Positions 1 through 64,000 of a stretch of DNA of 64,000 nucleotides are shown in pieces. The stretch comes from Candidatus Bathyarchaeota archaeon (GTDB lineage Archaea > Thermoproteota > Bathyarchaeia > Bathyarchaeales > DTEX01): positions 832,001-896,000 of the forward strand of contig CAVQNT010000002.1 of assembly GCA_963714275.1 (NCBI GenBank), written 5' to 3'. Position 1 is the stretch's first letter. Every line of letters starts with the position of its first letter. The translations under genes were made by a program, and so were the position numbers. The notes under the pieces were generated by a model, which was not told the DNA's origin, searched no databases, and saw only the letters and a list, made by a program, of their open reading frames with translations.

Positions 1-99
1 GGTAGATTAACGGTTTCCTGTTTATTTGAACCTTTTTCTTGTTGAAAAGGTTTAGGTACCTAAAAGCTGAAAAGACAGGCAAGTTTTATACAATATTAA

Positions 100-420
100 T
101 TGAAAACTGATTTGTTATTGGAGGAGTCTTCGTTGAAGATTCTGCTTGATGAAATGTACGCAGGTCTTAAGGAATACTTCGAAACGTTGGGTTGGGAAGT
201 CGTGACCATTCAGGGCGCGGGGCTTAGGGGAGCCAAGGACAGGGACGTCGTGGATTATGCGAAGAGAAACGGTCTTTTGCTTGTCACCCAGGACCAGAAA
301 CCAGCTGACCTTGCTGAGCTTTTAGGCGTAAGATGCATCCTGATTTCGAACGCTTTGATTGCGAAGATTGCGGACGAAAAAATCAGAAATAAATATCCAG
401 ATGCGAAACCAAGCAAATAA
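100..420 (+). CDS. DUF5615/Mut7-C-like PIN-domain protein
   Basis: KILLDEM...GAKDRDVV...LLVTQD pattern typical of small PIN-like proteins; start may be TTG at 133. Confidence 0.65.
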   Translation: MKTDLLLEESSLKILLDEMYAGLKEYFETLGWEVVTIQGAGLRGAKDRDVVDYAKRNGLLLVTQDQKPADLAELLGVRCILISNALIAKIADEKIRNKYPDAKPSK

Positions 421-439
421 AATGGTTGAACAGCCTGCC

Positions 440-1364
440 TTATTCGCCAGTTAGTCTTTCTACAAGCAGATCCTCAAACGCGGAAAGGTTCTTCCATTCG
501 ACGGCGCAGTTTACGGCTTTAGCCCCGTTGTCGATTAGGGTGTAGCCGTCGTCGGTAACGTGGACGCCGAGTTTCTGCATGACAAGAAGTTTTTCGGAGA
601 AGGCCAAGTAAACCGCTACGGTGTCGAAAAGGATTGTGCTCTGGGTTTTGAACTGTTGCTGCCAGTCTTCGCGGCTTTTCAGCCAAACCATGTAGTTTTC
701 CATCAACGCTTTAACAACAGGGTCGTCGTATTCTCGAACAACACGGTACTTTTCGCCCTTAAGCACGACGAAGCCACAGGTGTCAAGCGGAGTGACCGTT
801 ACTGACCAAGGAGCACCAAAAACCTTCTGCAGCGCCTTTGGGTTCGCGCTTACATTGTATTCAGCGAGGACGCCGCCTTTTTTTCCGTCGTATCCCCAAG
901 GGCTTTTGCGGAGGCAACCGTGCATTCCGACGAACCTTGCGTTTCGGGCTATTTCTGGCTTCCGTTCAAGAGCAGCGGCAATGTTGGGAACTGGTCCGAT
1001 GCAGATTAACGTTACAGGTTCAGGCTGAATCTGTTATTGAGTCAATTATGGCTTTTACGCCGTCCTGATGCACTGTGCCGTCGTAGTCTAACAGTTGATA
1101 TGTTTTGACCCATTCTTGTTGCGGACCTGTTTTGTGGCTTTGGCGAACGCCGACTCCTACTGGAATATCGGTCCTCCCCGCGGCTTCCAGCATCTTGGCT
1201 ATGATTTTGGCTCGGTAGGTCGTGTTTCCCGTGTCGGAAACAACGAGTCTAACGTCAAGCTCAGGCGACTTAAGCAGCATCGTCAAAGCCCACGTGTCGT
1301 CTATGTCGCTTCCGATGTCCGTGTCTAAGATTACGGGAACTTTTTTCCTTGAACGTTGCCCCAT
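440..1364 (-). CDS. Nucleoside hydrolase (IU-NH family), split by one apparent frameshift near 1022
   Basis: DTDIGSDIDD N-terminal motif, IGPVPNIA and EYNV motifs across ORFs 1020..1364 and 440..925. Confidence 0.85.
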
Positions 1365-1432
1365 GCTTTACTGCCCCACCTTGAAAAGTGTCTTCAATGA
1401 ACTGTTTCAATTAGTAAAGGAACTGAGCGTGC

Positions 1433-2455
1433 TTATGGATACTCGAGCTTCACCGTTTCGCCGATTCTCGAGGACTCTTCGGCGGCTTCCATGACGGCTA
1501 TGACTCTCCGCGCTTCCTCAGGCTTAACTAGCAATTTGGTTCCTCGTAGCAGGTGGTCAGCGATGTTTCGGTAATACGCTGGATGTTTGCCTTTTCTGAA
1601 GTTTACCTGTGTTTCAACGGGTTTTCCGTCGCTGTAGGTCACCATTCGGAAATATTCTTTTTCAGGCACGGTCGTTATTCCGCCTTTGGTGCCAAGGATT
1701 CGCCAACGAGACTTACCTATGCTTGCTAGGCTGGACAGCTGCACATCAGCGACAGCGCCAGATTCGAAACGGATAACCGCTTCCACTTGGTCCTCGTTCG
1801 TGACGTCCATCCACACAAGTTTATGGAAGTAGCCCGTGACTCCCGCGATGTTGCCTGGAATGAGATTGAGAACCCAATCTAGAAGGTGCGCTCCCCAGTC
1901 GTAAAGGGCTCCGCCTGAAACCTTTTTGTTTGAACGCCACCATGTTCCCGGATGCCCATATCCGCCCATGAACGCTTCTAAATGGAAGACCTCGCCGATT
2001 TGCCCTTTGTCTATAGTTTCCTTTAATGCCATGAAGTCGCCGTCAAGCCGTCTGTTGTGGAAAACCGAAAGTGTCAGGTTCCTTTTCTTCGCTTCGTCGA
2101 TCATGGCTGTGGCTTCAGCCGTAGTAATGCACATGGGTTTCTCGACAATAACGTGTTTGCCCGCCTTCAGGCACTGAAGAGCCAAACTGGCATGAACGTT
2201 GTGGGGTGTAACAACTGTGACAAGATCAACATTCGCCTTCTTCAGCATCTTGCCTAAATCCTCGTAGGCTCTGATGGAGGGGAAATCTTTCTTGGCAGCT
2301 TCAGTCTCTTTTGGGTCCGCGTCGCAGACTGCGGCAAGCTCAAGCCCGTCTGTTGCCTTTATTTGGTCGCAGTGAGATTTGCCCATGTTGAACGCTGGTC
2401 CGTAACCTACCACGGCGCATTTAATCGTGTTCTTTTTCGCATTTTTTGTTTGCAT
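1433..2455 (-). CDS. Gfo/Idh/MocA family oxidoreductase
   Basis: Rossmann start, VIVEKPM, GGALYDWGAH motifs. Confidence 0.9.
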   Translation of the reverse strand: MQTKNAKKNTIKCAVVGYGPAFNMGKSHCDQIKATDGLELAAVCDADPKETEAAKKDFPSIRAYEDLGKMLKKANVDLVTVVTPHNVHASLALQCLKAGKHVIVEKPMCITTAEATAMIDEAKKRNLTLSVFHNRRLDGDFMALKETIDKGQIGEVFHLEAFMGGYGHPGTWWRSNKKVSGGALYDWGAHLLDWVLNLIPGNIAGVTGYFHKLVWMDVTNEDQVEAVIRFESGAVADVQLSSLASIGKSRWRILGTKGGITTVPEKEYFRMVTYSDGKPVETQVNFRKGKHPAYYRNIADHLLRGTKLLVKPEEARRVIAVMEAAEESSRIGETVKLEYP

Positions 2456-2597
2456 AACTAGTCCAACTTTTGAACAGTTTTTCCTTAAATCATGAAATCC
2501 ATAATTTACTTTTAAGCCTTCTTAACGAAACAAGTTTAAGCCACGATTCCTAAGATTTCTTAAAACATTAAGGCAAATCCGAGAAGCTGAGAAAACA

Positions 2598-3431
2598 ATG
2601 AAGTGCCAATACTGCAACAGGAACGTCGACCTTCCATTCAGATGCTCATTCTGCGGCATCTACTTCTGCGGCGAACATAGGCTGCCCGAAAACCACAACT
2701 GCCCCGAACTATGGCAAGCAATGGTCCGGCAGCCCAGCCTCGAAGAAAAGAGCCCGCAACAATCCGGTGAAGCGCGTCCGCCTCGGACTGTCAGTCAACC
2801 CTCTTTTCAGTACAGGTTCAAAGTGCAGAGAGTCGGCTGGATGAGCAGCACCGAGATGATTCACTTAGCCGCGGGAGCGTTGATAGTTATGGCTGTTGGG
2901 CTTTCTTGGGGTAGCAGTGGCTTAGACTGGGTTTTCCGTATCTTCTCTGACCCCGTTAACACGTTTGTTTCAGCTGCACTCTTCACGTTTATTTTTCTGT
3001 CTCATGAGCTGGCGCACAAAGCGGTTGCCAAACAATTTGGGCTCTGGGCTGAGTTTCGCATAAGCGCATTGGGTGCAGCTTTCACTTTAATGACGATACC
3101 TTTGAACCTGATCAAGATTGTTTCGCCGGGTGCTGTTAATATTGCTGGTGCAGCGGACAAAAAAATCATCGGAATAACGGCGCTTGCGGGTCCATTAACA
3201 AGCATAGGGCTTGCGGGCGTATTGTTTGGTTCATATTTTCTGATTCCCAGCAGCTCAGGTATTTTATTAATCAGGTGTGCATCCCTCGCCATTTGGATAG
3301 CCGTCTTTAACCTTATTCCTTTAGGCATTCTGGACGGGGCAAAAGTGTTCTGGTGGAACAAGGCTGCTTGGGCAATCAGCATCGCAGTTGCCTTCGCAAT
3401 AATGATAGTAACATCTAGATTTCTAGCCTAA
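2598..3431 (+). CDS. AN1-type zinc finger fused to M50 (site-2) membrane metalloprotease
   Basis: CQYC...CSFC...FCGEHRLPENHNC; HELAH and NLIPxxxLDG motifs; several TM helices. Confidence 0.85.
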   Translation: MKCQYCNRNVDLPFRCSFCGIYFCGEHRLPENHNCPELWQAMVRQPSLEEKSPQQSGEARPPRTVSQPSFQYRFKVQRVGWMSSTEMIHLAAGALIVMAVGLSWGSSGLDWVFRIFSDPVNTFVSAALFTFIFLSHELAHKAVAKQFGLWAEFRISALGAAFTLMTIPLNLIKIVSPGAVNIAGAADKKIIGITALAGPLTSIGLAGVLFGSYFLIPSSSGILLIRCASLAIWIAVFNLIPLGILDGAKVFWWNKAAWAISIAVAFAIMIVTSRFLA

Positions 3432-3528
3432 GCCAAAAACTGTATATATTATTAATGTGTAGTTTTTGGAATTTGTAAAAACCTTTTCAAGGATTTAAGC
3501 AGCAATAATTGATTCTGAAACAACTTGC

Positions 3529-4077
3529 CTATCGAGTTTCAACCTCTGCTGCCACGCCTTGTTTGATGAGGGTTTTGGCGTTTTCTTTCGGAACCGTCGC
3601 GACATCTTCGGGTTTGAACGGTCCGTAGGTTTTCATGTCCGCTCCCACTATTTCAGGGATTTCTTGAAGAATCCTAACAACCATCAGTCCGGGCGAGTTT
3701 TTGCCTGTTTCCTGTGGCAGTCGACCCAGCAGCACATCTTTCAGGAACGATTGGAGTGAATCTGTCTGCGCGGAAACATTTCTGTAGAGGCCTTCTTCCT
3801 CCTTAGTCAGCGTTGCTGAAGGCAGGATTTCGCCTTTTGAGACTGTGCGGACCATTTTTTCGTGGCGGGTTTGAACGAGCTCCTCAGCCATGCGTTTTAC
3901 GTTTTCTTCTTCCTGCTGCAGAAGCCTGCCCTTGACTGTTTTTTCGTCAAGCATCCGTCTTTCTTCTCGGAGCTTTTTTATGTACTCAGCCAAATTAGCG
4001 TAGAATCCTTTTGGTAGGGGCTGGAACTCAGCGTTTTCTTTTTCTTTTTTCCACGCTTCAAAAATCTGGTTGTACAA
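3529..4077 (-). CDS. GINS complex subunit (Gins15/Gins51)
   Basis: LPKGFY A-domain, C-terminal EIVGADMKTYGPF B-domain; follows priS. Confidence 0.85.
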   Translation of the reverse strand: MYNQIFEAWKKEKENAEFQPLPKGFYANLAEYIKKLREERRMLDEKTVKGRLLQQEEENVKRMAEELVQTRHEKMVRTVSKGEILPSATLTKEEEGLYRNVSAQTDSLQSFLKDVLLGRLPQETGKNSPGLMVVRILQEIPEIVGADMKTYGPFKPEDVATVPKENAKTLIKQGVAAEVETR

Positions 4078-4079
4078 GT

Positions 4080-5318
4080 TTAGTCCACCAACCTAGCTGC
4101 GTCCTTGCATAAGAGGAAGATTGCTGCCGCCATAGGCAACTCGACCTTTTGTTTTTCGTATCCGCCAAACCATTCATCCCCAATCCTGAACTTGTGGGTT
4201 TTCTCTACATATATTGTGGCTTCTCCCCTTTTGAATGCAACTGCACTTTTGAGCGGATCAAAAGAGTCGATGTTTGATGTCGGAAACGAAACTTTAAGCC
4301 ACCCCGTTTTTCCGTGAAGGCTGTTGAGCAGACGGATCAGCCTGTGAATGTCGGTTGTAACCATCGTGTCAATTTTTACGGATTGCCCTTCAACTGCGTG
4401 GTTGATGAACAGCTTCAGTTCCTCCTTGCCCACGCCTTTTATTATCCGCCAAGGTCCATTCTTCTCCCAACTTTTCAGGACGACCTGCTTGTTTGAAAAA
4501 AGGTCATTTGCCCTTTTCTCTTTCAATCCAAGGCTCACTAGTTCTTTCACGGTCGCAGTTTTCAAGAACTCGTATGCGCCTTTCGCGATTCTGCCTTGCC
4601 ATCCAAAATCGCTTAGGGCAGAACTGACTGTTTTTGCTGGTGCACGGGAAACAACCTCGACAAGGCTGAACAGAGACATATTTAGTCCAACTCCTGTGAT
4701 GTAGTCGACGATTTCTTTTCGGGCGCCCGCATCCAGCTCTCGGATAACGGCGTTTACGACATGAACGTGGTAGCCTCGGTGTCCGCTGAAGGAAACTTCC
4801 ACTTCTTCTGTGGAAAATCCGAATTCGGTTGTTAACATGTCAACAAGCTTGATTGTCTCTTTTTTTGCTGAGCCTAGGCATTCGTCGCATGGCCAGATTT
4901 TTTCGTCGAACCTTCTGCTTCCGCAGGCTGGGCAAACGTCGGGTTGGCCTTTGCCGCTGAATCCGCAGTCTTTGCAAGTCCATGAGTCGTGGGTTTCTTT
5001 GCATTTCGTAGCGATGTGGTCTGCGTCGATGTCGAAGTACAGGTCAGCGCCTAGCCAACCCTTGTTTTCCATCCTTTCTTCGGGCGTCTCGTAGTAGGCT
5101 GTTGAGTGGTACGCGTGGGCTGGAACGACCTCTTTCACATATGCCCTGAGCGCATCCGAGTTCGTGAAGCCTTTGTGCCTGACCATTATGTTTTCTTTGA
5201 AAATCATGAACCCGAATTCTCTTTGTTTGATTGATGGTGGCGCCTCGATTTTTACTGCGTTTTCTTCGTAGAACTCGGCGAATTTTTGGCGAATAAAAGT
5301 TTGAGAGTCCATTTTCAC
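4080..5318 (-). CDS. priS: DNA primase small (catalytic) subunit
   Basis: QREFGF, DLYFDID, FSGHRGYH, DIHRLIRL motifs. Confidence 0.95.
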   Translation of the reverse strand: MKMDSQTFIRQKFAEFYEENAVKIEAPPSIKQREFGFMIFKENIMVRHKGFTNSDALRAYVKEVVPAHAYHSTAYYETPEERMENKGWLGADLYFDIDADHIATKCKETHDSWTCKDCGFSGKGQPDVCPACGSRRFDEKIWPCDECLGSAKKETIKLVDMLTTEFGFSTEEVEVSFSGHRGYHVHVVNAVIRELDAGARKEIVDYITGVGLNMSLFSLVEVVSRAPAKTVSSALSDFGWQGRIAKGAYEFLKTATVKELVSLGLKEKRANDLFSNKQVVLKSWEKNGPWRIIKGVGKEELKLFINHAVEGQSVKIDTMVTTDIHRLIRLLNSLHGKTGWLKVSFPTSNIDSFDPLKSAVAFKRGEATIYVEKTHKFRIGDEWFGGYEKQKVELPMAAAIFLLCKDAARLVD

Positions 5319-5335
5319 TGCTAGTTAGCGGAGAC

Positions 5336-6370
5336 TTACTTCTTAAGCGTTCTCGTCTTTCGCGCGTAGTACCTAAGGGGGCTTCGGATAGTTTTGCACA
5401 CCTCATCAGGACCGGGGCACAGGGCGTGTGTCTTCAGGGTGTCGCATGTCGGCGACCTGTATTTGGTTCGGGAGCCCCTGTCTCCTGCTATGTGTTCAAC
5501 TTGGTACCTCGTCATTCTCTCGTTGAAGTCTGCTGAGGCGCGGAAAAGGTTCACGACTTCCTCAGGTTTCATGTTCACGTTTATTAGAAAAGAGGTCAAT
5601 GTGAAACGGCCAAGGTGAGAAATGTGGGTTCCAGTTTTTGCGGAGCCATAGAATATTTGGATGCACGGCGGAAAGGCTTCGTTTGTGACCTCTTTGGGAA
5701 ACATTGTGAGCCGAGCTTTTTCCATGCGGTCAGCGTATTTTAGGCTTAGATTGTCGATGCGTTGAAGAATCGGTTCGGGAAGCATGGACCTCACATTTAT
5801 GCTGAGCCGTTTTTCGATGCGTTTCCTGATTTCCTCTTGGAGAAGCCGTGCTGCCTCGCGTTTGTTGAGGTAAACCTCGCTGTTCACGAGGGTTCGGTTG
5901 ACAAGCTTCCATTCGTCTTCATGAAAAACCTCGGCGTTACGCAGGAAATCCGTGAAAAAAAGGGCGAAGTCGAACCTTCTGTAGCCAACAGGCTGGATGG
6001 GACTTCTTATTTTCCAGTTGAAAACTTTTGCGACCTCAATTATTTTTTCTTTGTCTTCTTCTTGCAGAAGCTCGTACGCCCGTCTTGCTTCAGCAAGAGC
6101 ATAACGTCTTTTGATGTAATCGTTGTTCGAAGCTGCCACCAGAATGATAGCCACGGGGAAAGACGGAATCTCTATGCCTTCTTCTCGCGGAAGGTAACTG
6201 ACCTGTGGCGGACTAGTTTTTAGAGCTTCGTCTATTCGGTTCTGGGCTCTGTCAACAATCGGTTTTAGGCTTGGGTTTTCAAGGTTCGTAACGTCCAAGT
6301 CTAACCGTTTAACTTCTTCAGCTGCGTCCAGAACGAACGGGTACTTAGCCAACTCGATTCTTGGTGCCAA
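5336..6370 (-). CDS. priL: DNA primase large subunit
   Basis: AKYPF, FPPCI, YQVEHI, Fe-S cysteines, SPLRYY. Confidence 0.95.
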   Translation of the reverse strand: MAPRIELAKYPFVLDAAEEVKRLDLDVTNLENPSLKPIVDRAQNRIDEALKTSPPQVSYLPREEGIEIPSFPVAIILVAASNNDYIKRRYALAEARRAYELLQEEDKEKIIEVAKVFNWKIRSPIQPVGYRRFDFALFFTDFLRNAEVFHEDEWKLVNRTLVNSEVYLNKREAARLLQEEIRKRIEKRLSINVRSMLPEPILQRIDNLSLKYADRMEKARLTMFPKEVTNEAFPPCIQIFYGSAKTGTHISHLGRFTLTSFLINVNMKPEEVVNLFRASADFNERMTRYQVEHIAGDRGSRTKYRSPTCDTLKTHALCPGPDEVCKTIRSPLRYYARKTRTLKK

Positions 6371-6416
6371 TCTTACCTTCCTTTACAAATCCTTCGTAAA
6401 TTGGAATGTGACCTTA

Positions 6417-7172
6417 CTATTCGACTTCTATTCTGGGCGCCAAGTAATAGACTAACGTGCCATCGTAGGTTTGTTTGAAGTCGAGGCGGATGGGCATGTC
6501 GTTCGAGAACTCGAGCGTCACAATGTCGGAGGTGGCAACCGCTGCCTTAACAATCTCCGAAAGGTAGCTCAAAGGAAATGTTGACTTCGAAGGTTCCGTT
6601 ACCTCAACAGACAACAGCGCGTCGCTGCCTTTTTTGAGTTCTATGCTTGCTCCCATGATGTCTCCTTTGGCGTTCATCGCCATGTTTTCGCCGTCGGTTT
6701 CCACGCGGACGTGGTCGCTTACTAGCGCAACGTCTTCGAGCGATTGGCGAAGCCCGTCTGTCGTTAAAGTAATCTTCGAGTTGAATGTGATTTTTGGTAA
6801 TCCCTGCTCTTCTTCGGTTGCCTCTAGCGTTGGCATCCTGAATGTGCGGATGTATTTTCCTTTAACCGTCATCACGAATTGTCCTGTGGTTTCGTCCAGA
6901 TAGAGCTCGACGGCTTCGTCTTTTCCTGCCCTTTTGAGGAGCTTCAGCAGCTCGCCCAAGTTCAGGCAAATTTTGGTTTCCTGGTCCGAAACATACTCGT
7001 CGAAGGCTGTTTTCTGCATAGTAAAGTCGACCATGGCTACGCGTGAAGGGTCCATGGCTCTGAGTTTGATTCCTTCTGTGCCTACGACGAACGTGCCTTC
7101 GTCAATAAGTGTCGAGATAGCTGTGACCGCGTCTCTCAGAAGCTTCGCGTCAGACATCCTAATTTTGAACAT
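6417..7172 (-). CDS. pcn: PCNA sliding clamp
   Basis: AMDPSRVAM and YYLAPRIE motifs. Confidence 0.97.
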   Translation of the reverse strand: MFKIRMSDAKLLRDAVTAISTLIDEGTFVVGTEGIKLRAMDPSRVAMVDFTMQKTAFDEYVSDQETKICLNLGELLKLLKRAGKDEAVELYLDETTGQFVMTVKGKYIRTFRMPTLEATEEEQGLPKITFNSKITLTTDGLRQSLEDVALVSDHVRVETDGENMAMNAKGDIMGASIELKKGSDALLSVEVTEPSKSTFPLSYLSEIVKAAVATSDIVTLEFSNDMPIRLDFKQTYDGTLVYYLAPRIEVE

Positions 7173-7290
7173 GACCTATTCACCGTTCGATAATTGTGTG
7201 TGTTTCTATAATTCAATGCACCTAGATTACTTAAATGTTTTAGACAAACCACAATTTAAACAATTTTGTATTGCTGGTTCAGTTTGAATC

Positions 7291-7401
7291 TTAACTAGCG
7301 ATTATTGATTTAATTATTAAACTATGTTTATGAGTATTCTCTGAATGTGTAGTTGCATTTTGTTTTGGCTCATTAGTATTAGCTTCTGGAATACTTGACA
7401 T
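7291..7401 (-). pseudogene. int(N): N-terminal integrase fragment ending in the att repeat
   Basis: ATG at 7401 after purine-rich AAAAGGGGAAAAAGAGAGA; reads MSSIPEANTNEPK-QNATTHSENTHK, translating the att in the same frame as int(C). Confidence 0.75.
7326..7363. repeat. att direct repeat, copy 1 (38 bp)
   Basis: GTTTATGAGTATTCTCTGAATGTGTAGTTGCATTTTGT, identical to 9833..9870. Confidence 0.97.
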
Positions 7402-7491
7402 TCTCTCTTTTTCCCCTTTTTAGCGTGTATATCTCTATCAAACTCCTTTAAATATGTAGCATCGTGTGAGCTGACTTTACTCTAAGCTTTG

Positions 7492-7508
7492 ATTCTAAGA
7501 GTAGAATT
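7492..7508. repeat. Palindromic 17-bp repeat ATTCTAAGAGTAGAATT, copy 1
   Basis: Identical to 8933..8949; ATTCTA-N4-TAGAAT dyad. Confidence 0.8.
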
Positions 7509-7561
7509 TCTGCAAGTCTCTAAGAGTAGAGGCTCTAACTCTAACTAGTGAAGTTAGCTAG

Positions 7562-7819
7562 TTAGTCTCTCATTACTTTTTCTCCACTTTTAAAGGAAAT
7601 AATTGTTGAATCGTCCTCCCAATCTATGTTTCTTTCTCCCATTAATGCAACTCTTACAATAAAGCCCGGAGGTAAAGGCATATGTTCAAAATAAATTAAA
7701 TCGAATCCTTCCTTTCTAAGTCTAGGCATCAATTGATTTGATATATATAGAGAAACAAGTCTTTCGGTTATTCGAGCTTTCCAATTATTTAGTTCGGAAG
7801 GACGAAACGAATATTTCAT
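7562..7819 (-). CDS. Hypothetical protein, probably truncated (element cargo)
   Basis: 85-aa ORF with GGAGA-type RBS; ends at a TAACTAGCTAA junction. Confidence 0.45.
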   Translation of the reverse strand: MKYSFRPSELNNWKARITERLVSLYISNQLMPRLRKEGFDLIYFEHMPLPPGFIVRVALMGERNIDWEDDSTIISFKSGEKVMRD

Positions 7820-8000
7820 TTCTTCTCCCTTATTGTTTATATAGAAATCACTATAAAAATTTTAGTGGCTAGCTAGCTTGATATCAAGCGGGACAGAAAG
7901 GGCTTTTACCTTCCACAAAAGGCAGTATATGGAAAGAAAACACCGAAAAAGTATTAGACATTTTTATGTCTCGTTCAGTATAGCTGAATTACTCACCACT

Positions 8001-8699
8001 CTAGCTAGTCCATTCTAGTGTTAAATTCCATCCTGTTAAAGCAGGTCCATCAAAGTAAACTTTTGAATCTACACTTATCCAAGATTCTCCGTTTATTGTG
8101 CCTAATGTTATGTATGTATCGTTTGCCACAACTCCACCACTTTGATAGAGTATTACATGAATCTTAGAATTATAAGCAGTATTTGTTCCGACATTGCAGA
8201 CGTATCCATAGACTTTAAGATACAGTTTGTCCCAAAACGGTCCATTGTCATCACCCTTCAAATTCACACCAATAAGTTTTGGTGTTATTAAAGTATTAAT
8301 TTGATTCTGCAAGTTTGTAATTTGAGTAGTCAATAAAGAGACTTGTGTATTTAGATCGGATATTTGGTTCTGTAGATTTGTTATTTGCGAATTCAATTGA
8401 TTATTCTGATCCGTGAGTACCAATATTTGCGAATTCAGTGAATCAATTTGAGTATTATAATATGTAATGTTTTCATCAAGCCATGTTTGTAAATAGCTTA
8501 GTAGAGTTTCATTCCGATCCAGCCAACTTTGTAGTTGATTCTTTTGGTTAGTAAGAATTTGAATTTGAAAATCTATACTTTGAATGTAACTATCTTTTCT
8601 GTTCACTGCTACTGCCATTCCTAATAAACCGACTGCTAAAATTATGCACAGTATTACTAGCCCGACGACTTTTCTACTTACAACGTTCTTTTCACTCAT
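8001..8699 (-). CDS. Membrane-anchored coiled-coil protein with C-terminal beta-rich domain (element cargo)
   Basis: N-terminal TM helix, Q/N/L heptads, C-terminal VYGYVCNVG...LGTING domain; GGGGGA RBS. Confidence 0.75.
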   Translation of the reverse strand: MSEKNVVSRKVVGLVILCIILAVGLLGMAVAVNRKDSYIQSIDFQIQILTNQKNQLQSWLDRNETLLSYLQTWLDENITYYNTQIDSLNSQILVLTDQNNQLNSQITNLQNQISDLNTQVSLLTTQITNLQNQINTLITPKLIGVNLKGDDNGPFWDKLYLKVYGYVCNVGTNTAYNSKIHVILYQSGGVVANDTYITLGTINGESWISVDSKVYFDGPALTGWNLTLEWTS

Positions 8700-8932
8700 T
8701 TTATTCCCCCCTTTATATTCGTTATAAAATAAACTCGTATGGCAAAGTGAATAGACCGATTACTATATCTTTTGTTGAAAAGGACATAAATAAAAATTTG
8801 TATTAACAAAGAAGTGTTTTGTGAAAAACTAATACTAATCAGAAAACTGGACTACCAGACAGTAGTGACTAGCATTGAAGCTCAGCTACATGATATGTAC
8901 TCTTCATGCACACAGTTCTCTATGAAGAAAAA

Positions 8933-8949
8933 ATTCTAAGAGTAGAATT
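8933..8949. repeat. Palindromic 17-bp repeat ATTCTAAGAGTAGAATT, copy 2
   Basis: Identical to 7492..7508; both are followed shortly by GCAAGTCTCTA. Confidence 0.8.
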
Positions 8950-9152
8950 AAGTCCTAAGAGCTAGCAAGTCTCTAGAACCTGAGAAGCTAGCTGACTTGA
9001 CCCAAGGTCTAAGAATTTAATTCTATGCATTGAAAAATCATAGTTCAATAGCAACTAAACTGGCTCGTACCTTGTTAACAGCTTCTTTATCTACACCAAT
9101 TTTTTCAAGCAGTTTGAGCACATTTTTACTGTCTGTTATCTTGCTTGCTGAG

Positions 9153-9870
9153 CTAGTACAGCATTGAAGCATAGTAGTGTCTTAAGTCGTAGAGTCTTAT
9201 TCTCTTAAGCTCTGAGTCATGCATCTTCTTAGCTAAGCTAGTTCTCAGTCTTTCAAAGGTGTTGCTGATTGTGGAAGACTTTAGGAAGATTCTGTCGTTT
9301 AAGTTGAAGCTGTGTCTCTTTACATGCTCAACTAACATACATTGAGTGTGAGGTTTTAGCTTTAATATTCTAGGGTTGCCGTACTTTGCTGAGTATACTG
9401 AGACTGTTCCTTTCTCTAAGTCAATGTCTCTGAGTGTGAGGTTTGCTACTTCTATTGGTCTGAGTCCACATTCTTTGATGATTGAATAGATTAGTGCATA
9501 CTTTCTTGAAGCATGTCCAAGCATAAGGTTTACTTTCTCTTCTTTTGGGACTACAAGAATCTTGTGGTCTCTTCTGTACTTTGGCTTATTCCAAGCTAAA
9601 CCATTGTACTTGACATAGTGCTGATAGAAGTCGCATAAGTTTCCTTTGTAGCTACTTGCCCATTTTCCTCTAGCTATGAATATTGAGACATCGCTTGAAT
9701 TATCCAAGTTCATTCTATTAGCTAAGAACATTAATGCCCTTAGCATTGTCTCAAGGTAGGCTTTGGAGTATCCTAGTTTCTCTAGCTCAAAACAGACTTT
9801 GATTATTTTGCCCTTAGATTCGAATGCACATAGTTTATGAGTATTCTCTGAATGTGTAGTTGCATTTTGT
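9153..9870 (-). pseudogene. int(C): tyrosine integrase body, C-terminally truncated
   Basis: CGLRPIE (R), SAKYG (K), YDLRH (R) present; stops at HYYASMLY before the LGH motif and catalytic Tyr. Confidence 0.9.
9833..9870. repeat. att direct repeat, copy 2 (38 bp), forming the 3' end of tfs
   Basis: Encodes TKCNYTFREYS-stop of TFS. Confidence 0.97.
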
Positions 9871-10173
9871 GCATCTGAAGAATTGGGTTGAGGATTCGTC
9901 TGCTCCCCTTGTTTGTACTTGCCAGACGTATGCGGCGTTGTTTCCGCATTTTGGGCATTCAATCGTGGTCGTTGGAAGCGTCTGAAGCTTCTGTTCCTTC
10001 TTGCCGATGACTACTAGATGGTCTCGAGGCTTGGGAGCTGCAACCTTCTGCGTGCAAACGTCAGATTCCACTGACTTCCTATAACTGCATTTAGGACAGA
10101 CAAGATAACAGCCTTTCCCGTCCTTTTTCCGTTTAGCCACGAGACGGGTCTCGCACTTTGGACAAAATTCCAT
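9835..10173 (-). CDS. tfs: Transcription factor S (TFS/RpoM-like)
   Basis: Two Zn ribbons, QTRGADE acidic hairpin. Confidence 0.95.
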   Translation of the reverse strand: MEFCPKCETRLVAKRKKDGKGCYLVCPKCSYRKSVESDVCTQKVAAPKPRDHLVVIGKKEQKLQTLPTTTIECPKCGNNAAYVWQVQTRGADESSTQFFRCTKCNYTFREYS

Positions 10174-10350
10174 TGAAGCCCCCCAAGTAACAGTTAGCCA
10201 AATTTTGTCTATAACGGTTCTTTTAAACTTTTCTGAACCAACACAACATCGCGGTTGTCTACAGCCTAAGCCAAAACAATGTAACCCAACTGTAAATACT
10301 CAATAGTTTAGACGAAGGAAGCTTTAAAAAAATAGTGACTTAGCTTAGCC

Positions 10351-10484
10351 TCCTACCAGACATAATACAGTCACTAAAAAATAAACTAGCAGGACTGCCT
10401 GACCGAACCTTCGTCTATTCGGGGCACGGAGAAACAACAACAATCGGGAAAGAAAAAATTACGAATCCTTTTCTTCTAGCCTAA
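10351..10484 (+). pseudogene. C-terminal remnant of a glyoxalase II-like metallo-beta-lactamase-fold hydrolase
   Basis: Translates to LAGLPDRTFVYSGHGETTTIGKEKITNPFL, with no start codon or N-terminal part. Confidence 0.65.
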
Positions 10485-11867
10485 ACGAAGGACCTTTCCT
10501 GGATTAAGAATGTTGTTCGGGTCGAAAAGCTTCTTGATCTCCTTCATGAGGTTGAACTCCTTCTCACCTGTTGTCAAAGCCAACTGTTCGGTTCTGATCG
10601 CGCCTATTCCGTGCTCGCCTGTGACGACGCCTCCCATACTGACTCCAGCGTCATAAATTTCGCCTTTAACCTTTGCCACGTAGTCCGAAGCCTTGCCTTT
10701 CTCCCTCATCACGTGAACATGCAGGTTCCCGTCGCCAGCGTGCCCATAAACAGGCAGGTGAACGCCATATTTCGTGGCAATCTCGTCAACAATGTCCATC
10801 AGGTCCCCAAGCCTGCTCGGAGGCACAGTCACGTCTAGAATGTCAACCAGCTGAGGCTTAAGGGTCGTGTAAATGTTGCTTCTAATCTTAAGAATTCTAT
10901 CTTGCTCTTCCCTGGTTTCGGCGAGAACAGGCTCCCCAACATTGCCTTCTTCACATGAAGATGAAACCTTTTCGCAGGCATGAAGCAGCTCCTCTTCGCT
11001 TTCCCCCGTGAGTATGATTATGAGCTGCGCTTTGCCTTTTTGAACTGGCCATTTCTCGTTCAGGTGCTCAGCGGACCTGTTGATCTCGGCTGGCTCCACA
11101 TATTCGATGGCAAGCGGAAACACGCCTGAAAGCAGAACCTTCTGGACAGCCCGCAACGCATCGTGGCGACTGTTGAAGGGCACGATCACCGTTGCACCGT
11201 ATTCGCTTTTTGGATGAAGCTTAATCGTGGCTTTAGTTACCACGCACAATGTCCCTTCGCTCCCAATAACAAGATGCAGGAGACTGTAGCCAGCGTTGTC
11301 CTTGATTAGTTTGCCCCCCAAGCATAGCACCTCGCCTGTTGGCAGAACAGCTTCAACGCCCTTCACGTAGTTCCGCATCACCCCATACTTCACCGCCCTC
11401 ACCCCGCCAGCGTTCGTGGCAATCAACCCGCCGACCTGCGCACCTTCGTCTCCCGGATGGGGAGGAAAAAACAAACCAGCTTCACCAGCAGCCTTGAACA
11501 AGTCGCCCAGCGTAGCCCCAGCATCAGCGACCACCATCAAGTTTTCCCTGTCAATTTCCAATTTATTCATTCTTTCCAGAGACAAGATTATGCCGGGTTC
11601 AGTTGGCACCGATCCGCCAACAAGCCCAGTTCGTCCGCCAACAGGAAAAACGGGAACCCTTTTTGCATTCGCAACCTTTAGGACCTGCGACACCTCGATG
11701 GTTGATGCGGGCTTCACCAGAACTAGGTTACTCGCAGCCAAGGGTCGAACAGGTTCAGGCGTTTCGTCCCTGAGGTAGCTTTCCATGTACTCGCGTTCAG
11801 TGACAACCCATTCTTTCCCGACAGCCACTGTCAACTCTTTTTTGAGGTCTTTTTCACTTACGTTCAT
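10476..11867 (-). CDS. FAD-linked oxidase (D-lactate/glycolate dehydrogenase, GlcD/LctD-like)
   Basis: GGRTGLVGG, ATNAGG, GSEGTL, GHAGDGNLH, GEHGIG motifs. Confidence 0.9.
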   Translation of the reverse strand: MNVSEKDLKKELTVAVGKEWVVTEREYMESYLRDETPEPVRPLAASNLVLVKPASTIEVSQVLKVANAKRVPVFPVGGRTGLVGGSVPTEPGIILSLERMNKLEIDRENLMVVADAGATLGDLFKAAGEAGLFFPPHPGDEGAQVGGLIATNAGGVRAVKYGVMRNYVKGVEAVLPTGEVLCLGGKLIKDNAGYSLLHLVIGSEGTLCVVTKATIKLHPKSEYGATVIVPFNSRHDALRAVQKVLLSGVFPLAIEYVEPAEINRSAEHLNEKWPVQKGKAQLIIILTGESEEELLHACEKVSSSCEEGNVGEPVLAETREEQDRILKIRSNIYTTLKPQLVDILDVTVPPSRLGDLMDIVDEIATKYGVHLPVYGHAGDGNLHVHVMREKGKASDYVAKVKGEIYDAGVSMGGVVTGEHGIGAIRTEQLALTTGEKEFNLMKEIKKLFDPNNILNPGKVLRLG

Positions 11868-12865
11868 CCTGCATTCTCCTCTCCTTTATAGATTTTAGTT
11901 CCCGAATTAATAATGGAATAACCTCATAAATGTCGCCTACGACGCCGTAGTCTGCAACGTTAAAAATCGGAGCCGAAGGGTCCTTGTTTATGGCGATAAT
12001 CGTGTCCGAGTCCCTCATCCCGAACAAGTGCTGAGGAGAACCCGAAACTCCACAAGCAACGTAGACCCTCGGCTTAACCGTGTGCCCGCTGAACCCAACC
12101 TGGTGGTCTCTGCTTATCCAGCCAGCGTCAACGAGGGGTCTGCTTGAACCGACAACTCCACCTAAAACTTGCGCTAATTCGCGGAGAAGAGCGAAATCTT
12201 CTGGGCTTTTCAAGCCTCTTCCGCCTGAAACGATGACTTCCGCCTCGGCAAGGTTAACCTCGTCTGCCCCTGTCTTCTTGAGTATCCGCATCCCTGTGTC
12301 ATCTACGATTTCAGCATCCCTCACTGTCACTGCGCCTTTCCTGTTCGGGTCCTTCAGGTTGGCTTTCATGACTTTATACCGAACCGTCGTCATCTGAGGT
12401 CTCGTTTTGGTCTTTATCTGTGCCATGATGTTGCCGCTGAAGGCAGGACGGACCTGAACCAAGTTTCCTCCTTCATCCAAGTCCAAGTCGACACAGTCAG
12501 TCTGTAAGCCCCGTTCTCAAGGCAGCAGCAATCCTCGGCGCCAAGCTTCTTCCAAGGCGGGTCGCACCCAACAAAAAGATGTCTGGTTTCGTTTCCTCAA
12601 CAAGCCTGACAATGTTGCGCGAATACTGAATCATGTCGAACTCCGCAAGAAACGGATGGTTAAAAACATAAACCGTGTCAGCACCGTAATGGACAAGATC
12701 AACAGCCTTGTCCCGAATACCATGCCCCAACAGAACAGCTGACAGTTCCACAGCTAACCTATCAGCAAGCCATCTTCCCTTCCCAAGCAGCTCGTAAGTC
12801 ACAGGATGAACTACGTTGTCGTTTTGTTCAGCGAAAACCAGAATGTTGCCTGAGACTGACACCAT
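11854..12865 (-). CDS. etfA: Electron transfer flavoprotein alpha subunit (apparent frameshift near 12500)
   Basis: GLT(A)DC split; VRPAFSG, SGGRG, QVGFSG, GVSGSPQH. Confidence 0.9.
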
Positions 12866-12868
12866 CGT

Positions 12869-13678
12869 TCACCTTAACACATTGAGATCTGCCATAACAT
12901 CCGCGACCTTCTTCGCCTTCTCTTCAGCTGTTCCTTCGACGATTTGTCCCTTCCTTTTCCCCATTGAAGGAGCGTAGACCTTTGCGACCCACGTCGGTGA
13001 ACCCGAAAGACCGAAAAGCTGTTCGTTGGCTAAGCCTGACAGGTCGTTTGCAGTCCAAACTGTAACCTCGGCTTTTCTTGACTTCAGCTTGTCCTTTAGT
13101 GTGGGTAGGCGGGGATTGTTGATGTCTTTGGTTACGGTAATGAGCCCGGGAAAACGCATTTGAACCAAAAGGCAATTTTCGTCCAATCTGGACTTGACAA
13201 CTATTTCTACTGCGTTTACTTTTCGAATTTCCTCGACGTATGCTGCGTGTGGAACGTTGAGAAACTCAGCCACTTCAGGTCCAACTTGCGCCGTGTCTCC
13301 GTCAATGGTTTTCTCTCCGCAAACGACCAAATCAAACGCTTCAATTTTCCTGATTGCGCATGACAAAGTGTAAGAGGTGGCCAACGTGTCTGCCCCAGCG
13401 AACTTCGCGTCAGAAAGAAGAACAGTCCTGTCTGCGCCTCTCGCCAAAGCGTCCCTGAGAGCCTCCTCCGCCTTCGGAGGTCCCATGCTAAGAACGGTTA
13501 CGATGCCACCTGTTTGCTCCTTAATCTGCACAGCTGCCTCCAAAGCGTTCAGGTCGAAAGGATTAATGACGGCGCCTGCGGAACTTCTGTCTAGACGCCC
13601 TTTTTCGTAGTCGAACCTAACTTTCTCGATGTCGGGAACCTGCTTCAAAAGAACGATTATGTTAAGACTTTTCAGCAT
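12869..13678 (-). CDS. etfB: Electron transfer flavoprotein beta subunit
   Basis: KQVPD, NPFD, GADTLAT, DGDTAQVGP. Confidence 0.95.
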   Translation of the reverse strand: MLKSLNIIVLLKQVPDIEKVRFDYEKGRLDRSSAGAVINPFDLNALEAAVQIKEQTGGIVTVLSMGPPKAEEALRDALARGADRTVLLSDAKFAGADTLATSYTLSCAIRKIEAFDLVVCGEKTIDGDTAQVGPEVAEFLNVPHAAYVEEIRKVNAVEIVVKSRLDENCLLVQMRFPGLITVTKDINNPRLPTLKDKLKSRKAEVTVWTANDLSGLANEQLFGLSGSPTWVAKVYAPSMGKRKGQIVEGTAEEKAKKVADVMADLNVLR

Positions 13679-13754
13679 CGCGTTTTCCACTCGGCAGTTC
13701 TCCATTTTTATCTTGACTCAGGCTCGGACTGAATGATTTTGGGTTGATTTTTTG

Positions 13755-15224
13755 TTAGTAAGCTTTCGCTATGTAGACGACTTTCTCGGCTTTTCCTCCA
13801 CAGACAACGCAGTCTGAGTCAGGCTTCTCTTCAACGTCGATTCTGTGCCCCCTGATTTCGCCGCCTGACTCCTCTTTGATGGTTTCAGCGCATCCCACGT
13901 CCTCGCACCAGCAGACTCGAGCAATCTTTCTGTCGTTAATTGCTTTTCTCAGCGAACCCATGTCCCTGACGTTGGTAGTCATCTCCTCAAGGGTTAAACG
14001 GCTTTTCTTTTGCAGATTTTCGGTCAAGGAGCCAAAAATTTCTGTGACAGCGGAGACTGCCTTGTCAAAGTCAACGGAGCTTCTTTTGAGACTGACACGT
14101 TCAGAAATCGTCACGCGCCTCTCTTTCAGGTCCCTCGGTCCCACTTCTACCCTCACTGGAACGCCGAGCATCTCCCAGTGGTAGAACTTTTCTCCCGGCG
14201 TCTTTTCTCCACTATCCATATTGACTCTGAATCCCGCCTTTTTGATGCCTTCGTAGACTTCTTTCGCGTAGGCTTCGACCTTGCCTTCGGATTCTTTGTA
14301 ATGAATTGGAACAACAATAACCTGGACGGGAGCAACCTCCGGGGGCAACACTAAGCCGTGGTCGTCGCCATGCTGACCTATGACAGCAGCTAATACACGG
14401 CTTATGCCAAACCCGTAACAGGTCTGCGAAACGTTCCTCCGCGTTCCCTCGGTGTCTTCATACGTGATTTCGAAGGCTTTAGCAAAATTTTCGCCCAAGT
14501 TGTGAACCGTGCCGATCTGGTTGACCCTTCCGTCAGGGTTCCAAGCGTCAAAGGCAACCGAGTAAACTGCTCCGGCGAACTTGTCGAAGTCGGGACGCTT
14601 AAGCATATAATACGAAAGCCCCAACCGCCCAAAAATGTCAACGTAAATCCTAAGCGCCTCTTTGACTTGCTCTTCAGCTGAACTCCCGTTTTCGTGTGCT
14701 GTGTGAGCTTCGTTCCACAGGAACTCCCTCATCCTCAGCAGTGGGCGTGTTGCCTTGGTTTCGTACCTGTAGACGCATACGCTTTGGTAAATCCTCAGCG
14801 GAAGGTCAGCGTGAGACCTGATCCACTGGGCGAACATGGGGTACATGGCGGTTTCAGAAGTCGGTCTCAGCAGCATTCTTCTTTCGAGCTTCCTTTTTCC
14901 AGCACTCGTTATCCAGAAAACTTCAGCGGTGAAGCCTTCGATGTGTTCAGCTTCCTTGGCGAAATCATCTTCCGATATGGTTACTGGAAAAAGCATCGGG
15001 TCGTGGCTTGTTGCGTCAAGCTGGTCTTCAAGCATATTGGTTATTTTTTTTGTTATTTTTGCTCCCCACGATTTGTACACGGCGAAGCCTTTGACGGGGT
15101 ACCTGTTGTCCATAATTTCCGCTTTGAACAGCGTATCGTCGAACCACGTGCTGAAGTCTTGAAACTTCTTCATCGAACCAGCCATCCTTAAAGAGAATCT
15201 TTTTTTCAGACTCGTCCGATTCAC
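13755..15224 (-). CDS. proS: Prolyl-tRNA synthetase (archaeal/eukaryotic type); true start probably ~15185
   Basis: RPTSET, YRYETKATRPLLR, C-terminal Zn site and AKAY end. Confidence 0.95.
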   Translation of the reverse strand: MNRTSLKKRFSLRMAGSMKKFQDFSTWFDDTLFKAEIMDNRYPVKGFAVYKSWGAKITKKITNMLEDQLDATSHDPMLFPVTISEDDFAKEAEHIEGFTAEVFWITSAGKRKLERRMLLRPTSETAMYPMFAQWIRSHADLPLRIYQSVCVYRYETKATRPLLRMREFLWNEAHTAHENGSSAEEQVKEALRIYVDIFGRLGLSYYMLKRPDFDKFAGAVYSVAFDAWNPDGRVNQIGTVHNLGENFAKAFEITYEDTEGTRRNVSQTCYGFGISRVLAAVIGQHGDDHGLVLPPEVAPVQVIVVPIHYKESEGKVEAYAKEVYEGIKKAGFRVNMDSGEKTPGEKFYHWEMLGVPVRVEVGPRDLKERRVTISERVSLKRSSVDFDKAVSAVTEIFGSLTENLQKKSRLTLEEMTTNVRDMGSLRKAINDRKIARVCWCEDVGCAETIKEESGGEIRGHRIDVEEKPDSDCVVCGGKAEKVVYIAKAY

Positions 15225-15343
15225 TCATTGAGGTGAGACTTAATAAATCTTTTATTTCAGTTGACCGTAATTCCAAAAAAATCATCAAAATTGGTTAGGT
15301 AAGCATATTTACCAGTTTCCCATGATTATAGAAGTGATGGACT

Positions 15344-15754
15344 ATGACTCTGGATTACGAGAAAATACTTGACGAAGCTTACGGTGAGCTGCCGCAGGAA
15401 GCTCCAAAACATGAACGGTTCGAGGTTCCCCGGCCAATCTGCACCACTTTCGGCGCAAGAACAATTTTCCAAAACTTCAAAGAAGCCTGCGACATACTGA
15501 ACAGGGACCCAGTTCACGTGTTAAGGTTCCTTTCCAAGGAATTGGCGACTGCTGGAATAATGGATGGCAACAGAGCGATTTTTCATGGGAAATTCGGGAC
15601 TGACACGTTCGGTGGATTGCTGAAAAGGTACGTGGACGGGTTTATCATGTGTCCAGTGTGTAAAAGACCTGACACAAAAATCGTGAGGGAAAAACGACTT
15701 TACTTCCTCGTATGCGAAGCGTGCGGAGCCAGGTCATCCGTTAAACCCGCGTAA
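15344..15754 (+). CDS. eif2b: Translation initiation factor aIF2 beta subunit
   Basis: ERFEVP, CPVCKRPDT...CEACGA. Confidence 0.95.
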   Translation: MTLDYEKILDEAYGELPQEAPKHERFEVPRPICTTFGARTIFQNFKEACDILNRDPVHVLRFLSKELATAGIMDGNRAIFHGKFGTDTFGGLLKRYVDGFIMCPVCKRPDTKIVREKRLYFLVCEACGARSSVKPA

Positions 15755-15782
15755 GGCAGAGAACGAAGCGGAAGCGCCGAAC

Positions 15783-16079
15783 TTGGAAGCCTATGTCAAC
15801 CTGCGGAAGTGGGGCAGACAAGTTCTTCTAGCCATTTGCGACGCCGAGATTTTGGGAAAAACCTTTCAAGAGGCAGGCGTGGCTTTTGAGGTTAAAGAAG
15901 ACTTTTATAAGGGTGTCAAGACAAGCATCGACGAAGCTTTGAACCTCGTTAAGCAATCCACAATAGTCAACCTCGTTGGAAGCAATGTCGTCAAAAAAGC
16001 CATCGAAAAAGGCTACGTCCACCCTGAAGCCGTAATCACAATCTGCGGCGTCCTCCACGCACAAATAGTGAAAATGTAA
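15783..16079 (+). CDS. DUF424 family protein
   Basis: LAICDAEILGK...FYKG...NLVG...HAQ. Confidence 0.85.
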   Translation: MEAYVNLRKWGRQVLLAICDAEILGKTFQEAGVAFEVKEDFYKGVKTSIDEALNLVKQSTIVNLVGSNVVKKAIEKGYVHPEAVITICGVLHAQIVKM

Positions 16080-16208
16080 AAAAGCACAGGAACCATTCAA
16101 CCGTTGAACTAAGTAAGAAACAAAAAACAGAAAGTTTCCGAAAGGAATATTAAAAGAAACAGAACCAAAAGGTTCTATAAAACCCGCAACTACAGTTTAT
16201 GTCAAAGC

Positions 16209-16284
16209 GCCGGGGTGGCCGAGCGGTTTAGGCGGCGGGCTGCAGACTCGCTGTACATGGGTTCAAATCCCATCCCCGGCTCCA
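16209..16284 (+). tRNA. tRNA-Cys(GCA)
   Basis: GCCGGGG/CCCCGGC acceptor stem, CT-GCA-GA loop, TTCAAAT T-loop, encoded CCA. Confidence 0.95.
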
Positions 16285-16364
16285 TGGATTAAACTTATAA
16301 GCTTGCTTTTTTTGGGATATTTTGAGTTTTCCGCTTCGCGGATGTTTCTCGAATCTTGATTCAA

Positions 16365-17024
16365 TCAGGGTGCTTGCGAGGTGAGTGGTTGACCGATTAT
16401 CGTGAGGAGGCTTTTGGACATCCTTCCGTTTTTCACGAGCTCGTAACCAGCTTGTCTTGCTGCCTGAAAGATTTCCTCGGCTTTTTCTGGGTTCTCTTCC
16501 ATATATTGAGAGTGGGGTCTGAGTAGTGCTCCTGAGAACTCAACGTTACAGTCCTTCGCCAGTTCCTTTACAATCCTAAGGACAGTTCCGAAGTTGCCCA
16601 TTTCCCACCAGCCACTCGAAGCCACAAGCACAATTTTGCTGATCTTGACATCAGAGCGGAACCTCGCGCGTGTGCGACCATTTTGCCGTTTGAGAACTGG
16701 GTCAATAAGGGGGACAAGCCTATTGATAAGGTTCTGTATTTCACCGGGCAAAGGGACATAGACGGGTGTGGCCAGCACGAGAATGTCTGCTTCGCGCAAC
16801 TTTGGATAAAGGGACTGCATGCTGTCGTTAATGTAGCATTCACTGGGCTTCTTGTTCCAGCAGTAAAGGTCTCCGTCGCAGGGCTTGATATTTAGGCGCC
16901 TCGCATAAAACAGTTCAACCGTCACTCCAGCCTTCTGCATGCCTTCGAGAAAGGGCGTCAGAATCTTTGCAGTCCTACCCTTCTCCATCTTCGGGCTACC
17001 ATTTATGGCTACTACGTTGGTCAA
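16365..17024 (-). CDS. Flavodoxin-like / NADPH-dependent FMN reductase family protein
   Basis: INGSP, PCDGDLYCW, LATPVY. Confidence 0.85.
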   Translation of the reverse strand: MTNVVAINGSPKMEKGRTAKILTPFLEGMQKAGVTVELFYARRLNIKPCDGDLYCWNKKPSECYINDSMQSLYPKLREADILVLATPVYVPLPGEIQNLINRLVPLIDPVLKRQNGRTRARFRSDVKISKIVLVASSGWWEMGNFGTVLRIVKELAKDCNVEFSGALLRPHSQYMEENPEKAEEIFQAARQAGYELVKNGRMSKSLLTIIGQPLTSQAP

Positions 17025-17270
17025 AACGAATCTCCTCTTTTCAAAGAAGATTGTTTCATGTATATTTATTGATTATCTCTTCACGGCCAGGGCTAAAGAA
17101 AAAGGGAATGTTAAGGTTTAGTTAGCTAGCAGTTTACTCGCAGTCATTATGTGTTACTTCACTAATTCAAGATTCTTTGGTAACTCTAAGTTCATATGTG
17201 CGACTATTAAAATTTAGAAAGTTCCCTGACTCAATACTAAAAAAATAAAAAGGGGAGAGAGTGGGCTATT

Positions 17271-19448
17271 TTATGCCACTTTCTTTTGTAGGGTTATTAC
17301 TGCTACGATTGATGCTAGTGCTGCGATGAGTGATAGGACTATTGCTCCGTAAACGGCTGTTGAGATTGTCGAAGTCGTGGCAGAAGCTGCTTCGGCAGCT
17401 GTTTTGGCAGCTGTTGCAGCTGTGGATGCTACTGAAGCTGCGGAGGCTGCGGTTGCAGCTTGAGTGGAAGCGGTTTGAGCATAGGTTTCGATGCTTACTA
17501 GTCGTGTGGATAATCCGCTTATTTGAGTTGTTAACGCAGACTGGGCGTCAGCAACTGCGGTCTGGATTGCAGTTAATTGGGTCTTTAGGGATGGTAAGCC
17601 GGTGCTGGTGCTATTGACGTAGGATTTTAAGCTGTTTAATGTAGTATCAATAGCGGTGAGCTTGTCCAAGATTACATTTTCTGCTTCTCCGACAACTGTA
17701 AACAGCTTATACGAATCAAGTGTAGGAAGTACGCTTGATACTCCCATCTTATAGAGCGCTATGACGTGTGCGCCTGGATTGAAGCCAGCGCCAATTACTA
17801 TCTTAAATGCTGACAGTTCTCCTTTGCTGGAGCCCATGAAGTATTTCGGGTAACCAGACGAGGAGTTGGTAAAGAAGTCCTTGGAATAGTCTACGCATAG
17901 GTCGTAGTAAGCAGGATACGCTAAGCCTGTTCCTGTTATAGTTACCTCAGTTCCGTTGTTTATAGGTGAAGCGGGTGAGATGGTTAACAGAATCGTTACG
18001 GTAAAGGTAGCATTAGAGTATGTTTGAAGTATTCATTTGTGACAGCACTGACATCGTGGTCTCCTCCCACAGTAGTAGGAACAGTGAATGCAGGTGAAAC
18101 GAACTGGCCATTTGCGCCTGTGTAAACTTTGTATACCAAATTCGAATTTGTAGTCTTTGCAAGAGCATCGGTGTAATCCCATATAATGGTTACATTATTA
18201 TCATTTGTATATGGGAATCCGTATCCAGAAGCAACAACAGATGTGCCAATTGGTCCACTTGAGGGGGTAAGGATTAAGGTTGGTACCACAGTTACCGTTG
18301 CGTTCATGTTGTAGGTAAGGTCGACTAACGTTATTGTGTGTATGCCCATCTGCGATACGGGTACTGTAACGCTGACGTTGAAGAATCCAGTTACACTATT
18401 CACGGTAATACCAGATATGAGTGTTACTTGTGTTGATGCCCCATAATCCCAATACAGAGCAGCTGTACCGCCAGGGTTGGTGAAGTTGACTGATACATAG
18501 ATGACTGCACTAACTTTGACGCTGCCATCAACATAACCGTTACCTTGTGCGCCACCCATGCCAAGGTAAGTATTTACTTGTAGCCACCTTCTTTCGTTCT
18601 CAGTATATGTCTTTGTGGCGAGAATACTTACAGTTCCATTATAGTAGGCGTTCACGTATTTTGTCGTTTCAGCGTTGAATAACTTACTCTCTGCAACGAC
18701 GAATGTAGCAGTAAAGGTTCCATTCGTGTATGGTGTTATGAGTGGAATAACTACTGGTGTTGTACGCTGAATTGGAATTAGCATAAGATACATTCAGTTT
18801 CTTTGTGTTGTCCCAAGCCATACCCTTGACTGTAACTGTTGTTCCTACTGGTCCAGAGGATGGAGTGATTGTTATTGATTCGTAGGGTTTCCATTGGTTC
18901 ACTGAGACCGCAACATCACTTGATGGTATGCTCGCTGAAGGTAAGACGTCAACTATCTTTATGTAGTAATTGACGCCTCTTGGTACAGTACTTCCAGCTG
19001 GTAAGGGTCCAATTATCAAGTTGTTGCCAAGCCAGAACCTCTGACCAGATTTGGCGTCAGTTGTTTTTGAATAATTGCCCGATGGTACTGAAGCTATAAT
19101 ACTGCTGAGTGCAAACGGACCTGCATACCATACATCACCGGGATCTATGGTAGCTCCGCCTGTTTCAGATATGTAAAGCCAGACTTGTGCACCAGTTATT
19201 GTCATGCCTGTTATGTTAATAGCTACAAGATCTCCTGAATCATAAGAGTTAATGTGTGTTTGTATAACACTACCGGTAGCATAACCGCCAGGAACAAGGG
19301 AATTCCAAGCATTTTCTGTATGAGAAGTTACTTTAAGGAGCGTTGGTTTGCCAGTTATCGTTGCCGATACTGGTATTATGGAAAGTAATGGTAATGCCAT
19401 CATTAGTACAACAATAAGTGTAGCAAATACTCTAGATTTCTTTTGCAT
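17271..19448 (-). CDS. Large surface (S-layer-like) protein, split into three ORFs by two apparent frameshifts
   Basis: Signal peptide, repeated ITPSSGPxGTxV Ig/IPT-like modules, many N-x-S/T sequons, Ala/Thr-rich coiled stalk, C-terminal TM plus KK. Confidence 0.8.
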
Positions 19449-19715
19449 TTTTCATTTTCCTTCTTTTAGTTTGTAGTAGAACTGTCTTCTAGATTGGATA
19501 TTTATATGTTGTGTTAACAATCTGTTGCGTTTTGTCTACAACAATCTTAGCCAACACAATATAATAATACAATAATATATCCGATAATGATATGCCGATA
19601 TAGAATCAACTAAAAACAGAGGAACATAATCCATCACCTCGACCCTCATTAACAATCTCACTCAGAAGACGGCACCGAAAATGTGGGGGGCGAATGTATC
19701 ACATGATAAGCCATA

Positions 19716-20291
19716 TTAAGAAAATTTCAGGCGAATAATTCCTTTAAAGCATTTTTTTTCTTGAGTCTTATATCCCATTGAGTGCATTGCTCCTTCTATG
19801 AAGTTCTGCAGCAGAAGCGACCTTTCTTGAGAGGTGAAGGCTGAGATACATCTAAACTGAACCGTTTCTTTATCGTGTTTCATGGTTACCTCGTTTAGGT
19901 CCCATCTGCCTTCCTGCAACAACCTTAGAAAAATTTCAAGCGGTCTTTCGAACTTTTCTTTCAAATATATTCCGTACCATTTACCTGCATTATACCACAG
20001 CTGCTGCAGCTCCTCGCCTTTTTCGCTGAATGTTTTCAGTATTAGATAGTCCAAAATATATCTAGGCGTGTAAATGGTGCCTGCTTCCTTAGGTACTTCG
20101 AGAATCTCGTAGATGTCCAGAATCTCCTTAAGGTTTCGCTTCAGATCATAAGCCCGTACTGCCTGCTCAAAAATTTCAGAAACATAACTGTATAGGGTTT
20201 TTCTTTGACGGCTTGCATCCTGACTTAGCCTTTTAACTAGATTACTGGGTACCCTTATGAGCTTCTGCTTCTTTGAATCAGGTTCAGACAT
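19716..20291 (-). CDS. Putative ribbon-helix-helix regulator with V4R-like C-terminal domain
   Basis: KLIRVPSNLV...TLYSYVSEIF; WYNAGKWYG; FIEGAM; paralog of the adjacent gene. Confidence 0.55.
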   Translation of the reverse strand: MSEPDSKKQKLIRVPSNLVKRLSQDASRQRKTLYSYVSEIFEQAVRAYDLKRNLKEILDIYEILEVPKEAGTIYTPRYILDYLILKTFSEKGEELQQLWYNAGKWYGIYLKEKFERPLEIFLRLLQEGRWDLNEVTMKHDKETVQFRCISAFTSQERSLLLQNFIEGAMHSMGYKTQEKKCFKGIIRLKFS

Positions 20292-20848
20292 TACTTATCC
20301 GACGACTTCAAAAATTTTAAGTTAATAATGCCCCTAGAAACCTCGCTTTGAATTAGGCCATATCCAAGTGCGTTTAAGGCGCCCTCCAAAAACTTACTGA
20401 AGATTTCTGTGTATGTTGCTGAGAACTTTGAACTTAGGCAGGTAAGAACTGCGTTCTTGCCATCCTCTGAAATCTTGAATTCGGAAATATCCCAAAAATA
20501 CCTTTTGACTGCAGTTTCGAATTTTTTCAATTCTTCGTAATAGTGTCCATACCACTGTCCAGTTTCGTACCAAAGAGCCGTCATTTTTTCTTTGCCTACG
20601 CGTTTTTTTGAAACCTCAGCCAAATCATATACTATCTTCTCTGGAACTACTATAAACCCAGCGTCTCTCGCTGTTTTAATCATCCACCTGTCGTCAAGAA
20701 CGTCCTTAAACGTTAAGCCTAACTCCTCAGCTCTGATAGCTTGCTCAAAAATGTCATTCACGTAGTCGTAAAGTGTCCCTCTTCGAGCTGAAATCATGGA
20801 AATTTTATCAGCTAAATCTAATCTGACCCACAGAACCTTTCTTTTCAT
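20291..20848 (-). CDS. Putative ribbon-helix-helix regulator with V4R-like C-terminal domain
   Basis: KVLWVRLDL...TLYDYVNDIF; WYETGQWYG; FLEGAL. Confidence 0.55.
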   Translation of the reverse strand: MKRKVLWVRLDLADKISMISARRGTLYDYVNDIFEQAIRAEELGLTFKDVLDDRWMIKTARDAGFIVVPEKIVYDLAEVSKKRVGKEKMTALWYETGQWYGHYYEELKKFETAVKRYFWDISEFKISEDGKNAVLTCLSSKFSATYTEIFSKFLEGALNALGYGLIQSEVSRGIINLKFLKSSDK

Positions 20849-21186
20849 ATATCAAACAATCCTCCAGCAACCCTTCAACTTAAACTCAACAACAGCAAAT
20901 ACTAAGATAATAATTTACCACTTTTATAATTTACCAGTGATACGAACAATAAAACAACTTAAGAGAGAAGTAAATCTTTCCAAAAAATCCAACAAACACA
21001 GCAAAATAAGTAACCAGAAAAATTTAAATATGCAAACTCGAATCATTAAGCGCCTACTTGGAATCGGTGAAAATACGATGTCCCTTAGAAACCAGCATTA
21101 GGAACAAGTAAATAGATTTTTTTAGTTCCAAGTGATGTTTAGGCTGGCTGTAGGCGTTATAAAAAATTTTAAAGGAGGATTACTCC

Positions 21187-22182
21187 TTGGACTACGCTGT
21201 TGAAACCTTTCAGATTTCAAAAATATTCGAATCAAAAGAAAAAGGCCAAAAACGGTCGGTTAGGGCAGTTGACCGAGTAGACATCAAAGTCAAGAAGGGA
21301 GAATTCTTCGGTCTCTTAGGCCCTAATGGCGCTGGAAAAACGACGTTAATAAAAATTTTGTGCACCATAATTCTTCCAGACGAAGGCACAGCGAAAGTCA
21401 ACGGATACGACATTCTGAAACAATCATACGATGCGAGAAGCAGCTTCGGATGGTTCCACGGCGAAACAGGCGGCAGATCATTGTACTGGAGACTTAGCGC
21501 TGAGGACAACCTTAGGTTTTACGCTTATCTTCAGAATGTTCCCAGAGAGGTTGCTGACAAAAGGATCGATGCGCTTTTAGAGTTTTTCGAGCTAACCGAG
21601 GAACGAAAAAGCTGAGTCAAGGAATACTCAACCGGAATGAAGGTCAAAGTCATGCTTACCAGGGCACTGCTTCACAATCCTCCGATTCTATTTATGGACG
21701 AACCCACAATCGGGTTGGACACAATAAGCGCTGTGGACACTCGAAAATTGCTGAAAGCCCTCAACACTGAACTTGGAAAGACGATTATCTTCACTAGCCA
21801 CAACATGTTCGAAGTTGAGCAGCTCTGCGATAGGGTTGCAATAATGAGGAAAGGCAAGATAATAGCTGACTCCTCGCCTTCCCAGCTTAGGGAAACGTTG
21901 AGAGACATAAGAGCCGTCGAGGTCGAAGTTAGAGACAATATTGACATAAAGAAAATCGCTGAAAACCTTGCCAACATGCCTATTGTCGTAAAAATTCTAG
22001 AGACAGAAAACAACGCTTCCTCCGGCGTGATTCGACTTCAAGTCGAAAACGAGTACGAGGCAATTCCCATCATAGCGGAAAAAATCCGCTCTTTAGGAAT
22101 CAAAGTTTCAGCGATACGGCAGTCTGAACCGTCGTTCGAAGACATCTTCGTTAAACTGACCAGAGAGGAAGAGAACCCTTGA
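21187..22182 (+). CDS. ABC-2 exporter ATP-binding subunit (apparent in-frame stop at 21613)
   Basis: GPNGAGKTT, YSTGM, FMDEP, TSH. Confidence 0.9.
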
Positions 22183-23061
22183 AAATTGAGCAGATAGTTG
22201 ACCTTTTCAGGGAAGAGTTTCCACGCCCCTCATCGGAGTTGACACACACATGGGCTGTCTTCTGGGCTAACTTCAAAATTTTCCTCTCCTACAAGACATG
22301 GGTAATCACTGAAACCTTAAGCACAGTGGCCTCAATCGCAATGTACTCGTTCATGGGGCTGCAGGTCGATGCCAACAGGTTCTTCTCAGTCGGATACGGA
22401 GACACCACCTGGCTGGCATTCGCCATCATCGGTATCGCGACAGCTAACTATCTTTGGATGTGCATCAGCCGAATAAGCCATTCGCTTCAGCACGAGGTTG
22501 CGGAGGGAACCTTAGAACCCATAGTTTCCTCGATGATTAAGTCTGAGGTCATACATAATCGGCCAGTCCATCCGAGGCTTCCTCGTGAGCTCATATTTCA
22601 TGTTTGGAGCTTTGCTGATAGGAGTTTTCGTCCTGAATGTACCTATGGTAACAACGGTTGAAACCGTCTTCTCCTTCATCGTAATTCTGATCATGATGAT
22701 CGTTAGTGACGCAGGCATCGGAATAATGGCAGCAGGAATAATCTTGGTCTATAAAAAAGGAGACCCAATGACCTTCCTTCTAGCAAGCATAACAGAGTTT
22801 CTTGGAGGCGTGCTTTTTCCACTCAACTACCTACAGGGCTACCCGATTCTCTACGGAATGGCTTGGGCTATGCCATACACTTATGCCTTGGACGCGGCGC
22901 GAAGAGTCCTCCTTACTGGCGCAACATTAACGACGCCTCCTGTCTTAAGCGATCTCATTATTCTCGTGATCTTCACGTTTGTTTTTCTACCAGTTGGTTT
23001 ACGGGTTTTCAGGTGGGGGATGGACAGGATAAGAAGAGAAGGAACCGTGGCGACATACTAG
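22179..23061 (+). CDS. ABC-2 permease (apparent frameshift near 22540)
   Basis: EGTLE motif, GGVLFP, PYTYALD. Confidence 0.85.
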
Positions 23062-23067
23062 GAGCAT

Positions 23068-23949
23068 TTGACGATGGACCCCAAAAAACTGATTGACCTC
23101 ATGTCCGCGAAGACTCTGCTCAGGAAGAACCCGGTCCATCGGGTAGTGTCCTCGTTCATTGTTAGGGACTTCAGGATTTGGTGGACCTACAGGTTCTGGA
23201 TTACGCTTGACATCACAGGTAATCTGCTGTTTGTAGCGACCTATTACTTATTCTCGTTAATTACGTCTTCACAACAGGTTCAAGACGCAGGATACGTAAC
23301 AGGCGGCTACTTCACCTTCGCTTTAATCGGCATAGCCTTCCAACAGTATGTCTTCTTTGCTGTTCAGAGTATAAACCAAAGCGTCAGAGAGGAACAGGTT
23401 AATGGCACAATGGAAACAGTACTTTCATCCGCAACCGATTTCAAAGTGTTTCTTCTCGGCGAGACCTGTTTCTTCTTCATAATTTGTTCAGCTTTCCTTT
23501 TCATCTCGTTCTTTGCCGGGTACCTTCTGGGAGCAACCTTCACATTGAGCATCGCATCTGTGCTTTCAACCATTCTACTTTCAGCGTTGTTAATTGCTAG
23601 TCACATGGCGATTGGAGTACTGAGCGCAGGGGTCATAATGAAGACAAAACAGGGAAATCCATTGACGTGGGTGTTCTCTTGGATGACCCAGCTTGTTTCA
23701 GGCGTCTTTTATCCACTGAAGCTTCTTCCATGGTATCTTGAATGGATCGGCAAAATCTTTCCCTTAACCTATTCTCTCGACGGAATTAGGCTGTGCCTTC
23801 AAGGAGACCAAAACCTTGCGTCACCAGTGGTCCTAAGCGACACTATTAGCCTCTTCATTTTCACAGTCATAGCAACGCCAATCGCGCTTTACGTTTTCAA
23901 AATAGGATACGACGCTGCGAGAAAAGATGGCTCTCTCGGACAATTCTGA
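23068..23949 (+). CDS. ABC-2 permease
   Basis: NGTME, SGVFYP, PLTYSLDG. Confidence 0.9.
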   Translation: MTMDPKKLIDLMSAKTLLRKNPVHRVVSSFIVRDFRIWWTYRFWITLDITGNLLFVATYYLFSLITSSQQVQDAGYVTGGYFTFALIGIAFQQYVFFAVQSINQSVREEQVNGTMETVLSSATDFKVFLLGETCFFFIICSAFLFISFFAGYLLGATFTLSIASVLSTILLSALLIASHMAIGVLSAGVIMKTKQGNPLTWVFSWMTQLVSGVFYPLKLLPWYLEWIGKIFPLTYSLDGIRLCLQGDQNLASPVVLSDTISLFIFTVIATPIALYVFKIGYDAARKDGSLGQF

Positions 23950-23968
23950 TTTTTGTAAAGATATTTCC

Positions 23969-24836
23969 TTAGACAATACATCTGTCTGGAAGTCTGTCAC
24001 GTCTAAAGACAATAATCGGCGTGTGCCTAAAGTTTCTCAGCATACTCCAAGTTACTTCAGTAATACCAACCCCGAATTTATCAGCCATGACCCAAACTGT
24101 TCGCCCAGCGCCTGACCCTCGACGCTTGTGGGCAACCTCAGCTGAAATCCAAGGCTGCTTCGATGTCCATTTTTGTACCAGCAACAGCCAGAGGTGTTGA
24201 CCTCCGTTTCAAACGCAAAATCCTTCCAACAACATAGGCAACGAAACCAAATGTGCGAATGCCCCCCAGCGGTTTCGGTCTGTGCGTAAAATGGAATCCA
24301 CCGAAAGAATATGTCTTGTCTGTGTCCACAATCATCACTGCGACCTTCTTACCAAGTATTTTCTTCAGGTAAAGACGGATCTCCTCAGCCGCAGTGAACG
24401 GATCGTCAAGAGGCAAACTAACAAACGAGTATGGAAGATTGCTGGCGTCAATTCCGCCTTCGGAACCCCAAAGCAAAGCTTCCAGGAAACCCGCATACCA
24501 CAAGGCAACCTGCTTGTGAACGCTTCCTTCCTTTAACGGGTAGGCTCGCAGTCGCATTACGTTTTCTTTTTTTAGGCTGCAAGCCTGTCCGAGGAAATAT
24601 CCCCAGATAATTCTCATCCAGAACCGTGTTAACAGTCTAGCCATTTTTCCTGGCTGCACATTTTTTTCGTTTATGATGCGTCCTTTTGCTGTTGATAACG
24701 CTTTTTCAGAAACCGCGACGATGTCTCCGTCCTCGACTTTACCGTCAAGAGCCTTCGCTATGATTTCCGAATAATTATGCCCAGGCATCCAGTACTCAGT
24801 TTCAACTGCCTTAGCTAGGTATTGGAGTCTCTTCAT
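23969..24836 (-). CDS. Coenzyme F420-0:L-glutamate ligase-like (CofE family) protein (apparent frameshift near 24140)
   Basis: VSEKA, GGIDASN, IVDTD, GSGAG. Confidence 0.75.
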
Positions 24837-25027
24837 TGTATGATATTACAAAAAGTAGACAAGTTTGCTTAAATATAACACAAAGCTACGCGTAATTGTG
24901 GTTATTGCCATTCATAATTCCTTTTAAACTAGATTGGTCTGTTAGTAGTTTGCTTTTTTGGGCTAAACCGAATGGCTTTATAGGAAAGAGACTTTCTATT
25001 TTTAAGGGTTTTCGGGGATCCTGAAGC

Positions 25028-26752
25028 ATGAACAGTCTTTCATTGGAGGGTTCAAAACGGAACGAAATTTTGACAGTTTGTAAGGAAGAAGCATCAAAAC
25101 TGAAGATTGTTGCTGCTTTACGTTATGATTCATTTCTACACATTCCTAAGGACAAGAAACGAGGCTTCAGTGTTCTTTTAATTCTTGATTCTCCGAAGCT
25201 GATTCTAAGGCATCGGGTAAAACCTCTTAAGGACGGAGAAGTTTCACTTCTGGTGGTTGATAGGAAAACCTTCGAAAAGGACGTTGAGAACGACTGGTTA
25301 GGCGGGCTTTTAGTCGAGAATTTGCTTACGCCTTACGAAAGTTTGGTTAACGAAGACTTTTTGTGGCAAAAGGAGATTCAAGCGAAAAAAAGGTTGGTCA
25401 CCGAGATTCTCGACAACCTTGTTCTTGGGTATCCAGAAATGTCTCATGAGCTCATGATTGAGCCTGAATATTTCATGTATGAGGCGATGGCTCGTAAAGT
25501 ATCTCTGTATCCGCCCATAATGTATAAATTTTTGAAGATACTTGAGGGCGACTCTAAAGTTGAGAACTTACACTCGATAAAGAAAGGGTTCGATGCTGCT
25601 TTAAAAATGGCAGCTGAAGAGGGAATCGTGGAACAAACTGATAGATACGTCAAAATCTTGCCAAAACACATCAATGCCGCTAAGAGAAGAAGAAGGCGCG
25701 CGCTTTCCCTTCTAAAGAACGCACGGGCATCAATGCTTCGTCACAGCTTAGAGGTTTTCCCGAAAATGATGCGTTCGCTGATGGATGAATACGGGGTGTA
25801 TGTTGAACGTTTCATGGACCCTGAAAGCCTTAAGATGATGCGTCTACCTGAACTTGAAGACACGAAAAAATACATCTTTATCCCTACTTCGCTGGGACTT
25901 GTGTCTTACTCAGAAAAAGTGACCATTGAAGATTTTATGCGAAAAATCTTTCCTGAAAGCCGAGATTTAAAGGCAGACCCTGAGAAGCTGGGGGGTGTAT
26001 TAAACGCTGTCTACGCTTTGAAAATTCAAAGGTTAGGTAAAGAACGGAGGGTTGTGGTGAAATCTTTTAAGGATTGGTATGGGTGGAAATGGTTCCCGCT
26101 AGCGTTGTGGGCTATTGGCACCAGAGGGTTCTCGGTTCGTGGAAAGTCGAGGTTGGAAAGAGAGTATTCCATAAACCGTTACTTAGCAAAAAATGGCTGC
26201 AATGTTCCTTTGCTTATTCATGTGAGCCCGAAGGAAAAACTGATTTTTCAGGAGTATATTGAAGGCGAAAACCTCGCGAACCTAATTAAAAGGATTTACT
26301 CGTCAAAACATGAAGATCAAAAACTCACTAGCATACTCAAGCAGGTTGGAAGCGAGATTGCTAAGATTCATGGGCTTGATGTGGCTTTGGGGGATTGTAA
26401 GCCCGAAAACATCATAGTCGGTCAGGACGGCAGAATCTGGTTTGTGGACCTTGAGCAGGCTGAAAGAGGCGGAGACCAAGCGTGGGACTTGGCGGAGTTT
26501 CTCTATTATTCGGGACGTTACGCTTTGCTTTCGTCCATTGAGACGACACAGGCAGTAACCAAAGCATTCATTGAAGGATACTTGGAGGCTGGCGGAAAAA
26601 TTGTGAATGTGCGAAAAGTAAGGTCCCCCAAGTACATTAAGGTTTTCAGTTTCTTTGCGTCTCCACATATCCTTTATGTTATTTCAAATGTTTGCGGGGA
26701 AAAATTGAGGGATGCAGAAGCAACCGTGAAAAAAGACCATATTAGTCCTTAA
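25028..26752 (+). CDS. Bud32/RIO/Kdo-like kinase with long N-terminal region
   Basis: VVVK, LGDCKPEN, FVDLEQ, WDLAEF. Confidence 0.75.
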   Translation: MNSLSLEGSKRNEILTVCKEEASKLKIVAALRYDSFLHIPKDKKRGFSVLLILDSPKLILRHRVKPLKDGEVSLLVVDRKTFEKDVENDWLGGLLVENLLTPYESLVNEDFLWQKEIQAKKRLVTEILDNLVLGYPEMSHELMIEPEYFMYEAMARKVSLYPPIMYKFLKILEGDSKVENLHSIKKGFDAALKMAAEEGIVEQTDRYVKILPKHINAAKRRRRRALSLLKNARASMLRHSLEVFPKMMRSLMDEYGVYVERFMDPESLKMMRLPELEDTKKYIFIPTSLGLVSYSEKVTIEDFMRKIFPESRDLKADPEKLGGVLNAVYALKIQRLGKERRVVVKSFKDWYGWKWFPLALWAIGTRGFSVRGKSRLEREYSINRYLAKNGCNVPLLIHVSPKEKLIFQEYIEGENLANLIKRIYSSKHEDQKLTSILKQVGSEIAKIHGLDVALGDCKPENIIVGQDGRIWFVDLEQAERGGDQAWDLAEFLYYSGRYALLSSIETTQAVTKAFIEGYLEAGGKIVNVRKVRSPKYIKVFSFFASPHILYVISNVCGEKLRDAEATVKKDHISP

Positions 26753-26777
26753 CGAATATAATTTGTGAGGGAAAGAA

Positions 26778-28133
26778 ATGGAAACCACGACTTTGACCTT
26801 CTATGGCGGAATAAACGAGATAGGCGGAAACAAAATTCTCTTGAAAGATGGAAAAGCAAAGGTGTTTTTTGATTTCGGGCAGTCCTTTACGATGGGAATA
26901 AACTTTTTTACTAGTTCGCTTGGACCAAGATGGCTTTGTGGCTTAAAGGATTACTTTGAGTTTGGTTTGATGCCGAAATTAAAGGGACTCTACAGCGAAA
27001 AGCAACTAATGTACACCGATCTAAGTTATTCTAAGCCAAATTTTGATGCTGTTTTTCTTTCACACGCCCACTTCGACCATACAGCGCACATATGTTTCAT
27101 AGACGAGAAAATTCCAGTGTTTTGCGGATCAGGAACCAAGTCTTTCTAGAATCGATGGAGGAAACCACCTTATCATCACTTGGAGAACACCCTTACCAGA
27201 CATTCAGAACAGGCAGCGCCATAGAAATTGACCCGTTAAAGGTTGAACCCATTCACGTAGACCATTCCATACCGGGAGCCTATGGCTTCATAATTCACAC
27301 TTCGGAAGGAGAAATTATCTACACTGGAGATTTAAGAGCTCATGGTCCAAAAAAGGAGATGACGGAAGAATTCGTCGCAAAAGCATGTGAGTGTAAGCCA
27401 ACTGCCATGATTACTGAGGGAACGCGAATTGTCGAAAAAAGACCTCGGGCTAATTATTCCGAATCTAAGGTTAAAGAAAAGAGCAACGAGATAGTTTCCA
27501 GCACAAATAAGATAGTCTTCGTCACGCATCACGGTCGAGACATTGACAGATTTAGAACTATATACGAAGTGACAAAGCAGAATGACAGGAAGATAGTCAT
27601 TTTTCCAAGATTGGCTTATCTTTTGAAAAAGCTCTGTTGAAGACGAACATCTAGACTTTCCTGATCCTCTGAAAGACAAAAACATACTTGTTTATTTCAA
27701 GAGGAAGAAAACTGGAACCTTCATTGAGGAAGACTACTACCTCTGGGAAAGAAACTTCATGCAAAGAATGGTTACAGCGGATGACGTACACACAAACCAA
27801 AGCGGATTAGTGATGGATTTGGATTTCTACCAGTTCGGGGAGCTCATAGACATCAAGCCAGACAAGGGAAGCCACTTCATTCACAGCATGAGTGAGCCTT
27901 TCAGCGAAGAAGACATAGAAGACCGGGTAATGCATAACTGGCTTAACCACTTCAAAATCAAGTTTCACCAGCTCCACGCCTCTGGGCACATGAACAGACA
28001 AGAACTCATGGAGATGGTTGAACGCATCAATCCAAAGAAGGTGTTCCCTGTTCACACGGAGAATCCTGCCTTTTTCAAAAAAACAAAAAAGAAAACTGTG
28101 GTTATCGAAAAAGGAAAAACTTACACACTGTGA
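26778..28133 (+). CDS. Beta-CASP / RNase J-like metallo-hydrolase (two apparent frameshifts)
   Basis: EIGGN, SHAHFDH, VDHSIPG, YTGD, HASGH, PVHTE. Confidence 0.85.
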
Positions 28134-28309
28134 TTCGTTTAATGCGACGGGAAATAGTTCATGTTCGAGGGGGACGCTAGTAAGATTTTTTCTTGCAAAT
28201 GATTTTTTTGGTTTTGTTGGATTCAGCCTTCGTCTTTTGACCATAATCCTTAACAAAAGGCAGCCACTCAACATTAACAGAACGCGACATTTACAGGCAG
28301 GAATCCTCA

Positions 28310-29126
28310 TTGGAAAATGTTATTCAGGAAGGAAGCAACGTGCTTCTGTTTTTGGACAAGCGGAGAAGCTACTTGGTTAAGGTTGAGAAGGGAAGGGACC
28401 TTCACACGCATAAGGGCTTCATTCACCTTAGCGACCTGATAGGCAAGGAATACGGCACACGGGTCAAAAGCAGCTTGAAGGTGGAGTTTGTGGCTCTTAA
28501 TCCAAGCATCAGAGACTACGTTTTCAAGATGACGAGAAAAACGCAGATAATTTACCCGAAAGACATCGCACTCATCACCATGTTCAGCAACATTCAGCCT
28601 GGAAGCCGAATCGTCGAAGCAGGAACAGGAACAGGAGCCTTAACCACAGCGTTAGCTCAGCTACGTTAAACCCTCGGGACGCATCTACAGTTACGAAATT
28701 AGGACAGAATTCCTTCAGGCAGCAGCAAAAAACCTTGAAAAAACCAGCGTCACCGAGTACGTTGAACTGAAAAATCAGGATGTGACGCAGGGAATCCAAG
28801 AAAAAGAGGCGGACGCTGTGGTTTTGGACTTAGCAACGCCTTGGCTCGTTGTTCCTCACGCTTATACTGCGTTGAAGGGAAGCGGAATACTTGTCTCGTT
28901 CAGCCCAACAATCGACCAAGTGGTTAAAACGGTTGAGGCATTAGAGGAAACAGGATTCGTGGACATAGAAACCGTTGAATGCCTACTCAGGGGAATGCAG
29001 ATTGAAAGAGGAAAGACGAGACCTGAAACATTAATGACCGCCCACACGGGCTACATCACCCACGCAAGGAAGGCAATGCCATCAAGTGCTGAGTCTTTGG
29101 AGCAAATTTCAAAGGAAAAACCATAA
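28310..29126 (+). CDS. trmI: tRNA (adenine-N1) methyltransferase TrmI (apparent frameshift near 28658)
   Basis: TQIIYPKD, EAGTGTG, LDLATPW, HTGY. Confidence 0.92.
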
Positions 29127-29224
29127 AGACATGTATTTTTTTCTGCATAAAACGTTTAAGGAAGGGCACAAGTCTATTGCTTAACCTTTCAAAAAAGTTT
29201 AGTGAACAATCAGGAGTTCATTGA

Positions 29225-29914
29225 TTGCTGAAAGCTGAATCTGAAAAGGAAACTCTGTTACAAAAAATAAAGAATCTTAGAAAAAACGGAATATTCGCTA
29301 CACTGCTGCTTCTTCTCTTTATCTTGTTCACTAACTTCGTTATTCAGGGAGCCTTAACTTTGATTCTTAAGACCTCTCGACCTCTTCACACGCCGATATC
29401 TGGAAGCATGGAGCCGACACTGAACATTGGCGACTTGCTCGTAATTCAAGGCGGAATAACAGGAGAATCCGTGTATGCTCATACAGGTGATGGTGACATC
29501 ATTATTTTCCGTGATCCGAGAAACCCGGATGGTATCCCTATTGTTCACAGAGCCGTTGATAAGTACATAGTTGGAGACACCTGGTACATTGTAACGAAAG
29601 GAGACAACAACCCTACAGTGGACGATTGGTCGTGGTATGGTTTCCCGAGAGGAGGAAACTATAGTGTTGCAGGTCACCCTGAAAGTTATATAATAGGCAA
29701 AGTAATCTTTTGGGTTCCCTACTTGGGATATTTTTTAAGGGCGTTTGACGAGACCGCGATAAACCTCGGCGTGTTCGCCATCTCCCTTAGGCAGTTTCTC
29801 ATCATAATTTTGCTTGTGGCACTCGTTTACCTTGAATTAACAGGTTCAGAGGAAGAAACAAAGAAGCCGCAGGAAACTGAAAAGCAGGAAAATACAGAAC
29901 AAATGGCGAAATGA
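29225..29914 (+). CDS. Signal peptidase I (Sec11 type)
   Basis: SGSMEP, IVHR, TKGDNN. Confidence 0.9.
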   Translation: MLKAESEKETLLQKIKNLRKNGIFATLLLLLFILFTNFVIQGALTLILKTSRPLHTPISGSMEPTLNIGDLLVIQGGITGESVYAHTGDGDIIIFRDPRNPDGIPIVHRAVDKYIVGDTWYIVTKGDNNPTVDDWSWYGFPRGGNYSVAGHPESYIIGKVIFWVPYLGYFLRAFDETAINLGVFAISLRQFLIIILLVALVYLELTGSEEETKKPQETEKQENTEQMAK

Positions 29915-29999
29915 ACCATTAAGTATAAATTACCCTTTATAAATTCCTTTATAAAGACCAAAACAAAACCGCTAAACTTTTATATTAGAAGGTGACTGG

Positions 30000-30561
30000 A
30001 TGTCGCAAGTTACAGCAAAAGTGAAAATAGAAAACGTGGTTGCCTCTGCAACCTTGAACCAGAAGATTGACCTTAAAGCCGTTGTGAAAAGTTACCCGGG
30101 CGTTGAATACCGACCGGAACAGTTTCCAGGATTGGTTTTCAGGCTTAAGAAACCGAAAACTGCCACCCTCATTTTCAATTCGGGCAAGATGGTTTGCACC
30201 GGAGCGAAGTCCGAGAAGGAATCCCGCGGAGCAGTCATGAAGGTCATCAAAGAACTCAAGAAAAGCGGAATCGTAATAATCAGCAAACCTGAGCTTAAGA
30301 TACAGAACATTGTCAGCTTCAGCAAACCTCGGCGGAATGATAGACCTTGAGAAGTCAGCTTTCACACTTGGGAAAACCATGTATGAGCCTGAACAGTTTC
30401 CTGGCTTAATCTTCCGCATGGACGACCCGAAGGTTGTTATCCTGCTTTTCGCCAGCGGTAAACTGGTTTGCACCGGAGCCAAAAAAGAAGAGGATGTCTA
30501 CAAGGCTGTGGATAAGCTGCATCGGCGGCTTGAAAGAGAAGAACTAATTTACTACGCGTAG
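30000..30561 (+). CDS. tbp: TATA-box binding protein (apparent frameshift near 30314)
   Basis: Two repeats ENVVAS/YxPEQFPGL/SGKxVCTGAK. Confidence 0.95.
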
Positions 30562-31674
30562 TGTTGAAGGTTTTGCAGGTTTCAAAGCCAGCTGCGCTGA
30601 TGAAAAAGTTTCGTCATCACATGTTAAGGGAGATTTTCGATGAGCCCGCTGTGTTGAGGGCAACCATTGAGGCTGAGGTGGACAACACCCGGAAGATAGC
30701 TCAGGCAGTCAAATCTGAAGGATATGAGATGTTCTACATTACGGGAAGCGGAACAAGCTTATCATGCTGGACTGGCCAGCCAATATGCGTTGTCGAAACT
30801 GACGAACCTGTCTACAAGCATTCTTCCAGCGTCAGAGTTTCAGCGTTGGGTTCCAACTAGATTGCCAAAAAAGGTTCTGTTGATGGCTATCTCGCAGTCC
30901 GGTGAGAGCTCCGACATCATTGATGCTGCTGAGGCTGCTGTGGACCGAGGGATGACGTTGTTGGCTGTGACGAACACTCCTGAAAGTAGGCTTGCGAAAA
31001 TGTCGAATTATCATCTTCTCCCAAGGTCAGGTCTTGAGAAGGCTGTCCCAGCGACGAAGACTTATGTCACGCAGCTCATGTCCATTTTCATGTTTTCTGT
31101 GGAGCTCGCTGAAGGAATCCTGAGCGCGAACGAGTTGTACCGAATAAGAAAAGGGCTTTATGAGGCGCCGCAGCTTCTCGAACAAACTTTGCAATCAAGC
31201 ACTCAAATCCAGAAAATTGCGGAGAAATATAAACAGAAGAACGTCATTTTCATTTTGGGCAGCGGACCAAATTATGCGACTGCGCTTGAAGCAGCCTTGA
31301 AGTTGAAAGAGACATGTATGGTCTTCGCTGAGGGGTTTGCTACACGAGAGTTCCTGCACGGTCCTATGAGGCTAGTTGACGAGAGAACCTTGATAATTAT
31401 GCTCGTTTCTCCAAACGAGTTCAAAACTGAGATTGAAATATGCAAAAGCCTGAGAAGCTTCGGTGCTTCTGTTTTGTTAATTTCGGAAAAAGGGCTAAGT
31501 TTCTCTAACATGCTAGAGGCAGCAGACGATGTTGTTTTGGTTCCTAACGGGCTGCCTGATGTTTTTTCGCCACTGTTGCACGTTGTTCCCAATCATCTGT
31601 TCGCATATTATAGTTCCGTGAACAGAGGATTAAATCCTGATAAGCCTGAAAAATTAACGAAGGTGGTGAAATAA
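30561..31674 (+). CDS. SIS-domain sugar-phosphate isomerase/deaminase (GlmS C-terminal-like) (apparent frameshift near 30758)
   Basis: MLREIFDEP, GSGTS(Y)HA, ISQSGES, LKLKE, HGP, NPDKP. Confidence 0.85.
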
Positions 31675-31676
31675 GA

Positions 31677-32366
31677 TTGAAAGTAAAAGCCGTAATCTTC
31701 GACATTGAGGACACGCTGTACGATTTGTCTCTGCAAATGAGGATGACGAGGCTGAATGCAGTTAGAGCCATGATTGGAGCGGGTCTTCCAATAGATTTGG
31801 AGATAGGATACAAGACGCTTGAAGATATAGCCAACCAGTATGGACCACACTACACGAGACACTTTGACAACTTGCTTGAACGTCTAGGATTAAGATGGAA
31901 CCCGAGAGTCATAGCCGCAGGAGTCGTTGCATACCGAGAGACAAGCGAGGTTTACCTGAAACCTTTCTCCGACACGATTCCGACACTGGTTAAGCTGCGA
32001 GACCAAAAATACGAGCTCGGAGTGGTTTCCGACGGAAAATCAGTCAAACAATGGCAGAAACTCATACAACTAGGCATTCATCACCTGTTCCACTCTGTCG
32101 TCATTTCTGAGGACGTAAAAGACGAGAAACTCAATACCAAACCATTCAAGAAATGTTTAGAGGAACTTGGCATCAAACCAAAAGAAGCTGTCTACATTAG
32201 CGCTAGACCGAACAAAGAAATTCTCTACGCTAACGAAGCGGGCATCGTCACGGTCAGAATGAGACAGGGAGATGCTGCTTTTGAGGAACCGATGTCGCCC
32301 AAAGCGAAAGCCGTGTATGAAATTAACCAGCTTTCAGAAATCATCGAAACTTTGGACGCCCTTTAA
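31677..32366 (+). CDS. HAD-superfamily hydrolase
   Basis: FDIEDTL motif I; QWQKL. Confidence 0.8.
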   Translation: MKVKAVIFDIEDTLYDLSLQMRMTRLNAVRAMIGAGLPIDLEIGYKTLEDIANQYGPHYTRHFDNLLERLGLRWNPRVIAAGVVAYRETSEVYLKPFSDTIPTLVKLRDQKYELGVVSDGKSVKQWQKLIQLGIHHLFHSVVISEDVKDEKLNTKPFKKCLEELGIKPKEAVYISARPNKEILYANEAGIVTVRMRQGDAAFEEPMSPKAKAVYEINQLSEIIETLDAL

Positions 32367-32431
32367 GAAGAACCATCAGAATAACTGAACGAATCGTATA
32401 AAACTTGGTTTCCTTAATTCAAAGAAATTGA

Positions 32432-33427
32432 TTAGCTTTTAAAGTGTTCCCAACCTTTGGGTATTATTGTCAATGTTTCTTCATCAATCTTGAGCTCGAG
32501 CTTTTTCTCTTTGGTTACGGTGCCTATTCTGATTAATCGGCTTTCGAGCTTCTCCAAAGCATTTTCTGCTTTGTCCCAGAACATTGGTTTCACCGTTACA
32601 ACAAGCTCGTATTCTTCTCCCCCGTAGAGTCCAAGCTCCAAAGCATTAAAACCAAAGATTCTGGCAAACTCAACAGTCTCGGAAGCCAATGGAACGCTGT
32701 CGATTCTGAAGCCAACATTGCTGGCAACGGAGAGTCTCATGGAGGCTCCAAGCTAATCCGTCGCTCGAATCAATCGAAGCCGTTAATGCGCCTGTTTCTG
32801 CTAATGCGATTCCTTCTTTGAGTCGAGTCTTTAGGCATGTAAACAGCTTCAGTCAAAGGTTTTTCGATTTTACTTGGCACAATTCTTTGTTCGAGAAGGA
32901 TTTTTAGTCCAGCTGCTGTTTTTCCAAACTCTCCCGTTACAGCGACCATGTCGCCTGGTTTGGCGATGCTTCTTTTCACCAAGGTTCGATTGTTGCAGAA
33001 CCCGAGAAGCGAGCAGCTGAATGACGAGGTCAGAAGATTCGCCTGTGTCCCCGCCAATAACGTATGTTCCGTATTCGCGTGCGCCTTCGTTTAAGCCTAA
33101 GCCTATCTGTCTGATGTCTTCCTCGCTACAGCTCCTAGGTAAACCTAAGGCGACCAGAACCGCGACTGGCGAGACTCCTTTGGCTGCGAAGTCGCTTACG
33201 TTCATGACAACCGCTTTTCTGGCTGCCTGCCTCAAGCTCATGCCTTGCGGGACGTCCGTTTTGCCGATAAGCATGTCCGTTTTTATGACTGCGAGAGTGT
33301 TTCGGTTAAATTGAACTGCGGATATGTCGTCTCCGAAGGGAACAGGCATCTTAGGCATCGTTTCTAGGCAGCCTTTGATTATTTCGATTATTTTTCTTTC
33401 GCCGAGCTCGCCTGCTTTTCTCACAAC
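32432..33427 (-). CDS. thiL: Thiamine-monophosphate kinase (three apparent frameshifts)
   Basis: FGDD, NVSDFAAKG, GGDT, DSSDG, GGEEYEL. Confidence 0.9.
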
Positions 33428-33569
33428 AGAACCTCCAAGATATGATTTATTATCAAAGTACTTTAAAGAGCCTTCACACCACAAAAAGGTGAAGCCATAA
33501 ACGAACCGTTAAATACGGATGAGACAAAAAGTTCATGAAGACCTCTGAGTGTTTCTATTATGTTTATCT

Positions 33570-33645
33570 GCCTCGGTGGCTCAGCGGCTAGAGCAACAGC
33601 CTCGTAAGCTGTGGATCGCGGGTTCAATTCCCGCCCGGGGCTCCA
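33570..33645 (+). tRNA. tRNA-Thr(CGT)
   Basis: ACAGC-CT-CGT-AA-GCTGT anticodon arm, TTCAATT T-loop, encoded CCA. Confidence 0.95.
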
Positions 33646-33712
33646 TATAGTCCATGTCCGATTCTCTTCCACCAAACAGCCCTTTTAGTGCTCGGCGACT
33701 AATGCTAGTTGA

Positions 33713-33823
33713 ATAGTTGACATACACAATTACACTGAAAGGCTTGAAAGAGCAAAGAAGAGGCTCTTCAAACTTGAGGGCAGCGAATTATTATTTAACT
33801 TCATAGATCATCTAGTCAGCTAG
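33713..33823 (+). pseudogene. Probable N-terminal remnant of a tRNA-associated tyrosine integrase
   Basis: VDIHNYTERLERAKKRL...FIDHL resembles N-termini of archaeal integrases (from recall); lies just downstream of tRNA-Thr. Confidence 0.5.
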
Positions 33824-33924
33824 TTCATGTAAAATAAGCAATTTTTTGACGTCTTTTTTGGCAAAGGATTGCATTAAATCTGCTCTACTTTTGCTGTGGT
33901 TTCCGATTTCTAGCTGAGCTATAG

Positions 33925-34080
33925 TTTAAAGGTAGATACAACATCCTAATAGCCGAAGCTTTCATAGGCTGATTCCGTATACATGGAAAAATTCATCATA
34001 ATCAGCGACGATGCAGACTACAAACGAATATCCGAAGCCAAAGTCTTAACAGAAAAAGAGTTTATCTCGCACTTAACGTG
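33925..34080 (+). pseudogene. Possible C-terminal remnant of a PIN-domain toxin
   Basis: ...IISDDADYKRISEAKV resembles the PIN C-terminal SxDxDF/Y motif; frame disrupted. Confidence 0.4.
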
Positions 34081-34182
34081 ACTTATCCTTTCTTTTAAAA
34101 AATCTTACATAAAATAGTGGGTCATGGTTTTTCCTTGAATTGCTGAAGAATCAAGCCTTATAAAACAATAGTAAGTATTCAA

Positions 34183-35139
34183 TTGGTTAGAGAGAGATAC
34201 GAAATGTTTATTAAGATTCTTGTCTGCGACCCCATCGACATTAAGGGCATTGAGAAGCTTAGGCGGGAGGGCTTCGAGGTTGACGTTAAGTCCTCAATCA
34301 AACAGGCGGAACTCGAAAAAGTCGTTGCAGGTTACAATGCGCTTGTGGTCAGAAGCCGAACCAAGGTAACCAAACAATTATTGGAGAAAGGAGGACGACT
34401 GAAGGTCGTTGGACGGGTCGGATCTGGCGTTGACAACATCGACTCGAAGGCTGCTGAGAAACGTGGAATAGCGGTTTTGAACACGCCTGAGGCTCCGTCT
34501 GACTCCGTGGCTGAACTGACCATTGGACTGATATTAGCGATTGCGAGGAGAATCTCGTTCGCTGACCGTTCCATGAAAGACGGGAAATGGGCAAAAAAAG
34601 AGCTGGAAGGCTCATTACTTAACAACAAGACCTTAGGATTGATCGGGCTGGGAAACATCGGAGCCAAGGTTGCGAAGATCGCGAAAGCCTTGGGCATGAA
34701 GATTGTAGTTTTCAAGAGGACTCCGCCAAGTCGGGAGCTGTTTGAGCTGCTGGAGGCTGAGTTTGTTCCGTTGGATGAGCTGCTTAGGAGAAGCGACGTG
34801 GTTTCTGTTCATGTTCCCCTTACTGCTCAGACGGCAGGCATGATCGGAGAGAAGGAGCTAAGTCTCGTGAAGAAGGGAGTGATTCTGATTAACACTTCCC
34901 GAGGTGGCATCGTGGATGAGGATGCGCTTTTGAAAGCGTTAAAATCTGGAAGACTCGGTGGAGCAGGCTTGGACGTTTTTTGTGTTGAGCCGTCAAAGAA
35001 TATTGAGCTCATTCAGTTATCGAATGTTGTTTGCACGCCTCACATTGGGGCTCAGACAAAGGAAGCGCAGAAGGCAGCTTCGGTTCTATTGGCTGAAAAG
35101 ATCATACAGTTCTTCAGACAACAATTAAGGAATGTATAG
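34183..35139 (+). CDS. serA: D-2-hydroxyacid / D-3-phosphoglycerate dehydrogenase (no ACT domain)
   Basis: GSGVDNID, GLGNIG, NTSRG, TPHIGAQT. Confidence 0.8.
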   Translation: MVRERYEMFIKILVCDPIDIKGIEKLRREGFEVDVKSSIKQAELEKVVAGYNALVVRSRTKVTKQLLEKGGRLKVVGRVGSGVDNIDSKAAEKRGIAVLNTPEAPSDSVAELTIGLILAIARRISFADRSMKDGKWAKKELEGSLLNNKTLGLIGLGNIGAKVAKIAKALGMKIVVFKRTPPSRELFELLEAEFVPLDELLRRSDVVSVHVPLTAQTAGMIGEKELSLVKKGVILINTSRGGIVDEDALLKALKSGRLGGAGLDVFCVEPSKNIELIQLSNVVCTPHIGAQTKEAQKAASVLLAEKIIQFFRQQLRNV

Positions 35140-35217
35140 TCTGCCTTCGCAGGAGTTCGTTACGTTTAAATTGGTTCTGGTAGAAACAGTTAAGCCATAA
35201 ACAGGAGTGAACCGTTC

Positions 35218-36485
35218 TTGGTTGAGGTTTGGCTGCCCTACGGAAAAACGGAGGTCTGCGTGAGGATTCCGACCAAAAGTTTGCTGAAAACAGTTGAGCC
35301 AAACAATGTGGGTGCAGCCAAAAATCCTCAGTCCGAACTCGAATCGTCTTTGGCGAACCCTTTGGGGACAAAGCGTTTATCGGAAACAGCGAAGCCCGAA
35401 AGCAAGGTCAGCTATGGTTCTAAGGGACTCGGACACCTCGACCAACCAGATGATAGTTTCCGTCTTGTTGAACGAGCTGAACTCTGCGGAAGTAAGAGAC
35501 GAGGATGTGGCGGTCATCGTTGCTTGTGACCCACTTCGCGACTACCAAACTTGGCAGCAGATGCCGACGTTAGGCGAAAGCCTTTCTTCAAGAGTCAAGG
35601 TTGTTCGTCATGACCCTAAGGGCATGGAGCATGTTAATGTGGGGCGAACTTCTCGGGGAACGGATGTTTTTCTGAACAAAGCGTTCGTTGAGGCTGACTT
35701 AAAAATCGTGGCAGGAGCTGTGGAGCCACATCCTTTCGCTGGCTACAGTGGTGGAGCAGAACTGGTTTTACCAGGCGTATCGGGCATTGAGTCGATTCGT
35801 AAAAATTTTCTTTTAGCGTTGGATAAGAAGGTGGAACGTGGAAACATCGAAGGTAACCCAGTTTATGAGGACATGGTTGAGGCTGCTGGGCTTGCTGAGG
35901 TGGATTTTTGTTTAAACGTGGTTAGGAATGGCGGTTTAGAGGTGGTTAAAGCCTTCGCTGGCGACATTGAGGGTTCTTTTGGGGAAGCAGTTAAGCTCGT
36001 GAATGGGGTGTGCAGCGTTCCTGTTGACAGTCGGGCTGACGTTGTTTTTATTAGTCCAGGCGGTTTCCCATTTGACGGAAGTCTTTTCGAGTCTTTGAAG
36101 TGCTTGGATGTTGCTGAGGAACTGGTAAAAAGGGGTAAGTCTGTGGTTTTGGTCGCGGAGTGTGCTCATGGGCTTGGAGACAGAGAGTTTGTTGAGGCGG
36201 TATCAAGGCGCGATAATCTTAAGGCTTTGGAGAAGGAGGCTGAAGAGAAACTTCAGCGTCGGCAGGCTTGTGGCTTACCGTCTTTTAACCGCTGCCCAGA
36301 ACGCCAGGTTATTCTTTGTTTCGGTTGTGCCCGACTACCTTGTCACTCAGGTTCACGGCGTGAAAGGCGCGAGGACGGCTAATGAGGCTTACCGTTACGC
36401 TTCTGACGCTGCTGGGAAGAACGGGAAGGCTTCGTTTGTTCCGTACGGAAACTTGACTGTGCCCCAAATTAAGACCGTGGAATGA
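35218..36485 (+). CDS. LarA (nickel-pincer racemase) family homolog (two apparent frameshifts)
   Basis: LPYG, GRTSRGT, PHPFAGYSGG, GGFPFD, AECAHG. Confidence 0.8.
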
Positions 36486-36552
36486 TTACTTTTTTGGGAA
36501 AAAGATAAATCTGTCAGCGTGCCTTTTTTAGAGAAAAAAATAAACCTTTAAG

Positions 36553-37050
36553 ATGGGTCTTGGCGTGTTGTCTCAGTATGTCCTAAGAAAGTTTGAACCG
36601 AAGGACTTGCATCAGGTAATCCGCATAAACCAGGTTTGCCTGCCTGAGAATTACTCTAACGGGTTCTTTATTGAGCTTTTCGAGAAGTTTCCTGACACTT
36701 TCATCGTGGCTGAGAAAGACGGAATAATCATTGGCTATGTGCTGTGCAGGATCGAAAGCGGATTTTCGGGTATGAGTTTGAAGACTCTCGGCATCGCAAA
36801 AAAGGGGCACATCATCTCGATCGCTGTGTTGCCTGAGAACCGTAACATCGGCGTGGGATATGCTTTGGCTGATGAGGCTTTGCGTGCCATGTCGGCGTCT
36901 TATGAGGCGAAAAGCTGCTACCTCGAAGTCAGGGTAAGCAATGACGTTGCGCTGAGCCTTTACAAGCGAACAGGGTTCGAGGTTGAAAGAACCATAAGAG
37001 AATACTACTCAAACGGCGAAGACGCCTACATAATGAGCAAAAAAATTTGA
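36553..37050 (+). CDS. N-terminal acetyltransferase (Ard1/RimI)
   Basis: LPENY, GHIISIAV, LEVRVSN, YYSNGEDA. Confidence 0.9.
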   Translation: MGLGVLSQYVLRKFEPKDLHQVIRINQVCLPENYSNGFFIELFEKFPDTFIVAEKDGIIIGYVLCRIESGFSGMSLKTLGIAKKGHIISIAVLPENRNIGVGYALADEALRAMSASYEAKSCYLEVRVSNDVALSLYKRTGFEVERTIREYYSNGEDAYIMSKKI

Positions 37051-37257
37051 GCAAAGAACGGCGCCAGACTCCGCTTGGCAAATTTTTTTTGTTTACTGAA
37101 TCTGTGGGATTGTTGATTCAGGTGTCCAAGTCTGGTCTGATTTGTGTGACATCTGTTTTTATTTTTTTTGTGTGACAAACCGCAGTCTGTAAAAACTTGT
37201 TAATAATGGAAAACAAGGACTCTGCAATCTTAGAACTGTAAGGTTATTATTTGGTAT

Positions 37258-38079
37258 TTAATTTGCTGCGGCTTCGGTTTCTTCTTCAGTGTAGGTTCGC
37301 AGCCTGTTCATAAGTTCGCGGAAGTCAACTTGGTGCGCGTCGAATTCGGGACCGTCCACGCACGCGAATTTTGTTTCCCCGCCAACCGTGATTCTGCATC
37401 CGCCGCACATCCCGGTTCCGTCAACCATAATCGGGTTCAAGCTAACAACCGTTTTTACTTTGAACGGACGGGTAACCTCGGCGACCGCACGCATCATAGG
37501 CACTGGTCCAGCAGCCATGACGAGGTCGATTTTTTTGCCCTTTTCTAGGAGACTTTTCAGAACGTCGGCAGTGAAGCCTTTTAACCCCTTTGTTCCGTCG
37601 TCGGTTGAGACGTGAAGCTCGTCGCTTAGGCTCCGTGACTCCTCCTCCAACAGCAGAAGGTTGACGTTTCTGGCTCCAAGAATCGTAATTACGCGATTTC
37701 CAGCCTCCTTCAACGCTTTGACCCACGGGTAAATCAGCGCCATTCCCACCCCGCCACCTACCACGGCAACCTCGCCGTACTTTTCTGCATTAGTGGGGTT
37801 GCCTAGGGGACCAACAATGTCCATGATGGTGTCGCCGATGTTGAGGTTTCCCAGCTTCTTGGTGGATGCTCCTACCTCCTGAAGAATGAGGACGATTGTG
37901 CCTTCCTTCGGGTTCCAGTCCACAAGTGTAAGGGGGAACCTTTCGCCTCGTTCGTCAATCCTGAGAATCACGAACTGCCCTGCGTGAGCCTTCTTCGCAA
38001 TGAGAGGCGCGGAAACCACTAGGCGTTTGATGCCTGGCGCCAACGAGTCTTTTTTCAGAATCTGGAATTTCTGTGCCAT
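37258..38079 (-). CDS. NfnA/SudB-type FAD/NAD-binding [2Fe-2S] subunit
   Basis: GQFVILR, GPLG, DGTGMCGGC, CVDGPEF. Confidence 0.9.
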   Translation of the reverse strand: MAQKFQILKKDSLAPGIKRLVVSAPLIAKKAHAGQFVILRIDERGERFPLTLVDWNPKEGTIVLILQEVGASTKKLGNLNIGDTIMDIVGPLGNPTNAEKYGEVAVVGGGVGMALIYPWVKALKEAGNRVITILGARNVNLLLLEEESRSLSDELHVSTDDGTKGLKGFTADVLKSLLEKGKKIDLVMAAGPVPMMRAVAEVTRPFKVKTVVSLNPIMVDGTGMCGGCRITVGGETKFACVDGPEFDAHQVDFRELMNRLRTYTEEETEAAAN

Positions 38080-38270
38080 AAAAGGTCCTCCACATTGCAT
38101 TATGCGGGTCGAGTGTAATAGCGGAAATAATCATATAAACGTTATGAGACAAACTAGTCAGCTCACGTCCATACGTTCGACGCCCACAATTTCAAAAATA
38201 GTTATATCAAGGGCAAAAAATTTTATGTTATCAGACCTTCATAGCATAAAATTGGTTAGGGCGACTGTTT

Positions 38271-38681
38271 ATGGCGGAAGACGAGGAACTTGCGGAACTG
38301 AGACGCAAAAAGCTTGAAGACTTGATGCGCCAAAAACAGGAGGAACCCGTTTCTCCAACAACGAGCGCAACAGTTGAGGTTACTGACCAGAATTTCGCCA
38401 AAACAGTAAGCAAAGAAGGCTTAGTAGTGATCGACTGCTGGGCAATCTGGTGTTCACCGTGCCGCATGTTAAGCCCAATCATTGAGGAGCTCGCGAAGGA
38501 CTACGTTGGAAAAATAGTTTTTGGTAAGCTGAACGTGGACGAAAACCGCGACGTTGCCCTTGAGTACCAGATAATGAGCATACCCACAATTCTGGTTTTT
38601 AAGAACGGAACCCTCGTGGACCGAATCGTAGGCGTCATGCCCAGAAGGCTTCTGGAACCAAAGATAACCCAGCACCTTTAG
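38271..38681 (+). CDS. trxA: Thioredoxin
   Basis: WCSPC, SIPT. Confidence 0.92.
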   Translation: MAEDEELAELRRKKLEDLMRQKQEEPVSPTTSATVEVTDQNFAKTVSKEGLVVIDCWAIWCSPCRMLSPIIEELAKDYVGKIVFGKLNVDENRDVALEYQIMSIPTILVFKNGTLVDRIVGVMPRRLLEPKITQHL

Positions 38682-38684
38682 CCT

Positions 38685-39533
38685 TCATGGCTTTCGCGGA
38701 AGGATTTTCGCAGCCTCATTTGCCACTAGACCAATCTCTTCAGGCGCAAGCTCCCTCGGTCTTCTGGTGTGAAAAGGAAAAGTGTCCGCCAGCCTAAGAG
38801 CCTCGGTTTTTGGAACCCCATATTTGCCTATTAACGGTAGAACAGCGTTCCTCAGCTTCTTGTTCTTCTGCGTAAAAATGACCCTTACAACCTCGGAGAA
38901 GAAGCCTTCATCGTCAACCTGGAAAGGAGGCTTTTTAGGCTTTAAGCGGACAATCCTCGAATCCACGTTTGGCGAAGGCCAAAAACGGTCCTTGGGGATT
39001 TGGTCCAGAAGCTCAACTTCAGAACGGTAATACGTTGTAACGGTCAGCCTTCCATAGTCGCTGGATCCAACTGGGGCTGCCAACCGTTCAGCGAACTCTT
39101 CTTGGAAAGAAAGGACTGCTAACTCGTATTTTGTATCTAGAAGCCAAAAAAGAATCGGCGATGAAATAGAGTATGGAGGCGTGGAAACAACTTTCTCAAA
39201 GCCTTGAATACTGAGCTTCAAAACGTCGCTCTCAATCAAGGCAACATTTACTCGGTTTCTCATCCTTTCTCTTAAAACCTGCATCAGCCTCGGGTCTACC
39301 TCGACGGCTATGACTTTTCCAGCCTTTTCTGCGAGATGTTCGGTGAGAGAACCTAATCCAGCTCCTATCTCAAGCACTATGTCCTTTTTGTTTAAGGAAG
39401 CGTGTAAAACCATCTTCTGTAAGGCGTCTCTGTCTACAAGGAAGCTCTGACCTAAACGTTTCCTCGGCACAATCCCGTGAGCCCTCAGAATTCTTCTGGT
39501 TTCATCCTTAAGGTTCATCGTGGTCTCCGTCAC
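38685..39533 (-). CDS. rsmA: 16S rRNA adenine dimethyltransferase
   Basis: LGQSFL, EIGAGLG, PPYSISS, YGRL. Confidence 0.93.
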   Translation of the reverse strand: MTETTMNLKDETRRILRAHGIVPRKRLGQSFLVDRDALQKMVLHASLNKKDIVLEIGAGLGSLTEHLAEKAGKVIAVEVDPRLMQVLRERMRNRVNVALIESDVLKLSIQGFEKVVSTPPYSISSPILFWLLDTKYELAVLSFQEEFAERLAAPVGSSDYGRLTVTTYYRSEVELLDQIPKDRFWPSPNVDSRIVRLKPKKPPFQVDDEGFFSEVVRVIFTQKNKKLRNAVLPLIGKYGVPKTEALRLADTFPFHTRRPRELAPEEIGLVANEAAKILPRKP

Positions 39534-39621
39534 CCCGCAATCCTTACTAAGCCTAAATTAAATGTTCGTTGTTGAATTATTTGGTTGGAAATGTAGACAG
39601 AAGGGAAAAAAACTTCGACAT

Positions 39622-40221
39622 TTAAGATGAACGGGTGAACAGGCGGTATTTGGTGTCGCTTGAAAGCTCCTCAATGACCCTTTTAACGATCAGTTTAGCT
39701 GGGCTGGGAATGCTAACTCGGTTCTGCAGATCCTCGAAGCTTTCGTAGGGCTTCTTTTCTCTGTTGTTCAGGATGTCCCACATGTATTTTTTCCCGATTC
39801 CTGGTATCAGTTCCAACGCGTGCATCCTCGGCGTTATCGGTTGGGCGTTGTTGAAAAAGTTCACGAACCACTTTTCTCGGTCAAGCGCAATCTTTTCGAT
39901 GGCGGTCTCGAGATCCATCCTCGCGTTCGCTGTCAACTCGTCGTACCCGACTCGTCCAAGAATGTACGTAATGTCGTGGCGGGAATTCTTGCCCACGTAA
40001 ACCTTGTCCAGCGGTCTAAGCGTGACTCCTGCTCTGACGTTCGCTTCGAGAAGCGTGAAATAGTGAGTTCCCACTACTTGAACCACGGCTCCCGCCCGAA
40101 ACTTGCCTTTAGTTCCAGGCTTGCCGAACAGCAAAAAATCCAGAATGTACGCGTTTTCCTCGTAAAGCTGCCGAGATTCTCTTTCTTCCAACTCTTGCCT
40201 TTCCCCCATTCGTTCCTTCAT
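39622..40221 (-). CDS. DUF655 putative RNA-binding protein
   Basis: FTLLE, RMHALELIPGIG; conserved position between rpoF and rsmA. Confidence 0.9.
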   Translation of the reverse strand: MKERMGERQELEERESRQLYEENAYILDFLLFGKPGTKGKFRAGAVVQVVGTHYFTLLEANVRAGVTLRPLDKVYVGKNSRHDITYILGRVGYDELTANARMDLETAIEKIALDREKWFVNFFNNAQPITPRMHALELIPGIGKKYMWDILNNREKKPYESFEDLQNRVSIPSPAKLIVKRVIEELSSDTKYRLFTRSS

Positions 40222-40450
40222 GTCAGGTGAATAGAACTTTGCAAAAAAACAATGTGCAATCCATGTTACGTTTTTTTGACCTTTATGCGTTGAACGGAAA
40301 AGACGGGATGAACGGAAGAAACATGACTTTCAGTAAGGGATGACAAGCAGAAATCGAAGATGAGAACATGTTCTGTCTGCATACTTAAACCTCACCAAGC
40401 AACATAGCATTACGTTTAAAAGGCTAATAACCTTTTTCTTTCCCCTAAGC

Positions 40451-40798
40451 TTAGGCTTCCTTCTTTTTTCTGTACTTGCCCAAAAGATTCAGAATCGATT
40501 CCAGCTTTGATGTTTCCACAATTTTCCGTCCGCCAGCGAGAAAAACCCGCAGTTCGCCAACAGTCTCAGGCATGCAGTTTACTATCTGAACCGCCTCTTC
40601 GTCGTCCATCATCCCAGTTTCCTTGAGTTCAGCCAGAAGCTTCTCAGCGGACGCGGAATCAATCTTCGAAAACTTCGCTGCGTAATCCAAAGACCTCCGC
40701 TGGAACTGGTCCAAGTTTTCTTCGCCTAAGGATTCAAGTAAAGCCTTAACCTGAGGCGTCGTAACGGTTTGAGTTTTTGTTACTTTTTTGTTCGACAA
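40451..40798 (-). CDS. rpoF: RNA polymerase subunit Rpo4 (F)
   Basis: LDYAAKFSK, IVNCMPET; context. Confidence 0.9.
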   Translation of the reverse strand: MSNKKVTKTQTVTTPQVKALLESLGEENLDQFQRRSLDYAAKFSKIDSASAEKLLAELKETGMMDDEEAVQIVNCMPETVGELRVFLAGGRKIVETSKLESILNLLGKYRKKKEA

Positions 40799-40801
40799 AT
40801 T

Positions 40802-41098
40802 TTATTCCTCGCTGTAACTTTTCAGATGTTCAGGTCGAATAATCAATTCCTTGACAGCGTCTCCCAGAGTGACGCTAACCTCGTAGGACCTTCCTCTCTT
40901 GGACCGTACGACTCCTATCCTTCCTTGGTACCTGTGGTGCGGCATGCCCTTGTGGACGCTTGAGTCTATGCTGATGACTACTTTGTCGCCTGGCTCATAC
41001 TTCTTAAGCAGCTTGCTAAGTCCAAGTTTACCACTTTCTCTAGGCTTTTTGGTCAACAGGGCACGAGTCTTTTTTCGGAATCCTTGAGATTTCGGCAT
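40802..41098 (-). CDS. rpl21e: 50S ribosomal protein L21e
   Basis: HKGMPHHRYQG, RPEHL. Confidence 0.95.
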   Translation of the reverse strand: MPKSQGFRKKTRALLTKKPRESGKLGLSKLLKKYEPGDKVVISIDSSVHKGMPHHRYQGRIGVVRSKRGRSYEVSVTLGDAVKELIIRPEHLKSYSEE

Positions 41099-41107
41099 TT
41101 ACGTTCA

Positions 41108-42433
41108 TCAACCTTTTATCGAGACGCTTAATACGTCAAGTTCAAGGGGCTCAGCCTTCGCGTCGACGATTTTCGACACGTTCGGTTCTGTGCGTCCTCC
41201 GTCCCCTGTAACGAGTTCCTTGACGTAGAGTCCTCCTTGGCATCGAACCTTCATTTCGACGCTGTTCGGGGAGATTCTCTTTACCGTGGTCTCATATATG
41301 TGTTTTTCTCGAGTCTTATCAGCCCTTCTACGTAACACGCGTGTCGGAGTCTGCTGAAAAACTTTAACTCCTGACAGGGAACGCGCAATTTTCTCGATCT
41401 CGTCGTCTGAAACATCCCTGTCGAAACGCACCGTGACCCTGTACGTCTTCTTGGCTGCCTCCAAATGCTTCAGAGCCCTAATCATATCTTTGTCCACTTT
41501 TTTTAGGCTTGAGACCTTGATTTTTCCGTCAGCCCGCTTGTTTATGGCTTGGGCAAGCTCCTTAAGGTCTATCTCACGTTTGCGCGGTCGTTTGACTTGA
41601 ACGATGAACGGTCTCCCTTTCCCCAGCATACGGGCGTCAGCGTCCTCCCTGCCTGCTCCGTGAAAAGAAGCGCCCTCGCCGCGAACCGTCTCTACCGTTG
41701 GACCAGCGACCAGCTCCTCAACCGATTCAGGATGCAACCTCCCCCTGAAGCCGCATTCGGCACATCCTTTGCCTCTGCATTTGGGGCAGAACCATTTTGA
41801 CTGCGGAATCCCGCGTACAAGCTTCTGGTATTTTCCCATCACGAAAAGCGGGTTCACCTGAAGCTGAATGTCGCCTGCTAAGGGGTTGACAAGAACGACT
41901 ATTTGGGGATTCAGGAAGTCCACGGTTTTCCCTGTTCTGTCTGAAAGCATTTTCCCGAATTCTCGGCTTATCTCGTTCCTGAAGTTTTCGCCGTGTTGAA
42001 CCTCGAATTGTGCTTTGAACTCGTCTTCCCTCTCCTCGGCTTCATGAGGTAATTTGACGCCGACCAGAAAAGTGTCGTGCTCGTAGCCTTGAAGCTTCTC
42101 AGCAGCTTTCGCAACAAGGGACGGCAAGGATTCGAAACAGCCTTCGCACAGAAAACACTTTTTCGCTTGTTTGGGTCTTCGTTTAAGTTTCCTAAGTATC
42201 TCAGCTGCCATGGGAAAGGAACCATTTTCAGCTAGAATTCTTAGAAGCGAAACGCCTTCCTTGTTTTTTTGAAGAGCCAAGTGATGCCCCTTCATCGTGA
42301 GAAACAGCTTTATTGTTCTTCCACGTTCTTGGTTGTCGATGCCGAAGCCTAGGAACGCAAACTGCCTGCCTAAACAATGGTCGCATAAAGGATGTTTCTC
42401 AAGCATCATCCGAGCCTTTTCGTTGATTTCCAT
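41108..42433 (-). CDS. pus10: tRNA pseudouridine 54/55 synthase Pus10
   Basis: CDHCLGR, GAGREDADA, QQTP, GGLYVKEL. Confidence 0.95.
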   Translation of the reverse strand: MEINEKARMMLEKHPLCDHCLGRQFAFLGFGIDNQERGRTIKLFLTMKGHHLALQKNKEGVSLLRILAENGSFPMAAEILRKLKRRPKQAKKCFLCEGCFESLPSLVAKAAEKLQGYEHDTFLVGVKLPHEAEEREDEFKAQFEVQHGENFRNEISREFGKMLSDRTGKTVDFLNPQIVVLVNPLAGDIQLQVNPLFVMGKYQKLVRGIPQSKWFCPKCRGKGCAECGFRGRLHPESVEELVAGPTVETVRGEGASFHGAGREDADARMLGKGRPFIVQVKRPRKREIDLKELAQAINKRADGKIKVSSLKKVDKDMIRALKHLEAAKKTYRVTVRFDRDVSDDEIEKIARSLSGVKVFQQTPTRVLRRRADKTREKHIYETTVKRISPNSVEMKVRCQGGLYVKELVTGDGGRTEPNVSKIVDAKAEPLELDVLSVSIKG

Positions 42434-42555
42434 GCCCAAAATTTCACCGACACGTCCCAAATGCCCAAAGCATGTTTCGCTGAATTTTCGAAGTATGATT
42501 AATCGGGATGATTTATATTTGTATATCTCCACAAAACTTAAGGCGGCGAGTAGAA

Positions 42556-43459
42556 TTGAGGATTACACGTTACGTTCACCGAGGAGCAGAATCCTACGGC
42601 GTTATCCAAAGAAACGATAAGATTGCGGACCTTCCCAAACTTGGCAAAATTCAGGGAAAAACTGTTCCACCAACAATCGATGGACTCATCTCTCAAGGTT
42701 CAGCAGCGGAAAATCTTGTCAAAGAAATTTTGGACAGTGCCCCGAAAAGCCAAAACAAAAAATTCCTTCTTGAAAAAGACGCGGTTAAATTGAAGGCGCC
42801 AGTCATTTCTCCGCCTAAGATTATTTGTTTGGGGGTTAACTACAGGGACCACGCTGAAGAGGCAGAAGCCACTCTTCCAGAAGAACCCATAATTTTCATG
42901 AAGCCGAGAACAGCCTTGATAAGCCCCGAAGAACCCGTGAGAAAACCACGTTTTGTCCGAAAGTCTGGATTACGAAGTTGAACTCGCAGTAATCATAGGC
43001 AAAACAGGAAAGAACATTCCAACCTCAAAGGCGCATGAACACGTTTTCGGATACACAGTTTTCGACGACATTTCAGCGCGGGACATACAGTTCAAGGACG
43101 GTCAGTGGACGAGGGGAAAAAGCTTCGACACCTTCGCTCCTTTCGGACCCTGCATCACGACATCTGACCAGATTGGCGACCCGAACAATCTCCGTCTGTG
43201 GACTCGGGTGAACGGCGATACGAGGCAAAACTCTTCGACAAAAAATATGTTGTTCAACGTTTACGAAATCGTTCATCACCTAAGCCGAGTGATGACCCTT
43301 GAACCGTGCGACATAATAGCGACTGGGACACCGGCAGGCGTGGCAGCTTTCATGAAGCCGATACCTAAGTTCCTTGAGCCGGGCGACGTCGTAGAGGTGG
43401 AAGTCGAAAACATCGGAACCCTCAGAAACCCCATAACCGAAGATGCTGCAGCAACGTGA
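42556..43459 (+). CDS. Fumarylacetoacetate hydrolase family protein (apparent frameshift near 42963)
   Basis: GVNYRDH, DYEVEL, GKSFDTF, TGTPAGV. Confidence 0.9.
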
Positions 43460-43512
43460 GGGCTTTGAAGATCTAAATTTTAAATAAAGATGCGGTTATT
43501 CTTTTCTTTCAA

Positions 43513-43649
43513 GCCGCGGTAGCTTAGTTTGGGAGAGCACCCGACTTACAGCTGTCCGAATCAGCAAAGTAAGGGTGAAGCTGAAGCCCAAACCGAGCGC
43601 AAGGTCTGAAACCGGGTTGTCGGGTGTTCAAGTCACCCCCGCGGCACCA
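43513..43649 (+). tRNA. tRNA-Phe(GAA) with two introns (43544..43579 at position 30/31; 43587..43610 at 37/38)
   Basis: Splicing gives CCCGG-CT-GAA-GA-CCGGG; both introns form BHB motifs; encoded CCA. Confidence 0.9.
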
Positions 43650-43743
43650 GAACAAACTATTCAGCGATAACCGTTTTTCGAGTCTGTTTTACCCAGAAAA
43701 AATATAAGTTCATGAACCCTCTTCGGATAAGAGGTCTTAAGTA

Positions 43744-44382
43744 ATGCCTTCGTCGGTTCTGTCTCACCAAGCGCCCGTGCTTCAGCTTAAGATTAAGTGG
43801 TCAAAAAAGTTTGACGGCACAAGCCTGTGTGTAGGCTCATTTGCCCCGGACTTTGAATGGTTTCTTTCCTTGTTCAACATCAGCGTCGCCGAACGTACGT
43901 TTCATTCCGTGGGCGAAATGATCTACATTTTCCCGGTGTCTCTTGTTTTGGTGCTTCTCCTCGACAAAGTATTGTTGCCGTTAGCGTCATTTTTTGCGAG
44001 AAACAACCGTTTAGGTCCGTTCTCTAGGTGCCTGTCGTTCTTCGGCGTCGACGAATGGCATATTCTGAAAACCAAAAAAATGGACGCCCGTTGGCTAGTG
44101 AAGGCATCCTACTCTTTTGTCGTAGGCGTTCTGTCTCATTTTCTACTCGACCTGCCGAGTCACGACCAAATAACGTACTTGGAACCATTTTATAGTGCCG
44201 TAATGCCCACGTGGTTCCTGCGTGAATATGCGAGGTTGGAGCTGCCCCTTTTTGGATTCGAAGAAGTGACCATTTACAACCTGCTTTGGCTTGTCTTCAC
44301 CGTGGTCTTTGGCATCGTCGCGCTTTACCAGTTACGTTACATTAAGAAACACAAATTGATGGCGAAATGGTACGGAACCTAG
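43744..44382 (+). CDS. DUF4184-like membrane protein
   Basis: MPxxxxSHQA, GSFAPD, SHFLLD motifs. Confidence 0.65.
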   Translation: MPSSVLSHQAPVLQLKIKWSKKFDGTSLCVGSFAPDFEWFLSLFNISVAERTFHSVGEMIYIFPVSLVLVLLLDKVLLPLASFFARNNRLGPFSRCLSFFGVDEWHILKTKKMDARWLVKASYSFVVGVLSHFLLDLPSHDQITYLEPFYSAVMPTWFLREYARLELPLFGFEEVTIYNLLWLVFTVVFGIVALYQLRYIKKHKLMAKWYGT

Positions 44383-44464
44383 GCAACTCGGCTGAACATT
44401 TGGTTAAAGGTTAATAGGGCGTCTAAAAGATTTTAAGACAACACTCAATACAATTCATACCTGC

Positions 44465-44542
44465 GCGGCTGTAGTCTAGTTTGGTCCAGGACGTCAGCCT
44501 GCCACGCTGGTGACCCGGGTTCAAATCCCGGCAGCCGCACCA
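44465..44542 (+). tRNA. tRNA-Gly(GCC)
   Basis: GCGGCTG/CAGCCGC acceptor stem, CT-GCC-AC loop, encoded CCA. Confidence 0.95.
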
Positions 44543-45087
44543 TGATCAGGCTTTTCTAGAATTCATGGCTCAAAAAAATTGGTGGAATTATTGAATGTTG
44601 TAAGAACCTATGTGCTGGGTATTTTTAGGGAATTTCCGTAAGAGTTCTAAGTCAGCGGTTAGAAGGGCAGCCTTAAGATGGAGAGTGAACGCAACATACG
44701 AAGCATCATAGACTGATACATCATGTTTTAAGCTAATCGTGGCGGCTTGTTCAAGAATTTTGCCTTTAGGTTCCCACGTATCAAAGCTAGCTCAGCTATA
44801 GGCAGCGCTTGAGTAAGTGGCTTTCCAGACTTCCAAAATTTCCTTTTCGACGGGAGTCATCTTCTTAAAGATATTGTTCATGCCCATGGTTCATCAAAAC
44901 TTACCATATTATGGGAACCTTTTAAATAAAATTTTAGCATATTCAAACTAACTTCAGACTTTTCTGATGGTTCATTGCCTTTTCTCACGCTTGCGTCAGC
45001 GACGTTTTTTGTTTAAACCGTTTTTATCATGCAAACAGAAAATCCCATTGTCACACAAAAACAGACAGCCTATGACGCCATTGGTTT

Positions 45088-46292
45088 TTATAAGCCCCAA
45101 TGTTCGTTGATGGGTTTCTGGTATTCCTCAGTTTTTCCGCTGACGACTTCGTCGTACTTCACGGCTTGACCGACATATGCGGATTCGAAAATGGCTTCGC
45201 AGATGGCTTTAGCTTTCAGTCCAGCATCGCCATCAACCTCAGGCTTCCTCTTCTTTTCAACGGCGTCCAAGAAGTCGTAGCATTCGATGACGAAACCGTC
45301 CATGAACCCATGCGGGAACAACGCGTTTTTTTTCGCTTCGCCCAGCTGGGCAAGATATTGCTTCTGCATCTCAACCATCGGCGTCGTAATTTTCTTGGGA
45401 CCTTCCTGCAAAATTATTTCGGCGGAACTGAACGGACCATGGAAGGCATCACCATGGTCGAGAATGCATCCTTTGCTGCCGTAGTGGACAACATTCGTGT
45501 ACGAGTAACCGGGGGCAGCCATAGTCCACTCCAAACTGCGACCAATCCGTTTTTGAAGGTTACCGTGGCAGCCCAAGTGTCTTCTCGGTCGTCCATGACT
45601 GATTTGTCTTCCTTTTTGTGAGGCCACTTTTCGAGCTGCTGAACCTTCGCGTAGACTGTTTCCGGGTCCCCGTACAGGAACCGTATGGTGTCGCAGAAGT
45701 GGGCACCGCTGTCCATAACCATGCCTCCTCCGCCCATCCACTTGTCGACCCTCCAGTGCCACCGTCTCTCTGTCGACGGGTCGAACCAGCCTGCTTGTTG
45801 AGAAAAAAGGAGCCGTGGCGTGCCTAAGAGCTTTAACTCGTTGATGATCCAGTGAGAGGTACGCTGGCTGATTCCTCGGCGGATGTTCTCAGCCGTGGCA
45901 ACGATCTTTTTGTTCTTTTTTCCAGCAGCGATTATGGTTTTGCTTGCCTTGACCGTTATGCCCAAGGGCTTCTCAATCATCACGTTGACGCCGGCATCGA
46001 GACACGCAATCCCCGCAATGTGGTGTTCAGAATGAGGCGTACAAATGTCAACCGCGTCGAGCTCTTCCTTGGCCAACATCTCCAAAACACTGGTGTAAAC
46101 TTTCGGCTTGTGGTCTTGAAGGGCTGCAGCTTGGTCCGCGAACTGTTTGGCTGACGCAGTCACGGGGTCGCACATGGCTGTGAACTCAAACTTCGCGGGT
46201 TCCTTTTGCTTAATCTGTTTATATGATTGCAGGTGGACCTTGGCTATTCCGCCGCATCCTATCATTGCGAGCTGTAAAGGTTTTTGGGGCAA
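45088..46292 (-). CDS. Gfo/Idh/MocA family oxidoreductase (apparent frameshift near 45529)
   Basis: GCGGIA, IEKPLG, DSGAH. Confidence 0.85.
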
Positions 46293-46425
46293 CTTGTTCA
46301 GTCTCCAATTATTTGACGGGTATAATGTCTATGCCTTATTTCTTATTAGACTTTTGACTTAAGCCTACACCACGGTTAAAAGTTAGGTATCTTTAATCAA
46401 ATCATAAGCCTTAATTGGGACAGAA

Positions 46426-47274
46426 ATGTTCTTCACGTTACACCCGACCATACGAGGCGTTAGAATGCAGAAAAAGTCACCGATGATTGTTCGGTCCGCA
46501 GAGGAAGAAAAAGATTATGCTACCCTAGCCCATGTCATGAGCGAATGCTTTGGACCCGTGACGCCTCGAAACATGAAGAGGTGGATTCAAAATGAAAAAA
46601 AGAACGCCTCAGGGTACGACAGGTTCTTTGTGGCTGAGGTAGACGGAAAAGCTGTCGGCAACGTTTCAGCGGCTCCTCGGAAGCTGCACTTGGGCGAAGA
46701 AGTCTACGTGAAGACGCTGGGAGTTTTAGCTGTTTGCACTAGCTCAGAATATAGAAACCGGGGCGTAGCCACAAGCCTGCTTAAGCAAGCGATGGCTTTT
46801 GCGGACAAGTCGGGGTTCTCGAACACTTCCCTTTACACTGCCACTTTGCTTCCAGCGCACAGGATTTACGAGCGGCAGGGTTTTCGTGACGTAGAAAAAA
46901 CCACGAGATACGTCAAACATTTGGATTATGATTTTTTTTCCGAAGGTGGGTAATGTGGTGCAACCGTTACCTAAAATATTCTAACATAGACTCAAAAGAC
47001 GCTTCAAGGCTGGAACCACTCGGTTGTTTTCGATTTAGGAAGCATAGGCGTCAAGGCGTTCCGGTTCAGAAACGGTCGTTTTCAAAGGTTGACTAAGCCC
47101 CCTCAGGCAGCAGACATCCACATAGTCGCAAGTGCAGAGACCTTGACGCGCCTCATGTCCGAAGTATGCTTTTTGGGGGATGCAATAAAAACTGGGGAGG
47201 TGCAGGTGAAAAGAGGAAGCGACTCTGACCTTAAGATTCTAAACAAGATTCTGGTGGGCATCTGGGACGAGTGA
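46426..47274 (+). CDS. GNAT acetyltransferase with C-terminal SCP2-like domain (apparent frameshifts near 46935 and 46990)
   Basis: VCTSSEYRNRGVA, YERQGF; C-terminal DIHIVAS...GEVQVK. Confidence 0.7.
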
Positions 47275-47296
47275 GACGGGACTTGAGATTAGGCAG

Positions 47297-48052
47297 ATGG
47301 TTCAAGGGGACGCTCAGCAATTACTCAAACTTCACGCAAGTTTCACTCAAGAATATGTGGGTCCTTTTGAACGAGAGGTCGAGTATTATCGGCGGGCAGC
47401 CAGAAAGAAAGATGGGCTTCGATGGGTAGCCGTAAACCAGAAGGGGCAAATCGTCGGGTATGTCATGGCATTCTACCTTAAAAGGAGAAGGTTTGGAAGA
47501 ATATTCGAGATTGCAGTGGATCCAAACTTGGATTTTGGTTCCGTCGCGAGAATGCTTGTCGAAAAAGTACATAATATTTTGGTCGAAAAAGGCGTAGCGA
47601 CCATCCAAGCTCCAACCATGTTGAACCCAAATTACGAACAGGTTTTTCCTGATATGGGGTTCTTCAAGGTTGAAATGCAGGAAGTTTTCATGGTTGCCAT
47701 CAACAACATTCCAAGGTTTCTCGATGAAATAAAACCCATCATGGTAAACCGCCTAAAAAAAGTTCAAGGCTGGAACGGAACATTGGAACTGAAATGCGGA
47801 GAACACAGCACCTTCTTCAAGAAAGACGGCGACAAAATCCAAACGTTCGACTGGACAAACCACGACATGGATTACAGAATCCTCATGGACGAATACACCC
47901 TCACAGCGGTTCTGCTAGGCGTAACAGAATACGAAGCTGCATATGCCGAAGGAAAAATTCAGATTAAAACAGTGCTTTCTAAGGGTAAAGCAAAAGAACT
48001 GTTGGGAACCCTCTTTCCGAAACGCCAATTCCTAGCGTTCAACTTTTGGTAG
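47297..48052 (+). CDS. GNAT acetyltransferase with C-terminal SCP2-like domain
   Basis: IVGYV...EIAVDP; C-terminal LTAVLLG...EGKIQI...LFP. Confidence 0.7.
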   Translation: MVQGDAQQLLKLHASFTQEYVGPFEREVEYYRRAARKKDGLRWVAVNQKGQIVGYVMAFYLKRRRFGRIFEIAVDPNLDFGSVARMLVEKVHNILVEKGVATIQAPTMLNPNYEQVFPDMGFFKVEMQEVFMVAINNIPRFLDEIKPIMVNRLKKVQGWNGTLELKCGEHSTFFKKDGDKIQTFDWTNHDMDYRILMDEYTLTAVLLGVTEYEAAYAEGKIQIKTVLSKGKAKELLGTLFPKRQFLAFNFW

Positions 48053-48117
48053 CCCGACATTGTCGCATGTTTCAAAGTTTTGATTTTATGGAATCATGAA
48101 CCGTCTTTCGACGCCTT

Positions 48118-49458
48118 TCAGAGCCTTCTATGGGCGATTTCCGCTGCTAAAACCAGTGGTTCCCAAGCTTCACAGACCGATGGCGCATAGCACGTGTCAG
48201 CTTTAGCGAGGTCGTAGACCGATATGTGGTTCTGGATAGCCAAAGCCAAAGCATTAATGCGTTGGGTTACCTCTTCGCCGCCGACGATCTGTCCTCCCAC
48301 GACGCGCTTGGTTTTCTTCTCCACGACAATCTTGATTTTGATCGGCAAACCGCCTGGAAAATAGTCAGCCCTAGTCTTACTCGTTAACTTGCCGACAACA
48401 ACATCCACGCCAACCTGCTTAGCCCAGAACTCTGTGAGTCCGACTCCGCCCACGTCAAGATGGAAGATTCGGGAAATCCAAGAGAATAGGGTTCCCGGGT
48501 AAACTGCGTCTCCGCCTGCAGCGTTAGTGCCTGCTACTTTGCCCATCTTTACAGCTGCTGAACCCAAAAGCGGCAACGCTGGCTTTCCAGTCACGATGTG
48601 CGTTGTTTCAGCGCAGTCTCCAGCCGCATAAACGTTTTCGTTGCTTGTCTGCATTTGGCTGTTCGTTTTGATACCGCGAGTCTCACCTACAGCTATTCCT
48701 GCCTTTTGAGCTAATTCAACGTTCGGTCTTACGCCCGCAGCGTTCAAAACGATGTCTGCTGGAATCTCTTCGCCACCGACAGTTACTGCCTTAACCTTTT
48801 TTTCTCCTAGAATGGCTTCTGCTGGTTTTCCGAGAATGAAAGTTACGCCATTTTCTTCGAACCTTTTTTGGACGTTGCTGGACATGTCAGGGTCCAAAAG
48901 ACGCGGGAGAACCGAAGGAAGCATTTCGACAACTGTGGTTTTTATTCCGCTCTCCATGAAAGCTTCAGTTGCTTCCAGTCCCACAAGCCCAGAACCAATC
49001 ACTACGGCTGCCTTAGCCTTCTGCATGGCTTGAGCCAGTTTCTGTCCGTCGCTTAGTGTGTGAAGCGTCAAGACGCCTTCCTTGTCTATTCCTTCAAGGG
49101 GCAGCTGGAAGGGGTAAGCGCCCGTCGCAAGAATTAAGATGTCATACTCTAGGATTTCATGTTTCCCGTCTTTGGATTCAGTTTCAACGGTTTTCGTCTT
49201 CGTGACGACGTTTGTTGCTGTAGTCTCCTGTTTCAAGTCAAATTTCATCATCCGATAGAAGTTGGGCGAATAGACCACTAGATTCTCGAATGAGGGTATG
49301 TGCCCACCAAGAACGAAGGGAAGCCCGCATCTGGAATATGCTCCCACATTGTCCTTGGTTAAAAGAGTGATTTCGGCTTCTCTGTCGGTTTTTCGGGCTG
49401 CCACAGCTGCGTCGACGCCTGCAGCGTTCGCTCCGATTATGACTATTTTTTTGGACAT
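48118..49458 (-). CDS. NADH oxidase / CoA-disulfide reductase family flavoprotein
   Basis: GANAAG, YSRCGLP redox Cys, GSGLVG, AAGD, CYAP. Confidence 0.9.
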   Translation of the reverse strand: MSKKIVIIGANAAGVDAAVAARKTDREAEITLLTKDNVGAYSRCGLPFVLGGHIPSFENLVVYSPNFYRMMKFDLKQETTATNVVTKTKTVETESKDGKHEILEYDILILATGAYPFQLPLEGIDKEGVLTLHTLSDGQKLAQAMQKAKAAVVIGSGLVGLEATEAFMESGIKTTVVEMLPSVLPRLLDPDMSSNVQKRFEENGVTFILGKPAEAILGEKKVKAVTVGGEEIPADIVLNAAGVRPNVELAQKAGIAVGETRGIKTNSQMQTSNENVYAAGDCAETTHIVTGKPALPLLGSAAVKMGKVAGTNAAGGDAVYPGTLFSWISRIFHLDVGGVGLTEFWAKQVGVDVVVGKLTSKTRADYFPGGLPIKIKIVVEKKTKRVVGGQIVGGEEVTQRINALALAIQNHISVYDLAKADTCYAPSVCEAWEPLVLAAEIAHRRL

Positions 49459-49463
49459 TATGC

Positions 49464-49889
49464 TTAGCTTTCCTGGGCGAGTTGTTTGTGCCACTCCGCA
49501 GCCTGTTCATAGTTCATTAGGGTTTTAAGGTCGTCCGCTAGGTTTGTGGGCGATATTACGAGTATCCAGCCTTCGTTGTACGGGTCCTCGTTGAGCGTTT
49601 CTGGGTTGCTGCCAACTTTTCCGTTTACTTCGACGATTTTTCCGCTGACAGGCGCAACAAGGTCGGATACGGATTTAACTGATTCAACTGTTCCGAAGGG
49701 TTCGCCTTTTATGGCTTCGTTTCCTGCGCTGGGGAGCTCCGCGAAGACAACCTCGTTCAGCTGTTTCTGTGCGTAATCGGTTATGCCCACTCGGACTTTA
49801 CCGTTCTCGACTTTAACCCACATCCAATCCTTGGAGTAATACAAGCCTTCGGCAACTTCGTAGCCTTGAACCTTCACCAAGTTTGCCAC
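49464..49889 (-). CDS. gcvH: Glycine cleavage H-like lipoyl carrier protein
   Basis: VGITDYAQ, VESVKSVSD lipoyl Lys, DPYNEGW. Confidence 0.92.
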   Translation of the reverse strand: MANLVKVQGYEVAEGLYYSKDWMWVKVENGKVRVGITDYAQKQLNEVVFAELPSAGNEAIKGEPFGTVESVKSVSDLVAPVSGKIVEVNGKVGSNPETLNEDPYNEGWILVISPTNLADDLKTLMNYEQAAEWHKQLAQES

Positions 49890-50074
49890 CTCATTCAGAG
49901 ATTGTTTTTTGCTTCTGCATAATAAATTTAACTAAAAATAATGGAGGAGGAAATGTAAAAATTGTGTTAACAGTATTCGTTAATGAAAAACCAACATTTA
50001 GGGCGTTTCTGTCTGGTCTGATTTGTGTAACATCGGTTTTCAATTTTTGTATAATAAACGTTTTCTTTATTGCA

Positions 50075-51293
50075 TTATTCGAACAGTGTCACGGTAACCT
50101 GTTCGTCTTCTTCTATCACGTCTAGGTTTATGGGCAAGATGATGTATCCGTCTGCTTTAGCTAGGCTAGTTATGTCGCCTGATTTTTTGAAGGTCGGATA
50201 AGCCTTGCCATTCTTCAACTTTACTGGAAGAAACTGTTCTCTGCCCGAGCCTGAAACGAACTGTTTGCCCATTTTCGCCTTAACCGTTTTAGGGTTCATC
50301 GGAGGCAGCTTAGCCAACACACGGATTACTGGAACAAGAAAAACGTAGGCGTTGCTTAGGCACGAAGTCGGGTATCCAGGCATCCCGAAAACGGGCTTTC
50401 CTTCAACTATTCCGAAAAGGGTTGGTTTACCGGGCTTTATTTGAACGCCGTGGAAGACAACTTCGCCTGTTTTTTCGAGAACCTTAACAAGGAGGTCCCG
50501 TTCGCCAACTGAGACTCCCGCCTGAAAACACAATCAGGTCGTGGTTGAGAAAGCTGATTACTGCGGACTTAAGGCTCTCAAACGAGTCTGGCACAACCGG
50601 AGATCTTGTTACCTGAGCTCCGTTCGCTGAAAGAATAGAAGCTAAAGTATACGTGTTGACGTCGTAAATTTGTCCCTTGCCAATCTTTGCGCCGGGTTCA
50701 CAAATTTCGGATCCAGTCGGAACAACAACAATACAAGGCTTCTCGTAGACCGAAACCGTTCTTTGCCCCAACGCAGCCATAACTCCTACTTTCGCGGGCG
50801 TGATGATTTCGCCCTTTTTCAGGACTGCTTCGCCTTTTTTCATGTCTTCTCCTCGGGGTGAAATGTTTGCTCCGGGATGAACCGCGTCGAAAACGGAAAC
50901 GTTGCCTTCTGTTTCGTCAGTGAATTCAACCATAACCACGGCGTCTGTACCTAACGGAACTGGACAGCCTGTTGCTATCCTCACGCATTCACCTTTATTC
51001 ACAGTGATGCTGAATGATTCTCCTGCGTGCAAAACAGCTGCGACTTTAAGGTCCTAGGGTTTTGTTGAGACGCGCCATAAGTGTCCTCAGCTTTAACTGC
51101 GTAGCCATCCATTGCAGCCCGGTCGAAGGGTGGAACGTCTTCTTTGGCTATGATGTCTTCCGCTAAGACTCGTCCCGAAGATTCCTCGATTGGGACGGTT
51201 TCGGTTCTCTCAACAGGTTTCACGGGAGCTCATAATCCTCTTTATCGCTTCTTCACGGGATATGAGAAGCTTGAACGGAACCATTTCGCTCAC
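50075..51293 (-). CDS. moeA: Molybdopterin molybdenum transferase MoeA (three apparent frameshifts)
   Basis: [22 protein letters not shown](S)SVG, KPGKP, PGYP. Confidence 0.9.
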
Positions 51294-51467
51294 GAGATTG
51301 ACCCTCCTCTTGTTAACCATTTTAGACTTGCATCGACCCTAGTCTAAATTTGTATATTCGGTTTCATCATCAGCAAGAACGAAGGAAGCTTAATAACTTT
51401 AACTAAACGAAAGCGGCTTTAGGTTTTTCGTTTTTCATCGGTCAGGAAACACAGAAAGGCGCGTGGT

Positions 51468-51947
51468 TCATCCGCCAGGCGAGCCATGGAACGGGACGCT
51501 TCTCCACATGACTTCGAACCATTCTTCATCGGTGATGGTTTCTCCTCGGACCAGAATCTCCAGAATCCGCTGCAAAAGCGCATGATGCCTTTTTTCGTCT
51601 TCAAGAATCGCGGTGAGGAGCAGCTTGACCTTTTCGTCTTTTAAGTTGGGGATTTGCTCGCCTATTTTTTCTATGAGAACCGCCTCTATCTGGATGTGTT
51701 TTTCGACGAGGGCTTTCTGGGTTTCGAGCTGTTTCTGCGTGAGAGCCTTCGGAGTTTTCGTTAAAAGGTTGATGGCTGAAGCGTACATCTGAGCGTGCTT
51801 CAACGAGTCCAGCGAAACGCCCTTTAAGGTTCCCTTTACAGCTGGGTTCTCAACGTCAACTAAGCCCTTGTTCAGCGAATCAACAATCCCGTTTTCAACC
51901 TTTATTTGTTCCTTAAGAAACTTCAGCAACATTTCTTTGGTGCTCAA
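51468..51947 (-). CDS. Ferritin/rubrerythrin-like diiron protein
   Basis: DSLKH and DEKRH helix motifs. Confidence 0.75.
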   Translation of the reverse strand: MSTKEMLLKFLKEQIKVENGIVDSLNKGLVDVENPAVKGTLKGVSLDSLKHAQMYASAINLLTKTPKALTQKQLETQKALVEKHIQIEAVLIEKIGEQIPNLKDEKVKLLLTAILEDEKRHHALLQRILEILVRGETITDEEWFEVMWRSVPFHGSPGG

Positions 51948-52024
51948 AAAGTTAACCTCCTTTCTTGGACTTGATTTATTTTATGTTGTGTTAAAGACAA
52001 AAGGGTTTCGGAATTGTGGTGTTC

Positions 52025-53041
52025 TCAAATCTTCTGCATTAAAAGGGTGGTCTCGAACCTGTTGTGAGGTAGCCTTCTAACCCTAAAGTTTGCATACTGA
52101 GATCCAAGGATTTGGATTGCTTCTTCAACGTGCCTTTTCCTGTTTCTTGTTATGAACTTCACCGTCATGATTGCAAAACTACCTTTCTTCAAGCAAGAAG
52201 CAAAAGCAACCATTATCTTCGCGGATTCAGCGGGAGCAAGGTTCATGTCGTTCGTTACAAAGTCAAACAAACCTATGTCGTCTGGAATTTCCTCAGCCCT
52301 GCACCACAAGTGAACCACATTAGGTAGCCTTTCAACCTCGGACTCCAAAGCAGCTGGGTCAACCGCCACCACCTTTTTTGCTGAGTGAGCTAACACTTTT
52401 GTCCAACCACCAGGAGCCGCGCCGAGGTCTAGCACTTCGTAGTTTGGCTTAACCTCGACATTGAAGGTTCCGAGAGCTTCCTTGATTTTGTGTTCTGCGC
52501 GTGTGAACGGTCTTTCGCCCTTCGCGTATTTTCTGGAGACCCGTATCGGTTTAACGATAAGGTTTTCTGAATCTGTTAGTCCTAGGAAAGTGGTATTCTG
52601 AAAAATTTGGACAACCACAACTTTTTTCGGGTTCCGCAAATCCACCGTGGCTCCGGAGGTTTCTTCAAGTTTTAAGCCCAAGATCCGTTCGACGTCTTGG
52701 CTTGAAAAATTGTGAGTCCCCCGCCTCTGGCACCTGACCGCGAAACTGTCTTCAGGTTTAAGCTTCCCTTCCAACAACTCATAAAGTCTAAAGATGCTTT
52801 CTTTTTCGGGTGTAATCGCGACTTTCGCGTCAACGGGAAAAACTCGGCCAATGCAAAGGGTTTCGGAATCCTTTAACTTTTTTACTGCCTCTTCCTCTTT
52901 CAAAGAAAATTCGACCAGAAGGTTGCCCTTAAAGAATAGACTTCGGACCTTTGAGCCTGGAAGTATACCTTCAATTTCCCTTTTTGCTTCAAGCTCGAAA
53001 CCAGAAGGAACCGTGACGATGAACGAAATTCCCGTATTCAT
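52025..53041 (-). CDS. THUMP plus FtsJ-type RNA methyltransferase (RlmM-like)
   Basis: THUMP (FAVR, VDLRNP); RAEHKI, DLGAAPGGW, TNDM, TVK. Confidence 0.8.
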   Translation of the reverse strand: MNTGISFIVTVPSGFELEAKREIEGILPGSKVRSLFFKGNLLVEFSLKEEEAVKKLKDSETLCIGRVFPVDAKVAITPEKESIFRLYELLEGKLKPEDSFAVRCQRRGTHNFSSQDVERILGLKLEETSGATVDLRNPKKVVVVQIFQNTTFLGLTDSENLIVKPIRVSRKYAKGERPFTRAEHKIKEALGTFNVEVKPNYEVLDLGAAPGGWTKVLAHSAKKVVAVDPAALESEVERLPNVVHLWCRAEEIPDDIGLFDFVTNDMNLAPAESAKIMVAFASCLKKGSFAIMTVKFITRNRKRHVEEAIQILGSQYANFRVRRLPHNRFETTLLMQKI

Positions 53042-53152
53042 TGGGCAACCTTCGTTTCATACTTCGTTATTTTATTTTCTGGACTGCTTCAACAACCCAA
53101 CCAATTATACAAAAAAACAAAGGAAAAAAGGACTTTGCGTAAACGTAGACTC

Positions 53153-53476
53153 TTAAGGCAGGATGATTTTTATCACTTGAACGGGGCACTGGGTTTCACA
53201 CGCGAGGCACTGTATGCATTCTTCTTGCCTTGCGGGAAAAGTCTTCTTGTCCGATTTGGGATGCCCAGGAGTGTTTCGCCACTCATAAAGCTGCACGGGG
53301 CAAACCTCAAGGCATATTCCGTGTCCTTCGCAGATATCCCAGTCTACAGCCACGTTGGTTCCTCTGATGCCCAGCTTTTTAGGAGGCTCCGTTGGTCCCC
53401 AGATTGCCACGCCTTCTTGTTCTCCGGTCTTTTTGCGGTTTTTCTGAAAATCAGAATCTATAGGCAAACGGTTCAC
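53153..53476 (-). CDS. Dicluster ferredoxin with Zfx-like N-terminal extension
   Basis: CEGHGICLEVCP and CIQCLACETQCP. Confidence 0.88.
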   Translation of the reverse strand: MNRLPIDSDFQKNRKKTGEQEGVAIWGPTEPPKKLGIRGTNVAVDWDICEGHGICLEVCPVQLYEWRNTPGHPKSDKKTFPARQEECIQCLACETQCPVQVIKIILP

Positions 53477-53526
53477 CTAACAACATAATAGATACCTTGA
53501 AAATATTAACGTTTCTTTCTCAGACT

Positions 53527-54495
53527 CTAAGGCATCCTTTCCAACACTATGCGAAGTTGAGATTGCCTAGAATCTCTGAGAACGGTTATTTCAGTTTCTT
53601 CCCCGGGCTGTTTTTCTTTTAGCACGTTTTGAAGGTCCTCGATGCTGCCGATTTTTTGACTGTCCATTCCTAGTATGATGTCGCTTTTTTTCATTCCAGC
53701 CTTGCTCGAAGGGCTATCGGATTCGACGCCTACCACAAGCACTCCGCTTTCGACTGGCAATCTGTATTGCGCTGCAACCTCTCTGGTTATCGTGAACCCC
53801 GTTATACCGAGCCACGGTTTTTTAACACCGCCGTGAAGTAAAATGTCGTCCGTGAAAGCCTTGGCTGCGTTGATCGGGACAGCGAAGCCTATGCCTTGGG
53901 CAAACGGGATAATCGCCGTGTTGATCGCGATCACTTTTCCCTCAACGTCTATGAGCGGTCCTCCACTATTCCCCGGGTTAATCGCTGCGTCAGTTTGAAC
54001 CAAGCCTTCGAAGGCTCCTTGCTCCGAATTAATCGTTCGGTTCAAAGCGCTAATCACGCCCGAAGTGACGGTTGGTCCGCCAATAAGACCAAACGGATTC
54101 CCAATAGCGAACACTCTTTGCCCAACACGCAGTTTGTCCGAGTCTCCAAGCATCGCAGGAGTCAGGTTTTCGCCTTCGATTTTTATGACCGCAACATCCG
54201 TGCTTCTGGATGTCCCCGTAAGATGTCCTTGAAAAACGCGACCGTCACTTAATGTTACGGTGATTTCGCGGGCTTCTGCGATGACGTGGTTGTTTGTTAA
54301 AACGTAGCCTTCGTTGTCAATGATGAATCCTGAGCCCATCCCTTGAACTGGGACGACCCGGTAGAAAAGGTCGCGAAATATTCTTATCGTGTTCACGTTG
54401 ACGACACTTTGGCTTGCTTTTTCAATCAGGTCAACCATGTTTTTTTCGCTCAATAGACAACGCCACCAAAGAGTAGGTAAATGATTAGTAGTCAA
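53527..54495 (-). CDS. HtrA/DegP-like serine protease with PDZ domain (true start probably ~54453)
   Basis: TNNHV, TDAAINPGNSGG, PDZ. Confidence 0.92.
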   Translation of the reverse strand: MTTNHLPTLWWRCLLSEKNMVDLIEKASQSVVNVNTIRIFRDLFYRVVPVQGMGSGFIIDNEGYVLTNNHVIAEAREITVTLSDGRVFQGHLTGTSRSTDVAVIKIEGENLTPAMLGDSDKLRVGQRVFAIGNPFGLIGGPTVTSGVISALNRTINSEQGAFEGLVQTDAAINPGNSGGPLIDVEGKVIAINTAIIPFAQGIGFAVPINAAKAFTDDILLHGGVKKPWLGITGFTITREVAAQYRLPVESGVLVVGVESDSPSSKAGMKKSDIILGMDSQKIGSIEDLQNVLKEKQPGEETEITVLRDSRQSQLRIVLERMP

Positions 54496-54604
54496 GTTTT
54501 AAACGCATATTTTAAGGATTATGCAAACACCATTAAAGCAATTTTAAAAACAGTTTTATTTCAGCAGCCCAATCATTATTTGAAGCTCTTTTGAAGGGAA
54601 AAAA

Positions 54605-56356
54605 ATGAAAGTTAATAAGCTGTCCTTTCTAATCGGCGGAGAAGCCGGTGCGGGAATCACACGTTCAGGCTTTCTTTTCGCTAAGACCTGCATGAGAACT
54701 GGGCTTAACGTCTTCGGAACCAACGACTACCAGTCTCTCATTAAAGGGGGACACAACTTCTACGTTGTTCAAGTGGACGCTGAGGAAGTTTTTTCGCAAA
54801 CTGACAAAATCGACCTTCTTTTGGCTTTAAACGCTGAGACTGTTATGCTTCACAAGGATGAATTAGTTTCAGGCGGAGGCATAATTTACGATCCCGATGA
54901 CATTTTGTTGAAACCCGAAAACCTTAACCGAGAAGACTTAATGCTCTATCCTGTTCCTTTAAAAAAGACCGTGTGGGAAGAACTGAAAGAAGACCCCATC
55001 ATGCGGAACGCTGTTGCCTTGGGAGCTGCCTTTGCCCTTTTACATTGCGACCTAGATTTGTTAGAAGAGGTTTTAAAAGGTACCTTTAAACCAGCAGTTG
55101 CAGAGTCGAACATGAAGGCTGCCAAGAAAGGGTACGACCATGTTCAGAATAATTTTGACGACAATTTTGAGTACAGACTTACAAAAATAGAATCTGCTGG
55201 TAAACGAAAAATCCTTCTAAGTGGGAACGAGGCAGTCGGGTTAGGAGCGTTAAAGGCGGGATGTAAATTTTTCGCAAGTTACCCGATGACGCCAACGACT
55301 GGGTTGCTTCATTTCATGGCTGAGAACGAAAGAAAAATGGAGATGCTCATTATTCAGCCTGAAGGTGAGATAGCAGCAATTAACATGGCTGCAGGTGCAG
55401 CTTTCGCAGGAGTCCGAGCGATGACCGCGACTTCTGGTGGTGGATTTTGCTTGATGGTTGAAGGCTTAGGCATGACTGGTATGACGGAGACTCCTGTGGT
55501 AATTATGGTTGGACAGAGACCGGGACCGAGCACAGGATTGCCGACATACTCAGCGCAGGGTGATTTGAGATTCGTCGTTCATGCGTCTCAAGGCGAATTT
55601 CCGAGGGTCGTTGTGGCTCCTGGCGATGTTGAGGAATGCTTCTATGAGACGATGCGTGCTTTCAACTGGGCTGAAAAGTACCAGATGCCTGTTATCGTGT
55701 TGACTGATAAGTACCTTGTTGAAAGCCAAGTGTCAATCGAATCCTTCGAGACCAGCCGCATGAAAATAGAAAGGGGCAACCTAATTACGGGGCAGTATCA
55801 AGGCACTGGAGAATACATGAAATACGAGCTCACCGAAACTGGTGTCTCTCCGAGGGCTCTGCCATCAACTAAAGGCGCGATTATACGAGCCAATGCTGAT
55901 GAGCATGATGAATTTGGTTTCACAAGCGAAGACCCGATGATGACGGTAAGCATGATTCAGAAAAGGCAGAAAAAACTTGTTTTCTTGGCAAAGGAACTCG
56001 AGGAAAAAAAGATCGAGACAACCAAGTTGTACGGTCCAGAAAAGGCAACAGCAACGATAGTTTCGTGGGGTGGAACAAAGGGTCCGATACGTGAAGCCTT
56101 AAAAATCCTTAAGCGTGATGGTGTCGTTGCCAATTATTTACAGATTATCTATTTACATCCCTTCCCGGTCGAAAGGGTAGAAAAAGTTCTAAACAACACG
56201 AGCAAGGCGATTGTTGTGGAACATAATAGAACCTCTCAGCTTTCAAGCCTCATCCGTGAATATTTACTTAGAGATGCGGATTATACAATTTTGAAGTATG
56301 ATGGGAGACCCTTCAGTCCCGCCTATTTAGTGGCTAAGGTAAAGGAGGTGCTGTGA
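54605..56356 (+). CDS. korA: 2-oxoacid:ferredoxin oxidoreductase alpha subunit (gamma-alpha fusion)
   Basis: GGEAGAG, YPMTP, TSGGG, RPGPSTG. Confidence 0.9.
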   Translation: MKVNKLSFLIGGEAGAGITRSGFLFAKTCMRTGLNVFGTNDYQSLIKGGHNFYVVQVDAEEVFSQTDKIDLLLALNAETVMLHKDELVSGGGIIYDPDDILLKPENLNREDLMLYPVPLKKTVWEELKEDPIMRNAVALGAAFALLHCDLDLLEEVLKGTFKPAVAESNMKAAKKGYDHVQNNFDDNFEYRLTKIESAGKRKILLSGNEAVGLGALKAGCKFFASYPMTPTTGLLHFMAENERKMEMLIIQPEGEIAAINMAAGAAFAGVRAMTATSGGGFCLMVEGLGMTGMTETPVVIMVGQRPGPSTGLPTYSAQGDLRFVVHASQGEFPRVVVAPGDVEECFYETMRAFNWAEKYQMPVIVLTDKYLVESQVSIESFETSRMKIERGNLITGQYQGTGEYMKYELTETGVSPRALPSTKGAIIRANADEHDEFGFTSEDPMMTVSMIQKRQKKLVFLAKELEEKKIETTKLYGPEKATATIVSWGGTKGPIREALKILKRDGVVANYLQIIYLHPFPVERVEKVLNNTSKAIVVEHNRTSQLSSLIREYLLRDADYTILKYDGRPFSPAYLVAKVKEVL

Positions 56357-57218
56357 AAATGGTTACACTAAAGGATTTAGTTACGCCCATCAAAAGTAAC
56401 TGGTGCCCCGGTTGCGGAAATTATGGTATCCTAACAGCGATGAAAGGGGCTTTGGTGGAACTTGGCTTGGAAAGGGAGCAGGTTGCCTTCGTTTCAGGAA
56501 TAGGTTGTCACGGAAAGATGGTTAACTACGTGGACGTAAACGGTTTTCATGGCATACACGGCAGAGTTCTCCCAATAGCCACGGGCATAAAGCTCAGCTA
56601 ACCCCGAATTAACGGTTATAGGGTTCGCTGGGGACGCTGACCAATACGATGAGGGATGGGACCACTTCTGCCATGCGATGCGGAGAAACATCGACATGAC
56701 CCTGATTGTGCACGACAACCAGACCCTCGGTTTAACAACGGGACAGACAACAGCAACAAGCCTTCAAGGGTTTAAATCCAAATCGACGCCCTTTGGCTCG
56801 GTTACACCTCCATTGAATCCCATTGCCCACGCTCTTGTCAGCAACGGAACGTTCGTTGCCCGAGGCTTCGCGGGAGACCCAAGGCACCTTCAAAGTCTAA
56901 TTGTTGAAGCTGTTAGGCACAGAGGTTTCGGGTATATCGACGTTTTTCAGCCTTGTGTAACCTTCAATTACCTGAACACGTACCAGTGGTTCCGAGAAAG
57001 AGTCTACAAACTTGATGAACAAGGACATGACTACACTGACAGGCTGAAGGCTTTGGAAAAGAGACTTTGAATGGGGTGAACGGATACCAATCGGCATCTT
57101 CTATAAGGAAGAAAGGCTCACTTACCTCGATACTTTACCTCACATAAAGGGTAAATCGCTTGCGAAATTGCCTGTTGAGAACGTGGATGTAGCCGCCATC
57201 ATCGAAACCATGAAGTAA
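56353..57218 (+). CDS. korB: 2-oxoacid:ferredoxin oxidoreductase beta subunit (two apparent frameshifts)
   Basis: WCPGCG, SGIGC, HGR, GDAD, QPCVTFN. Confidence 0.9.
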
Positions 57219-57386
57219 CTATCAAATAAAAGCACAAAACAACAAGAAATTTTCTGAGCGATAAGAACATTGTTTTTTACAATTCATTTTAAGAATCGCT
57301 GAACTTTATTGAGGATTCTCTCAGTCTGCAACCGTATAAGTTAGATTCAAGTATTACTTGGCTGTATTAACTGCTGGTGTTTTCTG

Positions 57387-58169
57387 ATGGTGCCGAAAGT
57401 TGCGCTTGTGAAGACCAAAGGAAATGTGGCAGAAGCCTATCAGCAAGCTTTGAAGCTGATCGGCGGAAAAGATTTTTTGGATGCCCTAAATGTGACAATA
57501 AAGGTTGGATTATACGACAAGCGGAACACTAACTACCCCACGGTTCAAGTCGTTAATGCGGTAGTGGACTCGTTCGCTAATTCGAAAAGGGTTCTAATCG
57601 TTGAATCTGACAACCATAACGGAAAAGCCCTAGAACGGTTACAAGAGTGGAAAGAGGTTTTTTCGGACCGTGTGACACCTTTCAGCCTTTCAGACGACCC
57701 ACACATTCGTGAAGTAACGATTTGCGGAGAAAAAATCCGCTTTTCAAGCTCGCTTTTTAAGCCCAATTTCTTCGTCAGTCTCCACGTTCTGCGTAAAGGA
57801 AAGGCAGGCTGCATCTTCAAGAATCTTCTCGGCTTAATTCCTGACACAAGGAAAGAGCGTTTCCACGACAATCTAGGCGCCACCCTCATTGAAATGGCTG
57901 AAGCCATAGGGTGGATAGACCTTGCTGTGATAGATGGAACATACATTTTTGGAAGCGAATGGAAAGAAGGCTTGCCATTAAAGAGAGAACGAAGAGACCT
58001 TATCGTCGTAGGCAGAGACCCCGTGGCAGTCGAAACAGTCGGAAGCACACTCGCAGAGGAAGATCCGCTGGCTATCCCCGCCTTAGCCATAGCTCAAAAA
58101 AGAAAACTTGGAGAAACCGACATTAATCGGATCGAAATACTCGGAGAAAGCATTAACAACTTTCTTTAA
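57387..58169 (+). CDS. DUF362 family protein
   Basis: KNLLG, VIDG, DPVAVE. Confidence 0.7.
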   Translation: MVPKVALVKTKGNVAEAYQQALKLIGGKDFLDALNVTIKVGLYDKRNTNYPTVQVVNAVVDSFANSKRVLIVESDNHNGKALERLQEWKEVFSDRVTPFSLSDDPHIREVTICGEKIRFSSSLFKPNFFVSLHVLRKGKAGCIFKNLLGLIPDTRKERFHDNLGATLIEMAEAIGWIDLAVIDGTYIFGSEWKEGLPLKRERRDLIVVGRDPVAVETVGSTLAEEDPLAIPALAIAQKRKLGETDINRIEILGESINNFL

Positions 58170-58495
58170 ACCAGACGGACATGAAGACTGATCAGCGTGA
58201 AGAACGAGTTCGACGTTGAAGAGATGATAAAACGCATAGACCGAGAGGTCAAAAAATACGAAGGGAAATTGTCTCCGAAGGACCGAAAAAAATATTCAGT
58301 ATTCTACCATAACAAAGACACCGTTGACTATGCAGAGTATGCCGTCTCAGCACATTGAAAAATACGCTTCTATGGTTTTTGGAAGAGAAAGAACTAGAGT
58401 TTTAGCTTAATAGGCAGCGTTTGAACCGTAAAATAACGTTTATCGTGGACGAAAACCGTTATTAGAACTGTATTCAAATATTTAATCGGTTAGAA

Positions 58496-58711
58496 TTGAA
58501 AGTCGAAGATAACCGAAAAAATGAAGAAACGTGTAAGGATTTCTGCGGTAGCTGCCCAAGTTACCCCGGAACAGGCGAATGGCTCTTCTGCGCAAGATGG
58601 AAAAGCAAACAAAAGATAAAAAGAAACGGGTGCCTGTGCCCCGCTTGCCAAGTTTACATTGATTACGACCTTGAAGGCGATTACTTCTGCGACAAAGGTG
58701 CAGCCACATAA
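58496..58711 (+). CDS. DUF2769-like Cys-rich small protein
   Basis: CGSCPSY...LFC...CLCPAC...YFC. Confidence 0.75.
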   Translation: MKVEDNRKNEETCKDFCGSCPSYPGTGEWLFCARWKSKQKIKRNGCLCPACQVYIDYDLEGDYFCDKGAAT

Positions 58712-58733
58712 CTTGTGGAAGCCAAAGGACAGA

Positions 58734-59117
58734 TTATTCTACAATGACCTGCTGCTCTCTTCCTTCCCAGACGCCATGCAAGTTGCAGTATCCGCGAGCT
58801 TTCAACGTCGCTGTTTCGTTCAAAGTTACGTTGATTGTGGAAACGTAGCTATCGCTCAGTTCAGGTGCGAACTCAATTCTTGAAATTAAACGTTCGCCAG
58901 TGTACAGCTCAACCCAATTTATCCAATGCCCCAATGTGTTCGGGTGCTCGATTCCGTCAATTCCGCCAACCTTGACTTTTACTGTGAAAGGCTCCTTCGC
59001 TTTGACCTTCGCTGGCGCTGCAATTACTGGTACGTGTTTTTTCGCTATGTCCGTTAGATTATTCCAGTCTTTAGGTCTGTTCAATTCAGTTAACGAAAAC
59101 TCTTTCACTTCACTCAA
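58734..59117 (-). CDS. Superoxide reductase (neelaredoxin-like)
   Basis: KHVP, HPNTLGHWI, CNLHG. Confidence 0.88.
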   Translation of the reverse strand: MSEVKEFSLTELNRPKDWNNLTDIAKKHVPVIAAPAKVKAKEPFTVKVKVGGIDGIEHPNTLGHWINWVELYTGERLISRIEFAPELSDSYVSTINVTLNETATLKARGYCNLHGVWEGREQQVIVE

Positions 59118-59369
59118 AATTCAACCCTCCTGAAAAAATTAGGGGATTCTGGTCTAATAAACATTTCATTCGTCCCTTTTTCAGATTGGTTTCCCAAACA
59201 TAAAGGCATATTGAGTAACAGCACCCCAAACGATTTACAGAATACTGAAGACCACGGTTATCAGAAGCTGCTGAATACGGTGGATGACAATTTCGATTCT
59301 AAAATTTTAAAAGGCAAGCATATATTCTGATTTATAATATAATTCTGAGACACTTCAGCTGGGTCAAGT

Positions 59370-59927
59370 ATGGTTTCAGAAAAATCCGACAGAGTCCTCA
59401 AAGCAATAGAAAAAGAGTCCGAAAGAAGTTACCTGCCCATAATCGGTCCTGAAAGAGGCAAGATTCTAGCTGAAATTGTTCGGAAAATTAACCCACAACG
59501 TGTATTGGAGGTCGGTGGTCTCGTTGGATACTCGACAATTTTGATGGGTAGAGAGCTCGAGAGCGGCGCGGAGATTGTTTCAATCGAAATCGACGAAGAC
59601 GAAGCAGAAGCTGCGAAACAAAACATACGTGACGCAGGCATCAAACCTGAGGTGCATGTTCTTGTAGGAGACGCTTCCGACTTGATTCCGAAAATCAACG
59701 GACTGCTCGACCTCGTGTTTTTGGACGCGGACAAGCACGAGTACCTTCGTCACCTGCAGCTTGTCGAAGGCAAGATCCACAAAGGCAGCACAATCGTCGC
59801 GGACAACGCTGGAATCGCCGCATACTCGATGAGCAACTATCTTAACTACGTGCGAAAATCGGGAAAATACGAAAGCCACTACTTCCCCGCGGGCAACGAT
59901 GGCTTAGAGGTCAGCACAAAACTTTAA
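59370..59927 (+). CDS. Class I SAM-dependent O-methyltransferase
   Basis: LEVGGLVGYS, FLDADK, ADN. Confidence 0.85.
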   Translation: MVSEKSDRVLKAIEKESERSYLPIIGPERGKILAEIVRKINPQRVLEVGGLVGYSTILMGRELESGAEIVSIEIDEDEAEAAKQNIRDAGIKPEVHVLVGDASDLIPKINGLLDLVFLDADKHEYLRHLQLVEGKIHKGSTIVADNAGIAAYSMSNYLNYVRKSGKYESHYFPAGNDGLEVSTKL

Positions 59928-60013
59928 CTTAACCAAACATCACAGATTATTCTTACAAAAACATTTTTCTGACTATACGTGTCGCAGATTGGGTTGAAAA
60001 TACTTGGGTTAAT

Positions 60014-61053
60014 TTATGTCTTTTTGGTTTCTTTCTTCGCGTTTCTTGGGAACCTGTGGCTTGTTTTTAATCCGAGCTTGACAAGCGAAAGCATCAGCGG
60101 AACCTCCATCAGCGGACCAATCACCGTTGCTAGGGCAGCTCCAGAGCCTATTCCGTAAAGTGTTGTTGCGACCGCGATGGCGACTTTGAAGTGGCTGCTT
60201 GACCCTATGAGGGTGGTGTCTATTGCAGTTTCATATGCCCAACCTGCAAAGTATCCGAGAAGGTAAGTCCACACAATCATGGTCGCATAATGCATCAAGT
60301 TCGGCGCAGCAAGGTAAGCGACTAAGACGGGATTGTTGAGGATGACTTCGCCCTCAAAAGAGAACAGAACAATCAAAGTCGTAAGCAAGGCAATGATGGA
60401 GATTTTTCCAACAATAGTTTGGTATGTTTCATTGAACCACTCTTCGCATTTCTTTTTTATTATTACTTTTCTAGAGACTGCGCCTGAAGCGACTGGCAAC
60501 GCAATGAAGGCTAAAACGCTGACCGCAATCAGGTCCATTGGCACGGGGATGCTACTTACGCCCAAGTAAAAGGTTGCAAACGGAGCATAAAGGAGCAACA
60601 TCAATAACGCGTTTATCGCGGTGTTTATCAGTCCCTGAGCCATGTCGCCTTTCGCGAGGAACATCCACCACATGACCATGGCTGTGCAGGGAGACAAACC
60701 GAGAAGAATCACGCCTGCAATGTACTGTGGATTTCCCACCAAGACAATATTTGCGTAAAGCATCATTAAAGGCGGATCTATCACCCAGTTAGCAATTATC
60801 GTGACAAGCAACGGTTTAGGCTTGGTAGCTGCTTTTTTTATGTCGCTGAACCGTATCCCCAGAACCGTAGGGTACATCATAAAAAAAGAAGAATGCCTAT
60901 TGGGATCGACACCTTACTAAATTTCAGCGAATCCATGAACTGCCCAAATTGCGGGATGAATCTGCCGACAAATAGACCAGCAACTATGCATAGGGCAATC
61001 CATAACGTCAAATATCTTTCGAAGACTCCGAGCTTAACCTTCCCGTCTGGCAC
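60014..61053 (-). CDS. acr3: Acr3 arsenite efflux permease (homopolymer frameshift near 60885)
   Basis: FERYLTLW, MMYP, PCTAMV, GPLMEVP. Confidence 0.88.
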
Positions 61054-61166
61054 CTTAAACTCCTCAGCAATCTCCGAAAATAAAGATTAATAGATTTAAA
61101 TTTTTCGATTTAAGACTTTTATAAAAGACAAATGGCTCCAAAGCACAAAATATTACAGAAAATAGA

Positions 61167-61592
61167 CTAGTGTCCATTTTGGCTTACGGAATTTAGAAAG
61201 GCAAATACTTGTTTGATGACTTTGTGGCTTGCAGCTCGATAGAAAGTCCACGTTCCTTCTTTGCGGTCTTTCAATAACCCGACATTCTTTAGGATGTTGA
61301 GGTGATGAGACACCGTCGGTTGAGTCATACATAAAGCCACAGTCAACTCGCAGACGCACATTTCCCTGAGACTGAGAAGCCACAACATTTTCAGCCTAGT
61401 CTCATCGCCTAGAGCTTTTAGTAAATTGCTTTGCCTTTCGAGAACGCTGGGAGCCACCGAATCCGTGGCTGTTTTTCTCAGTTCAGCCACGTACTCGTTC
61501 AGTCCCTTTGACGGAACTAGACCTGAACAAATCAACCTTTCAAGCCTTTTACTTGGTTTTGCAACCTGCTTTTCTGACTTCATATTCTTCAT
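61167..61592 (-). CDS. arsR: ArsR/SmtB transcriptional repressor
   Basis: EMCVCEL, QPTVSHHL. Confidence 0.88.
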   Translation of the reverse strand: MKNMKSEKQVAKPSKRLERLICSGLVPSKGLNEYVAELRKTATDSVAPSVLERQSNLLKALGDETRLKMLWLLSLREMCVCELTVALCMTQPTVSHHLNILKNVGLLKDRKEGTWTFYRAASHKVIKQVFAFLNSVSQNGH

Positions 61593-61737
61593 GCTGCCGA
61601 TGAGAACCTATTTACTGTTTATATAAAGACCGTGAAACAGGTTTAAGTATTTTGACTTTTCGATAATTTTTACGATCATCGGGACAATCGGAAAGCTAGT
61701 ATGGAACCTTTAATAAAGTAAAAGGGGGTAACGCGTT

Positions 61738-62136
61738 ATGAAGCACGTCCTTTTCGTATGCGTAGAAAATGCCTGTAGAAGCCAGATGGCCGAAGGATTC
61801 CTGAATGCTTTAGCTGGTAAAAAAGCAAGCGCCAAGAGTGCGGGTAACATGCCTGCGAAAACCGTTAATTCTTTAGCCATCCAAGTCATGAAGGAAGTTG
61901 GATTAGATATTTCTGATCATAAGCCTAAGATGATCATGGCGGAGATGGTTCAAGAAGCCGATAAGGTTGTTCTCATGGGTTGCAGCAGAAACTCTTGCCC
62001 GATTGTTCCGAAGGAGGTTGAAGACTGGCGGATAGAAGACCCAGCGGGGAAAGGCATAGAAAAGTTTCGAGAAGCCCGCGACACCATAAGGAAAAAGGTT
62101 GAGAAACTCATCGCGGAAGTTAACAAAGGCACATAA
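61738..62136 (+). CDS. arsC: LMW-PTP-type arsenate reductase
   Basis: CVENACRSQMAE, EDP. Confidence 0.9.
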   Translation: MKHVLFVCVENACRSQMAEGFLNALAGKKASAKSAGNMPAKTVNSLAIQVMKEVGLDISDHKPKMIMAEMVQEADKVVLMGCSRNSCPIVPKEVEDWRIEDPAGKGIEKFREARDTIRKKVEKLIAEVNKGT

Positions 62137-62257
62137 AACCAGTTAGTAACCTTTTTTTTATTGCGATACTGAACCAAAAAAATCTAAAGATTTAACCAGC
62201 GCAAACACCAAAAAATAAGAACAAACAGAAAAATACGAAGCATTTGGGGGAAACAGG

Positions 62258-62914
62258 TTGGCGGACGATGCGTTGGAACTAAAAGAAAGAGTGGGCAAAA
62301 TACTTGTTCTGCTGGAAAGGGAATATCCATATGCAAAAATTACTTTAGAATTCAATAATCCTCTTGAGTTGTTGGTAGCAACTATACTTGCTGCTCAGTG
62401 CACGGACGTGAAAGTCAACCAAGTTACACGGAGCCTGTTCAAAAAGTTCCGAACGCCGGAAGACTTTGCGAAGGCTGACCTTGCAGCGCTTGAAGTGGAA
62501 ATTAGGCCAACAGGATTCTTCAAGGTGAAAGCCAAACATGTAAAGAACGCCTGCCGAATGCTTGTCGACCAGTATGGTTCGCAGGTTCCTAAAACAATGA
62601 ATGATTTAATAAAGCTTCCAGGAGTCGCACGGAAGACAGCGAACATTGTTCTTTCGAACGCTTACGGAATAACAGAAGGTATAGCGGTTGACACTCATGT
62701 TCTTAGGCTTGTAAAGAGACTTGGGTTAACACAAAGCAGGACGAGAGAAAAAATTGAAATTAGCCTAATGCATATTGTTCCAAAAGCTTCCTGGCAGAGA
62801 TTTTCTAACCTACTCATATTCCATGGTAGAAAGGTCTGCACGGCAAAAAAGCCTAAATGCAGCCAGTGCGTGCTTAACGACCTTTGCCCTTCAGCTTTTA
62901 CTTTTAGTTTTTAG
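62258..62914 (+). CDS. nth: Endonuclease III
   Basis: LPGVARKTA HhH, VDTHV, CxxxxxxCxxCxxxxxC. Confidence 0.95.
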   Translation: MADDALELKERVGKILVLLEREYPYAKITLEFNNPLELLVATILAAQCTDVKVNQVTRSLFKKFRTPEDFAKADLAALEVEIRPTGFFKVKAKHVKNACRMLVDQYGSQVPKTMNDLIKLPGVARKTANIVLSNAYGITEGIAVDTHVLRLVKRLGLTQSRTREKIEISLMHIVPKASWQRFSNLLIFHGRKVCTAKKPKCSQCVLNDLCPSAFTFSF

Positions 62915-63112
62915 AAATAGGCAGACAAATGGCTAAGTTTTTTCATTGGCTGTTTTACACACCAAAAAAAACATAAGATACAGCACACCTTGCTTGTAGT
63001 GAGCTAAAGATGCCCAATCTGTCATGCTAAGAAAGAAATGTTTAAAGCCTGCAAGCCTTGAACCTGTCTCTAAATATTTTTATTTTTAACGACCTTATTT
63101 TTCTTTAACATT

Positions 63113-63858
63113 CTATCTGAGTCGGTACATAACAGGATGTAACACAGACATTGAAAAGCCACCACAGAAAGTCTATGCCATGGAACCAAGTGATCGCTTC
63201 ATATTTACTGCCTAAGAATCCTGTAGGTGAAACGAGAATACTGATGAGGAATCCTGCGAAAACTGCCAGATTTGACAATGATGAGACAAGTAGTTGTTGT
63301 TTTTCCTTCTGAGAATATGAATGAATCCTGCGGATTTCCAGCGTGTTTAGAAGAGATAAACCGAGACATGCGCCTTCTAAGGTGTAAACGATGCCAGAGG
63401 AGCCTAATATCTTGACTTCTGGAAAAAAGAATATCCAAAAAAAGTTTAACATTATGGGAACGATGAAAACTGTAAGGAATGAGTCTCTGATTCTCTTCTT
63501 TAGTACATCCTTTGAAAGGAAGATGTTAGAGGCAAGAAGAAGCATCAAAAACATGAACAACATCGTCATGTTGTTGAGCAGATGAGACGCATCCGAATGA
63601 ACAAAAAGTGAAGTTACGATTCCCCAAGGAGTCTCAGGTGAAGTCTGAAAGGAGCTCTTGTAAGCCTGAAAGTCTGTAAATGCTAGTGATATAAACCATG
63701 AGGCTTATGGTTAACACTGAAATAAAGAATATAAAGACTATTGTAAACCCAGTTTCCAGCTTCTCGCTGAACAACCTGCGTTCCTCAAAAGTCAATTCGT
63801 CACCCAGCAACTCTATAATCTGAGGAATAGATATGTTTTTGGAAAATTTTGAAGGCAA
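63113..63858 (-). CDS. Rhomboid-like intramembrane protease (apparent frameshifts near 63644 and 63172)
   Basis: PWGIVTSLFVH...HLLNN, GSSG, FHG. Confidence 0.65.
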
Positions 63859-63881
63859 AATTTTTGTGTTATTAAAATTGG

Positions 63882-64000
63882 TTATAGCATGTATGCTTCT
63901 GTCACGTATCTCCGCATCATTCGGTGGCTATTGAAGTAGTAGGCAACCTTACCAACAGAGTTCTCCATCATGTCAACCCAAGCGTCCCTATTCCTGTAAT
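63882..64000 (-). CDS. C-terminus of alpha-glucan phosphorylase (partial, runs off the window)
   Basis: WVDMMENSVGKVAYYFNSHRMMRRYVTEAY. Confidence 0.75.
   Translation of the reverse strand, partial: YRNRDAWVDMMENSVGKVAYYFNSHRMMRRYVTEAYML

Follow-up and report, generated by a model that had tools for sequence, protein, structure and literature searches.

The 64,000-nucleotide stretch of Candidatus Bathyarchaeota DNA analyzed here (the window) very probably carries a decayed integrated element from a family of Xer-like tyrosine integrases in which the attachment site (att) lies inside the 5′ end of the integrase's own gene. Its place of insertion is the 3′ end of tfs, the gene for transcription factor S. 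It is not a one-off, since its clade numbers at least 54 copies inserted at tfs, this one included.

The insertion is bounded by a 38 bp direct repeat, at 7326-7363 and 9833-9870, with 38/38 nucleotides identical. These two copies are the only ones in the window at ≤3 mismatches, and matches were obtained in 0/100 dinucleotide shuffles. The pair encloses 2.5 kb of AT-rich DNA, with tfs on one side and pcna on the other, and the GC content is 0.31–0.38 inside the element and ∼0.45–0.54 in the flanks. The repeat holds the last 11 codons of tfs (TKCNYTFREYS), the stop codon at 9835-9837, and 2 more bases. Translated in an alternate frame, it gives QNATTHSENTHK, which forms the N-terminal tail of a tyrosine integrase and runs on into the PF00589 body. 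A first-pass annotation made from the letters alone had described a perfect 38 bp repeat made of the tfs 3′ end, dual-coding and starting the integrase body, around an AT-rich 2.5 kb; the coordinates, shuffles, GC values, and PF00589 match agree with it throughout.

The tfs gene (9835..10173; minus strand, as for every gene, att copy, and flanking segment given below) is intact at 112 aa. It matches the C-terminal TFIIS zinc ribbon (PF01096; E 1.4e-17, 63.7 bits against a cut-off of 21), and its score of 75.2 bits with TIGR01384 (TFS_arch) exceeds the curated cut-off of 64.75, placing it within TFS. It is also the single tfs match in the source genome (G000) at E ≤ 1e-10. Homology to the closest relative (G002) ends exactly at 9833, the edge of the proximal, attL-like copy (9833..9870), which carries the integrase frame QNATTHSENTHK and is identical to the distal, attR-like copy (7326..7363). 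On the distal side, homology resumes at 7278 for G002 and at 7273 for L165, a locus with a near-identical integrase, in a segment of host intergenic DNA and pcna upstream region (7173..7325) that relatives with an empty site also conserve. The pcna gene itself (6417..7172; PF00705 and PF02747) is the host gene found directly after tfs in such sites. Third-codon-position conservation in tfs is 0.74 over the last 11 codons versus 0.54 over the remainder of the gene, and repeated integration of horizontally moving elements may be homogenizing this 3′ end between species. The DNA fold of 9823-9880, inspected for a hairpin or dyad at att, is unremarkable (z −1.87).

Behind tfs lies the integrase body, int(C) (9153..9869), with 238 codons and no internal stop (PF00589, E 6.6e-9). 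It is 92% identical to the homologue P0002 over residues 1-197. The window integrase stops after ...RLYDLRHYYASMLY (ending ASMLY), whereas its homologues run 71 residues further through NNTLIYTHL, and the missing C-terminal residues include the LGH histidine and the Tyr nucleophile. In the alignment of homologues, R137 is invariant, K162 is nearly so, and R230/H231, the LGH His (column 288), and the Tyr (column 297) follow; by analogy, we take these to fill the Arg, Lys, His-x-x-Arg, His/Trp, and Tyr catalytic roles. The window integrase keeps the first four positions and has lost the last two, and is therefore a PF00589 superfamily member by descent that is predicted to be catalytically dead. 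A tblastn search with P0002 residues 198-268 for a frameshifted remnant of the C-terminus 3′ of 9153 gave only noise in 8700-9900, in any frame. Judged from its sequence, the window copy is a fossil, a dead element, as the absence of the catalytic Tyr had suggested at first pass.

The rest of the element comprises a non-coding AT-rich stretch (8700..9152), without homology to the cargo of L165, and two cargo ORFs. The larger (8001..8699, 232 aa) combines a hydrophobic segment at its N-terminus with a Q/N-rich repeat of coiled-coil-like character, and its matches in Pfam and PHROGs, all to coiled coils, stay below threshold; the smaller (7562..7819, 85 aa) has no match in either. An imperfect direct repeat is also present, with arms at 8905-9025 and 7462-7580. 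At the pcna end lies the int(N) module (7364..7452), in which a box, a stretch resembling a ribosome-binding site, a start, and 13 codons (MSSIPEANTNEPK) lead into the distal att, a layout that recurs in relatives. The TTTAAA box is located at 7447-7452, 46-51 nt upstream of ATG 7401, and the purine-rich stretch (∼7402-7420) lies immediately 5′ of the ATG. From this start, MSSIPEANTNEPK continues in frame with the repeat, followed by HSLIIKSIIAS and a stop. The ATG, the purine-rich site, and the box had each been proposed from the letters, and all are present.

As to the history of this particular copy, it is possible, though we hold it only tentatively, that two elements once stood in tandem at tfs. 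An internal deletion would then have left the integrase body of the leading element followed directly by what remained of the trailing one, its cargo, int(N), and att. L165 contains the same integrase 3′ part at 94% nucleotide identity with a complete C-terminus; its homology to the window ends exactly at the premature integrase end (9154) and restarts only at 7273, and its cargo matches the insert of G002 and is unrelated to that of the window. Tandem-type junctions with a second integrase start, indicating arrays at tfs, are seen at L009, L011, L127, and L134, and both att copies in the window are still perfect despite the broken integrase. However, the window cargo was not found downstream of an intact integrase in any relative, which leaves the second parent hypothetical, and a simple deletion or replacement within one element fits the data equally well.

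The architecture recurs widely. We surveyed 89 sources for the tfs-int junction (the window, 8 GTDB loci, and 80 metagenome loci) and found it in 55, of which 54 are distinct, the window included. The 53 other loci with the tfs::int fusion comprise 8 Bathyarchaeia species genomes and 45 distinct metagenome contigs. All of the GTDB loci with an integrase ≥50% identical (8/8) are fused to the tfs 3′ end, and in 6/8 of them pcna lies 2–7.5 kb downstream. Record titles and run labels place the hosts among sediment, wetland, and peat Bathyarchaeia. Conversely, an empty site, with tfs followed by pcna across a 72–338 nt gap, is present in 15 of the 27 related genomes that have a complete tfs 3′ end. 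When the element is excised in silico, the window is colinear with the empty tfs-pcna site of the same-genus genome L058 and of others, in keeping with the claim that integration leaves tfs intact. Both other genomes integrated at tfs and relatives with an empty site, the two patterns anticipated at first pass, were thus found.

Outside the integrase, little is common to these elements. A tblastx comparison of L142 with 13 elements found the integrase alone in common, and searches against Pfam and PHROGs revealed no replication or capsid genes in L014 or the window. One element at the tfs-pcna junction carries a SIR2-like gene. A quick tree gathers the tfs-targeting integrases into a single group, and the relatives in its sister clade adjoin tRNA genes; all 54 distinct members of the tfs clade adjoin tfs. 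In L131, a peptide resembling the TFS C-terminus (..TEFREYF..) occurs 5′ of a tRNA fragment; the homologue L135 reads ..YEGWSFF.. there, and we treat the resemblance as chance.

The relatives provide the evidence that the integrase gene is split by integration. The distal att was recognized in 18 of the 55 tfs-int sources. At 14 of these 18 junctions, an in-frame ATG precedes the distal att without an intervening stop, mostly 11–21 codons upstream, as compared with 6/18 and 1/18 in the control frames. The four lacking it are L009, L015, L116, and L134, the last of which has GTG at the expected start position. The int(N) peptides of the relatives have a common M-[T/A]-E-x-[Q/E]-K-E-like start, and upstream of it a TATA-like box is found at −44 to −52 in 12/15 relatives and a GAGG-like motif, judged by eye, in 15/15. 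Contiguous int(N)-att-int(C) genes are observed elsewhere. P0012 (327 aa, 9 member sequences) matches the distal int(N), att, and proximal int(C) of L099 joined together, save for a single residue beyond the N-terminal peptide. In L142, int(N), att, and int follow one another without interruption and tfs is absent from the 1.2 kb that precede them, although the integrase of this locus is frameshifted. P0012, P0016, and L142 could come from the middle junctions of tandem arrays instead of from free elements.

The protein itself points in the same direction. In the alignment, the peptide encoded by att is followed at once by the conserved first helix of the core-binding domain (...KG.IL..A..LR..GYS..YL), with no start codon between att and this helix. 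The AF2 model of P0012 has pLDDT <50 over residues 1-33 and is folded from about residue 34-37, arguing that the integrase start must lie upstream of att. In the joined ORF, att encodes residues ∼14-25. The attachment site is therefore within the integrase ORF, as in the suicidal mechanism class, and int(N) and int(C) are located at opposite element ends (7364-7401 and 9153-9869 in the window, and 14/18 relatives); the pNOB8-type arrangement, with att outside the ORF and the gene intact after integration, is not what is seen. The earlier claim that att lies inside the integrase and that integration splits the gene is upheld by the distal junctions and by the P0012/L099 join. As to free forms, terminal overlap was found in 0/80 metagenome loci, IMG/VR returned one weak 24% match and nothing else, and no excision joint occurs among the contigs of four runs, in which absence cannot be shown.

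These observations suggest the following scheme. In the unintegrated element, the gene would be ordered as a TATA-like box ∼46–51 nt upstream, a GAGG-type ribosome-binding site, the ATG, 11–21 int(N) codons, ∼12 att codons, and the folded recombinase. The att, 37–46 bp long, would be identical to the last 11–14 codons of the host tfs together with its stop, but the integrase would read these bases in another frame. Recombination of this att with the tfs 3′ end would place the element in the tfs-pcna gap, and tfs would stay complete because att supplies its 3′ end. Following insertion, the integrase body would stand behind tfs without promoter, start codon, or first codons, all of which would end up at the far side, beside pcna. 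Excision would then require integrase from an intact copy, either in another element or at a tandem junction. Recombination, passage through a circular form, and the supply of integrase in trans are steps that we infer.

One feature is odd in this scheme: an uninterrupted integrase body of ≥300 aa is retained in 34/54 integrated copies, which is at odds with a gene thought to be silenced by integration. An integrase that is not suicidal would account for it, the body being expressed after integration by read-through from the tfs promoter together with initiation at an out-of-frame ATG in tfs or at a conserved internal Met (..YL.TM.RAL..), so that self-excision would be possible. The body does lie directly behind tfs on the same strand, and gene callers have placed the ATG of many homologues inside the alternate frame of tfs (MFGR.., MNLQ..). 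We nonetheless regard this account as unlikely. Alternate-frame ATGs within tfs are present at 17/44 occupied and 10/15 empty sites; being no commoner at occupied sites, they look incidental to the tfs codons, and we rule them out as selected integrase starts. Moreover, the window has no ATG in the integrase frame within tfs upstream of att, a TTG being the sole candidate, L014 offers none of ATG, GTG, and TTG as a start in that stretch, and a start at the internal Met would delete the first conserved helix of the core-binding domain.

A much less probable alternative, which we consider largely refuted already, is an ordinary non-partitioned integrase of the pNOB8 kind, with an att that merely abuts the gene, a start downstream of att, and an ORF at the pcna end that arose by chance. 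The int(N) is indeed very short (13 codons in the window), the att-coded peptide is predicted to be disordered, and several database entries are annotated from an internal Met (268-aa forms). Set against this are the lack of any start codon between att and the first helix, the excess of in-frame ATGs over both control frames, together with the motif common to the peptides and the conserved arrangement of promoter and ribosome-binding site, and P0012, which fits the join predicted from L099 but for one residue. The proviso attached to the first-pass reading, that every homologue might start downstream of att with no conserved int(N), is answered by the distal junctions and this last match.

Finally, an error of assembly, such as a chimera formed at the conserved tfs 3′ end, is hardly credible as the source of the repeat and the insertion. 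In metagenome runs the att words reach 10–50 times the depth of the flanks and assemblies end at them, making mis-joins at att conceivable. Other public runs, however, supply one contig that covers 7640-9862 without a gap (X2), contigs that cross the truncation point at 9153 (X1 and X4), and contigs over 6901-7354 and 7339-7808, with few differences from the window; the identical architecture occurs at 53 other distinct loci, and flank homology with relatives stops exactly at the att borders. The truncated integrase and cargo are thereby reproduced in independent assemblies, and the artefact that the first-pass annotation had allowed for is not borne out; as assembly stops at the repeat, no single contig crosses a whole att copy.

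With the split-gene reading in place, we turn to the family of the enzyme. The first-pass annotation had called it SSV-type, and of this the gene-partition logic stands while the protein family does not. Five full-length homologues searched against Pfam at E ≤ 10 match PF00589 alone, with no match to PF16795 (Phage_integr_3), the catalytic domain of the SSV-type family, and their target is not a tRNA gene. A profile search of the PDB at E ≤ 1 returns XerA, IntI4, XerH, and XerD and not the SSV1 integrase, which is likewise absent from the best 48 ranks in Foldseek. By sequence and fold comparison, the enzyme is an Xer-like PF00589 recombinase, nearest to XerA and outside the SSV family (PF16795). 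Self-cutting integrases have so far been treated, in the available part of PMC8371274, as having a single origin, in one family, in hyperthermophilic archaea, and with tRNA targets. We give an even chance to the proposal that the self-splitting architecture has a second origin, separate from the SSV/pTN3 lineage, in an Xer-like family of non-thermophilic Bathyarchaeia with att in the first ∼25 codons, and that one clade of this family switched from tRNA genes to tfs, a protein gene that looks essential, at its most conserved stretch, creating an att that has to code in two frames.

The self-splitting logic is now seen in another family of recombinases and in archaea that are abundant in sediments and wetlands, where a whole clade has a protein-coding transcription gene as its target. 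It would offer a second, independent case for asking why self-disabling integrases persist, and, with the tfs clade beside tRNA-adjacent relatives in the quick tree, a natural example of a target switch from tRNA to protein gene. The compact, dual-coding site of 37–46 bp could make recombinase specificity convenient to study. In practical terms, the tfs-pcna junction is a predictable spot for mobile DNA in Bathyarchaeia genomes, and automated gene calls there yield false integrase N-termini from the wrong frame of tfs. A search of the literature found no report of tfs as an integration target, consistent with the earlier remark that this target had not been described.

Among known systems, archaeal XerA (PDB 4a8e and 5hxy) is closest in sequence and fold, with a profile E of 3e-18 and a Foldseek E of 8e-12. 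The tfs integrases match the XerA model NF040815 at E 1e-27 to 4e-30, but score 97–105 bits against an equivalog cut-off of 220. They also differ from XerA in that the gene is element-borne and att-flanked, and in an extra C-terminal α/β domain of ∼40 aa that follows the Tyr and ends in FRKRK. A bacterial precedent for an attP within an integrase coding sequence is intP/attP of the Myxococcus phage Mx8, in which integration alters the gene. There the attP lies in the 3′ end of intP and the C-terminus is changed, whereas in the tfs elements the promoter and start are removed; the host and target of Mx8 are also unrelated to those of the tfs elements.

In the suicidal integrases of the SSV type (SSV1, pTN3, and pT26-2), as set out in the accessible portion of PMC8371274, attP lies inside the ORF, the gene is partitioned into int(N) and int(C) at the element ends, and excision is argued to depend on integrase from an intact copy. 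The tfs elements share with these an att of ∼40–50 bp and the piling up of tandem and decayed copies at the target. They differ in protein family, PF00589 as opposed to the PF16795 of "Superfamily 25_02" in that source, and their nearest solved structures are XerA and IntI4 rather than the SSV1 integrase. In addition, int(N) is far shorter in the tfs clade, with 11–21 codons plus a 12-codon att tail, and is predicted to be disordered; the target is protein-coding, hence an att read in two frames; and the hosts are sediment, wetland, and peat Bathyarchaeia, compared with the hyperthermophiles that PMC8371274, in the part available, gives for the SSV type.

Integration into protein genes is itself known from thaumarchaeal elements, of which 14/68 lie in the 3′-distal part of such genes with the frame reconstituted, as given in the available part of Krupovic et al. 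2019 (PMC6563490); among these elements, NitEve-E3 has a split SSV1-like integrase. The targets listed in that part are a Zn-finger protein (AIF83914), AsnC, EF-2, several enzymes, and hypothetical proteins, with tfs not named among them, and the same part of the survey does not describe a clade-wide dual-coding att inside the integrase gene. The thaumarchaeal att reported there are short, down to 8–13 bp, whereas those of the tfs clade extend over 37–46 bp.

The DNA between tfs and pcna is bounded by a perfect 38-bp repeat (7326-7363 = 9833-9870), of which the window holds no further copy at up to three mismatches and 100 shuffles none. The repeat comprises the last 11 codons and stop of tfs plus two further bases. 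The tfs gene (9835..10173, minus strand) matches PF01096 at E 1.4e-17 and TIGR01384 with 75.2 bits, above its cut-off, and is a single match in its own genome at E <= 1e-10. Read one base out of phase, the copy at the tfs end encodes QNATTHSENTHK and continues into a PF00589 integrase body of 238 codons (9153..9869). At the distal copy, the integrase frame is entered from an ATG at 7401, giving MSSIPEANTNEPK; a purine-rich stretch precedes this ATG, and TTTAAA lies 46-51 nt upstream. The first-pass annotation had read the repeat as the tfs 3' end doubling as the integrase start, which sequence identity and the PF01096, TIGR01384 and PF00589 matches confirm; the in-frame ATG, purine-rich stretch and TTTAAA box that it had placed at the pcna end are also found here. 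GC between the repeats is 0.31-0.38 versus ~0.45-0.54 outside; the next genes are pcna (6417..7172) and that for the large primase subunit.

The element is an insertion. The empty site that the annotation had proposed seeking in relatives, with pcna 72-338 nt after tfs, is found in 15 of the 27 related genomes whose tfs 3' end is complete, one of them of the same genus (G006, locus L058), and in alignment the window minus 7326-9832 is colinear with these sites, including the conserved region upstream of pcna. Among the remaining 12 are evident occupants or remnants (L064, L068, L070, L057, L073), two loci (L071, L072) whose gaps of ~830-850 nt are unexplained, and loci where pcna is out of reach. 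The closest relative, G002 (TFS and PCNA each 96% identical), carries a different ~2 kb insert at exactly the same tfs point (L083, 1241-3271), its homology to the window ending at 9833 and restarting at 7278. In place of an integrase body that insert has just a remnant, 22 aa of the C-terminus, and its sequence is related to the cargo carried by a metagenome contig, L165.

The arrangement is a family trait rather than peculiar to the window. A protein search returned 159 integrase homologues, many of which, at 317-328 aa, start with peptides such as MFGRCKPEAQTNPQLNSCAAQNATTH...; these starts are the TFS C-terminus read out of frame, and the entries are therefore gene calls from integrated copies. 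False N-termini (MFGR.., MNLQ..) in the wrong tfs frame are an annotation artefact in public calls P0003, P0005, P0007, P0009 and others. The tfs 3' end is fused to the integrase in every one of the eight loci from species genomes whose integrase reaches at least 50% identity, and in six of them pcna follows 2-7.5 kb beyond. The scan of relatives suggested by the annotation extends this to 55 of 89 sources (the window, 8 GTDB loci and 80 metagenome loci), or 54 distinct loci including the window, because L147 duplicates L016. Right at the tfs-integrase junction of L016 (10020-10085) lies a 33-nt tandem duplication, and this integrase copy is frameshifted. Of 401 genomes sampled evenly across the class, 30 contain a relative at E <= 1e-60, and only three (the window's own genome, G016 and G320) have the tfs type, taken as 58% identity or more with the match extending to residue 1-3.

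A distal att copy is present in 18 of the 55 junction loci; many of the contigs stop short of where one would lie. An in-frame ATG with no intervening stop precedes it in 14 of the 18, mostly 11-21 codons off, versus 6/18 and 1/18 in the control frames; L134 has GTG at this position. The resulting peptides are alike (MAENEKE.., MTETQEA.., MAEKEKE.., MTETQKE.., MTEKEKE..), with a TATA-like box at -44..-52 in 12/15 (often cTTTTAAGCC) and, by eye, a GAGG-like motif before the start in 15/15. In the homologue alignment, the conserved first helix of the core-binding domain directly follows the att-coded peptide with no start codon between, and in the AF2 model (mean pLDDT 85) of P0012, a database protein of 327 aa that stands for 9 member sequences, residues 1-33 (distal start and att-coded tail) are disordered and the fold starts at ~residue 34-37; together these argue for a translation start upstream of att. 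P0012 equals the distal start of L099, att and the proximal body of L099 joined, with a single mismatch after the N-terminal peptide, which is the most direct evidence that integration would split the gene. The annotation's split at att is thus supported by the ATG counts and by P0012.

L142 likewise has an uninterrupted int(N)-att-int junction with no tfs nearby, in a frameshifted integrase; int(N) is the short stretch from the distal ATG to att. The source of such contiguous forms may be free elements or the middle junctions of tandem arrays. A second integrase start occurs at the junctions of L009 (12450-13157), L011 (16609-16714), L127 (10505-10707) and L134 (15518-15601), which are tandem or nested arrays at tfs: the first element's distal att leads into a second integrase body, either its start or all of it. 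Such a middle junction restores an uninterrupted, attP-like integrase gene within the chromosome.

The window copy itself is a fossil. Its integrase is 92% identical to P0002 until residue 197, where homology stops at the stop codon 9153-9155; among the 71 missing residues are the LGH histidine and the NNTLIYTHL Tyr, and nothing in any frame of 8700-9900 corresponds to this stretch, bearing out the annotation's view of a dead copy without catalytic Tyr. L165 shares this 3' part of the integrase at 94% nt identity, and there the C-terminus is complete; the contig's similarity to the window breaks off exactly at 9154 and restarts at 7273, and its cargo matches the G002 insert, not that of the window. 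The window element therefore arose by deletion or as a chimera, possibly from a tandem array. L165 (107-2802) also has a decayed distal att (2256-2296), followed by ~500 nt missing from the window. In public metagenome runs, an X2 contig covers 7640-9862 and X1 and X4 contigs bridge 9153, reproducing the truncated integrase and cargo. Att words (9836-9873) are 10-50x deeper than the flanks in X1-X4, from sediment and wetland, and many alternative sequences continue from them beyond the tfs stop, which fits a shared hot spot with different occupants in many strains. No excision joint is listed among the contigs of these runs, and contigs cannot show its absence.

Cargo varies between elements, only the integrase being common. 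That of the window, a 232-aa ORF (membrane segment, coiled coil) and an 85-aa ORF, has no family match. L010, a full-size element, carries (11361-15871) a SIR2_2-domain protein (E 8e-22) along with a DUF559 endonuclease-like protein and a large 677-aa beta-propeller/MG2 surface protein, possibly a defence-type load; L014 has small, unannotatable ORFs. Imperfect direct repeats (7462-7580 and 8905-9025, ~1.44 kb apart) flank both window ORFs, sharing the perfect 17-mer ATTCTAAGAGTAGAATT and, over ~75 nt, a similar pattern rich in CTAAGAG/CTAGC; possible readings are operator or iteron-like sites, or the two ends of a nested insertion.

In a quick midpoint-rooted maximum-likelihood tree of 86 integrase bodies (best HSP of at least 240 aa without stop, which leaves aside L142, L016, L134 and other short or interrupted copies as well as L147, a duplicate), the tfs-labelled rows, 40 in all, fall in one clade together with L126, on a contig that begins within the gene (SH-aLRT 93; inner node 98). 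In its 13-row sister clade (SH-aLRT 80), the integrase frame enters a tRNA gene 3' end, as where GGTTCGAATCCC..CCGCACCA is read as GFESHPPHH, or adjoins an other-strand tRNA gene. The tree points to a possible target switch between tRNA genes and tfs. The last ~60 nt are the most conserved nucleotide stretch of tfs (per-site majority 0.86-0.90 versus 0.5-0.8 elsewhere, 28 relatives), so that as a stable target the site resembles a tRNA gene. Third-codon conservation in the last 11 codons (9838-9870), compared with 27 relatives, is 0.74 versus 0.54 in the rest of the gene. Codon bias could account for this, or homogenisation by att copies that the elements carry, which may in part also underlie the 3'-end conservation as a whole.

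Our literature search found no report of suicidal integrases in Bathyarchaeia or of tfs as a target, though Table S2 of PMC6563490 may still list a TFS-like target; term look-ups in PMC10541130 and PMC11705971 gave no mention of tfs. Protein-gene targets do occur elsewhere: HMG-CoA reductase, a heavy-metal efflux gene and AsnC in PMC8371274, and, in PMC6563490, protein-gene 3' ends hosting 14/68 thaumarchaeal elements, with one split SSV1-like integrase. For the split-integrase element at tfs, the observation is confirmed, the interpretation supported and the family label corrected. Full-length homologues match PF00589 only, even at E <= 10, and not PF16795, the domain that characterises SSV, pTN3 and pT26-2 integrases (PMC8371274). 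In a profile search of PDB sequences, XerA (4a8e, 5hxy; E ~4e-18) and IntI4 rank first and SSV1 integrase is absent at E <= 1; Foldseek on the model agrees, and NCBIfam gives XerA-like scores far under cut-off. All full-length members (P0002-P0044, alignment columns ~300-345) have a ~40-aa extra domain behind the catalytic Tyr, SATAKT.EEA.KLIE.GFEYV...G.KLFRKRK, modelled as a small alpha/beta unit and not seen in the XerA matches. Contigs C2, C4, C6 and C10 of the window's genome (L002-L008) contain seven more tyrosine recombinase matches at 24-31% identity, two overlapping on C4. The proposed mechanism is SSV-like, and the protein, with PF00589 alone and XerA nearest, is outside the SSV family. 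Of the annotation's term "SSV-type", gene splitting stands and family membership does not: these integrases resemble the SSV type in mechanism but differ in protein family, PF16795 there and PF00589 here.
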